DNA of 64,000 bases from Auanema rhodensis (taxonomy: Eukaryota; Animalia; Nematoda): assembly GCA_964057225.1 (NCBI GenBank), contig OZ059899.1:13020001-13084000 (forward strand). Direction: 5' to 3'. Positions 1 through 64,000 of this stretch are shown one piece after another. Each line of letters starts with the position of its first letter. Within the stretch, counting starts at the first letter, position 1. The notes below the pieces were generated by a model, which saw only the letters and a program-made list of their open reading frames with translations, ran no database searches and was not told the origin of the DNA. The position numbers were made by a program, and so were the translations under genes.

Positions 1-3000
1 CCCTGGATCAGTTTTCATATTGCTTACCAACGTATAATTTTGACTTACATCAAATCAAAGTATTATCTTGCTTTCCAGGGCTTATCGCACGCTTTTGCGA
101 TCAGCATTAATTGATAATGTCAAGGTGTCCAAAATTACAACTTTTTCTTCTAATTTACTATGCTCGTTAAGAATTCCACCAACAGTAAGTTCTATTACTC
201 ATTAGGGTATTCAGATAGATTTTCAGACAATTCAAGCTCATAAGAACTTAACTCGTTTCTACTCGTATCATTTACTTCGTAAATCTCCACATGTTCGTGG
301 CTACGGTTTGTATTTATTCATTTCTCTTATAATCGTTCAGTGATTTCAGAAAAACGTGAACAAAGTATCTTAGTTAAGGAAGTTGATAACCTTCGACAGT
401 TCATAGTAGAAACAGAGTTATTTGATTTCGTATCTGTCTCTCTTTTTGAACGATTGATACATGAACAGATTTCCTGTATAACTTCTGTAAGTATCTTTCA
501 ATCTATTTATGGCAATCTAATTATGCTAATGCACATTCATTGTGAATATTATTTCACGTGTTTCACGTAAATTAATTTTCAATTCTAGCAAGCACTTTCA
601 AATAACCGGTTGCTTCTAAACATTTTCATAATTTTATATTTATATTTATAAATGTTTATTGCAGGTTTATTGTCTGTTCAATATGATGTGCAAGAGAATG
701 AGCAAAGATTCATTGAATCAACTCTTGCCTTCCCTGGCTTCTCTATTATCGCACGAATCTTCTATTAAGGCATTCAAGAGTTATAATATATACACGAATA
801 ATTTAATTTTTCAGTTGATTGATCGCAGATTTCTATTATCGGTATCAGTTGCTTATGGAACTCCTGTATTCCTTGATCGATTTCTTCCTGCACTTGTTGA
901 AGCTGCTGCTTCAAAGCATTTGAATCGCAGTATTGTCGCAAAGGATAGCTTGCTGTGGTATATACTTCTATGTATTAGAATACATACATATATATATGTA
1001 TTTTACAGGTTGGCTAAGCGTCTTGGCCCCGTTGTTACTGTTCGATTCATAACTTCAAATCTGCTACGGATATTACCATCATCCTTCGACGGACTACTGC
1101 TGGCTGGAGGCAATGATAGTTATAGCGAAATTGTAAATTATTTTTTTCTCTACTTATATATCATGAATCTTTATAGACTACTCTAGATTTTATTCTTGAT
1201 GGAGACGAATGGTGCCAACGAGTAGAATCAGCTCTAGCGGAAATAGCTCTATCATACAGCATAACATTTGTGACGGTATATTTATAGCTCTAACGTTCAT
1301 TAATTTGAGAATACATCATAGGTGCAATATCTTCCATTTTGTGTTGATTACGTTGATCAATGCTTTCGTAGAATTACGGCGAATTTGGAAGGAGGCTTAA
1401 TTGCAATTTATAAAATTTTATCTCTTTCAGTGAGAATCATGAACGATCAAGAACTTATGAACTACTTAGAGGTGAGTATATTACACCCATATCTATAATA
1501 CTGTTCAGTTTGATTTTTGAATTTTATCTTTTATTCTTTAGGATTTCATAATCGACAAAATTCTGCTGAAAATAATAAAGTTTTCTCTCTTATCTTCTAC
1601 TTCCTTTAGCACTGAGAGAAGTCGATTGATTGTTCTTAGCCGGGTAAATATCAACTTATGAAATTCTTCGAATTTTTGTTATTTACAGGCAATTTTAATT
1701 TTGCACACTATTGCTGTTCGAATTGGTGCTGAGAATACAAGAATGCATGCCAGAAAACCATTCGAAGTTTTGTTTAATGCTTTTTGTGAACAAGCTCAAA
1801 CTACAGAAAGTCTAACTGTAGCTAAAAAACCTGTTGGAACATCTGAGGTTTCTAATAGCTGAAATGTAATTTATATTCACTATAACATATATAGAATTTC
1901 AATATACCTCTCTGGATAATGTCAGAAATGATTGATAAGTTTGCTTGTTTGTGGGGCGTACCTCTTCTATCAGCACTTTGCCCAAATCCTCCATTTCTTG
2001 TGCCATTCATTAGCTCAAAAGGTAAATAAATAATATTTTCTGATTATATTATTTGTTTTTCTAGTGTTATCAGCTGCAGCGGATTATCAGCAACCGTCAA
2101 TTTCGCCTATTCCATCATTTAATTTTGGTGGTGGATTTTCTTCTGGTAACAGATTATTTTCTCAATCATCATCATCACCTCCTAGTGTCGGAGGAGTTGG
2201 GTCAGTTAACTATAATAATGAGATTGGAATGAAATATATATGTTCCAGACCATCTGAAACAGGATCGTTATCAGCTATTTGGTGTGCTCGAGTATCTGCG
2301 ACTGCTTGTTCTACTTATTCCAACAAGTAAGTGCAATGGTCTCATTTTCACATCACGGATTGAATATTTTTCTTTCATCTCTCTTTACCATTTTGCAGAC
2401 AAAGTTTACGATTTGATCACTTAACCCTATGTTCATTCGAAGGACATACTGGCTCAATTCGTTGTTTGGAAGCATTATCTAATGAGAATTCATATATTTC
2501 AGGATCATATGATAGGACAATCAAGTTATATCACTAGAAAGAGGCACATTTATAAAACTATTCTTTAGGTTATGGTCCATGAATCCTGAATATGAGAAGG
2601 TTGAAGCACGTTGGACATATCGAGGACACACAAGACCAATTCTAGATTTGATGAGCGTGCAAGATAATTTTATAGCTTCAACTGATGGCGTTGTTCAAGT
2701 AATGCTTAGACTTTATCATCATTTGTTTCAAAACGGTTTGTAGATATGGGATCCCTTCCGAGGTTGTCGAGTATCTCAGATTGAATGGAATGAGGGGACT
2801 ATCTGCTCAATGGCGCAAATAGACCGAAGTACTGTAGCAGTGATATCAAGTCTGCACTCTACTGTTCGGTAAAAGCTATTAATTGAAGTTCGCTTGTTAT
2901 TGAAATCTACAGATTGTACGATGTACGTGATGGAAGCAAATTTTCGGAACTGCAGGTATCGCCCACAACAGGCTTAACACGTGCAATTTCTGTGCGAAAT

Positions 3001-3685
3001 TCAGGTAATACTAGTCATATGCTTTTTTTCATGATAAGACTTTATCTCTTTTCATGCTTTATATAGTGTAAAGTTGTAGGAGAGAAAATGGCAGTGACAT
3101 TATCCAATGGAACTATTGTTGTTGCCGATGGCCGAACTGGGAAACTCTGCTCGCTTTCTCATGGAAATAGTACTCACCCCACGTCAGTGAGCTGGTTGTC
3201 ACAGTCTAAATTCTTGGTGACTGATACTGACGAAGCAGCTATGGTATTTACGCGTTTTCTCTTTTTGCTTTTTACTGCTTGCAGATTTTTTCCGCTCAAC
3301 CCAGAATAACGTCATACCGCCGTTTAAGTGATATCGTTCTCCATGCCCATTCGAGTGGAAAAATATTAACTACGATTCAACCAAACAATACACTTAGGTA
3401 ATGATTGAATATTTTCGTTTATAAACACGTAGCCAGGACTTTTTACGTGAATACGTTCTAAATTGGCTTTCAGTTGTAACTACTATAACCCCCCCCCCCC
3501 CTTGATTATCATACAATAATATTCAAACCTTGTTTAGAGTGTATCAAGACGAAGAAAATTTATGCTTGGATACTCGTCTCAAAACCGATAGTATACCTGG
3601 TGTATCAACATGTGCTTTGCATTTACCTCTGAATAGCGCTTTTCTCATTGGAAGTAGCCAAGGCGCTTTGAAATTGATGTGCTGA
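1..3685 (+). CDS. sorf-2: WDR81/SORF-2-like BEACH-WD40 endolysosomal protein, 3' part (5' end lies outside the window)
   Basis: Spliced translation includes WLAKRLGPVVTVRFITSNLLRIL and the WD40 start LCSFEGHTGSIRCLEALSNENSYISGSYDRTIKLWS, both WDR81-like. Further WD repeats (YRGHTRPI, VQIWDPF) follow, ending ...GSSQGALKLMC* (TGA 3683-3685). Many ~45-nt introns. Confidence 0.85.
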
Positions 3686-4646
3686 TTTTGAATATTCATG
3701 CCATCTACTTAAACATTTTCACCTCATATATCTGTAGATATTGCTTGTACTTATTTATTCTTTGTATTGTACAAAAATATTGTATCAAATTGTGATAGGA
3801 GCTCTTATTCATGTGTTGTCTTGCTTTTAATTTTCTGAAAGCTCTTTTGCGTGTCTATATCTGTGATATTTTTCTCTTAACATTGTGATCATTTTCAGTT
3901 TTGTCATATATTTTCAATAAATATGAATATATTGGATCGATCACTTGTCATTATGGAAGACTAGACCAATTTGAATGCAATGAAGCTTCTGGTTTCAGCT
4001 TCTCTTCTGAGTCTAACGGGTCAAGCTGTGGACATAACATGTGTTTGCTCAGTTGATGGCCGAGCAACCGTCTCCACACCCATTGCTTGCCCTACGACCT
4101 CACACAGACACTACTCAGGGTATCTGCTTCTTCAAACAGTAGCTGAAGCAGTGAGGGGAGTGTTCTTCACGAACATCTGCTCAACGTCTCCGAAGCATAC
4201 TGCCGTTTCGAAAATTCCCACATTTTTGGACCCGTTCCTACAGGCTTCCGACCAATCCCCAATTTAGGTGTCTGTAAGCTTCGTCATCAGTCCATGCGGT
4301 ATCTTTACCTGGAACACTGTTTTTTTCAATTGTTTTCATAGATTTTTACGCTTTGTATTAATATTCGTCTTATTTCCGGAAAGAACAATATGCAAGTGGA
4401 CACGTATCAAGGTGTGGTATTTACTTAATGAAAATTTGATACAAAATCTCAAAAAAAGACAAGAGTTTGCAACAAAATGAATAGCTATTTTTGCTAGTAC
4501 AATGCATTCTTGAGTAGAATTTCGATTATTTCAAAATATCGATTATCAAATTTAGCTAAACTAATTTCCTTCAATTATAATACAGAACTGCAGACACATC
4601 TAATAAATCTAATACATCTTTTACTTTATTTACTTTCTACTCACAG

Positions 4647-5492
4647 CTGCCAACCCGTGTTTGGTCGTCCATTACCATACAGCCTGATGGGCAACGCCAT
4701 CTCAACTGCGGCAACTTTGACCAGAATCCTGATTACAAGTACCACTGGAGGTTTAATGGAAGTAGCATACTACCATCTATGACACAGATACATAAACAAG
4801 ATTTAATGTGCTTCGTCATGAATATGATCCTAAATTTATTTATCTTATTTCAGCTTCCTATCAGCATCCAATGCTGAACGTCATACTTTGCATGGAACAT
4901 ACGAGTGTTGCGTTCATGAGCTACTTGGAAAAGCATGTTACGCTCAATTTGTTAATGTGACAGGTAGGTGTCGTCATAAGACCAAATATTAAGCAAAATA
5001 TTTAAGATCGTCCTCGACAGGAAGGAATAGATTTGTTAGATAAAGATGTATTGAATGGGAAAGAAGGAGATACATACTATATTCGTTTATTCCGTCAAAA
5101 TAAACGAATTGATGCCGTTCACTGCATTCAGATACCAGACATGATACATGTAGCAAGTAACATCAAATATCCAGTATGTTCAACACTATATTCACCAAAT
5201 ATTTCAAATTATCTTACAGGTTTTCCATTCTAAATTCTCAAAACAGTCAAATCCATACCATTTACGGATCGAAAAGTTTGGAAAAAGTAATGTTCATAAA
5301 TACAATTGCACAATGAGATTCAACAAAAAGGTTTATTTCTCTTAAATAATGATATATTGAAGAAAAAATATTTTTTAGGAGCATACATATAGAATATTTG
5401 AAGCCAAGTTTTACACGGAAAACTCAAAATCGTCATGTGCTTTTGTTCTTTTAATATCATTCCACTTTGTTTTAATTTTATTGACTTTATAA
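4647..5492 (+). CDS. zig-7: Two-Ig-domain cell-surface protein with a hydrophobic, GPI-signal-like C-terminus (ZIG family); 5' exon unresolved
   Basis: Five exons join in frame: ...GQRHLNCGNFDQNPDYKYHWRFNGS...GTYECCVHELLGKACYAQF...EGDTYYIRLF..KRIDAVHC...PYHLRIEKF..KYNCTMRF...SKSSCAFVLLISFHFVLILLTL*. The Ig C/W/YxC pattern and the ECC..LG.ACY motif resemble my recollection of C. elegans ZIG-7. A possible signal-peptide exon lies at ~4341-4410 (FLRFVLIFVLFP). Confidence 0.65.
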
Positions 5493-5629
5493 TAATTGGT
5501 TCTCACTAAATAAAGGACTAACAAGAAATGAAGATAGTGCTTATACATAAAGTGGAAGTCGCAATACATTGATAACGTTTCCCACCCCTCACTAGGGTTC
5601 CCAACACATTTATTTGGCGGTCGGTAACT

Positions 5630-6210
5630 ATGCATCGTCTGTTACTTAGCTTTTTATCCCGTTCTTATTTCAATAAAACAATATATTATATTGTAACACT
5701 AATTGTTGTTTAGAACTTGTTCAACTCGAACAACCAACATCATTACAAATGGGAGTGAAAAAAGCTTTACTACCTCCAACACAAAAACCAATCTTAGGTA
5801 ATAAAAAGTTATTTATCGTTTCAATTCAAAAAAGAGATTTGTTCCAGAAAGACCTGAAAACGATCGGTACATTGAAAATGAGCTATACATGATAAGTGAA
5901 AGCTCTCAGCAGGTTTTGTATTAAAGTCATGTTTTTGTTTGTTTGTTTCATATTTATCTTATTGAAGGAAAATGATCTTCAATTGACTACCCCCCTGTTT
6001 CCACCGAAACCCCTTCGTGGAGTAAAGCCTGAAGGATGGTGTGGACCAACATTGACAGATACGATTAATCCCAAAGCGTAATTTTCATTTCAACAATCCT
6101 TTTTTATTAAATTTATTTTCAGATCTGATTCGAAAAAACAGCTAGATTATGACTGCATACATTCTGTTTCAGTTCAATATAGACCGAATGGTACACGATT
6201 TGAACAGGTT
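5630..6210 (+). CDS. Unknown spliced coding region; ends unresolved, possibly decayed
   Basis: Exon-like blocks flanked by short GT-AG introns translate as ..LVQLEQPTSLQMGVKKALLPP.., ..PLFPPKPLRGVKPEGWCGPTLTD.. and ..LDYDCIHSVSVQYRPNGTRFEQ. No confident homology. Confidence 0.4.
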
Positions 6211-6728
6211 TGTAAATTGCAATATGAAAACAAAATGGACAGAGATATGACGAGTAGCCCAATCAGATAGGAACGATTGAATTTGTTTTTTTAATTTTTT
6301 TTAAATTTAAGAAAAGTAAGATCGGGCCGTCTCCAATCCCTCTCACTCCAGCAAATCATTAAATAACTTTCACGTTACGCGTATATGTATAGTTTTCATA
6401 TTTATGCTAATTTTATAGGATAGTTGTTGGGTAATCGCGTACATAATATTTTATAAAAAAGATAATATTAGTTTTTATTAATTCTTTCTAATAAAGTTGT
6501 TGATTAGAATTTGTATTTCATAATATATTTGTTTAAAATAAAAATCTTTAAAGTTGAAATCTTATTTGAAAACAATGTTGTTGTATGTTGCCATTACGTA
6601 TTAAATGATATTTTATTTATATAGCTATTCTATTCATTCATTTGGATATATAGTTTATAATGAAATTGATGATAATACTATTTATATAACAACAGGTATG
6701 TTCAGTTTTACATGAACTCATTGCGCTA

Positions 6729-7056
6729 TTTTCATCAGAATACTTTCAGCTGCTATTAATTCCGTATACTAGTTGTAAATGAAATTATTTGATAAATATT
6801 CAGATATAATATGTTTCTTTTTTCTAATATTTTGATTAATTCGTTGTTTTAACATATTTAGTTTTATCATTTACGCTTTTAAATATGTAATTGATTTTAG
6901 ATTTAATACGTAAAACTGTTGAAAAATGTAGATAAACTATATACGAAATACTTGAATTTTCATCATTTGTGGGTTACAGCAGGCTCCCTTCAGAATACTC
7001 TGTCTGTACATTGTTGACGTACTGTTGACAGTATGAAGTGAAGGCTTTTTCAGATA
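6729..7056 (+). pseudogene. Decayed tandem duplicate of the promoter and exon 1 of the adjacent chemoreceptor
   Basis: Near-identical to 7063-7514 but lacks ~130 bp that include the ATG (GTTGAA-AAATGTAGATAAAC here versus GTTGAATGGCT...CACATGTAGATAAAC in the intact copy). Confidence 0.85.
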
Positions 7057-7253
7057 ATATTTTTTCATCAGAATACTTTCAGCTGCTATTAATTCCGTAT
7101 ACCAGTTGTAAGTGAAATTATTTGATAAATACTCAGATATAATATCTTTTTTTTCTAATTTTTTGATTAATTCGTTGTTTTAAGATATTTAGTTTTACCA
7201 TTTACGCTTTTAAATATGTAATTCATTTTAGATTTAATACGTAAAACTGTTGA

Positions 7254-8436
7254 ATGGCTGATTGTCCTAAAGTTCTTGAATATCCTCCAAAATGGTATGC
7301 ATCAGCACATTATTTGATTGGAATTATAATTATTCCTGTTTCATCTTATACTTATTTTGTTATAAATAAGATAACTATATCACATGTAGATAAACTATAT
7401 ACGAAATACTTGAATTTTCATCATTTGTGGGTTACAGCAGGCTCCCTTCATAATACTCTGTCTGTACGTTGTTGACGTACTGTCGACCGTATGAACTGAA
7501 GGCTTTTTCAGATAACTGTCAGCTATATGCCGGCTACACTAGCTATATCATTAGGATTTTTATCAATTAATCCACTTTGGGATATAATTATTGATGCTAC
7601 ATTTCAAGTTTTCATAACTGTTCTGGGATCTGTGCTAGCACTTCATCGCATGCTTCTCTATCTGTATGGCAAGCATGTGCCAAAATATACTCATCTGATT
7701 GCTGCATGCTATTCCTTTATATGTGGTGTTACCTATCCATCATATTTGATATTTTTTGGAATAATATATGATAAAGAAGAATCATATGACTTATTGAGAA
7801 AGGTTATAATATCATATAGTTTATACTATATAATCTAACTAATATTATCTAAGATATGTCCTGAGTTTATTCCTTTAACTGAGAAGTATTTTGTAATGTT
7901 TAGTATATCATATCATATACAAAGCATAAATAATGTATTGATATTAACATGTGTAATCACAGGAGCTGCTTCAACTATTTTTTTATATTACTCCTATACT
8001 TATTTGATGAACAATTCCTTGAATATTAGTAAAAAAACAAAGCAATTACAGTTTAGATTACTGCTGAGTATTACACTACAGGTTCGAATGATTTAATTAA
8101 GCTTCAACCAAAGCTTTTTCTTCTTTAAGCTTGCTGTTCCAGCTACGCTTCAAACCTTGCCTGGTCTATACTTTGCGGTTATTGTCACCAACAACACTGC
8201 GGTACCATTAGGTAATAGAACAGTTTCTAACAATAATAATCAAATTTGCCTCAGGGGCATCGTTACTAACATGGTCATTTGGTTCTTTTGATGCAATTTT
8301 TAATAGTTTTATATTACTTTATCTTAATCCATCATACAAAGCACGAGCTAAAATTGATTTGAATTCCCTATTATTCTGCTCAAAACAACCTCCACGTGCT
8401 GTAGTCATATCAAGAAGAATGCCTTCGAAATATTAA
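7254..8436 (+). CDS. Nematode serpentine chemoreceptor (Str superfamily, Srh/Sri-like)
   Basis: Five exons with hydrophobic TM segments, the family-type motif ISKKTKQLQFRLLLSITLQ before TM6 and ILLYLNPSYK after TM7. Stop TAA at 8434-8436. Confidence 0.8.
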
Positions 8437-8481
8437 TGCATATGTTTGAAATTTTTTTAAAGATTAAATCATTATAATATT

Positions 8482-8622
8482 GAAAGGTTCTACCACAGTT
8501 TATACCATCCCGCGACTGAAGCCCCGCCCCTTTTGCAAAAAAGCGCACAGTTGCTTGAAAATAATTTGAATTAATGCTTGGGGGAGGGTGGTATAAACTG
8601 TATAAACTGTAGTAGATCCTTC
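8482..8622. mobile_element. Short MITE-like element with imperfect terminal inverted repeats
   Basis: Left end GAAAGGTTCTACCACAGTTTATACCA; reverse complement of right end GAAGGATCTACTACAGTTTATAC. The interior is more GC-rich than the flanks. Confidence 0.6.
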
Positions 8623-8822
8623 TGAAAATTTGTTAATATGTATATACTTATAAATAAAAATCTTCAAATCGATACGATTATCAATTTCAGCTAAATTAGA
8701 TAATTCGATTTTTCTTTAATCGTATACCAATTTTTAAGCTTGCCTTTTCAGCTTACATTCCGTAATCAATAGAAATTAATTATGAGAAACAAATATTTTT
8801 CGAAGAAGTACATCGATTGTGG

Positions 8823-8902
8823 CTCGAGAACTATGCTGAAAACCCATGAGTCCTCGAGAACTATGCTGAAAACCCATGAGGCTTCGAGAATTATGCTGAA
8901 AA
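8823..8902. repeat. 30-bp minisatellite, ~2.7 copies
   Basis: CTCGAGAACTATGCTGAAAACCCATGAG(T/G)C occurs twice, plus a partial third copy. Confidence 0.9.
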
Positions 8903-9475
8903 TCGGATAATCGAAAAATAGTTGATAATCAACATAATTATTGATTTTGAACTTTTTCGATTTTGTGTCGAATCGACTTGAGTAATCATTTGCAAGTATA
9001 GTAGATACATATGTATTATACTTGCAAACGATTATCGAGATGAGTCCTATACCGATCAAGTAGCTTGCCTGTTTAACATCTTCTATTCATTTAAATTAAT
9101 TATGGGAAACAAGTACGACACGTATTTTAAATATATTCGCCCTCAATATGATGAGAAAGGCTTCTTCCAATGTAGAAAATGTTTAGTTCTAGAAGCATGT
9201 TGCTAAGCTGAATCTTTCAAATTTTTTTGAAAGCACACCCAAGTGTTCCTAGGATGAAGTCAATATGCTGTTTGCCAAATTCATATCTTCTGCTGTACCA
9301 AAATAAATTTTGTTTTAAATTCAAGGAAGAGCACAGTAAAATCATTTTTTTTATTATTATATCTTAATCAGAGAAAATTTTAGATTTGTACAAAAGGCAG
9401 GAAAATAAAAATGTTTTGAGAAGAATTTGAAGTATCCTAGTATCCAATCCTGGCTACCTATTGATACTCATAGAA

Positions 9476-11950
9476 TCAATAATAAATTGAGCATTCTGTT
9501 GCATCAAGACGATATAGTTTCTAGAAAAGATGTTATAAATATTAGAAAAAAGATTATAATTAGCATAGTTAACTAAGCAACTAGGTAAGTTACCTTTGTA
9601 TATGTGCCAGTAGGTTCATTAACTGATAAGGCAATAGGCCTAAAGCGACTTTCACGACAAACTTTATCTTTTCGAAATAAAAATCGTCTATAACATAATT
9701 TGTGGTTAAATAAATAAAAAAACTATTATTTATAACCTAACCTTGTCATTCCTCCATGTTGTAATAGCATAGCATTCTGTTCACTCATGAAAGGAAATGT
9801 ATGAACTTCATGTAAAGCCTAAATAAAACCAAAGTTATATACATACATATATCTATAGATAACTATATACATATAGTATATGTATATAATAGATTTGATA
9901 TAACTTACATGGCCAACACAACGATAGAAAGTAACTTCTTTAACTTTATTTGATGGTCCAAACAATATTTTTGAACTGAATGGCCATAAACAACATGGCT
10001 GATCTCTATAAATATAAATTATCAATATTATAATTCATAAATGAAACATACAATCCTTTTTTTGGATCACAAATATGTGAATATGTTGGTCTTCGTTTCA
10101 ATTCCTCTGTATGTATTTGAATTGTTGACTAAAATATTAGATTAACTATATGTATAGATAGATAGATGGATAGATAGATGTAACAGAGCTGCTTCGATCT
10201 TATAATTCCATCGGAAAATTTTTGATTCTCCAACCAAAAAAAAAAATTAAAATTTACAATTTCAGTATATAATATTATAAATACTGATTGTTTTTTTAAA
10301 AATACAACAATAGAATTTGATCGGATATCGTTCCCGATACGAAATCCAAAAATCGGATCTCTCCGTGAATTTTTTTGATCTGAGAAGCAGCTCTGTCATA
10401 ACTATACAGTATAATAGGAAATACAAAATGAAAAAGTGATGAAGGAAAATCAATTTTTGGAAGAAAATTAGAAATTTTCTTTAATTTACAAGAGGAAAAT
10501 GTATATTAAAAAATGTTTTTTAATCGATTTGTATTAATAAAAATTTGAATAAAATATGCAGAAAATGGGATTTTTTCAATTTATATTTCCTATATTGTAG
10601 GAAGATAGATGTATATACTCTAACTATCTATACTAACTATATGTATAGTATAAATACTTGAATATTAACCATATTGATCTAATAAATGAATTAAAATGAA
10701 AAACATACTTTCATATTTCTTGGAAGTAAATAAGCATTGTTCCAATGTCCATCAAGAATTAAAGCAATTTCACGTATTGTCATATATTCATCTAATTTAT
10801 TTTTCTAAACTATATGTTTAGCGTATATGGTATCTCCTATCTATAATTTATATTTTATAATTAATATATGAGATATTAACCTGATTAAATACAAAATGTT
10901 TATCATCAGTTTGTAGATCAGATTGATATACTGTTAATGGCATCAGAATCAGTTGTGTTTCTCCTATATAAATACTTTTATTATATGATGTTAGTTAAAG
11001 ATAAAAACCTTCATAACATATAAATACTCGAAATTCTTTACGATGATTTGGACGTGGACTCTCACGAAACCAACTACGAGGAACAGCTAAGCTCACACTG
11101 TAATGCACGTAGGTATAGGCTCAAGTTTGGAGAACTTCGGGGAAGGGGGTGCATGCGCTGAAGGATGTGCAGCTTAAACAGCATAAACTGAATCTGAACC
11201 CGGTATTCCGATGTTTCATCAACTGCACCGGGTCAAAAGGTCAGGACATAGATATTGAAGAGCATATTTTGGAGTTTTGGTGGTTACTTTGATACATGAA
11301 GGGCATATTCTAGTCCAGTATGCAGTACTATCCGACGGAATTCGATTAGGTCCCGTTTGTTTTACACACACATACATCCATACTCATGTTGTATCTATGC
11401 TTTATATAAATTAAAATATAAAATATTACTTGACAATTCGACCATTTAAAGGTACTGTAGGTCTGTAGATAATTCCATCTCGTGTTGGCATCTGAATATC
11501 ACGTAGTTGACGATCTGCTAAAGCTCCGCAAAAGCGTGAAACATTCATGGCACGTTGTCGAACTTGAAAGTTAAAAGTTTGAGAATATAATATGGAATAT
11601 TTGGGATTATATAAACCTCCAACTAAGTAGACAGTATCAGTTATATGATTTATTCCACGTTCAAATTGATCATCAATTTGTGAAGCTGATAAGGCTTCTC
11701 GTTCAACTTCTTCAATATCACGACGTACTGATGACACAACTCCATCAAGTACATGATTTTTATTATTTCGAATTAAAGAAACTAAAGAAGAAATTATCAA
11801 ACCTATCCTAGTTAAGTAAAACTAACCAGGCGGAGGAGGAATAACTTTGCTGAATAATCGAACAACTCCAAAAAGTTGTTCAAAAGCTGATAAAGTTGGA
11901 AGATCTATATGAAAGAAGAGAACGAGAAAAACAAATCCACGAAGTTTCAT
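9476..11950 (-). CDS. Divergent TGF-beta family ligand (DAF-7-like), 377 aa: signal peptide, prodomain, KRR site, 116-aa mature domain with only 6 Cys
   Basis: Ten exons (11950-11827, 11781-11430, 11097-11009, 10963-10881, 10804-10709, 10128-10052, 10005-9909, 9818-9742, 9687-9594, 9520-9476), all GT-AG and phase-consistent. N-terminus is MKLRGFVFLVLFF. Mature part reads PTYSHICDPKKGLDQPCCLWPF...FYRCVGHALHEVHTF...DKVCRESRFRPIAL...LDATECSIYY*. Confidence 0.75.
10183..10396. mobile_element. MITE-like insertion in intron 5 of the TGF-beta gene
   Basis: Perfect 13-bp inverted repeat ACAGAGCTGCTTC ... GAAGCAGCTCTGT, extending imperfectly inward (GATC). Confidence 0.65.
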
Positions 11951-12578
11951 TTACCTGATGATGAAAAAAATCTTTTTTTTTCTCAAAATTACAAAAGAAT
12001 TATTCTGAAAAATGATTATAAGGTTTGTGTGGCCATCTGAAAAACAAGGTCACTTCTTAATATTGAAAATGAAGAGAAAGAGAGAGGAGGGGGTTAGAAA
12101 GAGGAAGAACAAACAGGGAGACAAATGTTACAGAAATAAAGTGAAAGAGAAAGAGAGAGAGAGAGAGAGAAGAATATTTTTGAGGGAAAAAACTAAAAAT
12201 TGATCAAATGTATTGTATATAGATTATGAATAAGATTTAATCATTAAGATGAATATAAATAATAGAATGAATGAATTAGAAAAAGAGAAATCAAAAACAT
12301 TTTAAAGACAAAGATGATGACTGAGGAATATAAGATTTAGATTTATAATGATAATCTAGTTAGAAATGAAGAAAAATGTAATAATTTGAAGACATTGTGA
12401 TACTTTCATAGATGCCGTTCATTGATACTCCGTGTTTAATGGTTAAATCTGAAAAGTTTTTGGGATTCTTTGATATCATATCGTATGATCAACATCATCA
12501 TCGATTTCTTGTTTCATCACTTGTAGCCTTTCCATGGTATTACTTGGTTTTAAATGAAATGAGGGGAAACATAGAACT

Positions 12579-12665
<87 letters not shown>

Positions 12666-13313
12666 AACATGTAGGCGTTTAATATGTGAATGCTTTATTG
12701 GCTTTTGCTAATGGATCATCATGATCATCATGATCGTCTTCATGTGTTTTTACAATAAAAAACTAAGATAAATCATATTTTATTAATGGGAATTAATAAA
12801 TAATCAATAAATAATATTATATTTCTTTAAAATTTAACGAAGAAAAAAAAATTTGAAATAAGATAAAAGTATAAGATAATACATACATAATATAACAATA
12901 TATAATAAGAAATATATATTTTATAAAAAATATTGAAAATAATATTTAAAAAATCAAAAAATGTACGTTTCCATTGGTAAAAATTAGACAGAAGTTAGAA
13001 TCTCTATCTCTTATCCGTTGGATTATAAGATTTTTAAATGAATTTAAGGTAATTCTAGTACTTACTTTCAATATTAGCAGATCAATTTCAGAATTAAAAA
13101 TGGAAGATCCACAGAAAAGAAGAAGTTCTTATCGTGAATTAGCAATTTAACAAATCTTTATTTAATATTTTATTTTATTAATTTGTAAAAAAAAAACAAA
13201 AAATAATTAAATTTCATATATTTTTAATAAAAATATTCAAATATTTTTTTAAATAATAAAAAAAATAAAAAAAAATCATAATCCAATTAACAGAAATAAT
13301 TTTTAAAGAATTT

Positions 13314-15415
13314 TTATGTATATTTCATTAACTGAAGTCGTTGTGTTGTTCGCAATGTTGGAGTTGTTTTCAATCGACTAGTACCATTTGTTCGTAACTA
13401 AATTATATTAATAATAATAATAATAATAATAATTTTAATTTTAATAATAAAATATTAAAATAATTCCATTTAATCCATCTTCACTCATTTCTTATTCGCT
13501 GCTTTGCCTTGTTTCATAAGAACTAAGCGAAGTCTTAGCTTTAGTGCTTGATTCTATATCGATCAAATTTCTTGATTTGACACGAAACCAGCTTAAGAAT
13601 CAGCGAACAAAGTATTTGAACTGTAGAATGAGCTCAAAGTTGAAAAAATTTTGATTCAAGCTTGAATCTAAGTTTTAAGAATTTGCTTAAGCTGAAGCTG
13701 AAGCTTTAATACAAAATAAGGTCATATACAATGCAAATGAAGACACAAACCTTGTCATTCTGAGGCATAGATAGACGTGCTATATCCAAATGTATAGTTA
13801 AAGTATGTGGCAGTAGAAGAGGACATGTAAGTAATTCTTAAAATATTTGAATAATTAAAATAATTAAATTAATAATATTATTACCTTTAACGGTTGGTCT
13901 TTTATTTTCATTTAAATTTAAAAGACTATCAACAAGTTGTATAACTTCACTTTCATCATGTCTTTTAATTTCTGCATATTTTCCCTATAAATTAAGTTTT
14001 TTTTTTTGCAATATGAATACATAAATGAATATCAGAGGTGGATGAACTTCAAATTTTCACTATTTCTCCGGAACTCACTACTCAGATTTGGGACCGGAAT
14101 AGACGGAAGATGATTGGCATTCAAAATATCTAACAAAGCTTTTCAGATTTTCATTAAAAATTTACTTAATTTTGCTAAAATCAGGTATATTTACCGGATT
14201 CTGTCCCTTATTTTCACTTAAATCAGATAATTGTTATGTGAGCGAGAAGGCTTTTATTTTCAAAATTCATAGATCCATTACCCGGACGTTGGGTCCGGGA
14301 TCGGCTCGGAAATTTCTAGGTTCGTGATTTGTATATATATTTTTATATTTGTATACAATATATATTAATATTAATAATATATAAAGATTACTAACTTTTG
14401 TAATTTTCATTACAATTGATGGCAAATTTTCGCCATCAAATGCTCGTTTCAGCTCTAATAGTTCATATAATATACATCCTAATGACCATACATCAGTTTT
14501 CTGATTATATACACGACCTAAATATATCATATAGTTAGTTAATATAATATTTTATATGTATAAGTATATACCTTCACAGATTTCTGGACTCAAATAGTTG
14601 GGTGTTCCTATGACTGTAGCAGCAACACTACGGGTATTTAGCTCTTTTGAGATTCCAAAATCAGATAACTATAACATATAATAATTAAATAAACAAGTAA
14701 ACAAGTAAACAACATAAATAATCAATAAATTATATTGAATATACCTTACCATACATATAGTTCTTCTCTTATTCATTAAAATATTTTGAGGTTTCAAATC
14801 TCTGTGTACAATATTCTTACTATGCATATGATCTAAAGCTATAGCAATCTGAAGTATAATCAAGTTTAAGTATATTCAAGTTCAAAACTTTGATTCCAAC
14901 TTGAGTAAAGTAATTAAGAGCTTGATTGAGGGGAATCTGATTATCTTTCTGATCCGCAATCAATTTTTCCATTGTATCACCTTCAGCATATTTCATAACT
15001 GAAAAGGAAAAGTTTTAAAGTTGGAGAAAATGGCTAAATAAGCCAACCTATAGCTAAAACCTTTTCATCAGCTAAGATGAATGAATCATAATATCCAATA
15101 ATCATAGGATGTTTAAGCTTTTCAAGTAATTTTACTTCACCTTTAATTAATCTAATATAATTAATCAAAAGAATAAAATAATTAGATAAACATTACTCAT
15201 AATTTTCTGTTCATCATCAGGACCCAATTGAATTGTTTTAATTAAAACCTATAATATAAAATATTTATTAATTTATATTTAAATATATATTAATAATTAT
15301 TATTAATATTTTATAATAAAACCTTTTTTCCTTTTGGCTCATCAAGTCGCTCACATAGCCAACATACACCAAAAGCTCCACGACCTACGACGCGGATTTT
15401 TTTAAACTTATCCAT
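13314..15415 (-). CDS. nekl-2: NIMA-related kinase (NEK8-like)
   Basis: [55 protein letters not shown] and [17 protein letters not shown] closely match C. elegans NEKL-2 as I recall it. The last exon ends ...LQLMKYT*. Confidence 0.9.
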
Positions 15416-16126
15416 GTTGAAATAAAAGAAAATGGAATTTAATCCAGCTTAAATCTGAAAGAAAACATTTTATTATTCAATATAATAATTAAGAAATAAA
15501 TGATTATAATCATATAATTAAGAAATAAATGATAATATTTCACATATAATTATGTAAACTTATTAATATTTGGAAGACAATAGAAGGTTTATCTGTGAAG
15601 TTTGAGAAAAAAGTTGGAAAAGCTGTATAATGAATGAAACTAATTTTTCCTTCAGAAAACATTGATTATCGATTTGATGATGTGTTTAAAGATTGAATTG
15701 AAAAGCGGAACATGGACACAGGTACATGAATACATGTATGAAGATCGAAAGCATAAATTGAGCTTTTTATAAAATATAATAAGAGAAAAAACATAAAAAT
15801 ATTAATTATATGATTAAATTATTTTTATTTTTTATTTATAATTAATGGAAAAAACTTATTTTTATGTATTTGTCTTTCATAAATCTTTTTAAAAGAAATA
15901 GAAGACAATGATATTGATAAAGACGAGAAAGAGATAGAGAGAGAGATAGAGAGAGACGATAATGATAATGATGATACAGCCATTAGAGGATGTTGAAGAT
16001 GACTGAATATCATCGTCACGATTGTCATCGTCGTTTCAGGAAACTTGTTTTCGTCTATATCGTTGTCGTAATCGTCTCCATCAGCATTTTCATCTTAGTC
16101 GTCCATCTTCTCACTACTCACCCTCT

Positions 16127-16167
<41 letters not shown>

Positions 16168-17129
16168 GCTCATTCTCTCTCTTTATAGTATTACTACTAG
16201 TCTCTTATATAATTTGAGCATTATTTTTGGTTTTCTTTTTTGTTTCATTTACGATGTCTTCTGAATCGTCACAGAACTACATTGAATTAAATTATAAAAA
16301 GCGGTGTGACATACCTTGCAGGTGAAATTTCCAAAAATTTTCGAAAACAATTAAGTTTAGGTTGAACAACGCAGAAAAATACAGCATTTTCATAGTATTC
16401 ACATACAATACCCCGAGTATGTACCGACCTCTAAATTTCCGGATCTGTTCGAATCCGGTGTTAAACTTTGGGATGCAGAGCCAGTTGTTCTAAAAGAAAA
16501 CCTGGTTTGTTCTGGACAGGACCGAGAAAAGAACTGAATAACTTAGAAGAAATATTCGTAATATTTACGGAAATGGTACGAATTTTCCAATTATATCCGA
16601 ATTATAAGCTGATGATGCTGCTATTCTACCTCTTCCACTTCTCTATATATAGCATAAATATAATTAAAGAATAAATACATATATTAATAAATCAAAAAAT
16701 ATATTAAATATTGTATTAATATGTTATCTTTTTTTTCATTTTAAATAAGAAAAATCTAAAATAGATTAAAGCTGATTGTACAAGTTCAATATAGTATAAT
16801 GAGATGATGATGATGATGATGATGTAATAATTTACTGTTAGCGTACTTTCTGTTTATATGATTATATTATTCTTATAAGTAAAGAATAATATTAAATTGT
16901 GTTTGGTCGTAATAGTGCATATCCATATTCAATAAACCTTGATTGCTAAGAAAAATCTTGTCTAGTTCAACAGTACATTTCACATAAAAGTTTCTGCACA
17001 TGTTGTATATAACTGAAATAAGTATAATAATAATCACATGTTAAAGATACAATAATAAGAAATGAAATTTAAAAAAAAACAGCAACCGTTCTCAATTCAT
17101 TTTTTTTTTCAAAAAGTGCATTGAAAATG

Positions 17130-17189
17130 CACGTGATATACGTGAAAAATTAGCATACTTAACACGTGAATGTACGTGAAAGCACGTGA
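17130..17189 (+). promoter_or_regulatory. Cluster of five (C/T)ACGTGA E-box/HRE-like motifs
   Basis: CACGTG at 17130, 17163 and 17183; TACGTG at 17139 and 17173. All are followed by A. Confidence 0.55.
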
Positions 17190-17953
17190 ATAATGTAAAA
17201 ATGTGTGTATGTTTGTGTTTGTAAGCTAAAAAACAAAACTATTCCAGATGTCATATGTAATAATTAGCTATGTGACAGCTGTTTCTAATTCACTCACTGG
17301 TAACTATCAATTGGAGAAAAAAAAATTGTTCTTCTTCTTTGCATTTTAATGCAACATTCATAAAGAGCTTCTTAAGTGCAATTGCTTGAACCCGTCGTCA
17401 TTTCGTTTTTTTTTCTTCTTCAAAAATTGTCGTCGTTCTCGTTGTTGTGGTTGTCAGTTCAGATTCCTCATCTTCTGGTGATCTCTTCTTCCATTTGCTT
17501 TCTCTTCAATTTCTTCCAATCTATTTTCAAATCAATTAAAACTAATTATCGTTAATTCTTGTTAAAGTCATCGTGTGTATATTTACCTTAAAGCTTAGTA
17601 AAGCCAAGCTTTCTTCTTTCAACTTTTTTTTCTCTTCATCGTCAAATTCTCAGAGCTTCTTTATTCAAATAGCAATCATCTGAACAGACAGTGACAATCA
17701 GTTCAGTCAGTATCATCATCATTATCAGCAGCATTAGAGCTTTAAAGCTTCAATTTAACTTTTAAATATTTCATTTAAATTAGTGTTTATATTATATTTT
17801 ATAATTAATATAATTAAATAAAGATACTATCAAAAATGAAGTAATAAAGTATATTTTTAGAATTAGTACCAGCAGTATCAAACTGTGTGTAAGCAACACT
17901 TCTCAACTATCAATTATTCAACTGAACATCTCATTCTTCATCAAGTTTACATC

Positions 17954-18473
17954 ATGTGTACGATTACTAAACGTAAGTTATACTTACCATCTTCTTGCTT
18001 CTTCGTTCTCTTTTTTCACAAAAATTTCATTGATTTCATTTCAAAAAAGGAAAAACAATAATAATAATAATAATAATTTTAAATTGTTGTCCATAGTTAT
18101 CGTTGTGATGATGACAACGAAGTCGACGACGATGACAATGACGATGATGATGATGTTTTGGAAATAATATATGTTTGTTTGTTAAAATCTGACAATAACG
18201 TTTTGTAATTGAATATGATTGAACTCTTCGTCTGTTACAGATAGCAGCTACGTCTCCTTGGCATCTGATATCACGGAGGAAAATCCATTTTCCAAGTTTG
18301 AATTAGCTTGCTTCGGTAGTATCTACATTGGATGTGTGATGTTTCTCATATTTGCCTATGAATATCTGATGCCTGTCTTCAATAATCCACACTATCCATA
18401 CTATAATCACATTCATAACTATACAGCTGATGTGCCGGAACGGAATTTGACGCTTCTCCTTCATGGCATCTGA
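17954..18473 (+). CDS. 83-aa single-pass membrane microprotein of unknown function
   Basis: Exon 17954-17972 (strong GTAAGT donor) joins exon 18241-18473 (TTACAG acceptor) in frame: MCTITKHSSYVSLASDITEENPFSKFELACFGSIYIGCVMFLIFAYEYLMPVFNNPHYPYYNHIHNYTADVPERNLTLLLHGI*. Coding-like composition against AT-rich flanks. Confidence 0.7.
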
Positions 18474-19166
18474 CGTCGTTGTTAGCCGGCTGTGCGTGTA
18501 TGTGTGTATGCGTATGTATGGATCTGTTTATTTGCTGGATATATATATGTATTTGTGTGTATGAATATGTTCATGAAGAGCAAGTAAATATACTTCTTAA
18601 GCTTATTCAAGCTGGTAAATTGTATAATGATGAAAGATGATTATGATGCGAAGGTTAGATCATGAAGCAAGTAAGCGTTTGTGATGCATGAACCGTATGA
18701 TAATTATGATTGAAGGAATAGGAACAAGAAGGTATTAAGAAGGACAAAAAGCTTCATCTATGTGCTAAGTACTTACTAGAACATTCATGTCATCACACAA
18801 TATTTTCTTTTTTAATTTTTGTTTTTTTTTGCTTTACACTTTTCATTAAATATGCTGAATAGGTTAGTAATTCATCGTATATCATATGTGATTTATGAAA
18901 AAAAAAACATTTTTAATTTAAATTACAAAATATTTATTATTATTATTATAAATTTTTACATTATATATATATATATAGTTAATAATCATTTTTCATATAA
19001 AAAACACATATATTCGATTGTTTGTCATTCAAGATTCATTCAAAGCACCAAAGAAAATATGAGATCAAACTGGAGTATAACAACAACATATTGAGAAATT
19101 GGGCATTGTATTCAGAGGATACCACGTAATTTCTTGTAATATTCATGTATAAAAATCCATATTATA

Positions 19167-19924
19167 TCAAATGTGCATAGTATTTTCGATAGCGAGATCA
19201 ATCTATAATAGAATTTTTTGATTATTTCTATTAAATTATGTGAATAGTTATACCTTAATAAGTGGAATATTTGGTGATTTGACATCTTTAGCTCCGCCAG
19301 CAGCAGCTTCACATGATGCTGTTCGATGCGAGATTACAGGCGTACATCTCTGAAAGCATTTCAATGCATGATTAATCCAATATTTATCAACAAAAAACTA
19401 AACTAAAATGAATGAAAAACAAACCTTTCGACTTTTTCTTGGATTACAATAAGAAAATACAGATGATCGGAATGATTTATTCATAAAGCAATAGGTAATA
19501 GGATTGGCCATAGATGAGATATAGGTTAATATAGTTAGTGATGTGTTTAATCCCGAATGCCACAGATTGTGACCCTGAAATTGAGATATAAAATTAAAAA
19601 GAAACGCTAAAAATTGAGATGCATACGAGTAAATCAGCTGTTCGAACAATCAGCCACCATGTATAGCTTGGCACCCAGCATGCAGCAAATACGATTACAA
19701 TGGTTATCAACATTCGTGTAACTTTCCGTTTAGCAAGAAGAATTTTATCCTAAAAATGTGGTTCAATTGAATGTTTAACTATGATTTTATGAATTTTTAT
19801 ATTTGATTTGTTTTTTATTAGATATAGACATAGATATATTTATTTATTCACATGCATGACCTTATGACCCTGAGGGCGATGGCGGGGGAGGGAGAAGCCG
19901 AGAAGCATGTGAGTGGTAAGCTAC

Positions 19925-19957
<33 letters not shown>

Positions 19958-21731
19958 GAGAGAGTAGAAATGAAAATCGAGCTTTTCAATTTATACAGTA
20001 ATCAATAAAATATTAAAAAAACATCAACATCATAAGTTGATTGAAGAGCAGAATAAGTTGTACTACATATGTCTTATATTCTCTTAAGTTGATATCAAGC
20101 TTTTGGTTAGTTAGTTAGTTAAGTTACTTAGTGAGCAGTGTCTTCCTAAAGAAATTTGAGTAATACCCCTCCTCCCCCCTCCAAAAGCTTCTTCATATGA
20201 GCTTTATTTGATGGAAACACAGTTTATCGGTCATAGTTTAAAACTTGGAAAAGCATATTCAAACCTGATTAGTGCTACGAAGCAATAACGATGAATCAAA
20301 GCTGTTACGTGGAGTTCCAAATAAAGTATTTATTGAATTCATTCGGCTACTCTTTTGATGACTTGGCGTAGGAATAGAAAGTGAATTTTTTTCCTGAAAA
20401 AATAAATTTAATTAATCAATTTCATATAATATTAATATAATTTTAAAAATAAAGCTATATAAGTAAGTATTAGGCTCTCCTCTCTTTTAGACTCAAGTTT
20501 TTTGGAATTTTGTTTTACATACAACCTTATAAGCTCTTGTCCTCTCGTTGTCTCTCTCTTTACATCCTACTCTTTCTCTTTCCCTCTCTCCCTCTCTCTC
20601 TCTCTATCCCTCTCTCTCTCTTCTCCTTTTACTACATCGAAGCTATAACAAACCTTGTGATACTTTTCCGATGAGACGCGTGAAAAAGATTGAAATAGCC
20701 AATCAGTGAACGTTGGCTTTATTGGAATTTCTGTAATAAAAGATATAATTAATATAATTAATTAATATAATATAATAATTATTATAATAAACTAACCATT
20801 TTCTAAAATAACTTGATCCAATAATGGATTATCACAGTTAATAGCAATATTTAGTGTATAAATGACTTGACCATATAAACCGACCATTAATGATAATGGA
20901 ACAAATAGTAAAATCTATATAATATATAGTTAACTAACTATGCTATATATAGCTATATAACTTACAGTTGTTACGTATAATTGATATATGAAATCAACAG
21001 TTGAGCCTTTTGTTGTATCACAAGTCCATTGAGCTCGATATGGCACAAGATCGAAAATGGCCAAAGATCCAAGATTTGCACCAAATGATAGTATCCAAAC
21101 ACCTGTTATGGTTATCATAGCTCGTTTCTATAACAAAACAATATTATTATATTATAATATATAAATAAACATATAGATATATGTCAAGAGATGAAGTTTT
21201 TCTTCCTTTTTTTTTTTATTTTACAGCTTAGTTACCAACCTTTGTATGCCATTTGCGAGACTCTAGTGGCCGGCATATAGCATAATATCGTTCAATTGCA
21301 ATCACAACCAAGGTATAAGCTGAAGCACAAACGCCCACAGCTGAAATATGAAGTTTAAAAACTTTTTTGATCATCACATAGTTTGAAATGGAAGGCATAA
21401 TTAGTATCACATTATGATTCTCATCTATCTCCAGATCTGTTTTTTTTTTCCTTTTTTTTGCGAACAAAACATTAAATTAAAAGAAAAAAAATGATTATAA
21501 ACTACTTTTTAGATATTGGTCTTTGATTATAATATAGATATAGATATATACTATTATTATTATTATTTGAAATTTAAAAATAAGCTTTCTATTTCAACTT
21601 ACGCTGAAGATATGCTACAGCTTTACACATAATTGGTCCTAATAGCCAACAGTGTGTCAGTTCTGATAGTAATGTGGGTGGGATGCATACAACACTTCTG
21701 GAAATACATTATTCATTAGTGATAAGTAACT

Positions 21732-21796
<65 letters not shown>

Positions 21797-21942
21797 TTTC
21801 GGATATTATGTGTTCAATTGCATACAATGTTCACAGAACAGTATCCTAGTTTTAGAAGTTATTTTGTGCAAAAGTATGGAAGAAGGAGAAGAATCATTTG
21901 AGAATAGATAGATGTAATAGATATTAATAGGTGAATTGAAAT

Positions 21943-21990
<48 letters not shown>

Positions 21991-22205
21991 GAAATGAAAG
22001 TATATACTTACCGTAACAAGTCAGCTACAGCTAAATTCAATAAGTAAAAGTTAGTAATTGATCTTGATCGATGTGTTTTACATACAATTGTTATAATAAC
22101 TATTGTATTTCCAAGTAAAGCAAGCGAGAAAACGACAATAAAGATTATTGAAAGTAAGCTGTTATAAGCAGTTAGTTCAAAACTACAATCCACACCGTTT
22201 CCCAT
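19167..22205 (-). CDS. ckr-1: Cholecystokinin/sulfakinin-receptor-like rhodopsin GPCR
   Basis: TM1 GN, NFYLLNLAVADLLR, CWLLGPIMCK, VIAIERYYAICRPL, KRKVTRMLITIVIVFAACWVP and NPITYCFMNKSFR are CCKR-type motifs. ckr-1 rather than ckr-2 is assigned from recalled sequence. Confidence 0.8.
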
Positions 22206-22728
22206 AGTTGTAACTGAAAATAAAGTTGATAAGGCTTTAAGTTTTAAATATTAAGAGAGATATATATGTAAATAAAAATAATAATAATTATAAAGAAAAT
22301 TCAGATTTGTAAAGAAATTAAAGAAAGTTTAGCATACTAGTGGTATACTCATAAAACTATTATTGGGATGACGCACTATGAAAATGAAAATTTCGATTTG
22401 AACAAAAAAAATTCAAAAACCAGAACTGTTTTTATTCTTTTTTCTTGACGAAAATGTAATTTAATATATAAATAAAACAATGAACATGAATAGAGTTCCT
22501 ATTGAGGCTTAATGAAAGAGAAGACATGATGTGGTTGGTGCCATATATCTCCCTCTTTCTTCCTTCTCTTTTCAATCTCTCTCTTTCTCTCTATCTCACC
22601 AAATATGGCATATAAGATGAGAATCTGCAGTTCTGACATGTTATAGCTTTGTCTCTTCACTTTTCCAATCTTTCTTTTTCTCTTTACATCCTTCTCTCTC
22701 TTTCTTTCTCTCTCTCTCTCTCTCTCTA

Positions 22729-22769
<41 letters not shown>

Positions 22770-23760
22770 ATGTCATTCTTCTACACACACACGTATATAT
22801 AGAAATTCAAATTCAGAAGACAATGATAGAATACATTCATACATGTGAAGTTTCGGTTAGTTCCATACTTTACTTCAAATAATTTTCAAAAAAAAAAACC
22901 AAAAGGCAAAACAATTCAATCATATGGCTTCAATGAGGCATAGTTTGACAAAAATACTAAGTTTAACGAATATAGTGATCTTCTAAAACGAAATATGAAC
23001 AGCAATTATAAGGAATATAGTATAGAATGTGGTTGAAAGCAAAGAAACATAAAGACTTTGCCAGCAAAAACATTACCGTCAAGCTCAATTGAACTTGATT
23101 ATCAAGCGGCTAGGTTGAATGCTTATGATTTGCTTATTAGTAAGAACAAATAAGCAATATTCTGACAACGATGTGGAAACTGTCGTCGTAAATGTTTCAG
23201 ATTCATCATTCGTGTGCAAGATTGCGAAAATTCATTTCACACATTCGTCCTATCCGGGTGATACCCTGGGGGGTTTATGGCTAAGGATTATATTCTATAA
23301 GCTTCCGCGGTGGTTGAGTATAGTCCAAGTTAAAGATGGATATAAATGGTCAAAAAACGAAAAAGACAACGAATAGAAGAGTGACAAAGAATGAGAGAGA
23401 AGGAGAGATTGAGAAAGAGAGAGAGAGAAAAGGAGAGAGAGAGCTTGAAAGAAGATTTTTTCTTCTTTGCATTTCAAGAAGCATAGTCCAACTGAGGATA
23501 CAGCCGAGGAAACTTTTCGTTGTCCAGACAAAAAGTCGAGTTTGAAGTAAAAAAAAAATGAAAAAATTGAGGGAAAATGATTAAAAATTCAAATAAATAT
23601 AGAAACAAAAAATAAAAATAAAAATAATCTATTATAATTGTTTGAAAGGAAGTATATTAAGGTGATCAAGTAAAAGATTGAAGATTTGAAGGTACAAAAT
23701 AGAAAATATTGCTCTAATAAGAGAAATTAAGGAGAGAAAGAGGAAAATTAAAAGAGAATT

Positions 23761-23813
<53 letters not shown>

Positions 23814-24149
23814 TCTGAGCACAGAGACAAGAAGAGTATACAGGATATAGGGAAGGAAGGACAAATCACATAAACCACTTGATCTTTCAAACAAAATGAA
23901 AATTGGCTGACTAGAAGGGAGTGAAATGAACGACGACAACGACTGGAATTAAAAATATTCTAAGAAATAAAAAAAAACGAAATAAACGAAAAAATTATTT
24001 TTGTTGTTTTCTTATTAATTTTTCAAATTTAAAAGAAGAAATGACGAACTTGAAAAAGGATGGAAGGACATATTCTGTATAAAAGGTAGAAAAGAAAAAA
24101 TCACGTATTGCAAGAATATGTTTACGGTTTCAAGTAAGGGAGAGAGGGG

Positions 24150-24181
<32 letters not shown>

Positions 24182-25113
24182 GAAAGGGAGAGAGAGAGAA
24201 AGGGAGAGAGATTTGTAGGAGAAACAATTTTTGAACTCATTTTTCAATGATAAAAGCATCGAACAAAATGTTTTTCGTTGGACAAGTCATACTTCAGGTA
24301 TAAGAAATTTATAGAACAAGATATATGATGATAAATTGAAAACGAATTGACTCTCTTTCGAATTTTGAGTGGAAAATATATATTTTAAAGTTTTATTGAT
24401 GTTAATTGTATAGGTTAAGATGAAGAAGATCACGTAAAAAGGTTAATCTTTCTCAGAAAAACTGATAAACAGAGGAAAAGCTTGAGAGAGAGAGAGAGAA
24501 GGGTAGGCAGGGAACAAAGTAACAAGTCAAATGAACAAAATAATAGAAAAAGAAATTTTTTTGGGAATGTTTCGAACTGTTCTAGATGTTTCGAGAAAGG
24601 ATATCAGAAGGCTTTCTGGAAGGTTTAAATGTATTGAGACGTAAGCGGGAGAAGGAGGGAATACATGGCACTCTTCAACTATTGAGGTTTATCTAAGCGA
24701 CGTCAACAGTATAATCCATCTGATGGATCAAGATGCAACTAGAGAAAAGGGAAGATATTGAGGTAGTTAGCATAAGAGTGAAACATTGAAAGAGAGAAAG
24801 ATAGAGAAAGAGAAAGAGAGAGAGAGAGAATGAGTAGGAAGTGTTGATGAGCGAAATGATGAGTAGGAAAGAGCCAAAGCTAAAAGTGATAGCAGCAAGT
24901 GGGTGGGGGAGGAGATGAAGAAAAAAAAACATACTTTTGTTTTTCTTCCTTCCTTTTTTGGAAAAAAAACTTTTTTTAGAAAAAAATTGCATTTGAGAAG
25001 TGAAATGGCTAGGAAGTTCAATTGAAATAGGATACTATGCTAAGTGTTGTATGAATGATGTTAAAGAAAAATTTAGATAATCCAATTAATAAAGATGAAT
25101 AACGAGAGAGAAA

Positions 25114-25173
<60 letters not shown>

Positions 25174-25472
25174 AAGAGGGTGGAAGGAAGGTACATATTC
25201 AGTGTTCTTCTCAATACAAAATCAAAAGTTCAAAGTTGTTTTGTTCTATGGGGCTACTAGTTGAAGATGAGTTTAAGAAAGACTATTACATAAGCTTGAC
25301 TAGCTTGGCAACTTGACGAAATGATAAAAATAAGTTTTTCGATTTTGGAAAAAGAGGTGAAAAAGAGAGAAAAAGGTAAATTGAAACAAATAAAATTTTT
25401 TTTGTATAAATGAGCAAGAGTTATTGGTTGAACGTGAAACGTTATTATGATCAGATACAGAAGAGAGAAAAA

Positions 25473-25504
<32 letters not shown>

Positions 25505-25517
25505 AAAAGAGAGAGAA

Positions 25518-25548
<31 letters not shown>

Positions 25549-26293
25549 ATTGATGTAATTGATACAGCCGGGATTGTTCGTGTTCTCATGATACTGCTGC
25601 TGATTATATCATGTGGTAAGGTAAGTAAAAAGAGAAATCATTATAACTATGCGATTATATAAAACTTAATTATACTATATGAAAATATGATTTTTGAAAT
25701 GAGAAAAAAATTGAAAAAAAACTGAAAGATTGTTGATGTTGATGACGATATATCGTGTTGTGAGATCATAGACAAACAGCTAAAAGAAGATCTATTCGTT
25801 GATATGATATGATACGATAAACACATTGTATGTGCTTCACTCTCATAAAATGAAATTTTGAAATTATTAAGAAGAAGCTGAAATGATTAAAGTCAAGGAA
25901 ACAGAGAAACAGATTTAAGCTCAATACGATTAAAATTTTTTATTTAATTTTCCTCTTGTTGCGTTTCATTTGTGTTAAACAAAATAATTAAAAATGTAAA
26001 AAAGTTTATAATGAAATGGGGAAAGATTAACAGAGAACGAGTGAGAGAGTGAGAGAGGTAAGGAGGGAGGGATAGAGAGAGAGAGAGAGAGAGACCACTC
26101 TATGATGCTTTCTATGCTTTTAAATAATTCCCTAATGATACTTACATGCATATATCACTAATTTTACCAAATAAAATTTGTAAATTAATGCTTCAAGTTT
26201 CAAAAAAAATTGAAAACAGCCAGATATGATTATATGATGATGTTCTATGTATGGGTCATGAAAGGAAGGCACACTTCTCCATATTTTCCCTCC

Positions 26294-26345
<52 letters not shown>

Positions 26346-27052
26346 CCTATCTCTCATTTCTCTTTCAATGTCTTAAGGTTGATATAAACAAGGAAAAATA
26401 GTTGGATCTGTAGAAATAAAGCTTTAAAGCTAAACAGAGAAAAGTGCAGAAAATGGCATTTTGGAATAAAAAGTGGAAACTAAATGAAAGATAGAAATGA
26501 ATTAATGATTGTTTTAAGCTACAACAATGATAAATTTCTTAAATAATTAACCGATTTTCGAAGAATTTTTTTTTTTTGGAAAATTCTCCGGTGCATTTGC
26601 AAAATGAATTTTACTGATAATATCTGATTGAATAAGTAGATTGAAAGAAATAAAATAAAATATAAAAAAGTCAAAATGAAACTAAAGAAGAGTAGATAGA
26701 GAATATTCTGAATAGAATTTAGATATAGTATAAGCATTTATGTATGTACATTTCCTGACAACATAACATATATCATATAAGTTAGTAAATTACTAAATTA
26801 GATTGAAACTCAACATTAAGAGAGAGAGAGGAGAGAGAGAGAGAAAGAGCGGGGGAAGGGAGAGAGGAGAGAGAGAAGATTTTGTAGATGAAAAGTAAAA
26901 AGAATATAAAGATGGAAGAAGAAAAGATTTACAAGGGAAAAGTTCAAAAGACTAGATGAACGAAGAGCCTATGACACATGAAACGAAAACATGACTAAAT
27001 AGAAAGGAAAAGTCTAAGAGTTTCAGGAAAAGAAACAGCATACAAGCGCAAT

Positions 27053-27115
<63 letters not shown>

Positions 27116-29321
27116 AAGAGCAATTAAGAGAGAAGGTAAAGAGTGGAGAGTGTAACATATCATGATCATCTTCAACATGATCACTAGTAGATGTTCAAAG
27201 ATGTTGGAACTTAAGCCTTTATAGCCGCCGATTGTCCACGTACAAACATATGTCCGTGTGTTCATGTATATCTCAGGAGCATGTCCCTGGTGTCCTCTTC
27301 TTTTCCTCTACCTCATAATAAAAAAATAGAATAGTCCTCCTTCTCATTTTCTCTCTCTCCCTCTTTCCTCCCTCTCTCCTCCCTCTCGTTTCCCTGTCTC
27401 TTCTCTAAAAATAGAAAGTCTATAAATAGCCTTACAGTTTGTTTTTTAATTTTCCAAAAAAAAAAGTGTAGGAAAACGCTTCCAAAAAAAAAGAAATTAT
27501 ATGAAGTAAATGCAAATAATACTAATAATAATATTAAAAATTAATATAAATGACTAAAAATCCTAAATATATAAACAAGAGATGGTATAGTTATGCTTTT
27601 AGTGCTTAAAATCGTACTCTTATCCTCATTTTCATTTCATTATAAACATGAAAAAGGAAGAATTTGAAGAACAAGAATATGTAAATACAATTTTTACAAA
27701 GTTCAAACAATCAATTGATGAAATGAACATTAGATTTCTATTGTTATTTTCTAGTAAAATAAGAGTATAATTTCTATATTTAGATTTAGATTTGTTAGTT
27801 TATCTTTTACTTTTTTTATTTGAATTTTGGCAGAAAAAAATTTATGAAAATATCATTCATTTGTCCTTTTTCTCTTATTTATATAATATAAGCTTCAGAG
27901 AAGTCGTCAACATTCTTCTAAGTATAATATATAGTATATAACATCTATTATGTGTAAATATGTGTGTAAATAGTTCGTTGTAGAACCTTTTTTTTTATAA
28001 ATTAAATTAATAAAAATTGAAATTTCATGATGAGATGATATAGCTTAAATAGATATAATCAGCTATATCAAAGCTTATTTGTATTGAAAGCTATTGCAAA
28101 AATTGTGTTGAAAGTAATATTAGTTTGAATTTGAAACCGACAATTCTCATCAAGAGGTCAAAGTTATGTCATGAAGCTTGTCTTGTCCTGAAGCTAGATG
28201 ATAAATATTTGAAATATATATATGATTCTATACTTATAAATATGGTATAATCAGCATTTTCTGCATATGTTCATTAGAAAATTCACCAAAATTCATATTA
28301 GAAGCTTTAGAAATGACACACATGCTTTAGAGAAGGGACAGACTAGTCGCAGCTTGCCACTGAATTAGTCTGAACATAAGGCACATTTGGCGAATTCAAT
28401 GTCTTTTTCAATAATTTTCAAAAATATTTTTTAAGAAAATTCAGTTTCATTTGAATAGATTTCAGAATAAATTATAAGATGGTCAAGCTGGACTGAACGA
28501 AAGAGAAAATTTCATCTGATACGCGGACGACAGCAGGAAAAACTCTGATTCTCGGACTTCTTCACTTGAGAGAAACGTAGGGAACAGTTATTCTAACATC
28601 TGTGATCTTAGATGATTTAAGTAATAATGTTTACTTTAACAATTCAATATACTGCTAATAGTACTGAAAATAGCTGATCAGAAGCATTTCCCTGATTGAA
28701 ATACGAGGTGATGTTACAACAAGTTCAAAAGTTATCAAGTTTTATTCAAAAATATTTTTGACGCTCTCTTACATTTACTTACTCTCTTTCTACCACATCT
28801 CGTGGATGAAAGAAAACAGGAAAATGGCATTTCTAAAGCATCAAACTCGACAAGCTTATCTGCCCCCCAACATGTTGCTGATCCTTTCGTCATTAGTGCC
28901 ATCTGTGTATGTGAATATGCTGGTATAGAAGGTGGTCTAACAACTTATGTAAAGCTACATGTAGACTTAGTACAAGCTATATACGCTAAACTTAAAACTT
29001 TAATATGACAACGATGACATAGTTGATAGGATATATAGAGGATGTTTAGGCAAAAGTTGTTATATTTCAAGTACAATAAGGATAAATAAATTTAAATTAT
29101 TTATTATTTTTAATAAAATACTTATAGAATATTTAAAAAAAAGAAAGGAAAAAAGAGTTTAAAGGACATAAAGATAACGATATTCTATATGAAGAAGAAG
29201 AAGAAGAAGAAGAAAATGTTATATAAATAGAAAAGAAGTGATCTAAAAGATCTATTATATGTATGTTTCACAACACTTATAAGAAAATACCCATATATAG
29301 TACTTTTACGAGAAGAGAGAA

Positions 29322-29424
<103 letters not shown>

Positions 29425-30372
29425 TAATGTATTTTTCAAGAACATATGTAATAAAATAAATAATAGTTCAAATGGAAGATTAATGAAAAAGCATAGTTTA
29501 CCAACCATTTTGCTTTATTACCTCTTACGCCAGACATCCCACATTCAAGTTCAACTATTCATTCTTTGAAAAGATGTGAGCTGAAGTAAAACAAAGGAAA
29601 GATTGCAAAACATTGTTTAGCTTCTAAACATGCTGAGGGAATGATTGAATGATATTAAATCAAGAAATAAACAACAAAAAAACAAGATAAATGTGAAAAA
29701 AAGAAAGAAAAACGCTGCGATAAGAGGATATTTGAACTATTATCACTTAAAGTTCTTTCGATTGCTGAAATGATGAGGCAATGGGGATTTCTTCAATCAG
29801 CTGTTATAATGTTCTTGAAAGATGTTAGAAAATAACAGTAAACTTGATATAGCTAAGATATATTCAAATAGTTTTAAACGATGTTTTTGACTTAAAAATA
29901 CTTGATGATAATGCAAACTAGGTGAAAGAAGGGATGAGAAGAAGAAGAAGTTTCTTTGATGTTGCTTTGTGTAAGAAGGACAATTTCGGTGTGAAGTCTT
30001 TTACGCCTCTGAAGAAGTTGTAAATGATAACTCTTTAAGAACAGAATAAGGGGAACAGACTCAACAAGAGAGAGAGAGAGAGAGAGAGAGAAAAGAAGAG
30101 AAATGCCATTGTGATGCACTGTGAGAGTAAGAGGGAGATAGAGAGAAAGAAAAGGAAAAAGAATTGCATATTTCTATAGTACATTCTACTGCAAAAAATC
30201 TTCCCAAGTGGAACAAATTAGATATTTCTACAAATTTCTTTAAGCTAAGAGCTTAAAGTTTTTATTTTAGATCGGTATATTTGACGAAATACATAAGATG
30301 TGGCAGACTATCTCCTGAAGGTATGAAGAAGCTTGTTTCAAGCTTTATGTTATCCCTCTCTCTCTGTATATA

Positions 30373-30431
<59 letters not shown>

Positions 30432-30792
30432 GCCTATTATAAGATGAACAAAGCTTGTATATGTATGTATATACATCTAGATATGTATGTATGAATATCT
30501 TTCTAACTATATACGTTATATGACGTAATATAATTGAACCTATACATATTATATATTATAGTTTTAATAATTGAATAAAAATACGATTTTTTTAAAAAAA
30601 AAGGAAAAAAACGGCATTTTATTCATTATAATACTGCCTTGTAAACATTTCTTTATTTTATTTGCAACATGTTTATGTCTTTGAGCAACAGTAGGAAGGG
30701 TGAGAATAAATGGAGAGAGAGAGAGAGATATAGAGATAGAGGGAGAGAGATAAGATAATAGAGAATAATATAGAAAGAGGTGGGGGATAAAC

Positions 30793-30860
<68 letters not shown>

Positions 30861-31422
30861 ATGACAAGCATTTTCTTCTCTTTTTTTTCCTTTCAAACTT
30901 GATACATACAACGAGGTTGTGCAGATATCAAATGCAAACTTAATTTAGTTTTTAGCTATGCAAAAAAGGGAAAAAGTTGGATGTTTAAACAAAAAAAAAA
31001 TAAAACTAGAAATTAAGTAATAGATCAATTTATTTTTTCCGCAGATTTGCAATTGTTGTTTAAAGGGTATACATATTGTCTTAAAGTTGCAATTTGTAAA
31101 ACTTCTTACAGTATTATTTCAAAATATTGAATTGTAATCATTTTTAATTTGGTCACATCGTTATATATATATATAGTATTTTCTCTAATTATATGATTAT
31201 ATGACTTTATTTCTGTGTAGAAGAGAAGATAAATATGAAATTTAATATAATGAACGTGTGATAAATTGAAAATATAAACGTTTGTTTCTTTATTTCTTAT
31301 ACTTTGATTTTACTTCCGCATTTCAAAAACTTTTGAATATTTGTTAAATTAGCCTTTCTAGCATTCAACACTTTTACTCTTTTAAGTTGAGATGAAAGCA
31401 TTGCCTCATTCATTTCTCTCCC

Positions 31423-31472
<50 letters not shown>

Positions 31473-34400
31473 CCTCCCCCCCCTCTCTCTCTCTCTCTCC
31501 ACCTCCCCCCCCCCCTCTCTCTCTCTCTCTTTCATATCTATAGAGGAAGTGAATCACAATCCTTAATAATTCATTTTTTTAATTTTGTTCTAATTACTAG
31601 AACGATAAGCTTAATATGTAGCTTGAACAGATGTGCCCATTTTGTGTTTAAAATAATCCATAACTTTCAAACAAAAAAAAAGAAGCTATAGATATACATA
31701 TATGTACATATGTATGTATATATACATGTATTTACAACATATTTGGCAAGAACTTCTTCTTCATCATCTTCTTTTCCCCCTCTCCTTCCTCTGTTTTTTT
31801 TTGAATTATGGGATAAGGATGCTAAAATTGGCAGAAGCTGAAGTGAAGACGAGAAAGTAAAAAAAAAATTTTTTTTTAAATTAAAGAAAAAACGAACGAA
31901 AGTCAAAAGAAATAGTTGGATCGGCTTTTCCGGGAACAAAAAAGAAGTTTAAACTAAGCACTGCTGGCTTGTAACAAATGATTGAGTGATAATCAACTAT
32001 GAATTGTCTGGTTGGTTCTATTAAGAAGTTCACTGATGGCGTAATCCTTGAGTTTTGAGCAAAATGGACATTGGCCTTCGCAGCTTATGATGATGATCAT
32101 CAATAAGGGCAAGTTAAGCATAATATACTTTTTTTTTATTCTAATAGATGGAATAAAACAGAAAAAAGAAAGATTAAAGAAGGAAATGCTGTCGTTTTGC
32201 ACTCAAACAGCCTATTACTGATATGAGGATGAAGTAAAAGTGAGAAATAAAAGAAAATTAATTGGAAATAGTCATGTGTGGTGCTTAAAACCAGTGAAGA
32301 TTTGGACCATATAAGCATTTAGAAGAAATAGGCTTGACATATAGGAAGTGGCAAGAAAGAAGAACAGAAGTAGAGTCATGAAGAAGGATGGATTGAAGCG
32401 GAGAGCCGGAAGGAATTCAACCGTCACCTACGTCTGCATAATGTGTAAATAATGCTGAAATGCTTACGTATTGCTATTCACGTGAATTATTTCAATGCGT
32501 AAACTTGAACCCAAAAATATTCTAATGAACTAAAGGGAATTCTATTGAAAATGAAATAAAGATGATCGATGACGTCATTCTTATTTATCAAGATTTTGTG
32601 TCCACTGAGATTAATTTTAAAAAAATGTTTTTTTTTAGATGAACTTTGCTGCTAAGAAATGGCCAAAACTAATAAGAAGTGGGAAAGTATTAGATAATGA
32701 GTGCGAGATGAAGAAAAAGGAAAAAGATAGAGAGAGAGAGAGAAACGGGGAGAGATAGAGAGAGAGCAAGGGAGAGAGATAGAGAGAAAGGTAGTTGTAA
32801 AGTTCTATGTCAAAGGAAAAGAAATAAAAAAAAGAGAGGAGAATGCTGTAGGTCAATCATCTAATGTCTAAAATAAGTTAAAAGTCATGACTTTCTTATA
32901 TGTTTCTTCATGCATCGACTGCTTAAATTTAGATACATATTCAGAAAGTTCAGAATAGGTTGACAAAGAATTTAAGAAGTAAAAAAGAAAATTTTAGGTA
33001 AACAGGGAGGGGGGGGGGTAATTGAGAGTGTGTTAGGGAGATGGAGAGAAAGGTGAAAATGAATATAGGAGAAGAGAAACAAACAGCTAAAAGCATTGTT
33101 TAGCTAGCTGAAAAGACGGGGAGAAACAGATAAAGAATGTGATTTTAATAGGAAAAGAGCAAAATATGGCCAATTTGTCAAGAAAAATAGAAATTTAATA
33201 ATCTTACATATTCTGACAGTTTCAAGATATCACCATAGATACATTGACATCGACGCTAAGCCTAAAAACATCTTGTTTCACTTTGTATGTATTAAGTAGA
33301 AAACTGAGAAGTATTAAGCTTGAAAGATATATAAATAGAGAGAGAGAGGGGGAGAGAGAGAGAGAGAGAGAGAGGGGGGAGAGAGAGATAAAGAGAGAGT
33401 GTGGTTTTTAAAATGAATAATAGAAAATTTGTATAATGAAAACATATTGGAAATATATGCTGCTAATCACCCATATATGAAAAAAATGAAAAGGTTGGAA
33501 TATGGATGTAGCAATAGATGATAATAGAAGATGATGATGGTAAAGTGATATTTGAATAGATGTTCATGACGATAACTACTAGATAGCTAGACAGGTAAAC
33601 AAGCTATATGGATTATATAAACATAGTATATGATGAAGGAAAAACTTTTTTTTTTGCTCACTCTCAGCCTTTTTTCTCTTTCTCTCTCTCAACCTCTCAA
33701 CCTCTTTATCTCTCTCTATCTCTCTCTCTCTCTCTATCTCGCAACTTCCCTCTTTTGCGATCTCTGTAATCGGATGATGACGGCTGAAACAAGCGGCTCA
33801 TTCTAATGGCACATTCGATGCTCAATGAAAGCGATTTGAATGTTTCGGAGAGTGTGAAGAAGAAGATGAAACAACGACGACTAGATGAACTAAGAAGAAT
33901 AGTCAGAGAGATCACAATCATATGGAGGGTAGCAGAAGCTGAAGCTATAGCATACTATGTGTACTCCATATATACATGAAGAGCATGTGCTTATGTATCT
34001 GACGTGGCCAACATTCCGGAAGTAGGATTGTCATGCTTCATGTATGGTCTGTCATTCTCTGATCAGAAAAAAAAAGTTAAAATAGCCAAGGGAATTCTTT
34101 TTATGGTGCAGCCAATGATCCAAGAATTAGCCTTAGATGAAAGATTAAAGACTCATTTGTTGCTGGAAGAGCTTGAGATCAATCTAGGTGTGTGTGTGTG
34201 TATGTGTGTGTATGTGTGACACAAAGGAGATGAGGTGGAAACAGTGAATGTGGTGGTAAAGCTGTAACAATGAGAGAAATAACACAACAGCCAGAAAAGG
34301 ATGAAACGTAAAATCTGCTGAAATTCATGAGAGTGTCTATGTATGAAATGGAATGAAAATAATAGTTTTTGAATAACGAATGAGATAAAAGGATTATTTC

Positions 34401-34756
34401 ATTGTATCATCTTTAACTTCTAATTCTAATAGTTATAGTTTAATCACATATTCTATATGTATCATCTATCATTGAATAAGCTTTTCCTTCTCTTTCTCAA
34501 TCTCAATCTTTTTCTTTTTAAATTTATTTGATTTGACAAATATTTATATAATTAAATTTCAAAATTTGATTAATAGAATATCTATTATACTATATCTATA
34601 ACAAGCTTAAGTCTATACCCCCTTGTCAGGATAATCAAACTATTTGTGAAATTTCATATCCTTCATCTTACAAAAGCTTTTGTCTACTCTTATCATAAGT
34701 TTGAATGAAGATTGAACGCTTTTTCATTATCAATTTGTGTTATATATGATAGGAGT

Positions 34757-35316
34757 AGTAGTATATAAAGTGTTGACACTGCTACACCTTTTTGCCCAAA
34801 AGCGGTTTTTGCCCTTTTTTTTTGATTTTGTAAAATTGATTTTCAATAAAAATGTGTCTTAACTAATCAAATATCCATCATTTTTGAAAAATGACCGAAT
34901 ATGATTGACAATCACCAGTTAGGAGTTAAACCTGCGCTCTTTTACTTCCTAGTCTAGCCTTACTAATATGACAACTTTGCAATATTAATCCACAAGGTTG
35001 TCGAATGTTTTGCCATTTTGATTTCACTCCTTACATTGCCTCTCTTGCAACCTCATTTTCTTCTCGTTTTGCAGTAGACTGATCTGACATTCATTTTTGT
35101 ATTTTTTCAGGTTTGAAATAGTAAAAAGCGTGAGTCCCCGGCAAGTGGGAAGAATGGGAAATCTCGTGCGCCCATAATTCTTGCTCGTTTTTTAAAAATG
35201 ATGGTTTTTTGATTAGTTAAGACACTTTTTTTATTGTAAATCAACATTAAAATAGTCAAAAAAAGGTGTAAAAATCACTTTCAATGTGCGCCAGTTTTAA
35301 CATTTTATATGCTACT
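34757..35316. mobile_element. Non-autonomous DNA transposon (~560 bp) with long imperfect TIRs
   Basis: About 135 bp at the left (AGTAGTATATAAAGTGTT...GTGTCTTAACTAATCAAATATCCATCATTTTTGAAAAA) match the reverse complement of the right end (TTTTTAAAAATGATGGTTTTTTGATTAGTTAAGACAC...AACATTTTATATGCTACT). No transposase ORF. Confidence 0.8.
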
Positions 35317-35924
35317 GACAGGAAATGGTTGGGAAAATTGACTTAAATTCAAAGCCAACATTCCAAGTATAGGCTTTAAGTGAAGTGAATATCAAGAATT
35401 TTTAACAAAAACGGATATTTCTATATACTATATATGTATATCCAATACTATGCTAACTATAACTAGTTAAAATTTCTCAACTAGCAGGCGATACTCACTA
35501 TTCTCATGATTAAACTTTGGTTATATCTGTAGAACTGATTTCATATATTCTGGATTTAGTGCCATGATGAGCACCAGAAGATGAGCTTATCGTCACATTA
35601 CTTCGGTATGGTGAGCAAGAGCTCAGACAAATAACATGTGCAACTCACAATGCCTTTAACAAAGTTTTTCGAAACGGCCAATTGGCGACGAAAGGAAACA
35701 AAGATAGGCGATAGATGAAGTCAAAAATGCGTTTCTTGTTCCAAAGACGAGACGGATGCAACTCATTTTTCCTTTACGCTTTTTGAGCAATGAATGAGTG
35801 ACTATAACGGAGAGAATGGCGTGGGTATTCTATATATAGGAAACGACTTAAAAAACTTTTTTTTTCTTTGAGGAAGATGGGGGGGGGGAGAGGGGAAGAG
35901 AGTTGTTGAAAGAAAACGGATAGA

Positions 35925-35977
<53 letters not shown>

Positions 35978-36862
35978 GAATGTAATGGAGAAAAATACCA
36001 GAATATGAATAGATTATGAGCAAATGCTAACACAACCGTTTTGTGAAACTGAAGATCAAAAAATAAAAATACACGTGATAGCAGAATGAAGGTTGGCAGA
36101 ATGCCATTCCAAAAGAGGGAGGAGGGATGGAAGTAAGCCTAGGTGAACTGAAAATTAGGTAAAATTTGGAAATTTTCTATTATCTATTATATTAACATAT
36201 ATGATATAATCTAATCTATTAATCAATTATATAGAAATGAAATAAATTATTAAACAGCTATATTGCTCTATAGCATGATAAAACATTCTAATTTTTGTAC
36301 TTCATAAGCAAAAAAAAATTACAAATGAGGGGGCGGATAGAAGAGAAAAGGAAGGGTGGCAAAGGGAGTTGATGATAAATAATAAGAAAATATAAGATTA
36401 AAAGGATGTAAGATCTTTATAATCATAACAGTTAATTATAAATTTATAAATTGAGAAAGGAAATGAATTAGATGAAAAGTACAACAAAGAATTCAATTGA
36501 AAACGAATCAAAATGTTTCAAATATACTGGAAGAAGGAAGAAAATCTTAGAGTTCAGAGAAATCGGCTCAGAACAGGCAAAAACCTTGAATACGTGAGTC
36601 AAAAGATCCATATTCAGATCTAAATGGTCAGATTCATTTGAGAGAACAAAGGATAACTTAATTAGTTGGTTATTTTCAGAATAATTTTCAATCTAATTTT
36701 ATATTTTCATTGAATATCATAGGACATATTCGACGGTAAGACTGAAGAAGTAGAATCTTTTATCAAAGAAAAGAATGGAAAGAAGTATGAGATGTATTTG
36801 AGATGTCACATCTAATACGAAATTATATTCTCTCTCAATCTCTCCACCTCCCTCCCTCTCTC

Positions 36863-36909
<47 letters not shown>

Positions 36910-37387
36910 ATTGGAATGTGTGAAAAAATATGAAAGCAAGAGAGGTAAATCAACGAGCAGAATAAGATAGAGAGAGAGGTGAAGAGATAGAGAGAGAGAA
37001 AGAATATGATGGAAGATAGAGCTTGGAGTTTGATAGAGTAGGAGTGAAATGTGTTTGAGTAAAAAGAATTCAGAGAGAAATACTTTAAGGATGACATGTT
37101 GACACTCAGGTTTTCAACAAACATAACATGTCTATAACATTATATAAAGAAACAAATTAAAAGCTTGTTATTAGACATGAAAACAGCTACTGTATGAGAA
37201 ATTACAAACATTGTTTTGAGAATATAATAATTTTTTTGTCATTATGAATATAAGATATATGAGCTAAGGCTCACTCACTCATTCCTTTATTCACGTACTC
37301 ACTCACTCACTCACTCACTTACAGAGAGAAGGATATAGAAAAGGCATAGAGAATCCTAACACAACCAACCATCATCGTCAACGACCG

Positions 37388-37439
<52 letters not shown>

Positions 37440-38199
37440 GTTTTTATATCTGTTTTTGAAAAGGAAGAGTTCATCATCATCAAGAGCTCTTCCAAAAGAT
37501 ATTTTGTCCCCTAAAGCAAACGTAGTTTCAGAGATTTAATCACAGAGAAGAATATTTCCAATGGCTACTCCGTATTTGGCTGCCGGCTATGTACATGAAT
37601 GAATTTTCAAAGAAAAATAATCGTCTATTGCATCTCATTCCACACATACACACAGATAGATGGATACTATGTATACTCACATATACAGATATTCTAACCT
37701 CCCTCTATCTATCAATTTTAAATTAACTAAAGATTTTCTTCATTTTCATATTAGATAATGACGTCGATGGCCAAGGAAGTAGCCTGCCATCTATTTAGTA
37801 CTACTGCTTCTGCTACTGGTGGTAGCGGCTACTCGCCTACTGATGCTGCTGATACGGCCAGCAAATGTTTTGGTGCAGAACTTGAAACTCAAAATTTGAC
37901 AAGGTGGAAGTCTTCTCTCAAATATCAGCATAATTGAAAAGCTTGATTGAGAAGCTCATAGCTCATGTGTAGATTGCAAAAGTAATTTGCCTTTTCAGTT
38001 CAGAGAGGATCATTGACAATGTTTTTTGATTTAGTATTTACATGAACAATTATCTACCTTATAAACTAGCTTATTTCAAAAGTTTAAAAGATTAATATAT
38101 CCTTATATTGATATAACATCCACTAATTCTATACTTATGATTGAAACCATAATGTTACTTCAGAATTATAAAAGGAAAAATAAGAAAATACTAACATCT

Positions 38200-38283
<84 letters not shown>

Positions 38284-39393
38284 TTCTCTCTCCCTCTCTC
38301 TCTCTCTTCTCTCTCTTCTCTTTTTTTTCTCTCTCTCTCACGTAAATATGAAGAAATAAGTTTTCTTTCTCTTCAGTATTCAACAAGCCTATTCTTTTCT
38401 TTATTTCGCTGTTCTTTTTTTCTTCTTATCTTATACTGCTAACAACATTTTACCATAGTCAGTTTAGATCAAATCTTTCAGCCGGTAATGTTAAAGAAAA
38501 AAAGTTTTTTCAAGTGGAAAAAAGCTTTGAAAAGGAAAAAACCCGGACACAAAGTCTAGAAAAGAAAAACCTTCAGAGCATGACTTTGCCTTCACTTAGA
38601 CAACTTAAAATCAAAAGGATTCCGCAGTCGGACATCATAATCGTGTAAACGGATGATTGACGTGAATAACCAAAAATCAGAACTCTCATCTGGGCTCATC
38701 GAAGATTTCAAACGAATCAAAATCCTTTTTTTTTCATTTTAAACGATAAGTTATATGTAGAGCTTCATTCGTTTTGTGATATGTTCAAGTAAGAGATCGT
38801 TCAGTCATGTTAAGTCAAGTTAAGAAAGCATTTGCTATATATCCGCACTCCATGTTTCAGTTTTTGCTCTGAAACACCAGATTGTTCAACTTTGACTTGT
38901 TCACTCAGTTCATTCATGTCATTTAAGAGTATTCTTAGATCTATTTTACTGTAACTCCAAAGTATTTTTGGTAACAACTTATTCCACTTGTCAATTCAAA
39001 AGAAGTATACAGCCTCTAAGCAATCAAAGACTTGCGGCTGTCAGAATCATGAAGTACAAGCATTTGGAGAACTGGAAAACTGCTTCATTGCCACATAACT
39101 ACATGGGAAATGAGTTGAAGCATTATTTTATTTAAAAAAAGGAAAAATAAAGGCGAATTCTGATAAGTCTGCAGCAATCTACAATACAATTATGAAAAGG
39201 CATGTTACAAAATTAATAAATTAATGCACAATACTAGAAATAAATAAATAACAAGTTGAATAATATAAACAACACTACCCAGTTTCAACCGATTATCACA
39301 AATTACAGCACATCCTTTTGCACCTTAAATCATTGCCGATTATGAATATATAGCATGTGTTAATTTTTTTTTCTTATATAGATCAAGCTCATT

Positions 39394-41916
39394 CTAATCT
39401 TTCTTCAATTTTGGCACATTCACAAATTCCTCTCCATTAAGGAAAATGAACATAACGCAGAATACGAATACAAGAAGCCAAAACAATGTGGCCGAAATGT
39501 TTTCTGAAAGAAAATTTTTGGATTGCAGACGATGTTTGAAGCTTGTAATTGCTGTATACCTGCTACTAAAACGCAGAGAACGGTCATAGCCATGGCAAAC
39601 AAGGCAGCCAACAAAGCTAATCCATTCTGATCCAGAGCAATTAGGGTTGTTTCGAGTGTTGAAGGCAAGTTACTAGGATCAACAACAAAATTTCCAAGGA
39701 AGAGATCAATGGCATCCTGAAATATCAATTCTTCTAATTAGATGATTGCAGATAGAAAGCTTTTTTACCTGTCGGTATCCATCTGCAAAATTGTTTCTGA
39801 AGTAACGAGTAATTGCATTCACTCCGTCATTTAATGCTCCTTGATAGGTTCTTTTGCCCAACCTTGTGAAATCCGCCTAGATAATTGATGATCTATGAAA
39901 TCGGAAGATTTTGCACAAACCTTTAGAGCTCCAGTTCCAGCATATTGTCTACTGCATTCGTCTCCATTATCAGCCCACACTTTAAAATAAACAATATGTA
40001 AAAGCTAATTAAGGACACTTACAGTTCTTAAAGGAAGCTTCCAAGTTATCGATAAGTTCGACCTTTTGACCAGGATACATGATACCCAAAACTTGAAGCT
40101 GGTCCGTTAAAGATTCCCGAGCAAGCATACATTGAATAACATTGGTTCTAAATATAATATCTTAATGTGATCTTCTCATAAAGTGTCAAAACCTATCCAA
40201 GCAATCCATGCAATTGGTTCTGAAAAATCCTGTTTGGCCTCGACTGAATTCATGATCACTCAAGGAAGATGCAAAGAATCTAAAATTTTAATTCAAGGAA
40301 TTCACTTAACACACTGCCAATCATACCCAAATTCATTGATTTCGGCTCGAAGCTGTTCTTTAAGAATTGAAACACGTTCCCATTGCATGGCTTTGCATTC
40401 TTTGTGGAAATCGAAAGGATTATACCGAACAAATGACAAATTGGCTTGTTGGCACACACGCTCTAATTCACTACCAATGCGCTTCTCACGTCCTTTAGTG
40501 TTAATCAAGCTGACAATGACCTTAACAAGAACAATATTAAGTTCTTATAAATACAGAATAACATACATGTTTTCCTCCATATTGCTTTCTTTGATTTTCA
40601 AAATGTCTCACGTAAGCTTGAAGTTGATCATCATAAGGCTTCATGAATGGAGTAGGTTGCCATTTCAAGTTTGGTTTTTGAGACCAAAACAAAGGAATTG
40701 ATCCTCTTGTCTAAAAATGAAAATTCAGATATTAAAACTTCAAAAACCAAGAATAACCTGTAGGAAAGAAGTCAATTTCCTGTCATTATCTTTGTACATT
40801 TCAACAATTTGTTCGGTTTCAACATAATTAGCAGGATTTCCATCAGGACTTACACCTCTTTTGTAAAAACGAACTCCAGCTCTAAATGCGAAAGTGTCAT
40901 AAGCATGGAATTTAGATTACAGTACCTATGCACACTTCTTCTCGAAATTAAGATGACTTTGAAATCTTGACCATTAAGATTATCAGCAAATTCGCCATAA
41001 AATCCATGAATTACTGGGAGGCAGTAGCGAGCAGTCTGTAAAAATACTAATATATTCAAAGTAATTTCCAAAAAGCATACCCCATTAACAGATCTGATCA
41101 AAGATAAAAGGTGATTGTTCCATACAAATCGCTCATCCGACTAAAATATTGAATTAAATTCAAATTAAAACATGAAACATACTCTGTCAATCATGCTTCT
41201 TAAACGAAATTCTGGTGATGTATTTTCACTCAACCATTGTAAAGAACGAGATAAGTCTAAGCTTTGAGAAAAGTAAAAACCACCAGTTGAAAGTACAGTT
41301 TGAATCATTTCAGTAAAGAGACGATTATACCAAATCTATTAAAATAGTTAGGAAAACATACTTGTTTCTAATATCAAACCTGTTTTTCAGTAAGATGGAG
41401 AAGAGTTTTCTTGAACGGAATGACTTCAGTTTCAGTTATTGTCCAAATATTATGTCCATTGAAGGAACCTACTTGCTTAGCTTTTTTTATGACAATTAAT
41501 GCCATTCCTATAATATTGTTGATGAGGATATATGAATACGTTATGAGTGTGAGATACCAGAAACAAGCTGTATAGTTCCTAAAACTCCATGTATTAAATG
41601 CAGATCTGTCTGAGCGAGAGGTATTCTATTAACATTGGCATCTGAAGTTATACAATTTTTAAAATTTGCACATAAAAATAACCTTACCTCCTAGCTTCAC
41701 AGTATTATAATGTCTATCAATTTCAACATAGGAGGATGATAGCAAGCCACCTTCCCGATCCCTTGGTTCCAAATAGAACTTTTCGGAATTTATATATCTG
41801 AAGCACAAATAAACAAAAAATGATAATAGAGATTAAGTAATTAATAACAAGCAAAAACAAACAACTTACAGATTGAAACTTTCGTATATATCGGAGTTGA
41901 AAGGCTCTTGAGCCAT
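39394..41916 (-). CDS. sac-1: SAC1 phosphatidylinositol-4-phosphate phosphatase
   Basis: [37 protein letters not shown], catalytic CX5R motif [23 protein letters not shown]-terminal TM segments and a di-lysine tail (..PKLKKD*). Confidence 0.95.
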
Positions 41917-42535
41917 TATATTCTGAAAGAATAACTTATGTCAACCAAAGATACAACAAGACAATAAATTAAATCGAATTAGTGAAATGTCCGTAATAAT
42001 CGTGAGAGTATGTTACTAGAAACTGTCAAATAAAAATTGACAGCGACAATTGTATATTTGCATTGTAAACATTGTAGAACCAACACATTCCAAAGGCAAT
42101 ATATATAAAGTTTCAAAGGATGAAAATGACGTTTAACATTACATTGTGAGCTAAATTAGTTTTTTCTTAAGCATTTCACAAAACAATGTAATTTTAACTT
42201 GAATATTTCATAGCCACACCATGAACAACCGACGCGTACGTCAAACACACCAAAAATACGTCATTCTTGAAATTCAAATAAATTTTACATGCTTTTCAAA
42301 AATTTACTTTTTTATGTTGAACCATATCAAATCATCGGATATATTAGTAGTAGAATATTATTCGAGTTCAAAACTGAAATAATTGATAAAACTATATCAG
42401 TTAATCATAAAATCAATAGAAATTAAAAAAGCTTATCACATAACTTATCGCTGTCTCTACACACAATTGTATACAGATTCTCTTTTTCTTATATCATATT
42501 ATGTAGTTATTATCGAAATGTTTCTTTTTAGATTT

Positions 42536-43712
42536 ATGCATGTTTACTTATGTACAGTTATTCTACTTAATAGCCTCTGTGGCTCATATGCATCAATAGG
42601 AGACTTTTCTTCCCACTATCGACAATGTACTAATGAATGCACTGTAAAATTAAGCTGTCCAAATGATTTAAATAAAATTGAATGGTCCTCTTCTGATTGC
42701 TTCAAGTAGGTTCTTGAAATGTTTTGGTTTTTTATCTGATTTTTAAAGATGTCGTTATCAATGCATGTGGAACACTGTAGATGATTTTAAAGCCCGTAAC
42801 TTGGATATACCTCAATTTCACGGAAAATGGCCTTTTATAGCTTTAGAATTTTTTGGTTTTGGTCCTATAATTCAGGTATTTATAGAAATTATTGTAACTA
42901 AATAGTGTTTTTTTTTGTTATAGGAACCATGTTCAACTATTTTCTCTTTGATGAATTTGTACGCTTATATATCACTTTTCAAGTTTTTACGAAAGTCTAG
43001 ATTTGTTGAATATCGACATATATGGATTGGTTACACAATTGTAGGAGTATTAGCATGGTAAAACCTTATTTCTCAACCTTTTTATGAATTTGTTTAGGCT
43101 TTGTTCGGCCATTTTTCATGCCAGGGATAACTGGATCACCGAATATATGGATTATTTTGCAGCATATGCTTTAGTTTTATATGGTTTTTACGCTTCATTA
43201 CATATTACAATCTTTTCCGGATTTTATTTTCGAGGATCTAAGTAGGTGTCTGAAACAAATAAAACAATACTTATCTTTGTTTAGGTCGTCACTGATAACA
43301 GGAATTATCTTATTACTTATTTACCTTAGACATGTGCGACTTATGCTGGTATGTTGAATTTTTGAAAAATGTTATAACACGTCATTTTCAGGATCATTTT
43401 GATTACGGTTATAACATGGCTTGTTGTATCATTTTATCAATTTTAACGTCTGCTCTCTACCTCATACATTTGATGAAAAGACGACAATCGCGTAAAATTA
43501 TATCTGAATCTGACAAGATTTTGTTGAAAATACTTTTATACTCTATCGTATGTGTCCTTCTTGAAGTTTTTGATTTTCCACCTATATTTTGGTTTATTGA
43601 TGCTCATTCCCTTTTCCACTTGGCCACAGTACCTATTCCACTATGGTTTTCCAAATTCTTATATATCTATAACCAAGAGTATTTAGCAGATCAATTACAT
43701 AAGAAAATCTAA
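42536..43712 (+). CDS. PGAP3/Per1 GPI-remodelling phospholipase (CREST family)
   Basis: Signal peptide, ASIGD..YRQC, CRYQCMW, QFHGKWPF, QEPCS, SAIFHARD, DYGYNM and LEVFDFPPIFWFIDAHSLFH. Confidence 0.93.
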
Positions 43713-43913
43713 TTATGTTGAATTCTTGTTATTCTAGTCAATTTTTTAAAATTAAATCTTTTACTGTACATACTAAGACTGTCCAGTCTTTAACAGGCTC
43801 ATAAATATGCTGGTTTATTACAATGTTTTAAATTTAACAAGGTTTCATCACTTACATATCGATTTGTAATTTATATTGTGAGGATAAGGTCTTGACGTTT
43901 TCATTCCTTAAGG

Positions 43914-46900
43914 ATGACTGACCCAGACTCTAAGAAGTCGGATCTTCCTTTTGGTGCTGATTATGCAAAGTCTAATAGAGCATCCTGTAAAGGATGCAAA
44001 CAGCTAATATCTCAGAATTCGTTAAGATTATCAGCTCGTGAACCGAGTAGATTCTTTGATGGTTTACAAGATAATTGGTAATAAGTTATAGAGTTCCATA
44101 TTTATCTGAACCCTTCTAGGTTCCATTTTAAATGCTTCTTTAAACGTCTGAAGCCTGGAAAGGATCAGATAAATATGGTCTCCATCAAAGGTGTTGATAT
44201 TTTAAAATGGGAAGATCAGGAACTTATCAAAAAGAATATTCTTGAGTTCACAACCGGAGTTAAGGGAGCGACTTTAGACAATCCACAATTTCAAGAAGTG
44301 AAGGCGGAATATTCCAAAACAAACAGGCTTGTGTAATTGAGAAATCACATATTGATGACCTTATGTTCAGAGGGAAATGTGTTAAATGCTCAAAAAAGTT
44401 TGATAAAGGTGAGATTAAGCTCAATTTCGTATCCAGTTACTATCACAAATCATGTTTGCTCGAAACCATCACTTTTGAAGTAAGTATAAATAGTTTATGC
44501 AATTGAGAAATTATGAAATCCATAGGGTGATGTATCAGAAATTGGCGATTTTTCAAGTTTTACATCAGAAGAACAAGAATCGCTTAAAAATTTGGTGAAG
44601 CCTGCTGTTAAAGAGTTAATAAAGTCTGAGGATTTTTTCTAATTTAATTGTATTCAGAGAAAAAACGGCAACTAAGCGAGGAAAGAAAACTGATGCAGAA
44701 TGTGCTCCTAAAAAGGGCAAACTTGACAAAGCTAGCATGGATTTGAAGGTTTTAATTCATTTCAAACTTAAAGTTAAATTATGTTTGCTTCAGAAACAAA
44801 GCGATAAATTTTGGGAGCTGAAGAAGGGATTTACAGAAAACTTAAACAAAGATGATATGATTACTATCCTTGATCATAATCGTCAAAATGTTCAAAAGCG
44901 TCATGCACTCGATACACTTGTTGATTGTGCCATGTTTGGTGCTCCCAGAAGTTGCGAAAAATGCACTGCTGGGCAACTGATTTTCAGGCAATGACGGTTG
45001 TTCCAGATTTCATAAACATAATTAATTTCCAGTCCATCGAAGAGAACATATAGGTGTGATGGAAGCTTGTCAGAGTATACAAGATGTACTTTCGAATCAA
45101 GATACCCACATAGAATAAAGTTCTTAATTCCTGATGATATGAAAAATGAAAATAGTTGGCTTAAATCGGTGAAAACCAACGTAAGTTTAATTCTTTCTTC
45201 TTTTATTATTTAATAAGATCTTTGTAGTTGTTCAAAGAACGTCTGTATGCTGATTTCGAGAATGAAGAAGTAATTGAGTGAGTCATTTACAGTATACCTT
45301 AACTATGATTTTTGCTTTTTCGTCGGGAAAACTTGAAATCCTTCAAAAGTTTGGGAGCAAGATCTATGAAACAGGTTAAAAATGTTAATGATGACGGTAC
45401 TGTAAGCACTGGTAAAGAATATTTCTGAAGTTCATACTTAAACATTTAATTATTTTTGATCCAACATCTTCGAAATCACTTCAAACAGTTAAAAATGGAG
45501 GTGTTGTTGACCCAAATATACCTGGATTTAAGAAATGTCATGTGCACAAAGACGTAAACGGTATTCATATATGATAATTAGAGTATTATAAATCATCATC
45601 ATCATCATCATACTTAGGTTCCTTGTATACTGCTCTCCTTACAATGACAGATGCTTCCTCAAATGCAAATTCGTATTACAAGCTTCAACTTGTAGCACAT
45701 GATGATTCCTTATTCCGGTTCATAATATCTTCTCATTCATGCTTTGATTAAACCTATCCTTCAGTTTCAAATTGTTCCGTGCATGGGGAAGAACTGGGAC
45801 TGAGATTGGAGGAAATACCACACAAGATTTCCGAAATGAAGCTAATGCTGTTAAAGCTTTTGAACAGTTAGTTTTGTAGTTTTGTTGCCCAGAATTTGCT
45901 TGTTTAAGAGTGTTTTTTGAAAAAACAGAAAATCACTGGAAGAATAGAGATGAATTCGAAAAATATCCTGGTTTTCATGATTATGTGAAGACTGATTACA
46001 ATGTGGTATGATTTTGAATATTTTAAATATTTCAAAATATTTCAAAACTTTCAGTCAATTACAAATAATGTGATGGCTGGAGAGAAATCTCTACTACATC
46101 GATCTATCAAAGCAATTATGATGATGATTTTCGATATTGAACGAATGAAAAATACATTGGCGGAATTTGAGGTTTTTAAAGAATTTTTCAGTAATTTACA
46201 GATATCTTATAGATTGACATAAACAAAATGCCTCTGGGAAAGTTATCATCCGATCAAATTAAGAATGCCTACGCTGTTCTAACAGATCTACAGAAGGCAT
46301 CTCTTTGAGTTTTATAAAAAAATAATTAAAATTGTTATTTTTGAGGTTTTGAAAAAAAGAAAAGTTGATCACGACGGCATACTTGATGCTACTAATCGTT
46401 TCTATACTCTTATTCCACATAACTTTGGAATGAAAAAGCCTACACTTCTAAATACCAAAGAATTATTAATGGTTAACTATTTCAAATTCATTTTCTTCTG
46501 TATGTTTAGGAATATTCAGGCTAAATGCTCTATGTTAGATTCTTTGCTTGAATTACAAGAAGCTGTAAGTTTGATTAGCACTACATCAAGTTCCGAAGAT
46601 CCTATTGATGATCATTACAAAAAATTAAAGTGTGAAATGGAGGTATCACGTTCTCAAAATCATTTTTGGATATTTTTTAAACTTAAGTATGTCGAACCTG
46701 ATTCTAATGACTATCAATTAGTACTCAAATATCTTCAAGATACTCATGCTGCCACTCATAACTTCTATACGCTCGAATTAGTGGACGTAAGTTTTATCTA
46801 TTGGAAATAAAACGTTGAAACTACCATATCCCAGGTTCTGAAACTTGACAGAAAGGGCGAAAAAGAAAAGTTCAAAAAAGAGCTTGAAAATAGAGTTTTA

Positions 46901-47591
46901 CTTTGGCATGGATCTGGTACGTTACAAATATGTTAAAATTTAATTTCAATACTATTTTATAGGTGTAACTAACTACGGAGGTATCTTATCTCAAGGACTT
47001 CGAATCGCACCACCTGAAGCTCCTGTGGTATGCAATTTTTTTTAAATGAGAAACATTTTTTGTCATTTTCAGACTGGTTATATGTTTGGAAAAGGAGTAT
47101 ATTTTGCCGACAGAATTTCCAAATCTGCTAACTATTGTCGCGTGGTTTGAACCTTTGTCAATATTTCTTTTTAACTTATTTTCTTGTATTAGACGAGCGA
47201 TGGCCAAGACTGTCTTTTACTTCTTTGTGAAGTAGCTTTGGGAAAGGTTCAAACAGCTACTCAGGCGTTTACCGATGTCAATAACGTTGTGCAACCCGGA
47301 TTTGATTCAGTTCATGGTAATTAAAATCATTATTGATTCTCACACGTTACTTTAACAGGTGTTGGAAGTAATGTTCCTGATCCAGCGGGAGATGTAATAA
47401 CTGCTGAGGGTTATAAAATTCCTCTTGGACAACAGAAAAAGCAAACAGTTTTAGGTGGATCTCTTCTGTATAACGAGTAAGTTTATTCGTTATCGTTTCT
47501 ATGAATTTGCTTTTCTTTCAGATTCATTGTGTATAATGTAGATCAGATTAGGATGCGATATTTGGTCCGTGCTCGATACAATGTCAAATAA
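43914..47591 (+). CDS. parp-1: Poly(ADP-ribose) polymerase 1 (two PARP zinc fingers, Zn3, WGR, regulatory and catalytic domains; no BRCT seen)
   Basis: [12 protein letters not shown]...[63 protein letters not shown] and LLYNEFIVY, so the H-Y-E triad is intact. Stop at 47589-47591. Confidence 0.97.
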
Positions 47592-48238
47592 TCAATACTC
47601 GTCTATCCAGAATTAAAATTTGTATATGCATGCTGCAACTGATACTCACTTTTTTCTCTTATATGAGCTGATGCTTTACAATTGTTATTCTCATTTTTCC
47701 GTAGATGTAATTGCCAGTTTTTTACCATTACTTGTTTAAATACAATAAAAATAATTCGATGACAACGGTAGTAGCCATTTCGAACAAAATTAATAGACTT
47801 GAAAAGAAGAATGATGAATTTTCACTTCATTTAATCTTTTTTCGTTGCAGTTTTAAGTTTTTATTTTCATTGTATTTAAACAATTACTTGAAATGAAATA
47901 ATCATTAACAAAATTACTTTTCATTTCGAAGAAAATTAAAACAGACGTTTAAACACATCACATATCACGTACTGAATCCACCTTTTCACAAAGACGCGAT
48001 AGTTCAATGGGGTTAGCGATTTTTCAGTTGCTTAATGCTCGAAATTAATAAAAAATTTTTGAATTGATTTTTTTCTTTTTAACCCTTACATTAGTTGTTC
48101 ATATAAATTTCCTTTTTGTTTTTGGCATATGCTAAGGCTTTTAGAATGATTTCCTGTTCATGTCATGAGTGTTGACGATTTTATTGATTCATTTGCACGT
48201 ATTTACATTTATTGATGAAACACTTTCTTCAGGTAATA

Positions 48239-49298
48239 ATGTCTGATGCTAAAGATATACCACCAGGAACGTATGAACTTGAATTTGGTTCTACATTCTC
48301 GGAACCCAGAAGAGAAGGGCGAACTCAATTTCACACTTTACGATGTTAGTTATCATTACTAAGCTGTTGTTCAATTCTCTTTATTTTTAGATGATTTTAA
48401 GCCGAAATCAGTTGCTTCAAATGATGTAGAATCCTTTATTGCTTACGGAACTAATGGCGATGTTCATGTTAGTTTTATGATGCATTATTTTGTTTCATGA
48501 GTTATTTTTAGGTTGCTGTTCCAACAGAAGGAGATAATTTAACTGTATTCAAAGGTTCTAAGAAAGAAGCTAAGCCTAAGGAATGTCTTCTTTTCTATGA
48601 TAAAAGAACTGGTCGTTTACGCTTAGAAAAAATAAGCACAAATATCCATGTTAAAAAAACCAGGTGAGTATATTTATGAGTTGTACTGAAATAATTATTG
48701 ATATTACAGGGATGTCGATAAGAGCACAGAAACTGTTCTCAGAAATGAGATGAATCGTCTCCGAGCTGAGCAAATGAGAAAAGGACCTGTCAAGTGAGCT
48801 TACATCCGCTTTTCTATTTTAAGTGAACTTTTTTCAATTTTAGGGACGATATAAATGGAGGACATAGCGATGATCAAATGTCAAGCTCTTCTAGCAGTGA
48901 TAGTAGTGATAGTGAAAGTGATAGCGGTTCCGATACTGAGGTTTAAGTTGTTAATGAATTATTTTGAATTATCAAGTTTTCTTGCAGTCAAAGACTACCA
49001 AGCAAAGACGCGAGTCGAATTCTAGCATGAGTGACATGGAGAGTAAGTCATGTACCTTCAATCAATATATTTATATTGCTGTTCCAGGTGCATTGATTGC
49101 AACTGTTAATGGAAATAACCAACATACATCTACGTCTAGTAGTTCGAGTCATATGAGGTTACATAAATCTAGGGAAAACCTGAATATTGACTGTTCTATT
49201 TCAGATCTAATACCCACCAGTCATCATATAGCGCAAAACCAAATTCCCATGGTGATCTTGGTCTAAATTTAAGTGATGATAGTTCAGATGAAGATTAA
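48239..49298 (+). CDS. eaf-1: ELL-associated factor
   Basis: FHTLRYDFKPKSV, TVFKGSKK, KECLLFYD and RLEKISTNIHVKKTR, followed by an acidic Ser-rich tail ending DLGLNLSDDSSDED*. Confidence 0.92.
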
Positions 49299-50024
49299 TT
49301 TGTGATAGATCATATTAGAGTAAATAACTCTCGATAAATTTAATTGATTGTAAAAAACTTATTTATTAGTTAATATTGTAATAGCTTATTATAAGTTGTG
49401 GGTGAGTCAATATACAGCGTTCAACGTTCTTTGAACCGATTTCTTTCTAATACAATTCCTTCTTTCCTATTACTTCGTTTAGTATGCTAAGTCTTTCTTG
49501 TCTTCGTGATATGTTTCTTCTTTGTGTTCTACTTCATCTGATAGTTTTTTAATCATATTTCATAAGCATAACTATTTGCGGGATTAATGTATTACCTGTG
49601 GTGTACTAAGTCATGTTGGTTGGTTAGTTAGTAAAGATTTTTAAATCAATAGTTTTCCTTTTGACAATAATAACGCTTATAACATGCAATTTAACATCTT
49701 TATTAGCTTCAATGAAATTTTTTCCTACAATTAGAAATTGATGCAGCATGTTACATCGTTTTTAATTAGAGATCATATCACGGTGATCTAGTTGAAAAAA
49801 TATTTATGTTACGTTATGTTATGTTAATGGCAATACTAACAATAAGAAAATAAAACAAATTGTTACTAACTCAGCTATTTGTACAAAATAAGATAAAACG
49901 ATAATAGATACACGATTAGGCAATTATTAAAAAGGTATTAGATTTTGCTAGTGAAATCAATTTGGCTGGTTATGTCAATTATAGAATGAGCGATTATAGA
50001 AAGCTTATGCGAGCTTTGAGTCAA

Positions 50025-51454
50025 TCATGTTCTGGCTGAGTAGGCTGATATGATGGAAGAGGATGTTTCGTTCATATCATCGTCGTATGGGTTAACCTGA
50101 GAAAACATTCAATTAGAAGCGATATTGCAAGTTTCAACGTACTTCAACTTTGATGAGAAAACTAGGATCCAGTAATGCAAGAGAATTATTGTTATTTCCT
50201 CTCTTTTTCCTAGAACGTGATGATTCAGTAACAGACGATGGAGTTGAGTTTGATGACGTAGTATATGCAGCATTACGAGACGACGCGCGTGAAGTAGTTG
50301 ATGCGCGAGAATTTATAGAATTTCTCGAATTTGCTGAACGTACTGAGCTTGAGGGCAATTCATCAATTATTTCTTGTTTAACCAAAGTCTGTAATAGTCA
50401 AATTAAACTCTGAAATCAAAATCTTTTACAAACCACTTTCAAATTTCTCATTTTTTCGCAGGAAAGATTAGCTTTAATACTCTTGTATTTCTCCCGTTTC
50501 TTTTCATCCATCATAGTTTTGGTCCAAAAATCTTTTATAAGATCCACACAATTTTTCTATAAGCAGATAAATATTAAACATTTTTAAATTGTGAGGCTCT
50601 AACTGTATGAGCTTCGGGTATCCATTCTTCACAATTTTGGTATCCTTTCCATTTAACCAGATACTCATTGCCATTGCTACCATGGCGTACATCAATTATT
50701 CCACTAACTTCAGCTTCTTCATATTCGTAGTTAGGCGCTTCTTTTGGCTGAAAAGCATTAAAATTAAATAATTAAAATTAATGTACAACATACGTTTTCA
50801 ATTTTCTGTTTTAGTTGAGGGTTAGTTTTTCCCAATACTTCATAGATTTCCTTATTCCTTTCTGACATTCCATGCCGGGACTTTAAAGCTTTGGCCCAGA
50901 AACGAATTACCAAGTCTTCGCATGCCTTAATGAAATAAATAAAATTTTTTTTGTAATAGATGAAACTTACAGTTTTCTTTTGATCTACCCATTCGTCAAA
51001 AAAATTAGGCCAACCTTGCCAAGACACTCTGTATTGAATTCTGTTGTTTAGAAGTCGAACGCTTTTAACTTGCTCAACCTAAACGAATAAGATAAAACAA
51101 TATTAAAAAATTGCAAAAGAATAAAATCAATATCAAGCAGAAACTATGCATTTAAATAAATATATATCAATAAAGAAAATATATAAAAAAAAGACATACC
51201 TCGTACAAATTTGTGCCTTCTGTATCGGGATCCCATGTTTTTTGCTGAACACTCCTTCTGCTGTTAGTAGTTCTTCTTCTTGAGTTAGATGAAGGTAAAC
51301 TTCTTGCTCTTTTCTTTTTTACTCCACTCAAAGTACTACTTCTAGTCTGAAACAACATGAATCATAAGCAGAAAACAGCAACGAAAACAACCTCTCTAAA
51401 TGGTTTCTTTCCAACTTGCGAACCTACGCCACCTACACTTTTTCTATTTCCCAT
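50025..51454 (-). CDS. Small nuclear protein with two chromodomains
   Basis: Chromodomain 1: LYEVEQVKSVR..IQYRVSWQGWPNFFDEWV..ACEDLVIRFW. Chromodomain 2: EAEVSGIIDVR..NEYLVKWKGYQNCEEWIPE..NCVDLIKDFW. Basic NLS-like segments (KKKRAR, RSRKKR) and a Ser-rich tail. Confidence 0.85.
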
Positions 51455-51564
51455 CTTGAACAAAAAAATTAAAGTATTCAACAACAAAAAAGTTTAAAAA
51501 ACAAAAAGCCAAAAAGGAAGCACAATCATATATTTAAAGCAGCGTCACGGCATTATGTAAAAAC

Positions 51565-51642
51565 TTTTGGCGCCATGGTAAACGCTCTGCTCCAATGCTA
51601 AATTTCTATTGGCTAGGATACTTCAGCTGCGCCATTGCCAAT
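51565..51642. promoter_or_regulatory. E2F-like site plus three CCAAT boxes upstream of the chromodomain gene
   Basis: TTTGGCGC at 51566-51573, CCAAT at 51592 and 51638, ATTGG at 51608. Confidence 0.45.
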
Positions 51643-52455
51643 AAAGGTCCAGCAGATGTTGCAGATATGAACAGCAGGGGTCAAGGGAAAAGTAGAATAA
51701 CATAGGATTGTCACTATATGCAATGGGCAATCAATGTTGTCAGCGTCATTATACTGTACCGCATGTCATCATCTTACCATAATCAAGCTAATATAAGATC
51801 AAGATTGATATGAAACAGTATCATGAAAACTTTTGTAAACAATATCTTGTTGTTAGAGGTTTTCTATCGACCATTCATCTGTGTTACATGTCTACCAGAT
51901 GTTTTTTTTCACTAAGATTCATATTTTTACGAAAATAATATCCTCAGTGTTGATATGTGAAACAATACAACAGCTGCTTCGCCCACTCACGTGGAATCCT
52001 GTGGGAACATATGAATAATGAACGTAGAATACTGATCTAAGCTATATTTACTCCTGAAATTGTTCGGAAAGCTTCGTTTTGTTGAACTAAGTTAATTCAG
52101 GATATAAACAACAGCTTGAATCATGGTGTTTTGGAGGGATAGAGAGAACTTAACGAAACAAATCGCAAACTTTTTGAGTGCATCTTCGATGAATCAGTTT
52201 TTTGATTTTAAAATTTCTTTTGACACCAACTGACAGTGTGACGAAAGTCTGATGGTGTTTTGTCCGCCACCGCATCCTTGGTTCAGGAGCTAAGGATTTT
52301 TCCCGAATTGTGGGGGTGGCCATCAAATGGGAGGAGTCAACCAATGAGAATCTCTTACAGCTTAAAGGCGGAGCGTTATATAAGATCAGGATAATCAGAA
52401 AACAGAAGACAGCTTTATCTGATCTGCCTATCAGTTTATACAAAACAAATTCATA

Positions 52456-53629
52456 ATGGCCAGCCGCACCACTGCCGGAGGAATCGGATTCGCCGTTAGA
52501 CAAAAGGTTCGTATTCTATCTTTGATTTGATTGAATATACATTTCAAAAATACCCTCGAGAATATTAGTTTTTCTGATTTCGTATATGAATCGTTTTCAG
52601 CAAGACTCCAAGTACAGTGAGGATGAAGGACATCTTCTCCTTGAGTGGATTAAGAAGGAATCTGGAGAGAACATCAGCACCAATGGTTTGATGCTCTAGT
52701 TCTTAAATAATTTTTGCAACTTTCATTTCTATTCCAGGTGACAGAGATAACTTCTTGAAGCTCCTCAAGGACGGAAGCCTTCTCTGCAAGTAAGTTACTT
52801 GAACTTTCTTCTCGAAAACTAATAAAATTAAAAGTTCGAAATATTAAAAATTTGTTTTCGAGCTTGACGAGTACGTTTTCAATTTCGAAATTCTCAAACA
52901 TTACCTTCAAATACATTACTTTTTGCAAGTGAAGTTTAGTGTAACAAGCGCCTACACGAAATCTCAAAGCTTAACAGAGAGTTCAGTTGATTGTTTTTTA
53001 ACTTTCTGAGAATGAAAATTAAAAAAATCTTGATGATTTGATGTCAGCAAGTAGAAATAAGATGCAATATTATCCTCTAAACTAATAAACTACAAAGAAT
53101 TTCAATACATTTCTAAATAAATCCTTGTTCAGGCTTGCCAATGCCATCGAGCCAAACAGCGTCAAGAAGATTCAGAAGCCAATCTCTAACTTCGCTTGCA
53201 TGGAAAACATCAATGCTTTCGTAGAGGCTGCCAAGAAGGTAAGTATTTAAGGAAGTGCTTAACGTCGAGCCAGCTCTCATCTTCCTACAACAGTCTCCTA
53301 TATAAATAATTTCAGCTCGGAGTTCCAACTGAAGAAACCTTCCAATCTGTTGATCTTTTCGAAGGTCGTGACTTGTATTCAGTTATCATGATGCTCATGT
53401 CTCTCGGACGTATCGTAAGTTTATTTCTGGGTATTAAAACTTTTTTTCGCACATTATACTAATAGTTATAATATTTTTTTTGGCTTTTACTCAATAATCT
53501 GATGTTAAATCAGTTTTTTAATCAATAATATTTAAAATTTATATTATTATTATTTTAACTAACATTTTTATGTGTTTCTTTTTATTTCAGCTATCCAAAC
53601 AAGGAAAAACTAATCCATTCGCTAAGTAA
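52456..53629 (+). CDS. cpn-3: Calponin/transgelin-like single CH-domain protein
   Basis: [22 protein letters not shown]...[39 protein letters not shown]...[14 protein letters not shown]...NPFAK*. A TATA-like TATATAA lies ~75 bp upstream. Confidence 0.85.
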
Positions 53630-54880
53630 AAAATACAATACAATTGTTTATTTATAAATTAATTTAAAGGTAAGTTTGGAAGTTTATAAACTTCAAACTA
53701 ATTTATATATATATAATAAGCTTTAATAACAACTTTAAAACTTGATCTCATTTCAATTTGACATAATATAGATTAGATATAACAAATATTATAAAAAATT
53801 TCTAATTACTTATAAGCTTATTATAATCTAAAATATTTGAATTTCAGTTGGAGAAGCAAGGAAAGACCCACCCATAGATTATGCTCAAGTTCTATTCTTG
53901 CCAGTTTCCAGCTTAATTGATTGTTCTTGTGAATATATATAATATGTACCAAATAAACATTTCATTTTACTTTAAATAGCTATATGTATAAACAGTTATA
54001 CAGCATTACATACATACATACATACATGTAGATACATATAAGTCATCAACATTACATATCCACCCTTCGTTGTTCATCTCAAAGCTTTGTAATCAAGGAG
54101 TTTATGCTTTATGCTTGTATTATATTGTATATACGTATGTATGTATTACTTAATATAAACAGATAAAACTATAAAATATCCTTCATGTTAAACGTTTTTC
54201 TCTGCTTCCCACATTGTTTTTTCCACTTCAACTGGACTTTTTTCATCTTTTTTATTTATAAATATCATTTAGAATAGTTGTCTGATCACTAGTAGCCATT
54301 GATATAGATCTAGCACAGCTGTTCGTTCATTTGGCTTCTTCTTCTTCTTCGCCTTCTTCTTCTCTTTCTTTTTATTTTCCGAAGAGTGTAAAGTCGTTCC
54401 AAGATCTAAACAGAAGCGATTTCAGTAAGAGAATTGACAGTTGAGTTATTTATTCTGGAACATATGGATTATTTACAATATTCCCATTACTTTTCTAATA
54501 AAACTTCAAAATAAAAAAGTTAACTAGTCAATAATTGGACGGTTCATCTGACAACAATTATAAGCTTCATCTAGTCTGTTTCTAATTTTGTACTTATGTT
54601 TATAAAAAAAAACGGATTGTCAACATATGCTCATGATGGGGCTGTTCTTCTCATTTTCTTAAATCTTCTCATAATATATCTTTATTTCCATTTGAAACTT
54701 TATAAAGTAGCAATTTAAATCAAATTGATGTTATGACCAGTCAAAGCTGGCGCTTCGTGAAAGGCGATTTGACTTTTCAACTACAAGATACAAGTCATCT
54801 TCCACTTTCCCGGTATTTTCTCCGATTTTGGGCAAATTCGTCAAAAATATCTAAAAAATGCGATTTAGCATACTGTATGC

Positions 54881-57800
54881 TTATATCTTGTCTACTTCTT
54901 GCATCCATTCGTGTTTCAGAGCATCTGATGCTGCTAACCGTTTAGTCGCATCCCTGGCGAGGATATTGTTCAAAAATCCCAAAAGTTCTATAGAAAATCG
55001 GTCTTGAGCTCTGAAAATTCAGCAGCTTCTCCCTCAGTTTCAAGCTTCTCAAACCTTTTCAGAGATTCTGCGGCACGATGTGGTGGTTCTCCAAAGCATA
55101 AATGACAAATAATTGATCCAACACTCCTTCAAATTAAAAAAATTCTACAATTTTCTTTTGTTAGGCTAATTAAAACAAACCAGACGTCCGATTTTTCGTT
55201 CGGAGCCTCACCAGCTGCACGTTCAGGAGCAGTATATCTGAAAAGCGTTATGAAATGACCGTCTTATCCGGCTTTTACTCGTTTCCCCCCTCAACAATTC
55301 AATTGGGGCGATTTTTTTATTGAATTTCGAATCAGGCCAGATGATCACATTGGCAGATTGAAAGGCTAAATGGCTGACGTTAAGCTTAAAACTGATATAG
55401 TTTTCAGTGAATCCGTGTTACATTTTGTTCTTTTTTAATATTTAGCGAACAAGAAAAAGAAGAGCAAAGCTATCCTCACGTGGTATCTGCATCTTTCCAA
55501 GTATCTAATAACTTCTTTGAAGCTGATTTGTGTGATAAGTTAGTGATATTGGAAGTGTTGTTGATGGTAGGAATGCTGTCCTTCTTCTGAGCACTGCCGT
55601 AATCAATAAGAATTACTCGATCATCAACTAACAGATTGTCTGGCTGTAATATGGTTTATGAATTTAGAATCATCTTCTATTGCACACAAATATATCTTTT
55701 CAACAAAGATAGTAAACAGAGACTGACGTTAGATAGATGATGAGGTAATGATGATGTTGAAGTAAAAAATATATAAGAAGTAGCATAGTGATACCCCTAC
55801 GATTACTACTAGTAGCAGTCATAGTGGAGTAGCACCAACTAACTATATGTATAATAAGTAAGCTTGCAGCTTATCAGCATTATATGAAATCAACACACAC
55901 ACACACACACATATCCTATAATTCATCACCTTCATATCCGTGTAAACAATGCCTTTGCTATGAAGATAACTCAGAATTTCAAAAATATAACGGCATAATA
56001 ATTGAAGAACATCTTCTGTTAAATATCCCAGCTTTTCCACATACTTGGCTATATCAATTCCGGGGATTCTAAACAGGAGAGATATAGTTGTCCAAATATT
56101 TAACAGTAAGAAAACATCATAATTATCATCAGCATGATATTCATCTGATAGACTGGCCGACCTTTGTAATACTATGCAGAATCCCTTGTCAGATTCCCAA
56201 AATCCATGATACTGAGGAATGTTTGGATGGCATAATTCATTCAATATTGATATCTATAAATAGATCTCAACATATTGTTTTATAATCTTTTTGACATACC
56301 TCTCTCTGTATATCTTCATAATTTCTTTTTTTTGAAAATACTTTGCCAGCTAATGCTGTAGGATTTCCATTTTTCAAAAGATTGTATGTAATAGATGTTC
56401 TGCCACATCCTAGTACAGAGCCAAATGACACATGCTTACATAAATCTTCTGATTTCTGAATGAAAATCAGATAATTATGAGCATATTTTAGTATGTGATA
56501 CGGTGAAGCAGATGCAAGTAGCTACACCAAACTATACATACTTCAGATTCTAAGGAAAAATCTACGTTAACTTCGTTGCTGTACGAACTACGGAAGTACA
56601 CCGTATACGCAAATACTCGTATTTGATATGATGAAGCTCTAAACTGCCTTAGTGAAACCTGAAAGTACATCAGACTTCAGATAGAGGAAATGAATTTGCA
56701 GAGTAAACCTTGGTTGCAGTCAAATCTATGGTCGCAGACCAGAATGATGACATATCTTGAAATAGAAAAAGAAACTCATTTTACTTTCTGATTATAATGC
56801 ACCTGGTCTTTTATACTGAATACAATATCGCACACCAGGAGTTGTTGAAGGCTTCCAGTTCAGCTTGATAGATCGCCATCCAGTGCGAGTGAAGCATAAG
56901 TTGGTTGGAGGCTCTGAAAGCAAATCAGAGAATGAGCACCTGTCTTCCTTATTCAGAAAAAGAAAAAGCTACATTAGAAGCATAATACCTGGCTTTCGAA
57001 CTACTTTCAGTAAAGCTACCATCGCAACAACTCCATAATCATTACTAGCAATAAGCGAATATATTCCAGCATCAAGATAATCAACTGATTGTATAATTAA
57101 ACGAGTAGAATTCTCATTATTCTGCAAAATTATTAATCATAGCCCATAATCTTTGATTTTTAATTCAATTTTAACCTCAACTATTCCTCGTTTTCTTTCT
57201 AAAGCAGGTCCTCTCCAAATAGCAACATATTCAACAGGTGAAAAGATTTCTGGTTCGAATATCACTCTTTCACCTTCACGGACTAATACGTCAGCAAGAT
57301 CTTTGATGATTATTGGCTGCTTATGTTGCAATTTCATCTGAATATCAAAAGATTCTCATTTAATAGCAATTCTTCTCCGATTTACATGAGTGTCGTCTAT
57401 TTTTCTCATCAATTCGTCACCATCTACAATTGACGATAGTGGATTCGTAGCTATTCCATTCAGATCAATCTCCGACATTTGTTCATACCATTGACGACGA
57501 TACCTTTATATTTTATGATTTGATTTCATTCATTTCAAGATATCTACCTTATTTGTTCAACAAATGTTTTGCCTTTTATGTTGTTTAAATCTAAAAAGTA
57601 TGCTGGAACTTTCCCTGCTTGATTAGTCTTAGTTTGAATGGTAGCATATCCGTTTTTAACCTGGGTAACAACAACCTAAAAAATCAAATTTTCTTAGAGA
57701 ACTTGATTGAAATTTTCAAAAATTTATTCCGTTGCGGGGAATCGAACCCCGGCCTTATGGGTGAGAGCCATAAATCCTAACCACTAGACCACAACGGACA

Positions 57801-60800
57801 CAACATGGGAAAAGCACTTTGTCTTCAAGATTGATCTTGATAGAAGAAATTGAATAGCGCGCTCGTATTTAATTTGCAATCAGTTGTCTCCGAATCTTGA
57901 ATTCAATCCAGCAAGTACGTTGTCCTACCTCATCATCTTCTTTAACAGCAATTTCTCCAGGTCTTAGCGGATGATAATCACAAATAACCAAAGCATCGAG
58001 TTCCTTGAAACTATGCTCCTGAATAAAGCAATTCTTTATTCCCAGAAAACAATTCAATTTTCTTATTTTAATGAAATAATATCAATCTATATTATTGTTG
58101 AAAATTTGATTGCCCGAGGCCAGAGAAAAATGAGATGAAAATCGGCAGCTAAGCTTTACTCAACTTCAACAGGCTTTTATACAATTTTCTCATTAGCTAT
58201 TTGAGACGTATAAATCAGATCTTTAAACTTTTTAATAATCTTATATTTTATGGTTCAATATATGGCCATATAATATAACTTCTAAAGTTTTCAAGCCCTC
58301 CATTAGGTATAATGTCTTTCAATCAAATAAAGTCAATCACTTATACTATACGTATAATATATATTTCTCTCTCTTTCATCCTGTCCCTGCATCTTTTTCT
58401 CCCTAATCTCTCTTGCTCTCTATATTTGTATCCTCCCCCACCCCATCTCTCTCTCTCTCAATCTCTCTCAATCTCTCTCATCCTCTCTCTCTCTCCCTAT
58501 CTATATTTCCCTTCTACTAACGTTTCTGGCATTCTAACTTTCATACATACGCATCTTTTTTTTCACTATCCATCGATCTATCTCCTGAGCAATTTTCTCC
58601 ATTTCCGGAACTCGTCAAAATATTCCGCTCTAGCATCAGATGTTCTTGTCTCTCCAGCCATTTGCCATTTGGCCATCATTAATGCCAAATATGTACATAT
58701 ATTCTGGAGCACATTCATCAATTGCCCACGAATAGATCCTAAAGGCATTGCGATATATGAAGAGGGAGGTAGAGAGATAGAGAGGATAGCATAACGTAGA
58801 GAGATGGATATGAGAAGAAGAGAGACAGCAAAGAGAGAAGGCGTTGAAATAGGGAGCAAAGCAACAGGAGAAGAAATAAAAATAAAATGAAGAAATAAAA
58901 AGAAACTGAGAGAGTGGAAGAGATTGAAAAGAGATGGTGGTATGCATAACCACACTCTCCAGAAAGCTTACTAAGAATAGGCTAAAAGTACTTTACGTCC
59001 CTTTTACGGTTTCAAGTTTTGTTCTTGAGCAATAGAAAGATTTTTTTGCTCTACCTCTTCTCCCCCATGCGAATATGAGAAGGACTACTCATTTAAAAGT
59101 GTAAGCTTTTGCATTTCCTTATTCTGCTCTGAGCATGATGTTTTGTGCAAAAGATCATCTAGCGCATCAGATAATTCTATTCCTCTCCTCCCACCCAGTG
59201 TTTTCCCATTTTACTTCATTTTCGTTTCTTCATTTTCTTTTACTATTCGTATTAATTCAATCTTGAAGGCAATTAGTTGCGGGGCAGCCGTGCGATTATT
59301 GCGAACACGATGGCACAGCATTCTTCATTTCATCTAAACAATGATAAAAAATAGCAGTTAAAGAGGGAAGATGGAAGAAGAATGAGCTGAACTAGATGAA
59401 GACGAGAAAGATGTCTAATCCTAGTTAAATCTGAATCATCTAAATGGGTGATGATGTCCCCTGCCTCTAAATACAACCTCCCGTATGATCCTTGTTTGTT
59501 GTACGTTGTGTCTGTATCTCTATATGTGAGCTATATGCCATCTTCCTTGTGTGGCATAATGTTTCTGTGTAGAAAAAAAAACGACAAATTAGTTTATACA
59601 ATCTTTATAGTTATCATAACGGTAATAATAATTATAATAAGCATTAAACACATAGAAATCTTTCAGTCCATGTTGGCAAAAACTAAACTCATGGGCGAGT
59701 TGGTAAGATACATACAAAATGGACATGTTGTTCCGTTATTCATATGATTAAAAAAGGAAAGCAGACAGCTTATTATATATAAAAACGAAAATTCAAAATG
59801 AAATTAAACTATAAAACCATCTGGACAACGAATAGCTGTGATTTACAAGGACATGAAAAAGGAAAAATCAAACATGAAAAGAAATTGGCAATGGAAATAA
59901 AAAGATCCAGGCCGAACCAGAACTATGAGAATGTTAGCCAAAATCTTCGAAGGAACACATAAAAACACATAACATTATCTCAAAAGAGCAAGGCAAACCG
60001 TAAACGAACGTCGGGTGTTCACACAGAGCTCTCCTTCGTCAACTATATACGCTTCGAAACTCTATTGAAATAGAAGCCCTTCTAAGGAAACAAGCCACAG
60101 GTGAGAACATTAGACTACAAAATACAAAAAGATGGGCAGTATTTACATATAAATATAAGAATTTATATATTTATATATAATTATACTGGAGCCTATGGAA
60201 ACAAAAATGAAAACGGGGATGGGGGAGGAAAAGTGATAAATTTGTCTAGAGAAAGTTTCACAATAAAAATTTTCTGTAGAATTCAGTTCATACTTAGGTC
60301 AAAACAGTCTGTGCTAAACAACTGTTGTGGTTCAGACGTTGGCTTATTTTCGTTTCTAGTAAAGGTACACTACTTTCTAGCTTTGGCCATGTTTCATTCA
60401 GCCATGTCTGAATTTGCTATTATTCGCCTCAAAGAATTCATAACACTATAAAGTTGGAATTTAATGAAATTGATTTGAGTCAACAAATGATTTCGTGGAT
60501 TCAAATATCAATTTCAATACAGAAGCCTTCTCTCTAGAAGAAAATTAAACAAATCCAGAATTTAAGCCCTAATCTTGGTGTATGTAGCAATAGGTTTCGA
60601 TTGCTGGCCGCATGCTTACAATGGAAAGATATATTAAAATAATGGTTAATACGAAAGTATGGTTATTTTAGCAAGATACTTCCTAATTCCAGTTTTCGGT
60701 GAACTCAAATTTGGATTCGAATAACTTGGAACGAAAAGGAAAACCACGTGAACATTCACATACATATTGCTTGCCAGCAGCATAAAAAAGTAGGATAAGT

Positions 60801-63222
60801 TAGCAAATTCTACACAAAACCGAGAACAGATTAACGAATGTCACCGGAATACGATATGGGCTCATTTTGCATCATGGGGTTACGAGGCTTGTTGGGTATA
60901 AAAATGTGGACTATTACGCAATATTTCATGAGATAACTAGTGAATGAGCAGACTAGAATATATGGAGTAGTAGAGAGCTACAAAAATAAGACACGTGATC
61001 GTTTGAACACGGATAAAAACCTATAACACTACCCCTTTCGAAATAATAAAAGCAAACTATGCACACGAAAGAAAGGAGGAGAGAAATTATAACGCTTCGA
61101 AAGGAACTTCATAATCCGTTTCTAACTATATCTAAATGAAATTTCCTCATTTCAATTTGCCCACCGGTGGAGGCGATGTTGGTGATTTTGCTGAAGGCTT
61201 CTTGCCGAAACTGAAAAGCTTGCTCTTGCTATCCTTCTTTGGCGATTCCGGTTTTGAAGATCCAGGTTTAGAGATGTTGCCGGCTGGCCCTGCTGGAGAG
61301 CGGGGTATCGCACCTGGCGATTTTTTATCATTTGAACTGGAAAGCGATACGAAGGAATAAAAGAAATGAATAGATGTTAAACTTACAGACTCATGCTACC
61401 TAGTCCAAGATCATCCGAATTTCCACCAGAAATATACTTCTTGGGATTAACCAACTGTTCAAGCATACGCTTTTGTTGATCCTGCATATCCTCGAGTTTT
61501 CTAACCCATTCATCCTTAAACAGCTATTGTTAGCCCGAAAAAACGATTTAAAAAAACCTTCTCATCTTGAGTTTGAGCTATAGCGATGAAACTAGGCTGA
61601 CTTAAGTCAGTACTTCCGATGGTAAACTTCAAAGGCTCGTCAGATGTGACAGATTTTTGGAAAAGCATCTTATTGACCTGATAATACGTGGTTTTAAGTA
61701 AGAAATTGAGAAAAAAATACCATAATTTGATTTTTGAAGATATATGTTGGATTTCCAAATTCTTTTTTAGGAGGAATATGGTCAGCAATAATAGCAGATT
61801 GCTCAAATAAGAAAATTCGACGATCTTTTGCTCGTTGTGTATTATTACCACATTGCTCGGCAATTGATAATGTACCCTGAAACACATTATTAAAGTCAAT
61901 ATTAAGAGAGAGAAAAGAGATTTAAGGCTTATACTAAACGACTGAATGACCAAAAAAATAAGCCTAGAATGCTATAGCATAGAGCATCCTCCCCGTAAGT
62001 GGATCGACGATCGTACTATGTTTTTTTCGGCATTCAAGCTTTGACTAAAATACAGCTTCAGACATTGACGGATGCGATCCTTGTCAAAAGCCAATTCAAG
62101 GAAAATAGCGAAAAATGAACAAAAAAACATAAAATCAATAACGATGCAGAATGTTGTTAAGAAAATTGGTAAGCTAGTACGGATTATATAACAACGATAA
62201 ATACGCACCTGATGGATTAATCTTCCTTGGGCATTCAAATTTCCATCAAAGTTCTGCAATCTACCGACTTGCATCATATCATCACACGCCTTGGGAACGA
62301 CATGCATAACCTGGATTTGACAGATTACAATAAGAAAATTAAAACTAAAAGTGAACCTCTAAAGCCTTTTTGAGAGTTGTAGTATTATCTTTAGCACGTT
62401 CAGTAAACTTGAGAACATCCTTCAACAATAGCTGATATTTCATAATGCGTTGCACAGGTTTAATTAGAAGATCACATAGAGCAACTTTGTGTCCTAGCTT
62501 AGCCTTTGTTTCCGCGAAGAACTAAACATATTAATTAAATGAACGTATAAATTAATTATTATAATTGTAATATCATATCAAACAAAAGTAAAGATCACAA
62601 ACAATACTCACCACTTCAAACTCATCTTGTGAAACTAAATAATCTGATTTCGGTTTGTTCTGACAATATTTAACGTATAGAGTATGAAGACGTCGTTCCT
62701 ATAATTTCAATTTTGAAAACACAGAAATAATTAAAAAAAACTGACAAATTTAACAAAAGCGGCCCCAGCAGCGTCATAGTTCTCAATGCATTTCTCAATT
62801 TCCTTTAAGAAAGAGCTGGAAGAGAAAAATTCATCATAATACATGAATTTTTTGATTACTTTTTATGGAAATCCAAAATTTGAGCAATATTAGCAAAGAT
62901 GATCTTATCTTTGCCTTGAAGTTCAGCAGGTAACTCCATTTGATTCAGGTTAGCAATATATCCTTCTACAACTGAAGTCAGATCTTTTACATAATCTTGC
63001 TCAGTTTCTACAAGTTCCATCAAAACATAGCTGCAATTTAGATAAAATGAACAATGGATACAGAAAAAAAAGCTGATTGAAGTTTTTCAAGCATTGCTTA
63101 TAAGTTTTAACAACTTACTGTCTCTTAAATCGGGCAATTTCCTCGGGAGTCTTCTCTTGCTTTTCCGAGCTTTCCTCTTCAACTGATTCCCGAGCGACAC
63201 TCTGCTCACTCTGGTCCTCATT
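54881..63222 (-). CDS. unc-73: Trio/Kalirin orthologue, 3' part: RhoGEF2 DH-PH, SH3, Ig, FN3 and Ser/Thr kinase (5' end lies beyond the window)
   Basis: DH: [51 protein letters not shown]: RRIFLFEQ. Then SH3 ([29 protein letters not shown]), Ig ([14 protein letters not shown]), FN3 (PPTNL..IKLNWKP..YQIRVFA) and kinase (YTDMKPDN, DYG, YTAPE, SDVWS). The exact C-terminus is ambiguous; the first in-frame stop is at 54881. Confidence 0.9.
57727..57798 (-). tRNA. tRNA-Glu (anticodon CTC), intronic within unc-73
   Basis: Minus strand TCCGTTGTGGTCTAGTGGTTAGGATTTATGGCTCTCACCCATAAGGCCGGGGTTCGATTCCCCGCAACGGAA folds as a cloverleaf with A and B boxes, followed by a T5 Pol III terminator. Confidence 0.97.
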
Positions 63223-64000
63223 CTGAAATAAAGCCAATGTAATTAGCTACTATTCTTCCAATTCCACACTACTAGACACTCCTAGTTTGTTTCTCTCAAG
63301 TTCATTCTCAGCTCTTTGCGGGAACAATAATGCTATTCTTTTCTTCAAGGGAGAAGGAATGCAAAAGAATGGAATAAAACTTGAGCAAATGTGGAATCAG
63401 AAAAGGCAGGAGGAGCAATTCGCAAGCAACGCGAAATCATTCTAGACTTTCAATACTTAATTACAGAAAAATGTAATCTATTTAGGAGGAGAAGAGAAAG
63501 GCGAAAGAACACATAAGTTAGTATTGCTTGTTGTCAAGGGGGAATTCTCAAATTCTGTGTTGCCTAACCAATTCAGAATGCCACATAAATAAAATTCAAA
63601 ATTTGAAAAACAGAAAAGCAAAAGAGATGGGATGAGAAAACGTGAGCAACTCTACAACATATCAAAATGTTCATGTTAATTCAAACTAAAAAAACAGCAT
63701 TTCCTTCTTAGCAAACCCATTTATGAGATCACGGAAATCATTTTTCTTCGTAAGAGAAAAACAAAAGTTTGTAAAACATGAGCGAAGACATTCTATAAAC
63801 GATGAAAAAGAAAAAAAAGGGGTTCGAATTAATGAAAGTCTAGTATGTCATTTTGAGAGACATCTGTTAAGCTGACCACATTCAGAGTAACAGTGCCTTA
63901 GAGTTTTCATTTAGTAAAATAAGTCTTCTTCATTTGATATATCGCACCAAAATATATGAGTTGTTTATGATATGCTTCAAAAAAACAGACAAAACCTGCT

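Follow-up and report, generated by a model that had tools for sequence, protein, structure and literature searches.

Gene structure and expression

The window, by which we mean the whole 64,000-nt stretch of Auanema rhodensis contig OZ059899.1 that was analysed, contains an 11-exon gene on the minus strand, which is expressed and encodes a protein with a cysteine-containing C-terminal domain (Table 1). Expression and splicing were read from assembled transcript contigs of four RNA runs, which drop rare isoforms. Spliced contigs of 1286-1352 nt represent the full-length mRNA in runs X1-X3, and X4 contributes partial contigs, all with 0 mismatches. The ten junctions are all GT..AG on the minus strand and are carried by spliced contigs of 3-4 RNA runs, again with 0 mismatches. 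The same holds individually for the four junctions within the C-terminal domain and for the one preceding it (10128/10709). Junctions 9909/9818 and 9594/9520, which the initial annotation had proposed from the DNA letters, are thus borne out by spliced contigs. The open reading frame is intact, expressed and spliced in the C-terminal domain as first read; the exon count had to be revised from ten to 11. An in-frame stop codon lies immediately 5' of the ATG at 11950.

The exon at 11097-11009 is present in the RNA contigs and therefore real, and a candidate exon at ~10397-10286 is unused in them. The open frame at 11821-11429 could be taken for one unsplit exon, but the contigs show a 54-nt in-frame intron inside it. 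This intron was also considered as a coding 'exitron' and rejected, its peptide not being conserved. A search of Rfam gave no match in the gene or its surroundings, and the gene has no paralogue within the window.

Table 1. Positions in the window of the transcript, its coding parts and the protein features discussed in the text.
Feature	Positions	Strand	Basis or remark
Whole transcript	9373..12119	minus	11 exons, ~1.35 kb mRNA; spliced RNA contigs
Coding region	9476..11950	minus	ATG at 11950, TGA at 9478-9476; 359 aa
Exons 1-3, coding parts	11950-11827, 11781-11617, 11562-11430	minus	
Exons 4-6, coding parts	11097-11009, 10963-10881, 10804-10709	minus	
Exons 7-9, coding parts	10128-10052, 10005-9909, 9818-9742	minus	
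Exons 10-11, coding parts	9687-9594, 9520-9476	minus	
Putative signal peptide, aa 1-22	11885..11950	minus	MKLR, hydrophobic core, ...LSA; cleavage point inferred
Prodomain coding part, aa 23-240	10099..11884	minus	Intron-interrupted; sequence reading
Prodomain Cys C108	11530-11528	minus	Conserved in orthologue
Prodomain Cys C168	11018-11016	minus	Conserved in orthologue
Dibasic site K-R-R, aa 241-243	10090..10098	minus	Cleavage inferred
C-terminal 116-aa cysteine domain, aa 244-359	9479..10089	minus	Four introns inside; translation
Cys 7 (TGF-beta1 C7 equivalent)	10069..10071	minus	GDF8/11 alignments; C18 as putative partner
Cys 17 and Cys 18, CC doublet in CCLWPF	9990..9995	minus	GDF8/11 alignments
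C-V-G, Cys 42 and knot glycine	9912..9920	minus	First half of CxGxC
Ala 46, place of the lost second CxGxC Cys	9816..9818	minus	First codon of exon 9; Ile in orthologue
Val 80 and Cys 81	9657..9662	minus	Val, lost inter-chain Cys; Cys 81, second Cys of CC
C-S-I, Cys 112 and Ile 114	9485..9493	minus	Ile, lost last CxC Cys; C-S-V in orthologue

The encoded protein

The protein has the pre-pro layout of a TGF-beta superfamily ligand, consisting of a hydrophobic N-terminus, a long prodomain, a basic site and a cysteine-containing tail of ~110 residues, and the same layout is found in its A. melissensis orthologue (see below). The confident region of an AF2 model of the orthologue is limited to the N-terminal helix. 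The prodomain features an amphipathic FEQLFGVVRLF segment, then PPPP, and two conserved N-x-S sequons. The K-R-R motif at the end of the prodomain is followed by proline at P1' and has no arginine at P4, and hence is not a furin RXXR site; the orthologue reads K-K-R-Pro. Cleavage at K-R-R is uncertain because the P4 arginine is missing and P1' is proline.

The C-terminal domain contains six cysteine residues, at mature positions 7, 17, 18, 42, 81 and 112, and the protein ends four residues after the last of them. Two MAFFT alignments with GDF8/11 fragments map these residues to C7, C15, C16, C44, C78 and C109 of TGF-beta1, by aligning C7, the CC doublet, C-x-G, the second cysteine of the later CC and the first cysteine of the terminal CxC. 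The glycine at +2 after Cys 42 is kept in both Auanema species, and Cys 81 is followed by proline at +7 and isoleucine at +8, likewise in GDF8/11. The initial annotation had claimed that three canonical cysteine positions are empty, and both the letters and the alignments agree: the domain reads CVGHA for CxGxC, VC for CC and CSIYY-stop for the terminal CxC. Four of the six knot cysteines (C15, C44, C48, C78, C109, C111) are present and C48 and C111 are gone, while the position of the inter-chain C77 is valine in both species. With these three cysteines missing, neither the disulphide knot nor the covalent dimer link can form. By simple arithmetic, nine cysteines can lose three in 84 combinations, of which 4 remove exactly one disulphide pair together with the sole unpaired cysteine. 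The inter-chain cysteine is not strictly defining for TGF-beta superfamily ligands, and exceptions are known. The GW..W motif is also gone, as had been noted: in the alignments FGPSNKV takes the place of the GDF8/11 sequence FGWDWII. Finger 1 thereby lacks both tryptophans; compared with GDF8/11, it is also shortened by three residues.

Orthologue and selection

The sole relative detectable by HMMER among 1.84 billion representatives is P0001 (E 2e-30), a protein of 360 amino acids that is named Auanema sp. JU1783; strain JU1783 is A. melissensis (PMC9984802). P0001, whole or in parts, served as the stand-in for the window protein in the database protein searches. Word-indexed searches with the whole orthologue and with its mature part returned the self match only, and a metagenome scan found no relative. 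Four further HMMER matches to the prodomain query (P0002-P0005) were rejected: they come from unrelated sources and are proteins with biased composition, coiled coils or repeats. The two Auanema proteins are ~70% identical overall (67% in the prodomain, 71% in the mature part). All eight cysteines are kept in the orthologue and the same three are missing, with the lost positions reading A/I, V/V and I/V in the two species. The orthologue gene has the same 11 exons with identical intron positions. Outside the gene, the orthologue locus (L001) and the window share merely scattered low-scoring tblastx matches, so there is no support from the gene neighbourhood.

Comparison of the two coding sequences gave dN 0.24 (0.19 for the mature domain) and pS 0.70. 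Synonymous sites are saturated, and omega is therefore ~0.12 or lower. Both halves of the protein are under purifying selection, in agreement with the original proposal of selection rather than decay, and the gene is a working gene. A decaying pseudogene, or an artefact of annotation or splicing in which CxGxC and CxC would be regained through other exons or isoforms, is thus largely refuted, and we regard it as extremely improbable. The same full-length spliced mRNA occurs in three independent samples, and the orthologue with its identical junctions and identical missing cysteines, like the low omega, speaks against this explanation. A minor alternative form could have been dropped from the contigs as a rare isoform, and a second predicted A. 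melissensis isoform (P0006) does have a different C-terminus, but it loses one more cysteine and restores none.

Relationship to the TGF-beta family

The initial assignment to the TGF-beta family stands on architecture, cysteine spacing and language-model neighbours, and found no support from Pfam, PDB, hhalign, shuffled sequences or AlphaFold; TGF-beta ancestry is probable, not proven. When six cysteines were placed at random in 116 residues, 65 of 5,000,000 trials met generous TGF-beta spacing windows (~1.3e-5). Among the language-model neighbours of the whole protein, 98 of 100 belong to the TGF-beta family, headed by a nematode PF00019 cluster with a score of 0.89 and 182 of 256 shared features, although scores near 0.9 are reached by shuffled proteins in 4-10% of cases. 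The mature part has PF00019 clusters as 97 of its 100 neighbours (top score 0.90, 179 shared features), and the prodomain of the orthologue alone has 97 of 100 from the TGF-beta family, with PF00688-only clusters leading; the score is uncalibrated for protein parts. The top score of the prodomain is 0.85 with 150 shared features, a level that the tool itself grades as a mere lead. These matches may partly reflect the cues that also guided the first reading, namely signal peptide, basic site and cysteine pattern.

Pfam returned no match to TGF_beta at E<=10, either for P0001 or for P0001:240-360, and the exon pieces of the window were also blank; nor did the orthologue match TGFb_propeptide (PF00688) at E<=10. 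A phmmer search of the PDB gave nothing relevant, its one spurious match having an E value of ~1. The known proteins used for comparison were five GDF8/11 fragments, obtained with a 61-aa C-terminal human myostatin bait. The hhalign probability against these fragments was 0.1%, in a set too narrow for a useful profile, and local alignment scores against GDF8/11 were at shuffle level (z -1.1 to +1.1). Structure prediction, which had been suggested as a check, did not yield a confident fold. AlphaFold2 reached a pLDDT of 35 for the whole orthologue as a single sequence. For its mature part the value was 36, even with GDF8/11 rows added to the alignment, which is thereby conditioned on the hypothesis. 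The latter model has a hairpin-helix-hairpin secondary structure, which is unreliable and alignment-conditioned. Foldseek found no significant match for this poor model (best E 0.5, TM 0.2). The top rows of the Foldseek output include neurturin, TGF-beta2, activin, sclerostin and gremlin, an observation that carries no weight.

Could the TGF-beta spacing be coincidental or convergent, in an unrelated, lineage-specific secreted cysteine protein? The absence of a homology signal by HMM, PDB, hhalign and pairwise comparison would fit such an origin, as would the lack of a confident fold, the single relative among the representatives searched and the language-model scores of shuffled proteins. We nevertheless find this origin improbable. 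The two halves, searched apart, land on two Pfam families that belong to one superfamily and stand in the correct order, and the cysteine spacing would arise by chance at a rate of ~1e-5. Local features also fit TGF-beta: the C-x-G, the proline at +7 after the knot cysteine, the LLQH helix motif and the stop four residues past the last cysteine.

A second alternative accepts the ancestry and takes the protein to activate receptors like any ordinary ligand, perhaps as the daf-7 or tig-3 orthologue of Auanema, with a non-covalent dimer signalling through type I/II receptors and Smads in spite of the lost ring disulphide. The C...CC pattern near the N-terminus of the domain, the one feature that points to the nine-cysteine class, is that of the TGF-beta/activin/GDF8 class; selection on the mature part is strong, and the language model places a nematode TGF_beta cluster closest. 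Dimers of ligands lacking the inter-chain cysteine are active though non-covalent (PMC11210861). Yet a defining ring disulphide is gone, finger 1 is shortened and has lost both tryptophans, and one would not normally expect a one-to-one orthologue of any of the five C. elegans ligands to fall below Pfam detection. We consider an ordinary ligand unlikely, if not strikingly so.

Proposed mode of action

The explanation that we prefer, at a probability of roughly 0.7, is that of a functional, fast-evolving gene for a secreted pre-pro-protein, most likely of nine-cysteine (TGF-beta/activin/GDF8/DAF-7-type) descent, which lacks the knot and is a putative non-canonical modulator. The signal peptide would direct the protein into the ER. 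There, a prodomain of ~220 residues, with its alpha1-like amphipathic helix, poly-Pro 'lasso' and two N-glycan sequons, would chaperone the 116-aa C-terminal domain. K-R-R, which is K-K-R in the orthologue, may be the cutting site of a proprotein convertase. By homology, the C-terminal domain would keep three intrachain disulphide bonds, C7-C18, C17-C81 and C42-C112. The missing C48-C111 bridge would leave the eight-membered ring unclosed, so that no knot could be threaded. Given that this bridge and C77 are both missing, a non-covalent product is expected, either a monomer or a non-covalent homo- or heterodimer. With both finger-1 tryptophans lost as well, its receptor and prodomain surfaces should be remodelled. 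Our best guess is a non-canonical signalling modulator that could pair or compete with canonical ligands rather than act as a standard covalent agonist; Lefty, inhibin-alpha, TIG-2/TIG-3 and UNC-129 provide models for such a role.

Every TGF-beta family ligand is regarded as having the cystine knot as its invariant core. Activin and TGF-beta1 are reported not to be secreted when their knot cysteines are mutated in the laboratory. If our reading is correct, a conserved, expressed and selected member with a paired ring-disulphide loss would mean that this fold, or some useful form derived from it, can survive knot-free, and would provide structural biologists with a natural minimal scaffold. It would also mean that fast-evolving nematode ligands can escape Pfam, and that domain searches may undercount ligands. 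A more specific proposal is a long shot: an unknotted TGF-beta member, folding and working with a single ring bridge, would be maintained in the trioecious genus Auanema to modulate neuroendocrine signalling of the DAF-7 type as a non-covalent protein, and could feed into the dauer decision. The dauer decision in Auanema also sets hermaphrodite versus female fate (PMC11796466). As dauer entry fixes the sexual morph, a new dauer-class signal would, speculatively, be a candidate of biological interest.

Comparison with known systems

With the nine-cysteine ligands (TGF-beta1-3, activin/inhibin-beta, GDF8/11 and C. elegans DAF-7), the Auanema protein shares the signal peptide, the prodomain of ~220 residues, a basic site lying a few residues ahead of the first cysteine and a domain of ~110 residues that ends just past the last one. 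It also shares cysteines at C7, C15, C16, C44, C78 and C109, the glycine at +2 after C44 and the proline at +7 after C78. It differs from them in lacking C48, C111 and C77, and hence a closed ring, a knot and a covalent dimer; in having GPSNK for the finger-1 GW.W; in the lack of a PF00019 or PF00688 match; and in a processing site that is not RXXR.

The inter-chain cysteine is absent from TIG-2, TIG-3, GDF9, BMP15 and GDF3 (PMC11210861). Another residue replaces the dimerisation cysteine in these proteins and Lefty, as in the Auanema protein, which implies that they assemble non-covalently or take part in heterodimer exchange; the replacement is valine in the Auanema protein, lysine in TIG-2/3 and serine in GDF9/BMP15 (PMC11210861). 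All six retain the six knot cysteines, of which the Auanema protein has four. The knot pairs of TIG-2 are 15-81, 44-113 and 48-115 (PMC11210861).

Chordate IL-17 belongs to a different family of cystine-knot growth factors. IL-17 has lost the threading disulphide, the Auanema protein a ring bridge. What the two have in common is the loss of one of three knot disulphides as a pair; in chordate IL-17 it is replaced by two serines and the protein is still functional (PMC4517768).

UNC-129 is a model for how a divergent nematode family member can work. Unlike the Auanema protein, it is matched by Pfam as a TGF-beta domain protein. UNC-129 keeps the knot. This C. elegans member of the TGF-beta family has no known type I/II receptor and acts non-canonically (PMC9733428).

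Gene structure and expression

RNA contigs from four runs of one organism were placed on positions 9100-12600 of the window, which is AT-rich (32% GC) and eukaryotic. Three samples yielded spliced contigs of 1286-1352 nt and a fourth yielded partial contigs; these match the DNA with zero mismatches and reveal ten junctions, giving 11 exons (see table). The open reading frame runs from an ATG at 11950, with an in-frame stop just 5' of it, to a TGA at 9476 and encodes 359 residues. Towards its 5' end the gene departs from what a naive reading gives. The ten exons of the initial annotation have to be corrected to 11. The cysteine domain is encoded by five short exons (9476-10128, minus strand). 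Their GT..AG borders are good, and they are joined as had been proposed at every junction, including 9909/9818 and 9594/9520. An alternative exon restoring the missing cysteines was seen in no RNA contig, bearing in mind that contigs can miss rare isoforms.

Exons of the gene under study and neighbouring features (window coordinates)
Feature	Position	Strand	Basis
Exon 1	12119-11827	minus	RNA contigs
Exon 2	11781-11617	minus	RNA contigs
Exon 3	11562-11430	minus	RNA contigs
Exon 4	11097-11009	minus	RNA contigs
Exon 5	10963-10881	minus	RNA contigs
Exon 6	10804-10709	minus	RNA contigs
Exon 7	10128-10052	minus	RNA contigs
Exon 8	10005-9909	minus	RNA contigs
Exon 9	9818-9742	minus	RNA contigs
Exon 10	9687-9594	minus	RNA contigs
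Exon 11	9520-9373	minus	RNA contigs
Protein kinase gene, multi-exon, 5' neighbour	~15450-13840	minus	Pkinase matches on two exon pieces
Hydrophobic ORFs, downstream	7254-8100	plus	ORFs without Pfam match

Intron 2 (11563-11616, minus strand) is 54 nt long, in frame and stop-free, so that 11821-11429 reads as a single 131-residue ORF; it is removed in all RNA contigs. Intron 3 (11098-11429) measures 332 nt, compared with 44 nt in the orthologue described below, and has 40% GC against 30% in its surroundings. Rfam has no match to it, and it occurs only once in the window. A separate 229-nt contig from one run lies wholly within it (11194-11422, depth 3.2) and may represent either unspliced pre-mRNA or an unrelated small transcript. 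Intron 6 (10129-10708) is 580 nt long, against 45 nt in the orthologue, and holds an exon-like open stretch at ~10397-10286 that is absent from the transcripts. One contig from RNA run X4 links 10407-10427 to 12579-12600 through 168 foreign letters and is probably a repeat or chimera.

The neighbourhood contains nothing bearing on the function of the gene. The first exon of the kinase neighbour reads like a NEK-type kinase start, and the hydrophobic ORFs have no Pfam match. Long (GA/TC)n tracts flank the gene region (12540-12710 and ~15830-16200) and translate to LSLSLS or ERERER in the listed ORFs.

Conservation and selection

The open frame 11779-11430 (exons 2 and 3 with the in-frame intron) was searched against 1.84 billion cluster representatives and found a single true relative, P0001 (E 2e-30), a 360-residue protein without a name from Auanema sp. 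JU1783. This strain is A. melissensis (PMC9984802). Four further matches were dismissed as proteins of biased composition. The prodomain is 67% and the mature part 71% identical to P0001. All eight cysteines of P0001 are at the same places as in the window protein. At the three "lost" positions the window protein reads Ala, Val and Ile, and P0001 reads Ile, Val and Val. The orthologous locus (L001) also has 11 exons, with identical intron positions and exon lengths that are equal or differ by multiples of three. Its intron 2 (L001 10349-10396; 48 nt) is in frame as well, and encodes a peptide unrelated to that of the window. Beyond the gene itself, the two loci share only scattered low-scoring tblastx matches, and the window contains no paralogue.

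Comparison of the two genes by the Nei-Gojobori method gave dN = 0.24 (0.19 in the mature part) and a saturated pS of 0.70, or ω ≤ ~0.12. The gene is therefore conserved as well as expressed, and purifying selection acts on it in these two deeply diverged congeners; decay and mis-splicing are excluded. The earlier suggestion of selection rather than decay is thus borne out, with the pattern of missing cysteines common to both species.

A second predicted isoform of the orthologue (P0006, 364 residues; L001 10001-11752) reads through past exon 10, which replaces the last 15 residues and also removes the final cysteine; the prediction probably stems from a retained intron.

The cysteine domain

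The five joined 3' exons encode ...ELKRR followed by 116 residues and a stop, with cysteines at mature positions 7, 17, 18, 42, 81 and 112. The motifs first read from the DNA are exact: C-V-G-H-A, whose Ala is encoded by the first codon of exon 9 (9818-9816); V-C (9662-9657); and the terminal C-S-I-Y-Y-stop (9493-9476). The absence of three cysteines is therefore confirmed.

TGF-β1 has the disulphide bonds 7-16, 15-78, 44-109 and 48-111, with Cys77 forming the inter-chain bond. TIG-2 and TIG-3 follow the same scheme (PMC11210861). Aligned with GDF8/11 by MAFFT, the window protein lacks Cys48, its partner Cys111 and the unpaired Cys77, as the initial annotation had it. On this alignment, the six remaining cysteines can pair as 7-18, 17-81 and 42-112. 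Alternatively, mature Cys42 and Cys112 may correspond to Cys48 and Cys111; this mapping would likewise mean that one ring bridge was lost, and is less likely because of the glycine at +2 from Cys42. Only 4 of the 84 ways of losing three of nine cysteines remove one pair and the single unpaired residue, a pattern predicted by selection against free thiols.

Probable relationship to the TGF-β superfamily

Conventional searches did not place the protein. At E ≤ 10, Pfam matched neither P0001, nor its mature part, nor the window exon pieces; phmmer against all PDB sequences found nothing relevant, word-indexed searches with P0001 matched only itself, and a metagenome scan had no match. For comparison, a 61-residue human myostatin bait retrieved only five GDF8/11 fragments annotated as PF00019. 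Against these, hhalign gave a probability of 0.1%, and local alignment scores were no better than with a shuffled query (z = -1.1 to +1.1). AlphaFold2 reached a pLDDT of 35 for P0001 alone and 36 for the mature part with the GDF8/11 rows added; the latter model shows hairpin-helix-hairpin secondary structure, but it is not reliable and depends on the hypothesis built into its alignment, and Foldseek found no significant match to it.

Other evidence does point to the superfamily. A putative signal peptide, a prodomain of ~220 residues and a dibasic site six residues ahead of the first cysteine precede the 116-residue domain, which ends four residues past its last cysteine, fitting TGF-β architecture. 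The cysteine spacing satisfies generous TGF-β family windows at ~1.3e-5 by chance. Two independent MAFFT runs both aligned Cys7 and the CC doublet with GDF8/11, Cys42 with the first cysteine of CxGxC (Gly at +2 kept), Cys81 with the second cysteine of CC (which share a Pro at +7 and an Ile at +8), Cys112 with the first cysteine of CxC, and LLQH with LVHQ of the wrist helix. In the ESM Atlas, 98 of the 100 language-model neighbours of the whole protein belong to the TGF-β family, the best being a nematode PF00019 cluster (score 0.89, 182 shared features). The mature part alone has PF00019 in 97/100 neighbours (score 0.90, 179 shared features), and the prodomain alone has 97/100 in the TGF-β family, with PF00688-only clusters at the top. 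By the calibration of the tool, scores <0.9 count as leads. Even so, chance would hardly bring the two halves separately to both domains of a single superfamily and in the correct order.

We put the probability of descent from the TGF-β superfamily at about 0.85. The six-cysteine knot was looked for and is absent, and we therefore file the protein as a knot-less derivative, not a canonical member; "DAF-7-like" is justified only as denoting the nine-cysteine class, not orthology. Apart from the exon count, the initial observation is borne out, and its interpretation is supported in part: RNA contigs, ω and alignments agree on an intact, selected gene with the named cysteine positions lost. The gene is real and under selection, and its product is a probable TGF-β-derived secreted protein lacking one ring disulphide and the dimer cysteine.

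Possible mode of action

The protein would be secreted, with the prodomain assisting folding. An amphipathic FEQLFGVVRLF followed by PPPP in the prodomain resembles the α1 helix and latency lasso of pro-TGF-β1, and two N-x-S sequons and two cysteines are conserved in both species. A convertase may cleave at K-R-R (K-K-R in the orthologue), a site consistent with the general (K/R)-Xn-(K/R) rule applied to TIG-3 (PMC11210861). Having no Arg at P4 and Pro conserved at P1', it may be cut one residue earlier or not at all. The C-terminal domain would hold three intrachain disulphides and lack the knot, the covalent dimer bond and the finger-1 tryptophans. These tryptophans are normally located at the interface with the type I receptor and the prodomain; their absence leads us to favour, speculatively, a non-canonical role over a standard receptor agonist, which we consider unlikely. 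The protein might associate non-covalently with canonical ligands or compete with them, or else serve a different receptor as ligand. Dauer-class neuroendocrine ligands are of interest in Auanema, and a link to this gene is speculative.

In the literature, which we covered incompletely, we found no report of paired loss of a knot disulphide in a TGF-β family ligand. Like the window protein, GDF9, BMP15, GDF3, TIG-2 and TIG-3 have no inter-chain cysteine (PMC11210861), and chordate IL-17 offers a precedent for a knot disulphide lost as a pair (PMC4517768).

Follow-up and report, generated by a model that had tools for sequence, protein, structure and literature searches.

A rhabditid UNC-73/Trio gene that may still carry a divergent C-terminal kinase of the Trio/Kalirin type

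Can a nematode Trio orthologue end in a protein kinase? The question is raised by a 64,000-nucleotide stretch of Auanema rhodensis DNA (GCA_964057225.1 OZ059899.1:13020001-13084000; here, the window), in which a first-pass annotation had placed a vertebrate-style SH3–Ig–FN3–kinase module behind the UNC-73/Trio gene. To our knowledge, the kinase of Trio and Kalirin is conserved across animals, and neither a substrate nor a role has been established for it. Fly Trio and Caenorhabditis elegans UNC-73, the two classic invertebrate models, are without it. The literature bears out this background as the annotation had given it: Kalirin-12 follows the order Ig–Fn–kinase, C. elegans UNC-73 has a tandem Ig–Fn and no kinase, and in fly Trio both are missing (PMC2703648). 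The Trio/Kalirin kinase has likewise been described in print as ancestral in animals (PMC12198301), and kinome and Trio papers gave us no statement on a kinase-bearing nematode Trio.

To place the module in its gene context, we first consider the sequences that precede it. Pfam RhoGEF and PH matches form two sets on the same strand, upstream of the C-terminal exons (Table 1). The closest solved structures to DH1 are TrioN (1NTY and 2NZ8) and Kalirin GEF1, and those to the first part of DH2 are TrioC (6D8Z, 61 bits), Kalirin GEF2 (8C7D), and p63RhoGEF (2RGN); a TrioN-like DH–PH module is followed by a TrioC-like one, as in the dual RhoGEF family. Farther upstream, Sec14-like and spectrin-like translations are visible, although as lone stretches they give no Pfam match at E ≤ 0.01. 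The last part of DH2 occurs once in the whole genome, the Trio/UNC-73-type gene is single copy, and the C-terminal exons lie directly downstream of it and in phase; the sequence supports its assignment as the only Trio/Kalirin/UNC-73 orthologue of this genome. PH2 leads into a Ser/Pro/Lys-rich linker exon, with an acceptor (ccag-T) at 61336 and the preceding donor (CT-gtaagt) at 61387. The linker exon's own donor reads exactly as annotated (SPP-gtgggc, ...CCA CCG-gtgggc) and ends at 61165 in phase 0, the acceptor at 58018 is also phase 0, and the intron between the two is 3146 nt long. If the 61165 donor is left unused, the frame continues for five codons (VGKLK) and then meets a stop.

From 58018 to 54881, the minus strand of the window holds 15 exons, all with AG acceptors and GT donors, which sum to 1716 nt (571 codons) in one frame with a lone TAA at the very end. 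Given the stop density of the introns (0.071 per codon), the probability of 571 open codons is ~5e-19 and that of the 270 open codons of the kinase ~2e-9, which rules out chance for the 15-exon frame. Read beyond the donor, nearly all 15 exons run into a stop after 1 to 28 codons. Single exons or natural stop-free stretches served as queries in all searches, one by one, and the resulting Pfam matches are colinear along the I-set, fn3, and Pkinase models and consistent with a local map of the kinase profile (model positions in Table 1). The in-phase exons proposed downstream of PH2 thus stand as an open frame with canonical splice sites in which Ig, FN3, and kinase follow one another.

Table 1. 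Features of the 3' part of the gene, listed in the direction of transcription (coordinates are those of the window)
Feature	Coordinates	Strand	Evidence
DH2 (second RhoGEF), first part, stop-free stretch	62859..63086	-	Pfam RhoGEF, positions 1-53, 41.2 bits
DH2, last part	62348..62521	-	Pfam RhoGEF, positions 117-171, 52.2 bits
PH2, first part	61697..61921	-	Pfam SOS1_NGEF_PH, 37.2 bits
Ser/Pro/Lys-rich linker exon after PH2	61165..61336	-	direct reading; donor CCG-gtgggc, phase 0
Exon 1, first half of SH3-like segment (ALxxxDY...EIAVKEDDE)	57929..58018	-	phase-0 acceptor ttattcag-GAG; pattern only
Exon 2, second half of SH3-like segment (ending in a 10-residue motif)	57548..57675	-	in-frame reading
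Exon 3, linker	57386..57503	-	in frame, canonical AG/GT
Exon 4, first half of Ig; opens with ATG directly after ttcag	57176..57337	-	placed by position
Exon 5, second half of Ig (I-set)	56989..57121	-	Pfam I-set, 52-90 of 90, 24.5 bits, E 2.9e-5
Exon 6, FN3 start	56803..56913	-	Pfam fn3, 2-37 of 84, 18.7 bits, E 0.002
Exon 7, FN3 middle	56709..56755	-	in frame, canonical splice sites; placed by position
Exon 8, FN3 end (YQIRVFAYT...)	56542..56658	-	in frame, by position
Exon 9, N-lobe: Gly-loop GCGRTS, beta3 Lys (LAGK), alphaC Glu (IQRE)	56300..56455	-	direct reading
Exon 10, beta4-beta5 (with a 12-residue motif)	56162..56253	-	Pfam Pkinase 49-77, 13.1 bits
Exon 11, alphaD-alphaE and start of catalytic loop (YTDMK)	55930..56068	-	Pfam Pkinase 84-125, 24.6 bits, E 2e-5
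Exon 12, catalytic-loop PDN, DYG, Asn/Thr/Ser/Lys-rich activation segment	55480..55643	-	direct reading; local kinase profile 138-168
Exon 13, YTAPE ... SDV	55181..55237	-	in-frame reading
Exon 14, (W)SVG and alphaF helix	55055..55126	-	local kinase profile 200-220
Exon 15, subdomains X-XI (with a 13-residue motif), 7 more residues, TAA	54881..55010	-	Pfam Pkinase 230-263, 18 bits
AATAAA, 195 nt past the stop, likely poly(A) signal	54681..54686	-	direct reading

Within the annotated SH3–Ig–FN3 portion, Ig and FN3 are recovered by Pfam, whereas the SH3 is a matter of pattern. Exon 5 exceeds the I-set cut-off (23.7 bits), and exon 6 matches the start of fn3, so that the order of Ig and then FN3 is that of Kalirin-12 and UNC-73, with exons 5 and 6 carrying the assignment and the other halves placed by position only. 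Taken alone, neither exon 4 nor exon 8 has a Pfam or solved-structure match, and exon 8 read beyond its donor reaches a stop after 17 codons. When used as half-domain queries, exons 1 and 2, both devoid of an in-frame Met, gave no sign of an SH3 in Pfam, in the PDB, or by BLASTP, and they did not align, half against half, with the first SH3 of the same gene; half-SH3 fragments of that first SH3 are likewise barely or not detectable. The residue pattern of exons 1 and 2 fits an SH3, and we use the unconfirmed label "SH3-like" on that footing.

Exons 9 to 15 encode an entire, though highly divergent, protein kinase; six introns divide it among the seven exons, so it is no recent retrocopy. Every kinase motif listed in the annotation was found and placed on its exon by direct reading. 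Exon 9 contains LGCGRTS, LAGK, and IQRE, with 17 residues from the Gly-loop to the Lys; it is single copy in the genome, lacks an in-frame Met, gives no Pfam or PDB match alone, and is assigned to the kinase by these motifs only. Exon 10 also lacks an in-frame Met, and the 93-nt intron that follows it is stop-free and in frame. Exon 11 occurs once in the genome. Two motifs are interrupted by introns, the catalytic loop YTDMK-PDN between exons 11 and 12 and SDV-W-SVG between exons 13 and 14. Each exon fragment alone scores below the whole-domain Pkinase (PF00069) cut-off of 31.7 bits; colinearity with a kinase profile is found in Pfam for exons 10, 11, and 15 and in the local profile for exons 12 and 14. 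The active site keeps the Lys, Glu, Asp, Asn, and DxG Asp as well as APE; YTD replaces HRD, DYG replaces DFG, and the segment from DYG to APE comprises 47 residues of low complexity; the K/E/D/D residues, non-RD loop, and long activation segment are as first described. The protein ends 7 residues past the HEW of subdomain XI and so has no C-terminal autoinhibitory tail.

By sequence, this kinase is an orphan. With the natural in-frame stretch over exons 10 and 11 as query, an exhaustive phmmer search of 1.84 billion representatives returned five matches, all generic kinases and headed by a snail RSK (42.8 bits); no Trio, Kalirin, or nematode orthologue was among them, and in this search the stretch is no closer to Trio/Kalirin kinases than to others. 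Since only generic kinases were matched, its proposed origin in the ancestral Trio kinase is deduced from position. Against solved structures, exons 10 and 11 are closest to ULK1/2, with STK10, RAD53, and PDK1 about level with DAPK and with DAPK3 lower than ULK1/2, and exon 12 alone has no match. The best solved relative of exon 15 is titin kinase (1TKI, 21.9 bits, E 0.0017), after which come twitchin, MNK1, CaMKII, and MYLK4; this leaning toward titin and twitchin is confined to the last exon, the other kinase exons showing no preference for that branch, which also contains Trio and Kalirin next to titin, twitchin, and MYLK4 (PMC3114093, PMC12198301). In the genome itself, exon 15 finds its nearest match in a CDK12/9-type gene, with which it has only the generic end motif in common, and exons 9 and 11 have no close paralogue. 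A word-index search with the kinase ORF found no relative, and the Ig ORF found none in the same collection; the collection therefore lacks this gene region, and the blank for the kinase says nothing on its loss or expression.

Our main reading, to which we give a probability of roughly 0.6, is that these exons form the 3' end of the sole nematode Trio/Kalirin/UNC-73 orthologue of this genome and that its longest product is of the Kalirin-12 type, with a C-terminal Ser/Thr kinase. The predicted layout would be Sec14, spectrin repeats, DH1–PH1, SH3, DH2–PH2, Ser/Pro linker, SH3-like, Ig, FN3, and kinase. Splicing of all modeled exons into one mRNA is inferred from the match in phase and the missing starts. 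No Met stands in frame ahead of YTDMK, which rules out a separate downstream operon gene for the kinase alone; the intron from FN3 to kinase (56542 to 56455) is 86 nt long and offers no usable ATG, and with no Met in exons 9 and 10, the kinase is not translatable as a gene of its own. A shorter product is another matter. The C-terminal module could be made mainly or only from an internal start, for example as an Ig–FN3–kinase protein from the ATG at the very start of exon 4, perhaps via trans-splicing at the acceptor there, and GEFs and kinase would then sit on different polypeptides. The position of this ATG directly after ttcag speaks for such a product, as do the 3146-nt upstream intron, which could harbor a promoter, the presence in the genome of SL1-like and SL2 spliced-leader RNA genes that also confirm a nematode origin, the isoforms known for Kalirin and unc-73 (PMC2703648), and the end of the frame five codons past the unused 61165 donor, which would give a natural GEF2-terminated product. 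We nevertheless consider it improbable that this is the main or only form: within exons 1 to 3, nothing ahead of exon 3 could serve as a start, and the phase fits the PH2 linker exon, so that these exons require an upstream partner; besides, short and long forms can coexist.

As to what the kinase is, the first-pass annotation had called it a retained ancestral domain, a claim that is favored by its C-terminal position after Ig–FN3 and finds no specific Trio/Kalirin affinity in the exhaustive search. That UNC-73 of this rhabditid, a free-living nematode that can be cultured, still bears the Trio/Kalirin kinase, diverged farther than in any other Trio yet with its catalytic core kept, is put forward tentatively, at slightly less than even odds. 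The least probable of the alternatives is that the kinase was gained in this lineage by capture of exons from another kinase and came to lie in the same C-terminal place by coincidence. This would account for the absence of specific Trio/Kalirin similarity among 1.84 billion representatives, for the mixed kinase-group affinities of the individual exons, and for the lack of a kinase in C. elegans UNC-73 (PMC2703648); it is harder to reconcile with a location after Ig–FN3 identical to that in Kalirin-12, with a domain of seven exons and six introns for which the genome contains no donor paralogue, and with the leaning of the last exon toward titin, twitchin, and MLCK. Somewhat less doubtful, yet still unlikely in our estimation, is a pseudokinase or decaying relic that serves as a scaffold at most and transfers no phosphate. 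The extreme divergence, with nothing above 43 bits, is in keeping with this idea, and the YTD and DYG replacements, the Gly-loop ending in Ser, and the low-complexity insert of the activation segment, which count against the main reading, could mark a pseudokinase. Set against it are the core Lys, Glu, Asp, Asn, and Asp, none of them lost and their spacing canonical (including that from Gly-loop to Lys), and seven open exons with intact splice sites, a state of low probability without constraint (~2e-9).

Under the main reading, the kinase would descend from the ancestral Trio/Kalirin kinase and have been retained while evolving fast, and it may be catalytically competent because none of the Lys, Glu, catalytic Asp, Asn, and DxG Asp has been lost. 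Given YTD where HRD is usual, phosphorylation of the activation loop should be unneeded, as in the MLCK/titin branch, whose kinases are activated without it (PMC3114093). The members of the titin/twitchin/MLCK branch resemble the Auanema kinase in being flanked by Ig/Fn domains and in providing the best solved matches of its last exon, but they carry the C-terminal autoinhibitory tail that is missing here; control would pass to the activation segment or to the adjoining Ig–FN3.

The closest counterpart in layout is vertebrate Kalirin-12, the longest KALRN product, with two DH–PH modules, SH3, Ig, FN3, and a C-terminal Ser/Thr kinase (PMC2703648). DH1 and DH2 of the Auanema gene match the Kalirin GEF1 and GEF2 structures; the two proteins differ in that the Auanema kinase has no specific Kalirin/Trio similarity, carries YTD, DYG, and a long activation segment, and is preceded by a second SH3 recognizable at pattern level only. 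Vertebrate Trio, which also terminates in a kinase, supplies the best solved matches of the two DH domains through TrioN and TrioC. The long isoforms of C. elegans UNC-73 share with the Auanema gene the standing of nematode Trio orthologue and the succession of two GEF modules and Ig–Fn (PMC2703648), but they are described as ending after Ig–Fn, where the Auanema frame continues into the seven kinase exons.

If the kinase was retained, its loss would be dated to within the nematodes, and the loss in C. elegans would be recent; A. rhodensis would then be a genetically tractable worm for testing the role of the kinase beside two RhoGEF modules, the seven small exons being deletable. If it was gained independently, the same domain fusion would have arisen twice. 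Either way, the unc-73 gene models of this genome should gain seven exons.

Upstream of the exons analyzed here and on the same strand, extending into the 40 kb that we also read past the window, Sec14-like and spectrin-like translations are followed in order by a first RhoGEF–PH module (DH1–PH1), an SH3 domain, a long linker, and a second module (DH2–PH2). Among solved structures, DH1 is best matched by TrioN (1NTY, 2NZ8) and Kalirin GEF1 and DH2 by TrioC (6D8Z, 61 bits), Kalirin GEF2, and p63RhoGEF, and no close second copy of the GEF exons or the Sec14 region is found in the 181-Mb genome. On the basis of this domain order, these best matches, and the single copy, we assign the gene, which spans ≈26 kb, as the Trio/UNC-73 orthologue. 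Farther upstream, ≈2.5 kb from the Sec14-like exons, we noted an Sp/KLF-type C2H2 zinc-finger exon, probably part of a separate gene.

Downstream of PH2, we mapped 15 exons, all bounded by AG acceptors and GT donors; joined, they form a single 1716-nt frame whose only stop is the terminal TAA. The introns within this chain are 44 to 286 nt long, typical for nematode genes, and nearly all exons meet a stop within 1 to 28 codons when read on past their own donor. At the intron stop density of 0.071 per codon, 571 codons would remain open by chance with P ≈5e-19, and the 270 kinase codons with P ≈2e-9; the chain is therefore not a chance pattern. The donor of the Ser/Pro/Lys-rich linker exon after PH2 reads exactly as quoted in the first-pass annotation and matches the phase of the exon 1 acceptor. 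The 3146-nt intron from PH2 to the SH3-like exons contains a CT/TC-rich low-complexity block that yields long spurious ORFs on both strands.

Coordinates of features in the Trio/UNC-73 gene, its neighborhood, and elsewhere in the genome
Feature	Position	Strand	Remark
Linker exon (Ser/Pro/Lys-rich)	61336-61165	minus	ends ...CCA CCG/gtgggc, phase 0
CT/TC-rich block	~58300-59000		
Exons 1 to 15	58018-54881	minus	first acceptor phase 0
tRNA-Glu (CTC)	57727-57798	minus	Rfam tRNA, 65.3 bits
Exon 4 start (Ig)	57337	minus	ATG straight after ttcag
Intron between exons 10 and 11	56069-56161	minus	93 nt
Sp/KLF-type zinc-finger exon	L004:9572-9739	minus	
Serine racemase/threonine dehydratase-like exons	L005 (G000:C7:13118700-13119900)	minus	PLP-dependent
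RSK/MSK-type kinase gene	L006 (G000:C7:13121200-13123700)	minus	
SL1-like RNA gene array	G000:C3:6.74-7.10 Mb	all one strand	at least 51 scored copies

Domain identities were obtained with single exons or natural stop-free stretches as queries throughout. Exon 5 matches Pfam I-set at 24.5 bits (positions 52-90), exon 6 matches fn3 with E 0.002 (positions 2-37), and exons 10, 11, and 15 match Pkinase at positions 49-77, 84-125, and 230-263. A local kinase profile, which was built from matches picked by similarity to exons 10 and 11 and is thus a map rather than a test, assigns positions 138-168 to exon 12 and 200-220 to exon 14, which keeps the kinase exons colinear. Exon 9 is recognized by motifs alone (GCGRTS, a Lys 17 residues after it, and a Glu that precedes HPNI by nine residues), and all kinase motifs reported previously are present on direct reading. 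The exon chain reported in the first-pass annotation is confirmed, with the SH3 label unproven: exons 1 and 2 fit the pattern ALxxxDY ... G-VP-YF, no test confirmed this identity, and even the first SH3 of the gene is barely detected when split into halves. An intact tRNA-Glu gene lies within the 253-nt intron separating these two exons, on the strand of its host.

The kinase exons cannot stand alone. Only an 86-nt intron separates exon 9 from the last FN3 exon, and its sole ATG meets a stop five codons on, short of exon 9; exons 9 and 10 lack an in-frame Met, the first being the M of YTDMK. An operon-type downstream gene encoding a complete kinase is therefore excluded. Since exons 1 and 2 have no start codon, they need an upstream partner, and the linker exon, being in phase, is the obvious candidate. 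Because exon 4 opens with an ATG, a shorter Ig–FN3–kinase product is possible, and the arrangement would suit trans-splicing of such a product. Likewise, a GEF2-terminated product is possible, as the linker donor, if left unspliced, is followed by five codons and a stop. The SL2 RNA genes and SL1-like arrays of the genome identify it as that of a nematode; in the large array listed, full-length matches score 54 to 62 bits, under the Rfam cut-off of 75 bits.

The first-pass annotation held that the kinase is ancestral and was lost within nematodes. Ancestry in animals is already established, as a 2025 study followed the kinases of Trio and Kalirin back to sponges, placozoans, cnidarians, and many bilaterians (PMC12198301). 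Kalirin-12 ends in Ig–Fn–kinase, C. elegans unc-73 encodes Ig–Fn and no kinase, and fly Trio lacks both Ig and Fn (PMC2703648). The Auanema gene shares Ig–Fn with unc-73 but only it has the kinase, in a position identical to that in Kalirin-12, which makes retention the most economical reading. The novelty is a nematode Trio gene still ending in a kinase, an unusually divergent one; we found no such report in the literature. The interpretation given in the first-pass annotation is partly supported. An exhaustive search of 1.84 billion representatives with a 108-residue natural query (exons 10 and 11 with their stop-free in-frame intron) returned five proteins at E ≤ 0.001, led by a snail RSK (42.8 bits) and otherwise unnamed generic kinases, with no Trio, Kalirin, or nematode orthologue among the five. 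This result speaks for a lineage-specific gain, which we nonetheless consider quite unlikely given the shared position; the six introns of the kinase argue against a recent retrocopy, and its own genome holds no paralogue.

The kinase family cannot be fixed from sequence. Against solved structures, exons 10 and 11 match ULK1/2, STK10, RAD53, PDK1, and DAPK3, all at 18 to 24 bits; a preference for any branch is seen only in exon 15, for which titin kinase ranks highest (21.9 bits, E 0.0017), ahead of twitchin, MNK1, CaMKII, and MYLK4. The titin/twitchin branch includes Trio and Kalirin (PMC3114093, PMC12198301).

As described previously, the kinase is non-RD and has a long activation segment. 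YTD stands in place of HRD and DYG in place of DFG, and the 47-residue segment from DYG to APE is Asn/Thr/Ser/Lys-rich. These departures might suggest a pseudokinase, a rather unlikely reading in that the β3 Lys, αC Glu, catalytic Asp, Asn, DxG Asp, and APE are all kept. The protein ends seven residues past the HEW of subdomain XI. The gene probably encodes an active Ser/Thr kinase that is independent of activation-loop phosphorylation and lacks an autoinhibitory tail. The stop-free intron between exons 10 and 11 is a whole number of codons long, and its retention would add 31 residues to the kinase with the frame unbroken. Finally, ≈20 kb beyond the upstream end of the Trio gene, the same strand carries an RSK/MSK-type kinase gene with a canonical HRDLKP loop and DFG in its translation, which is the weak second match of exon 11; exons of a serine racemase/threonine dehydratase-like gene are a further neighbor.
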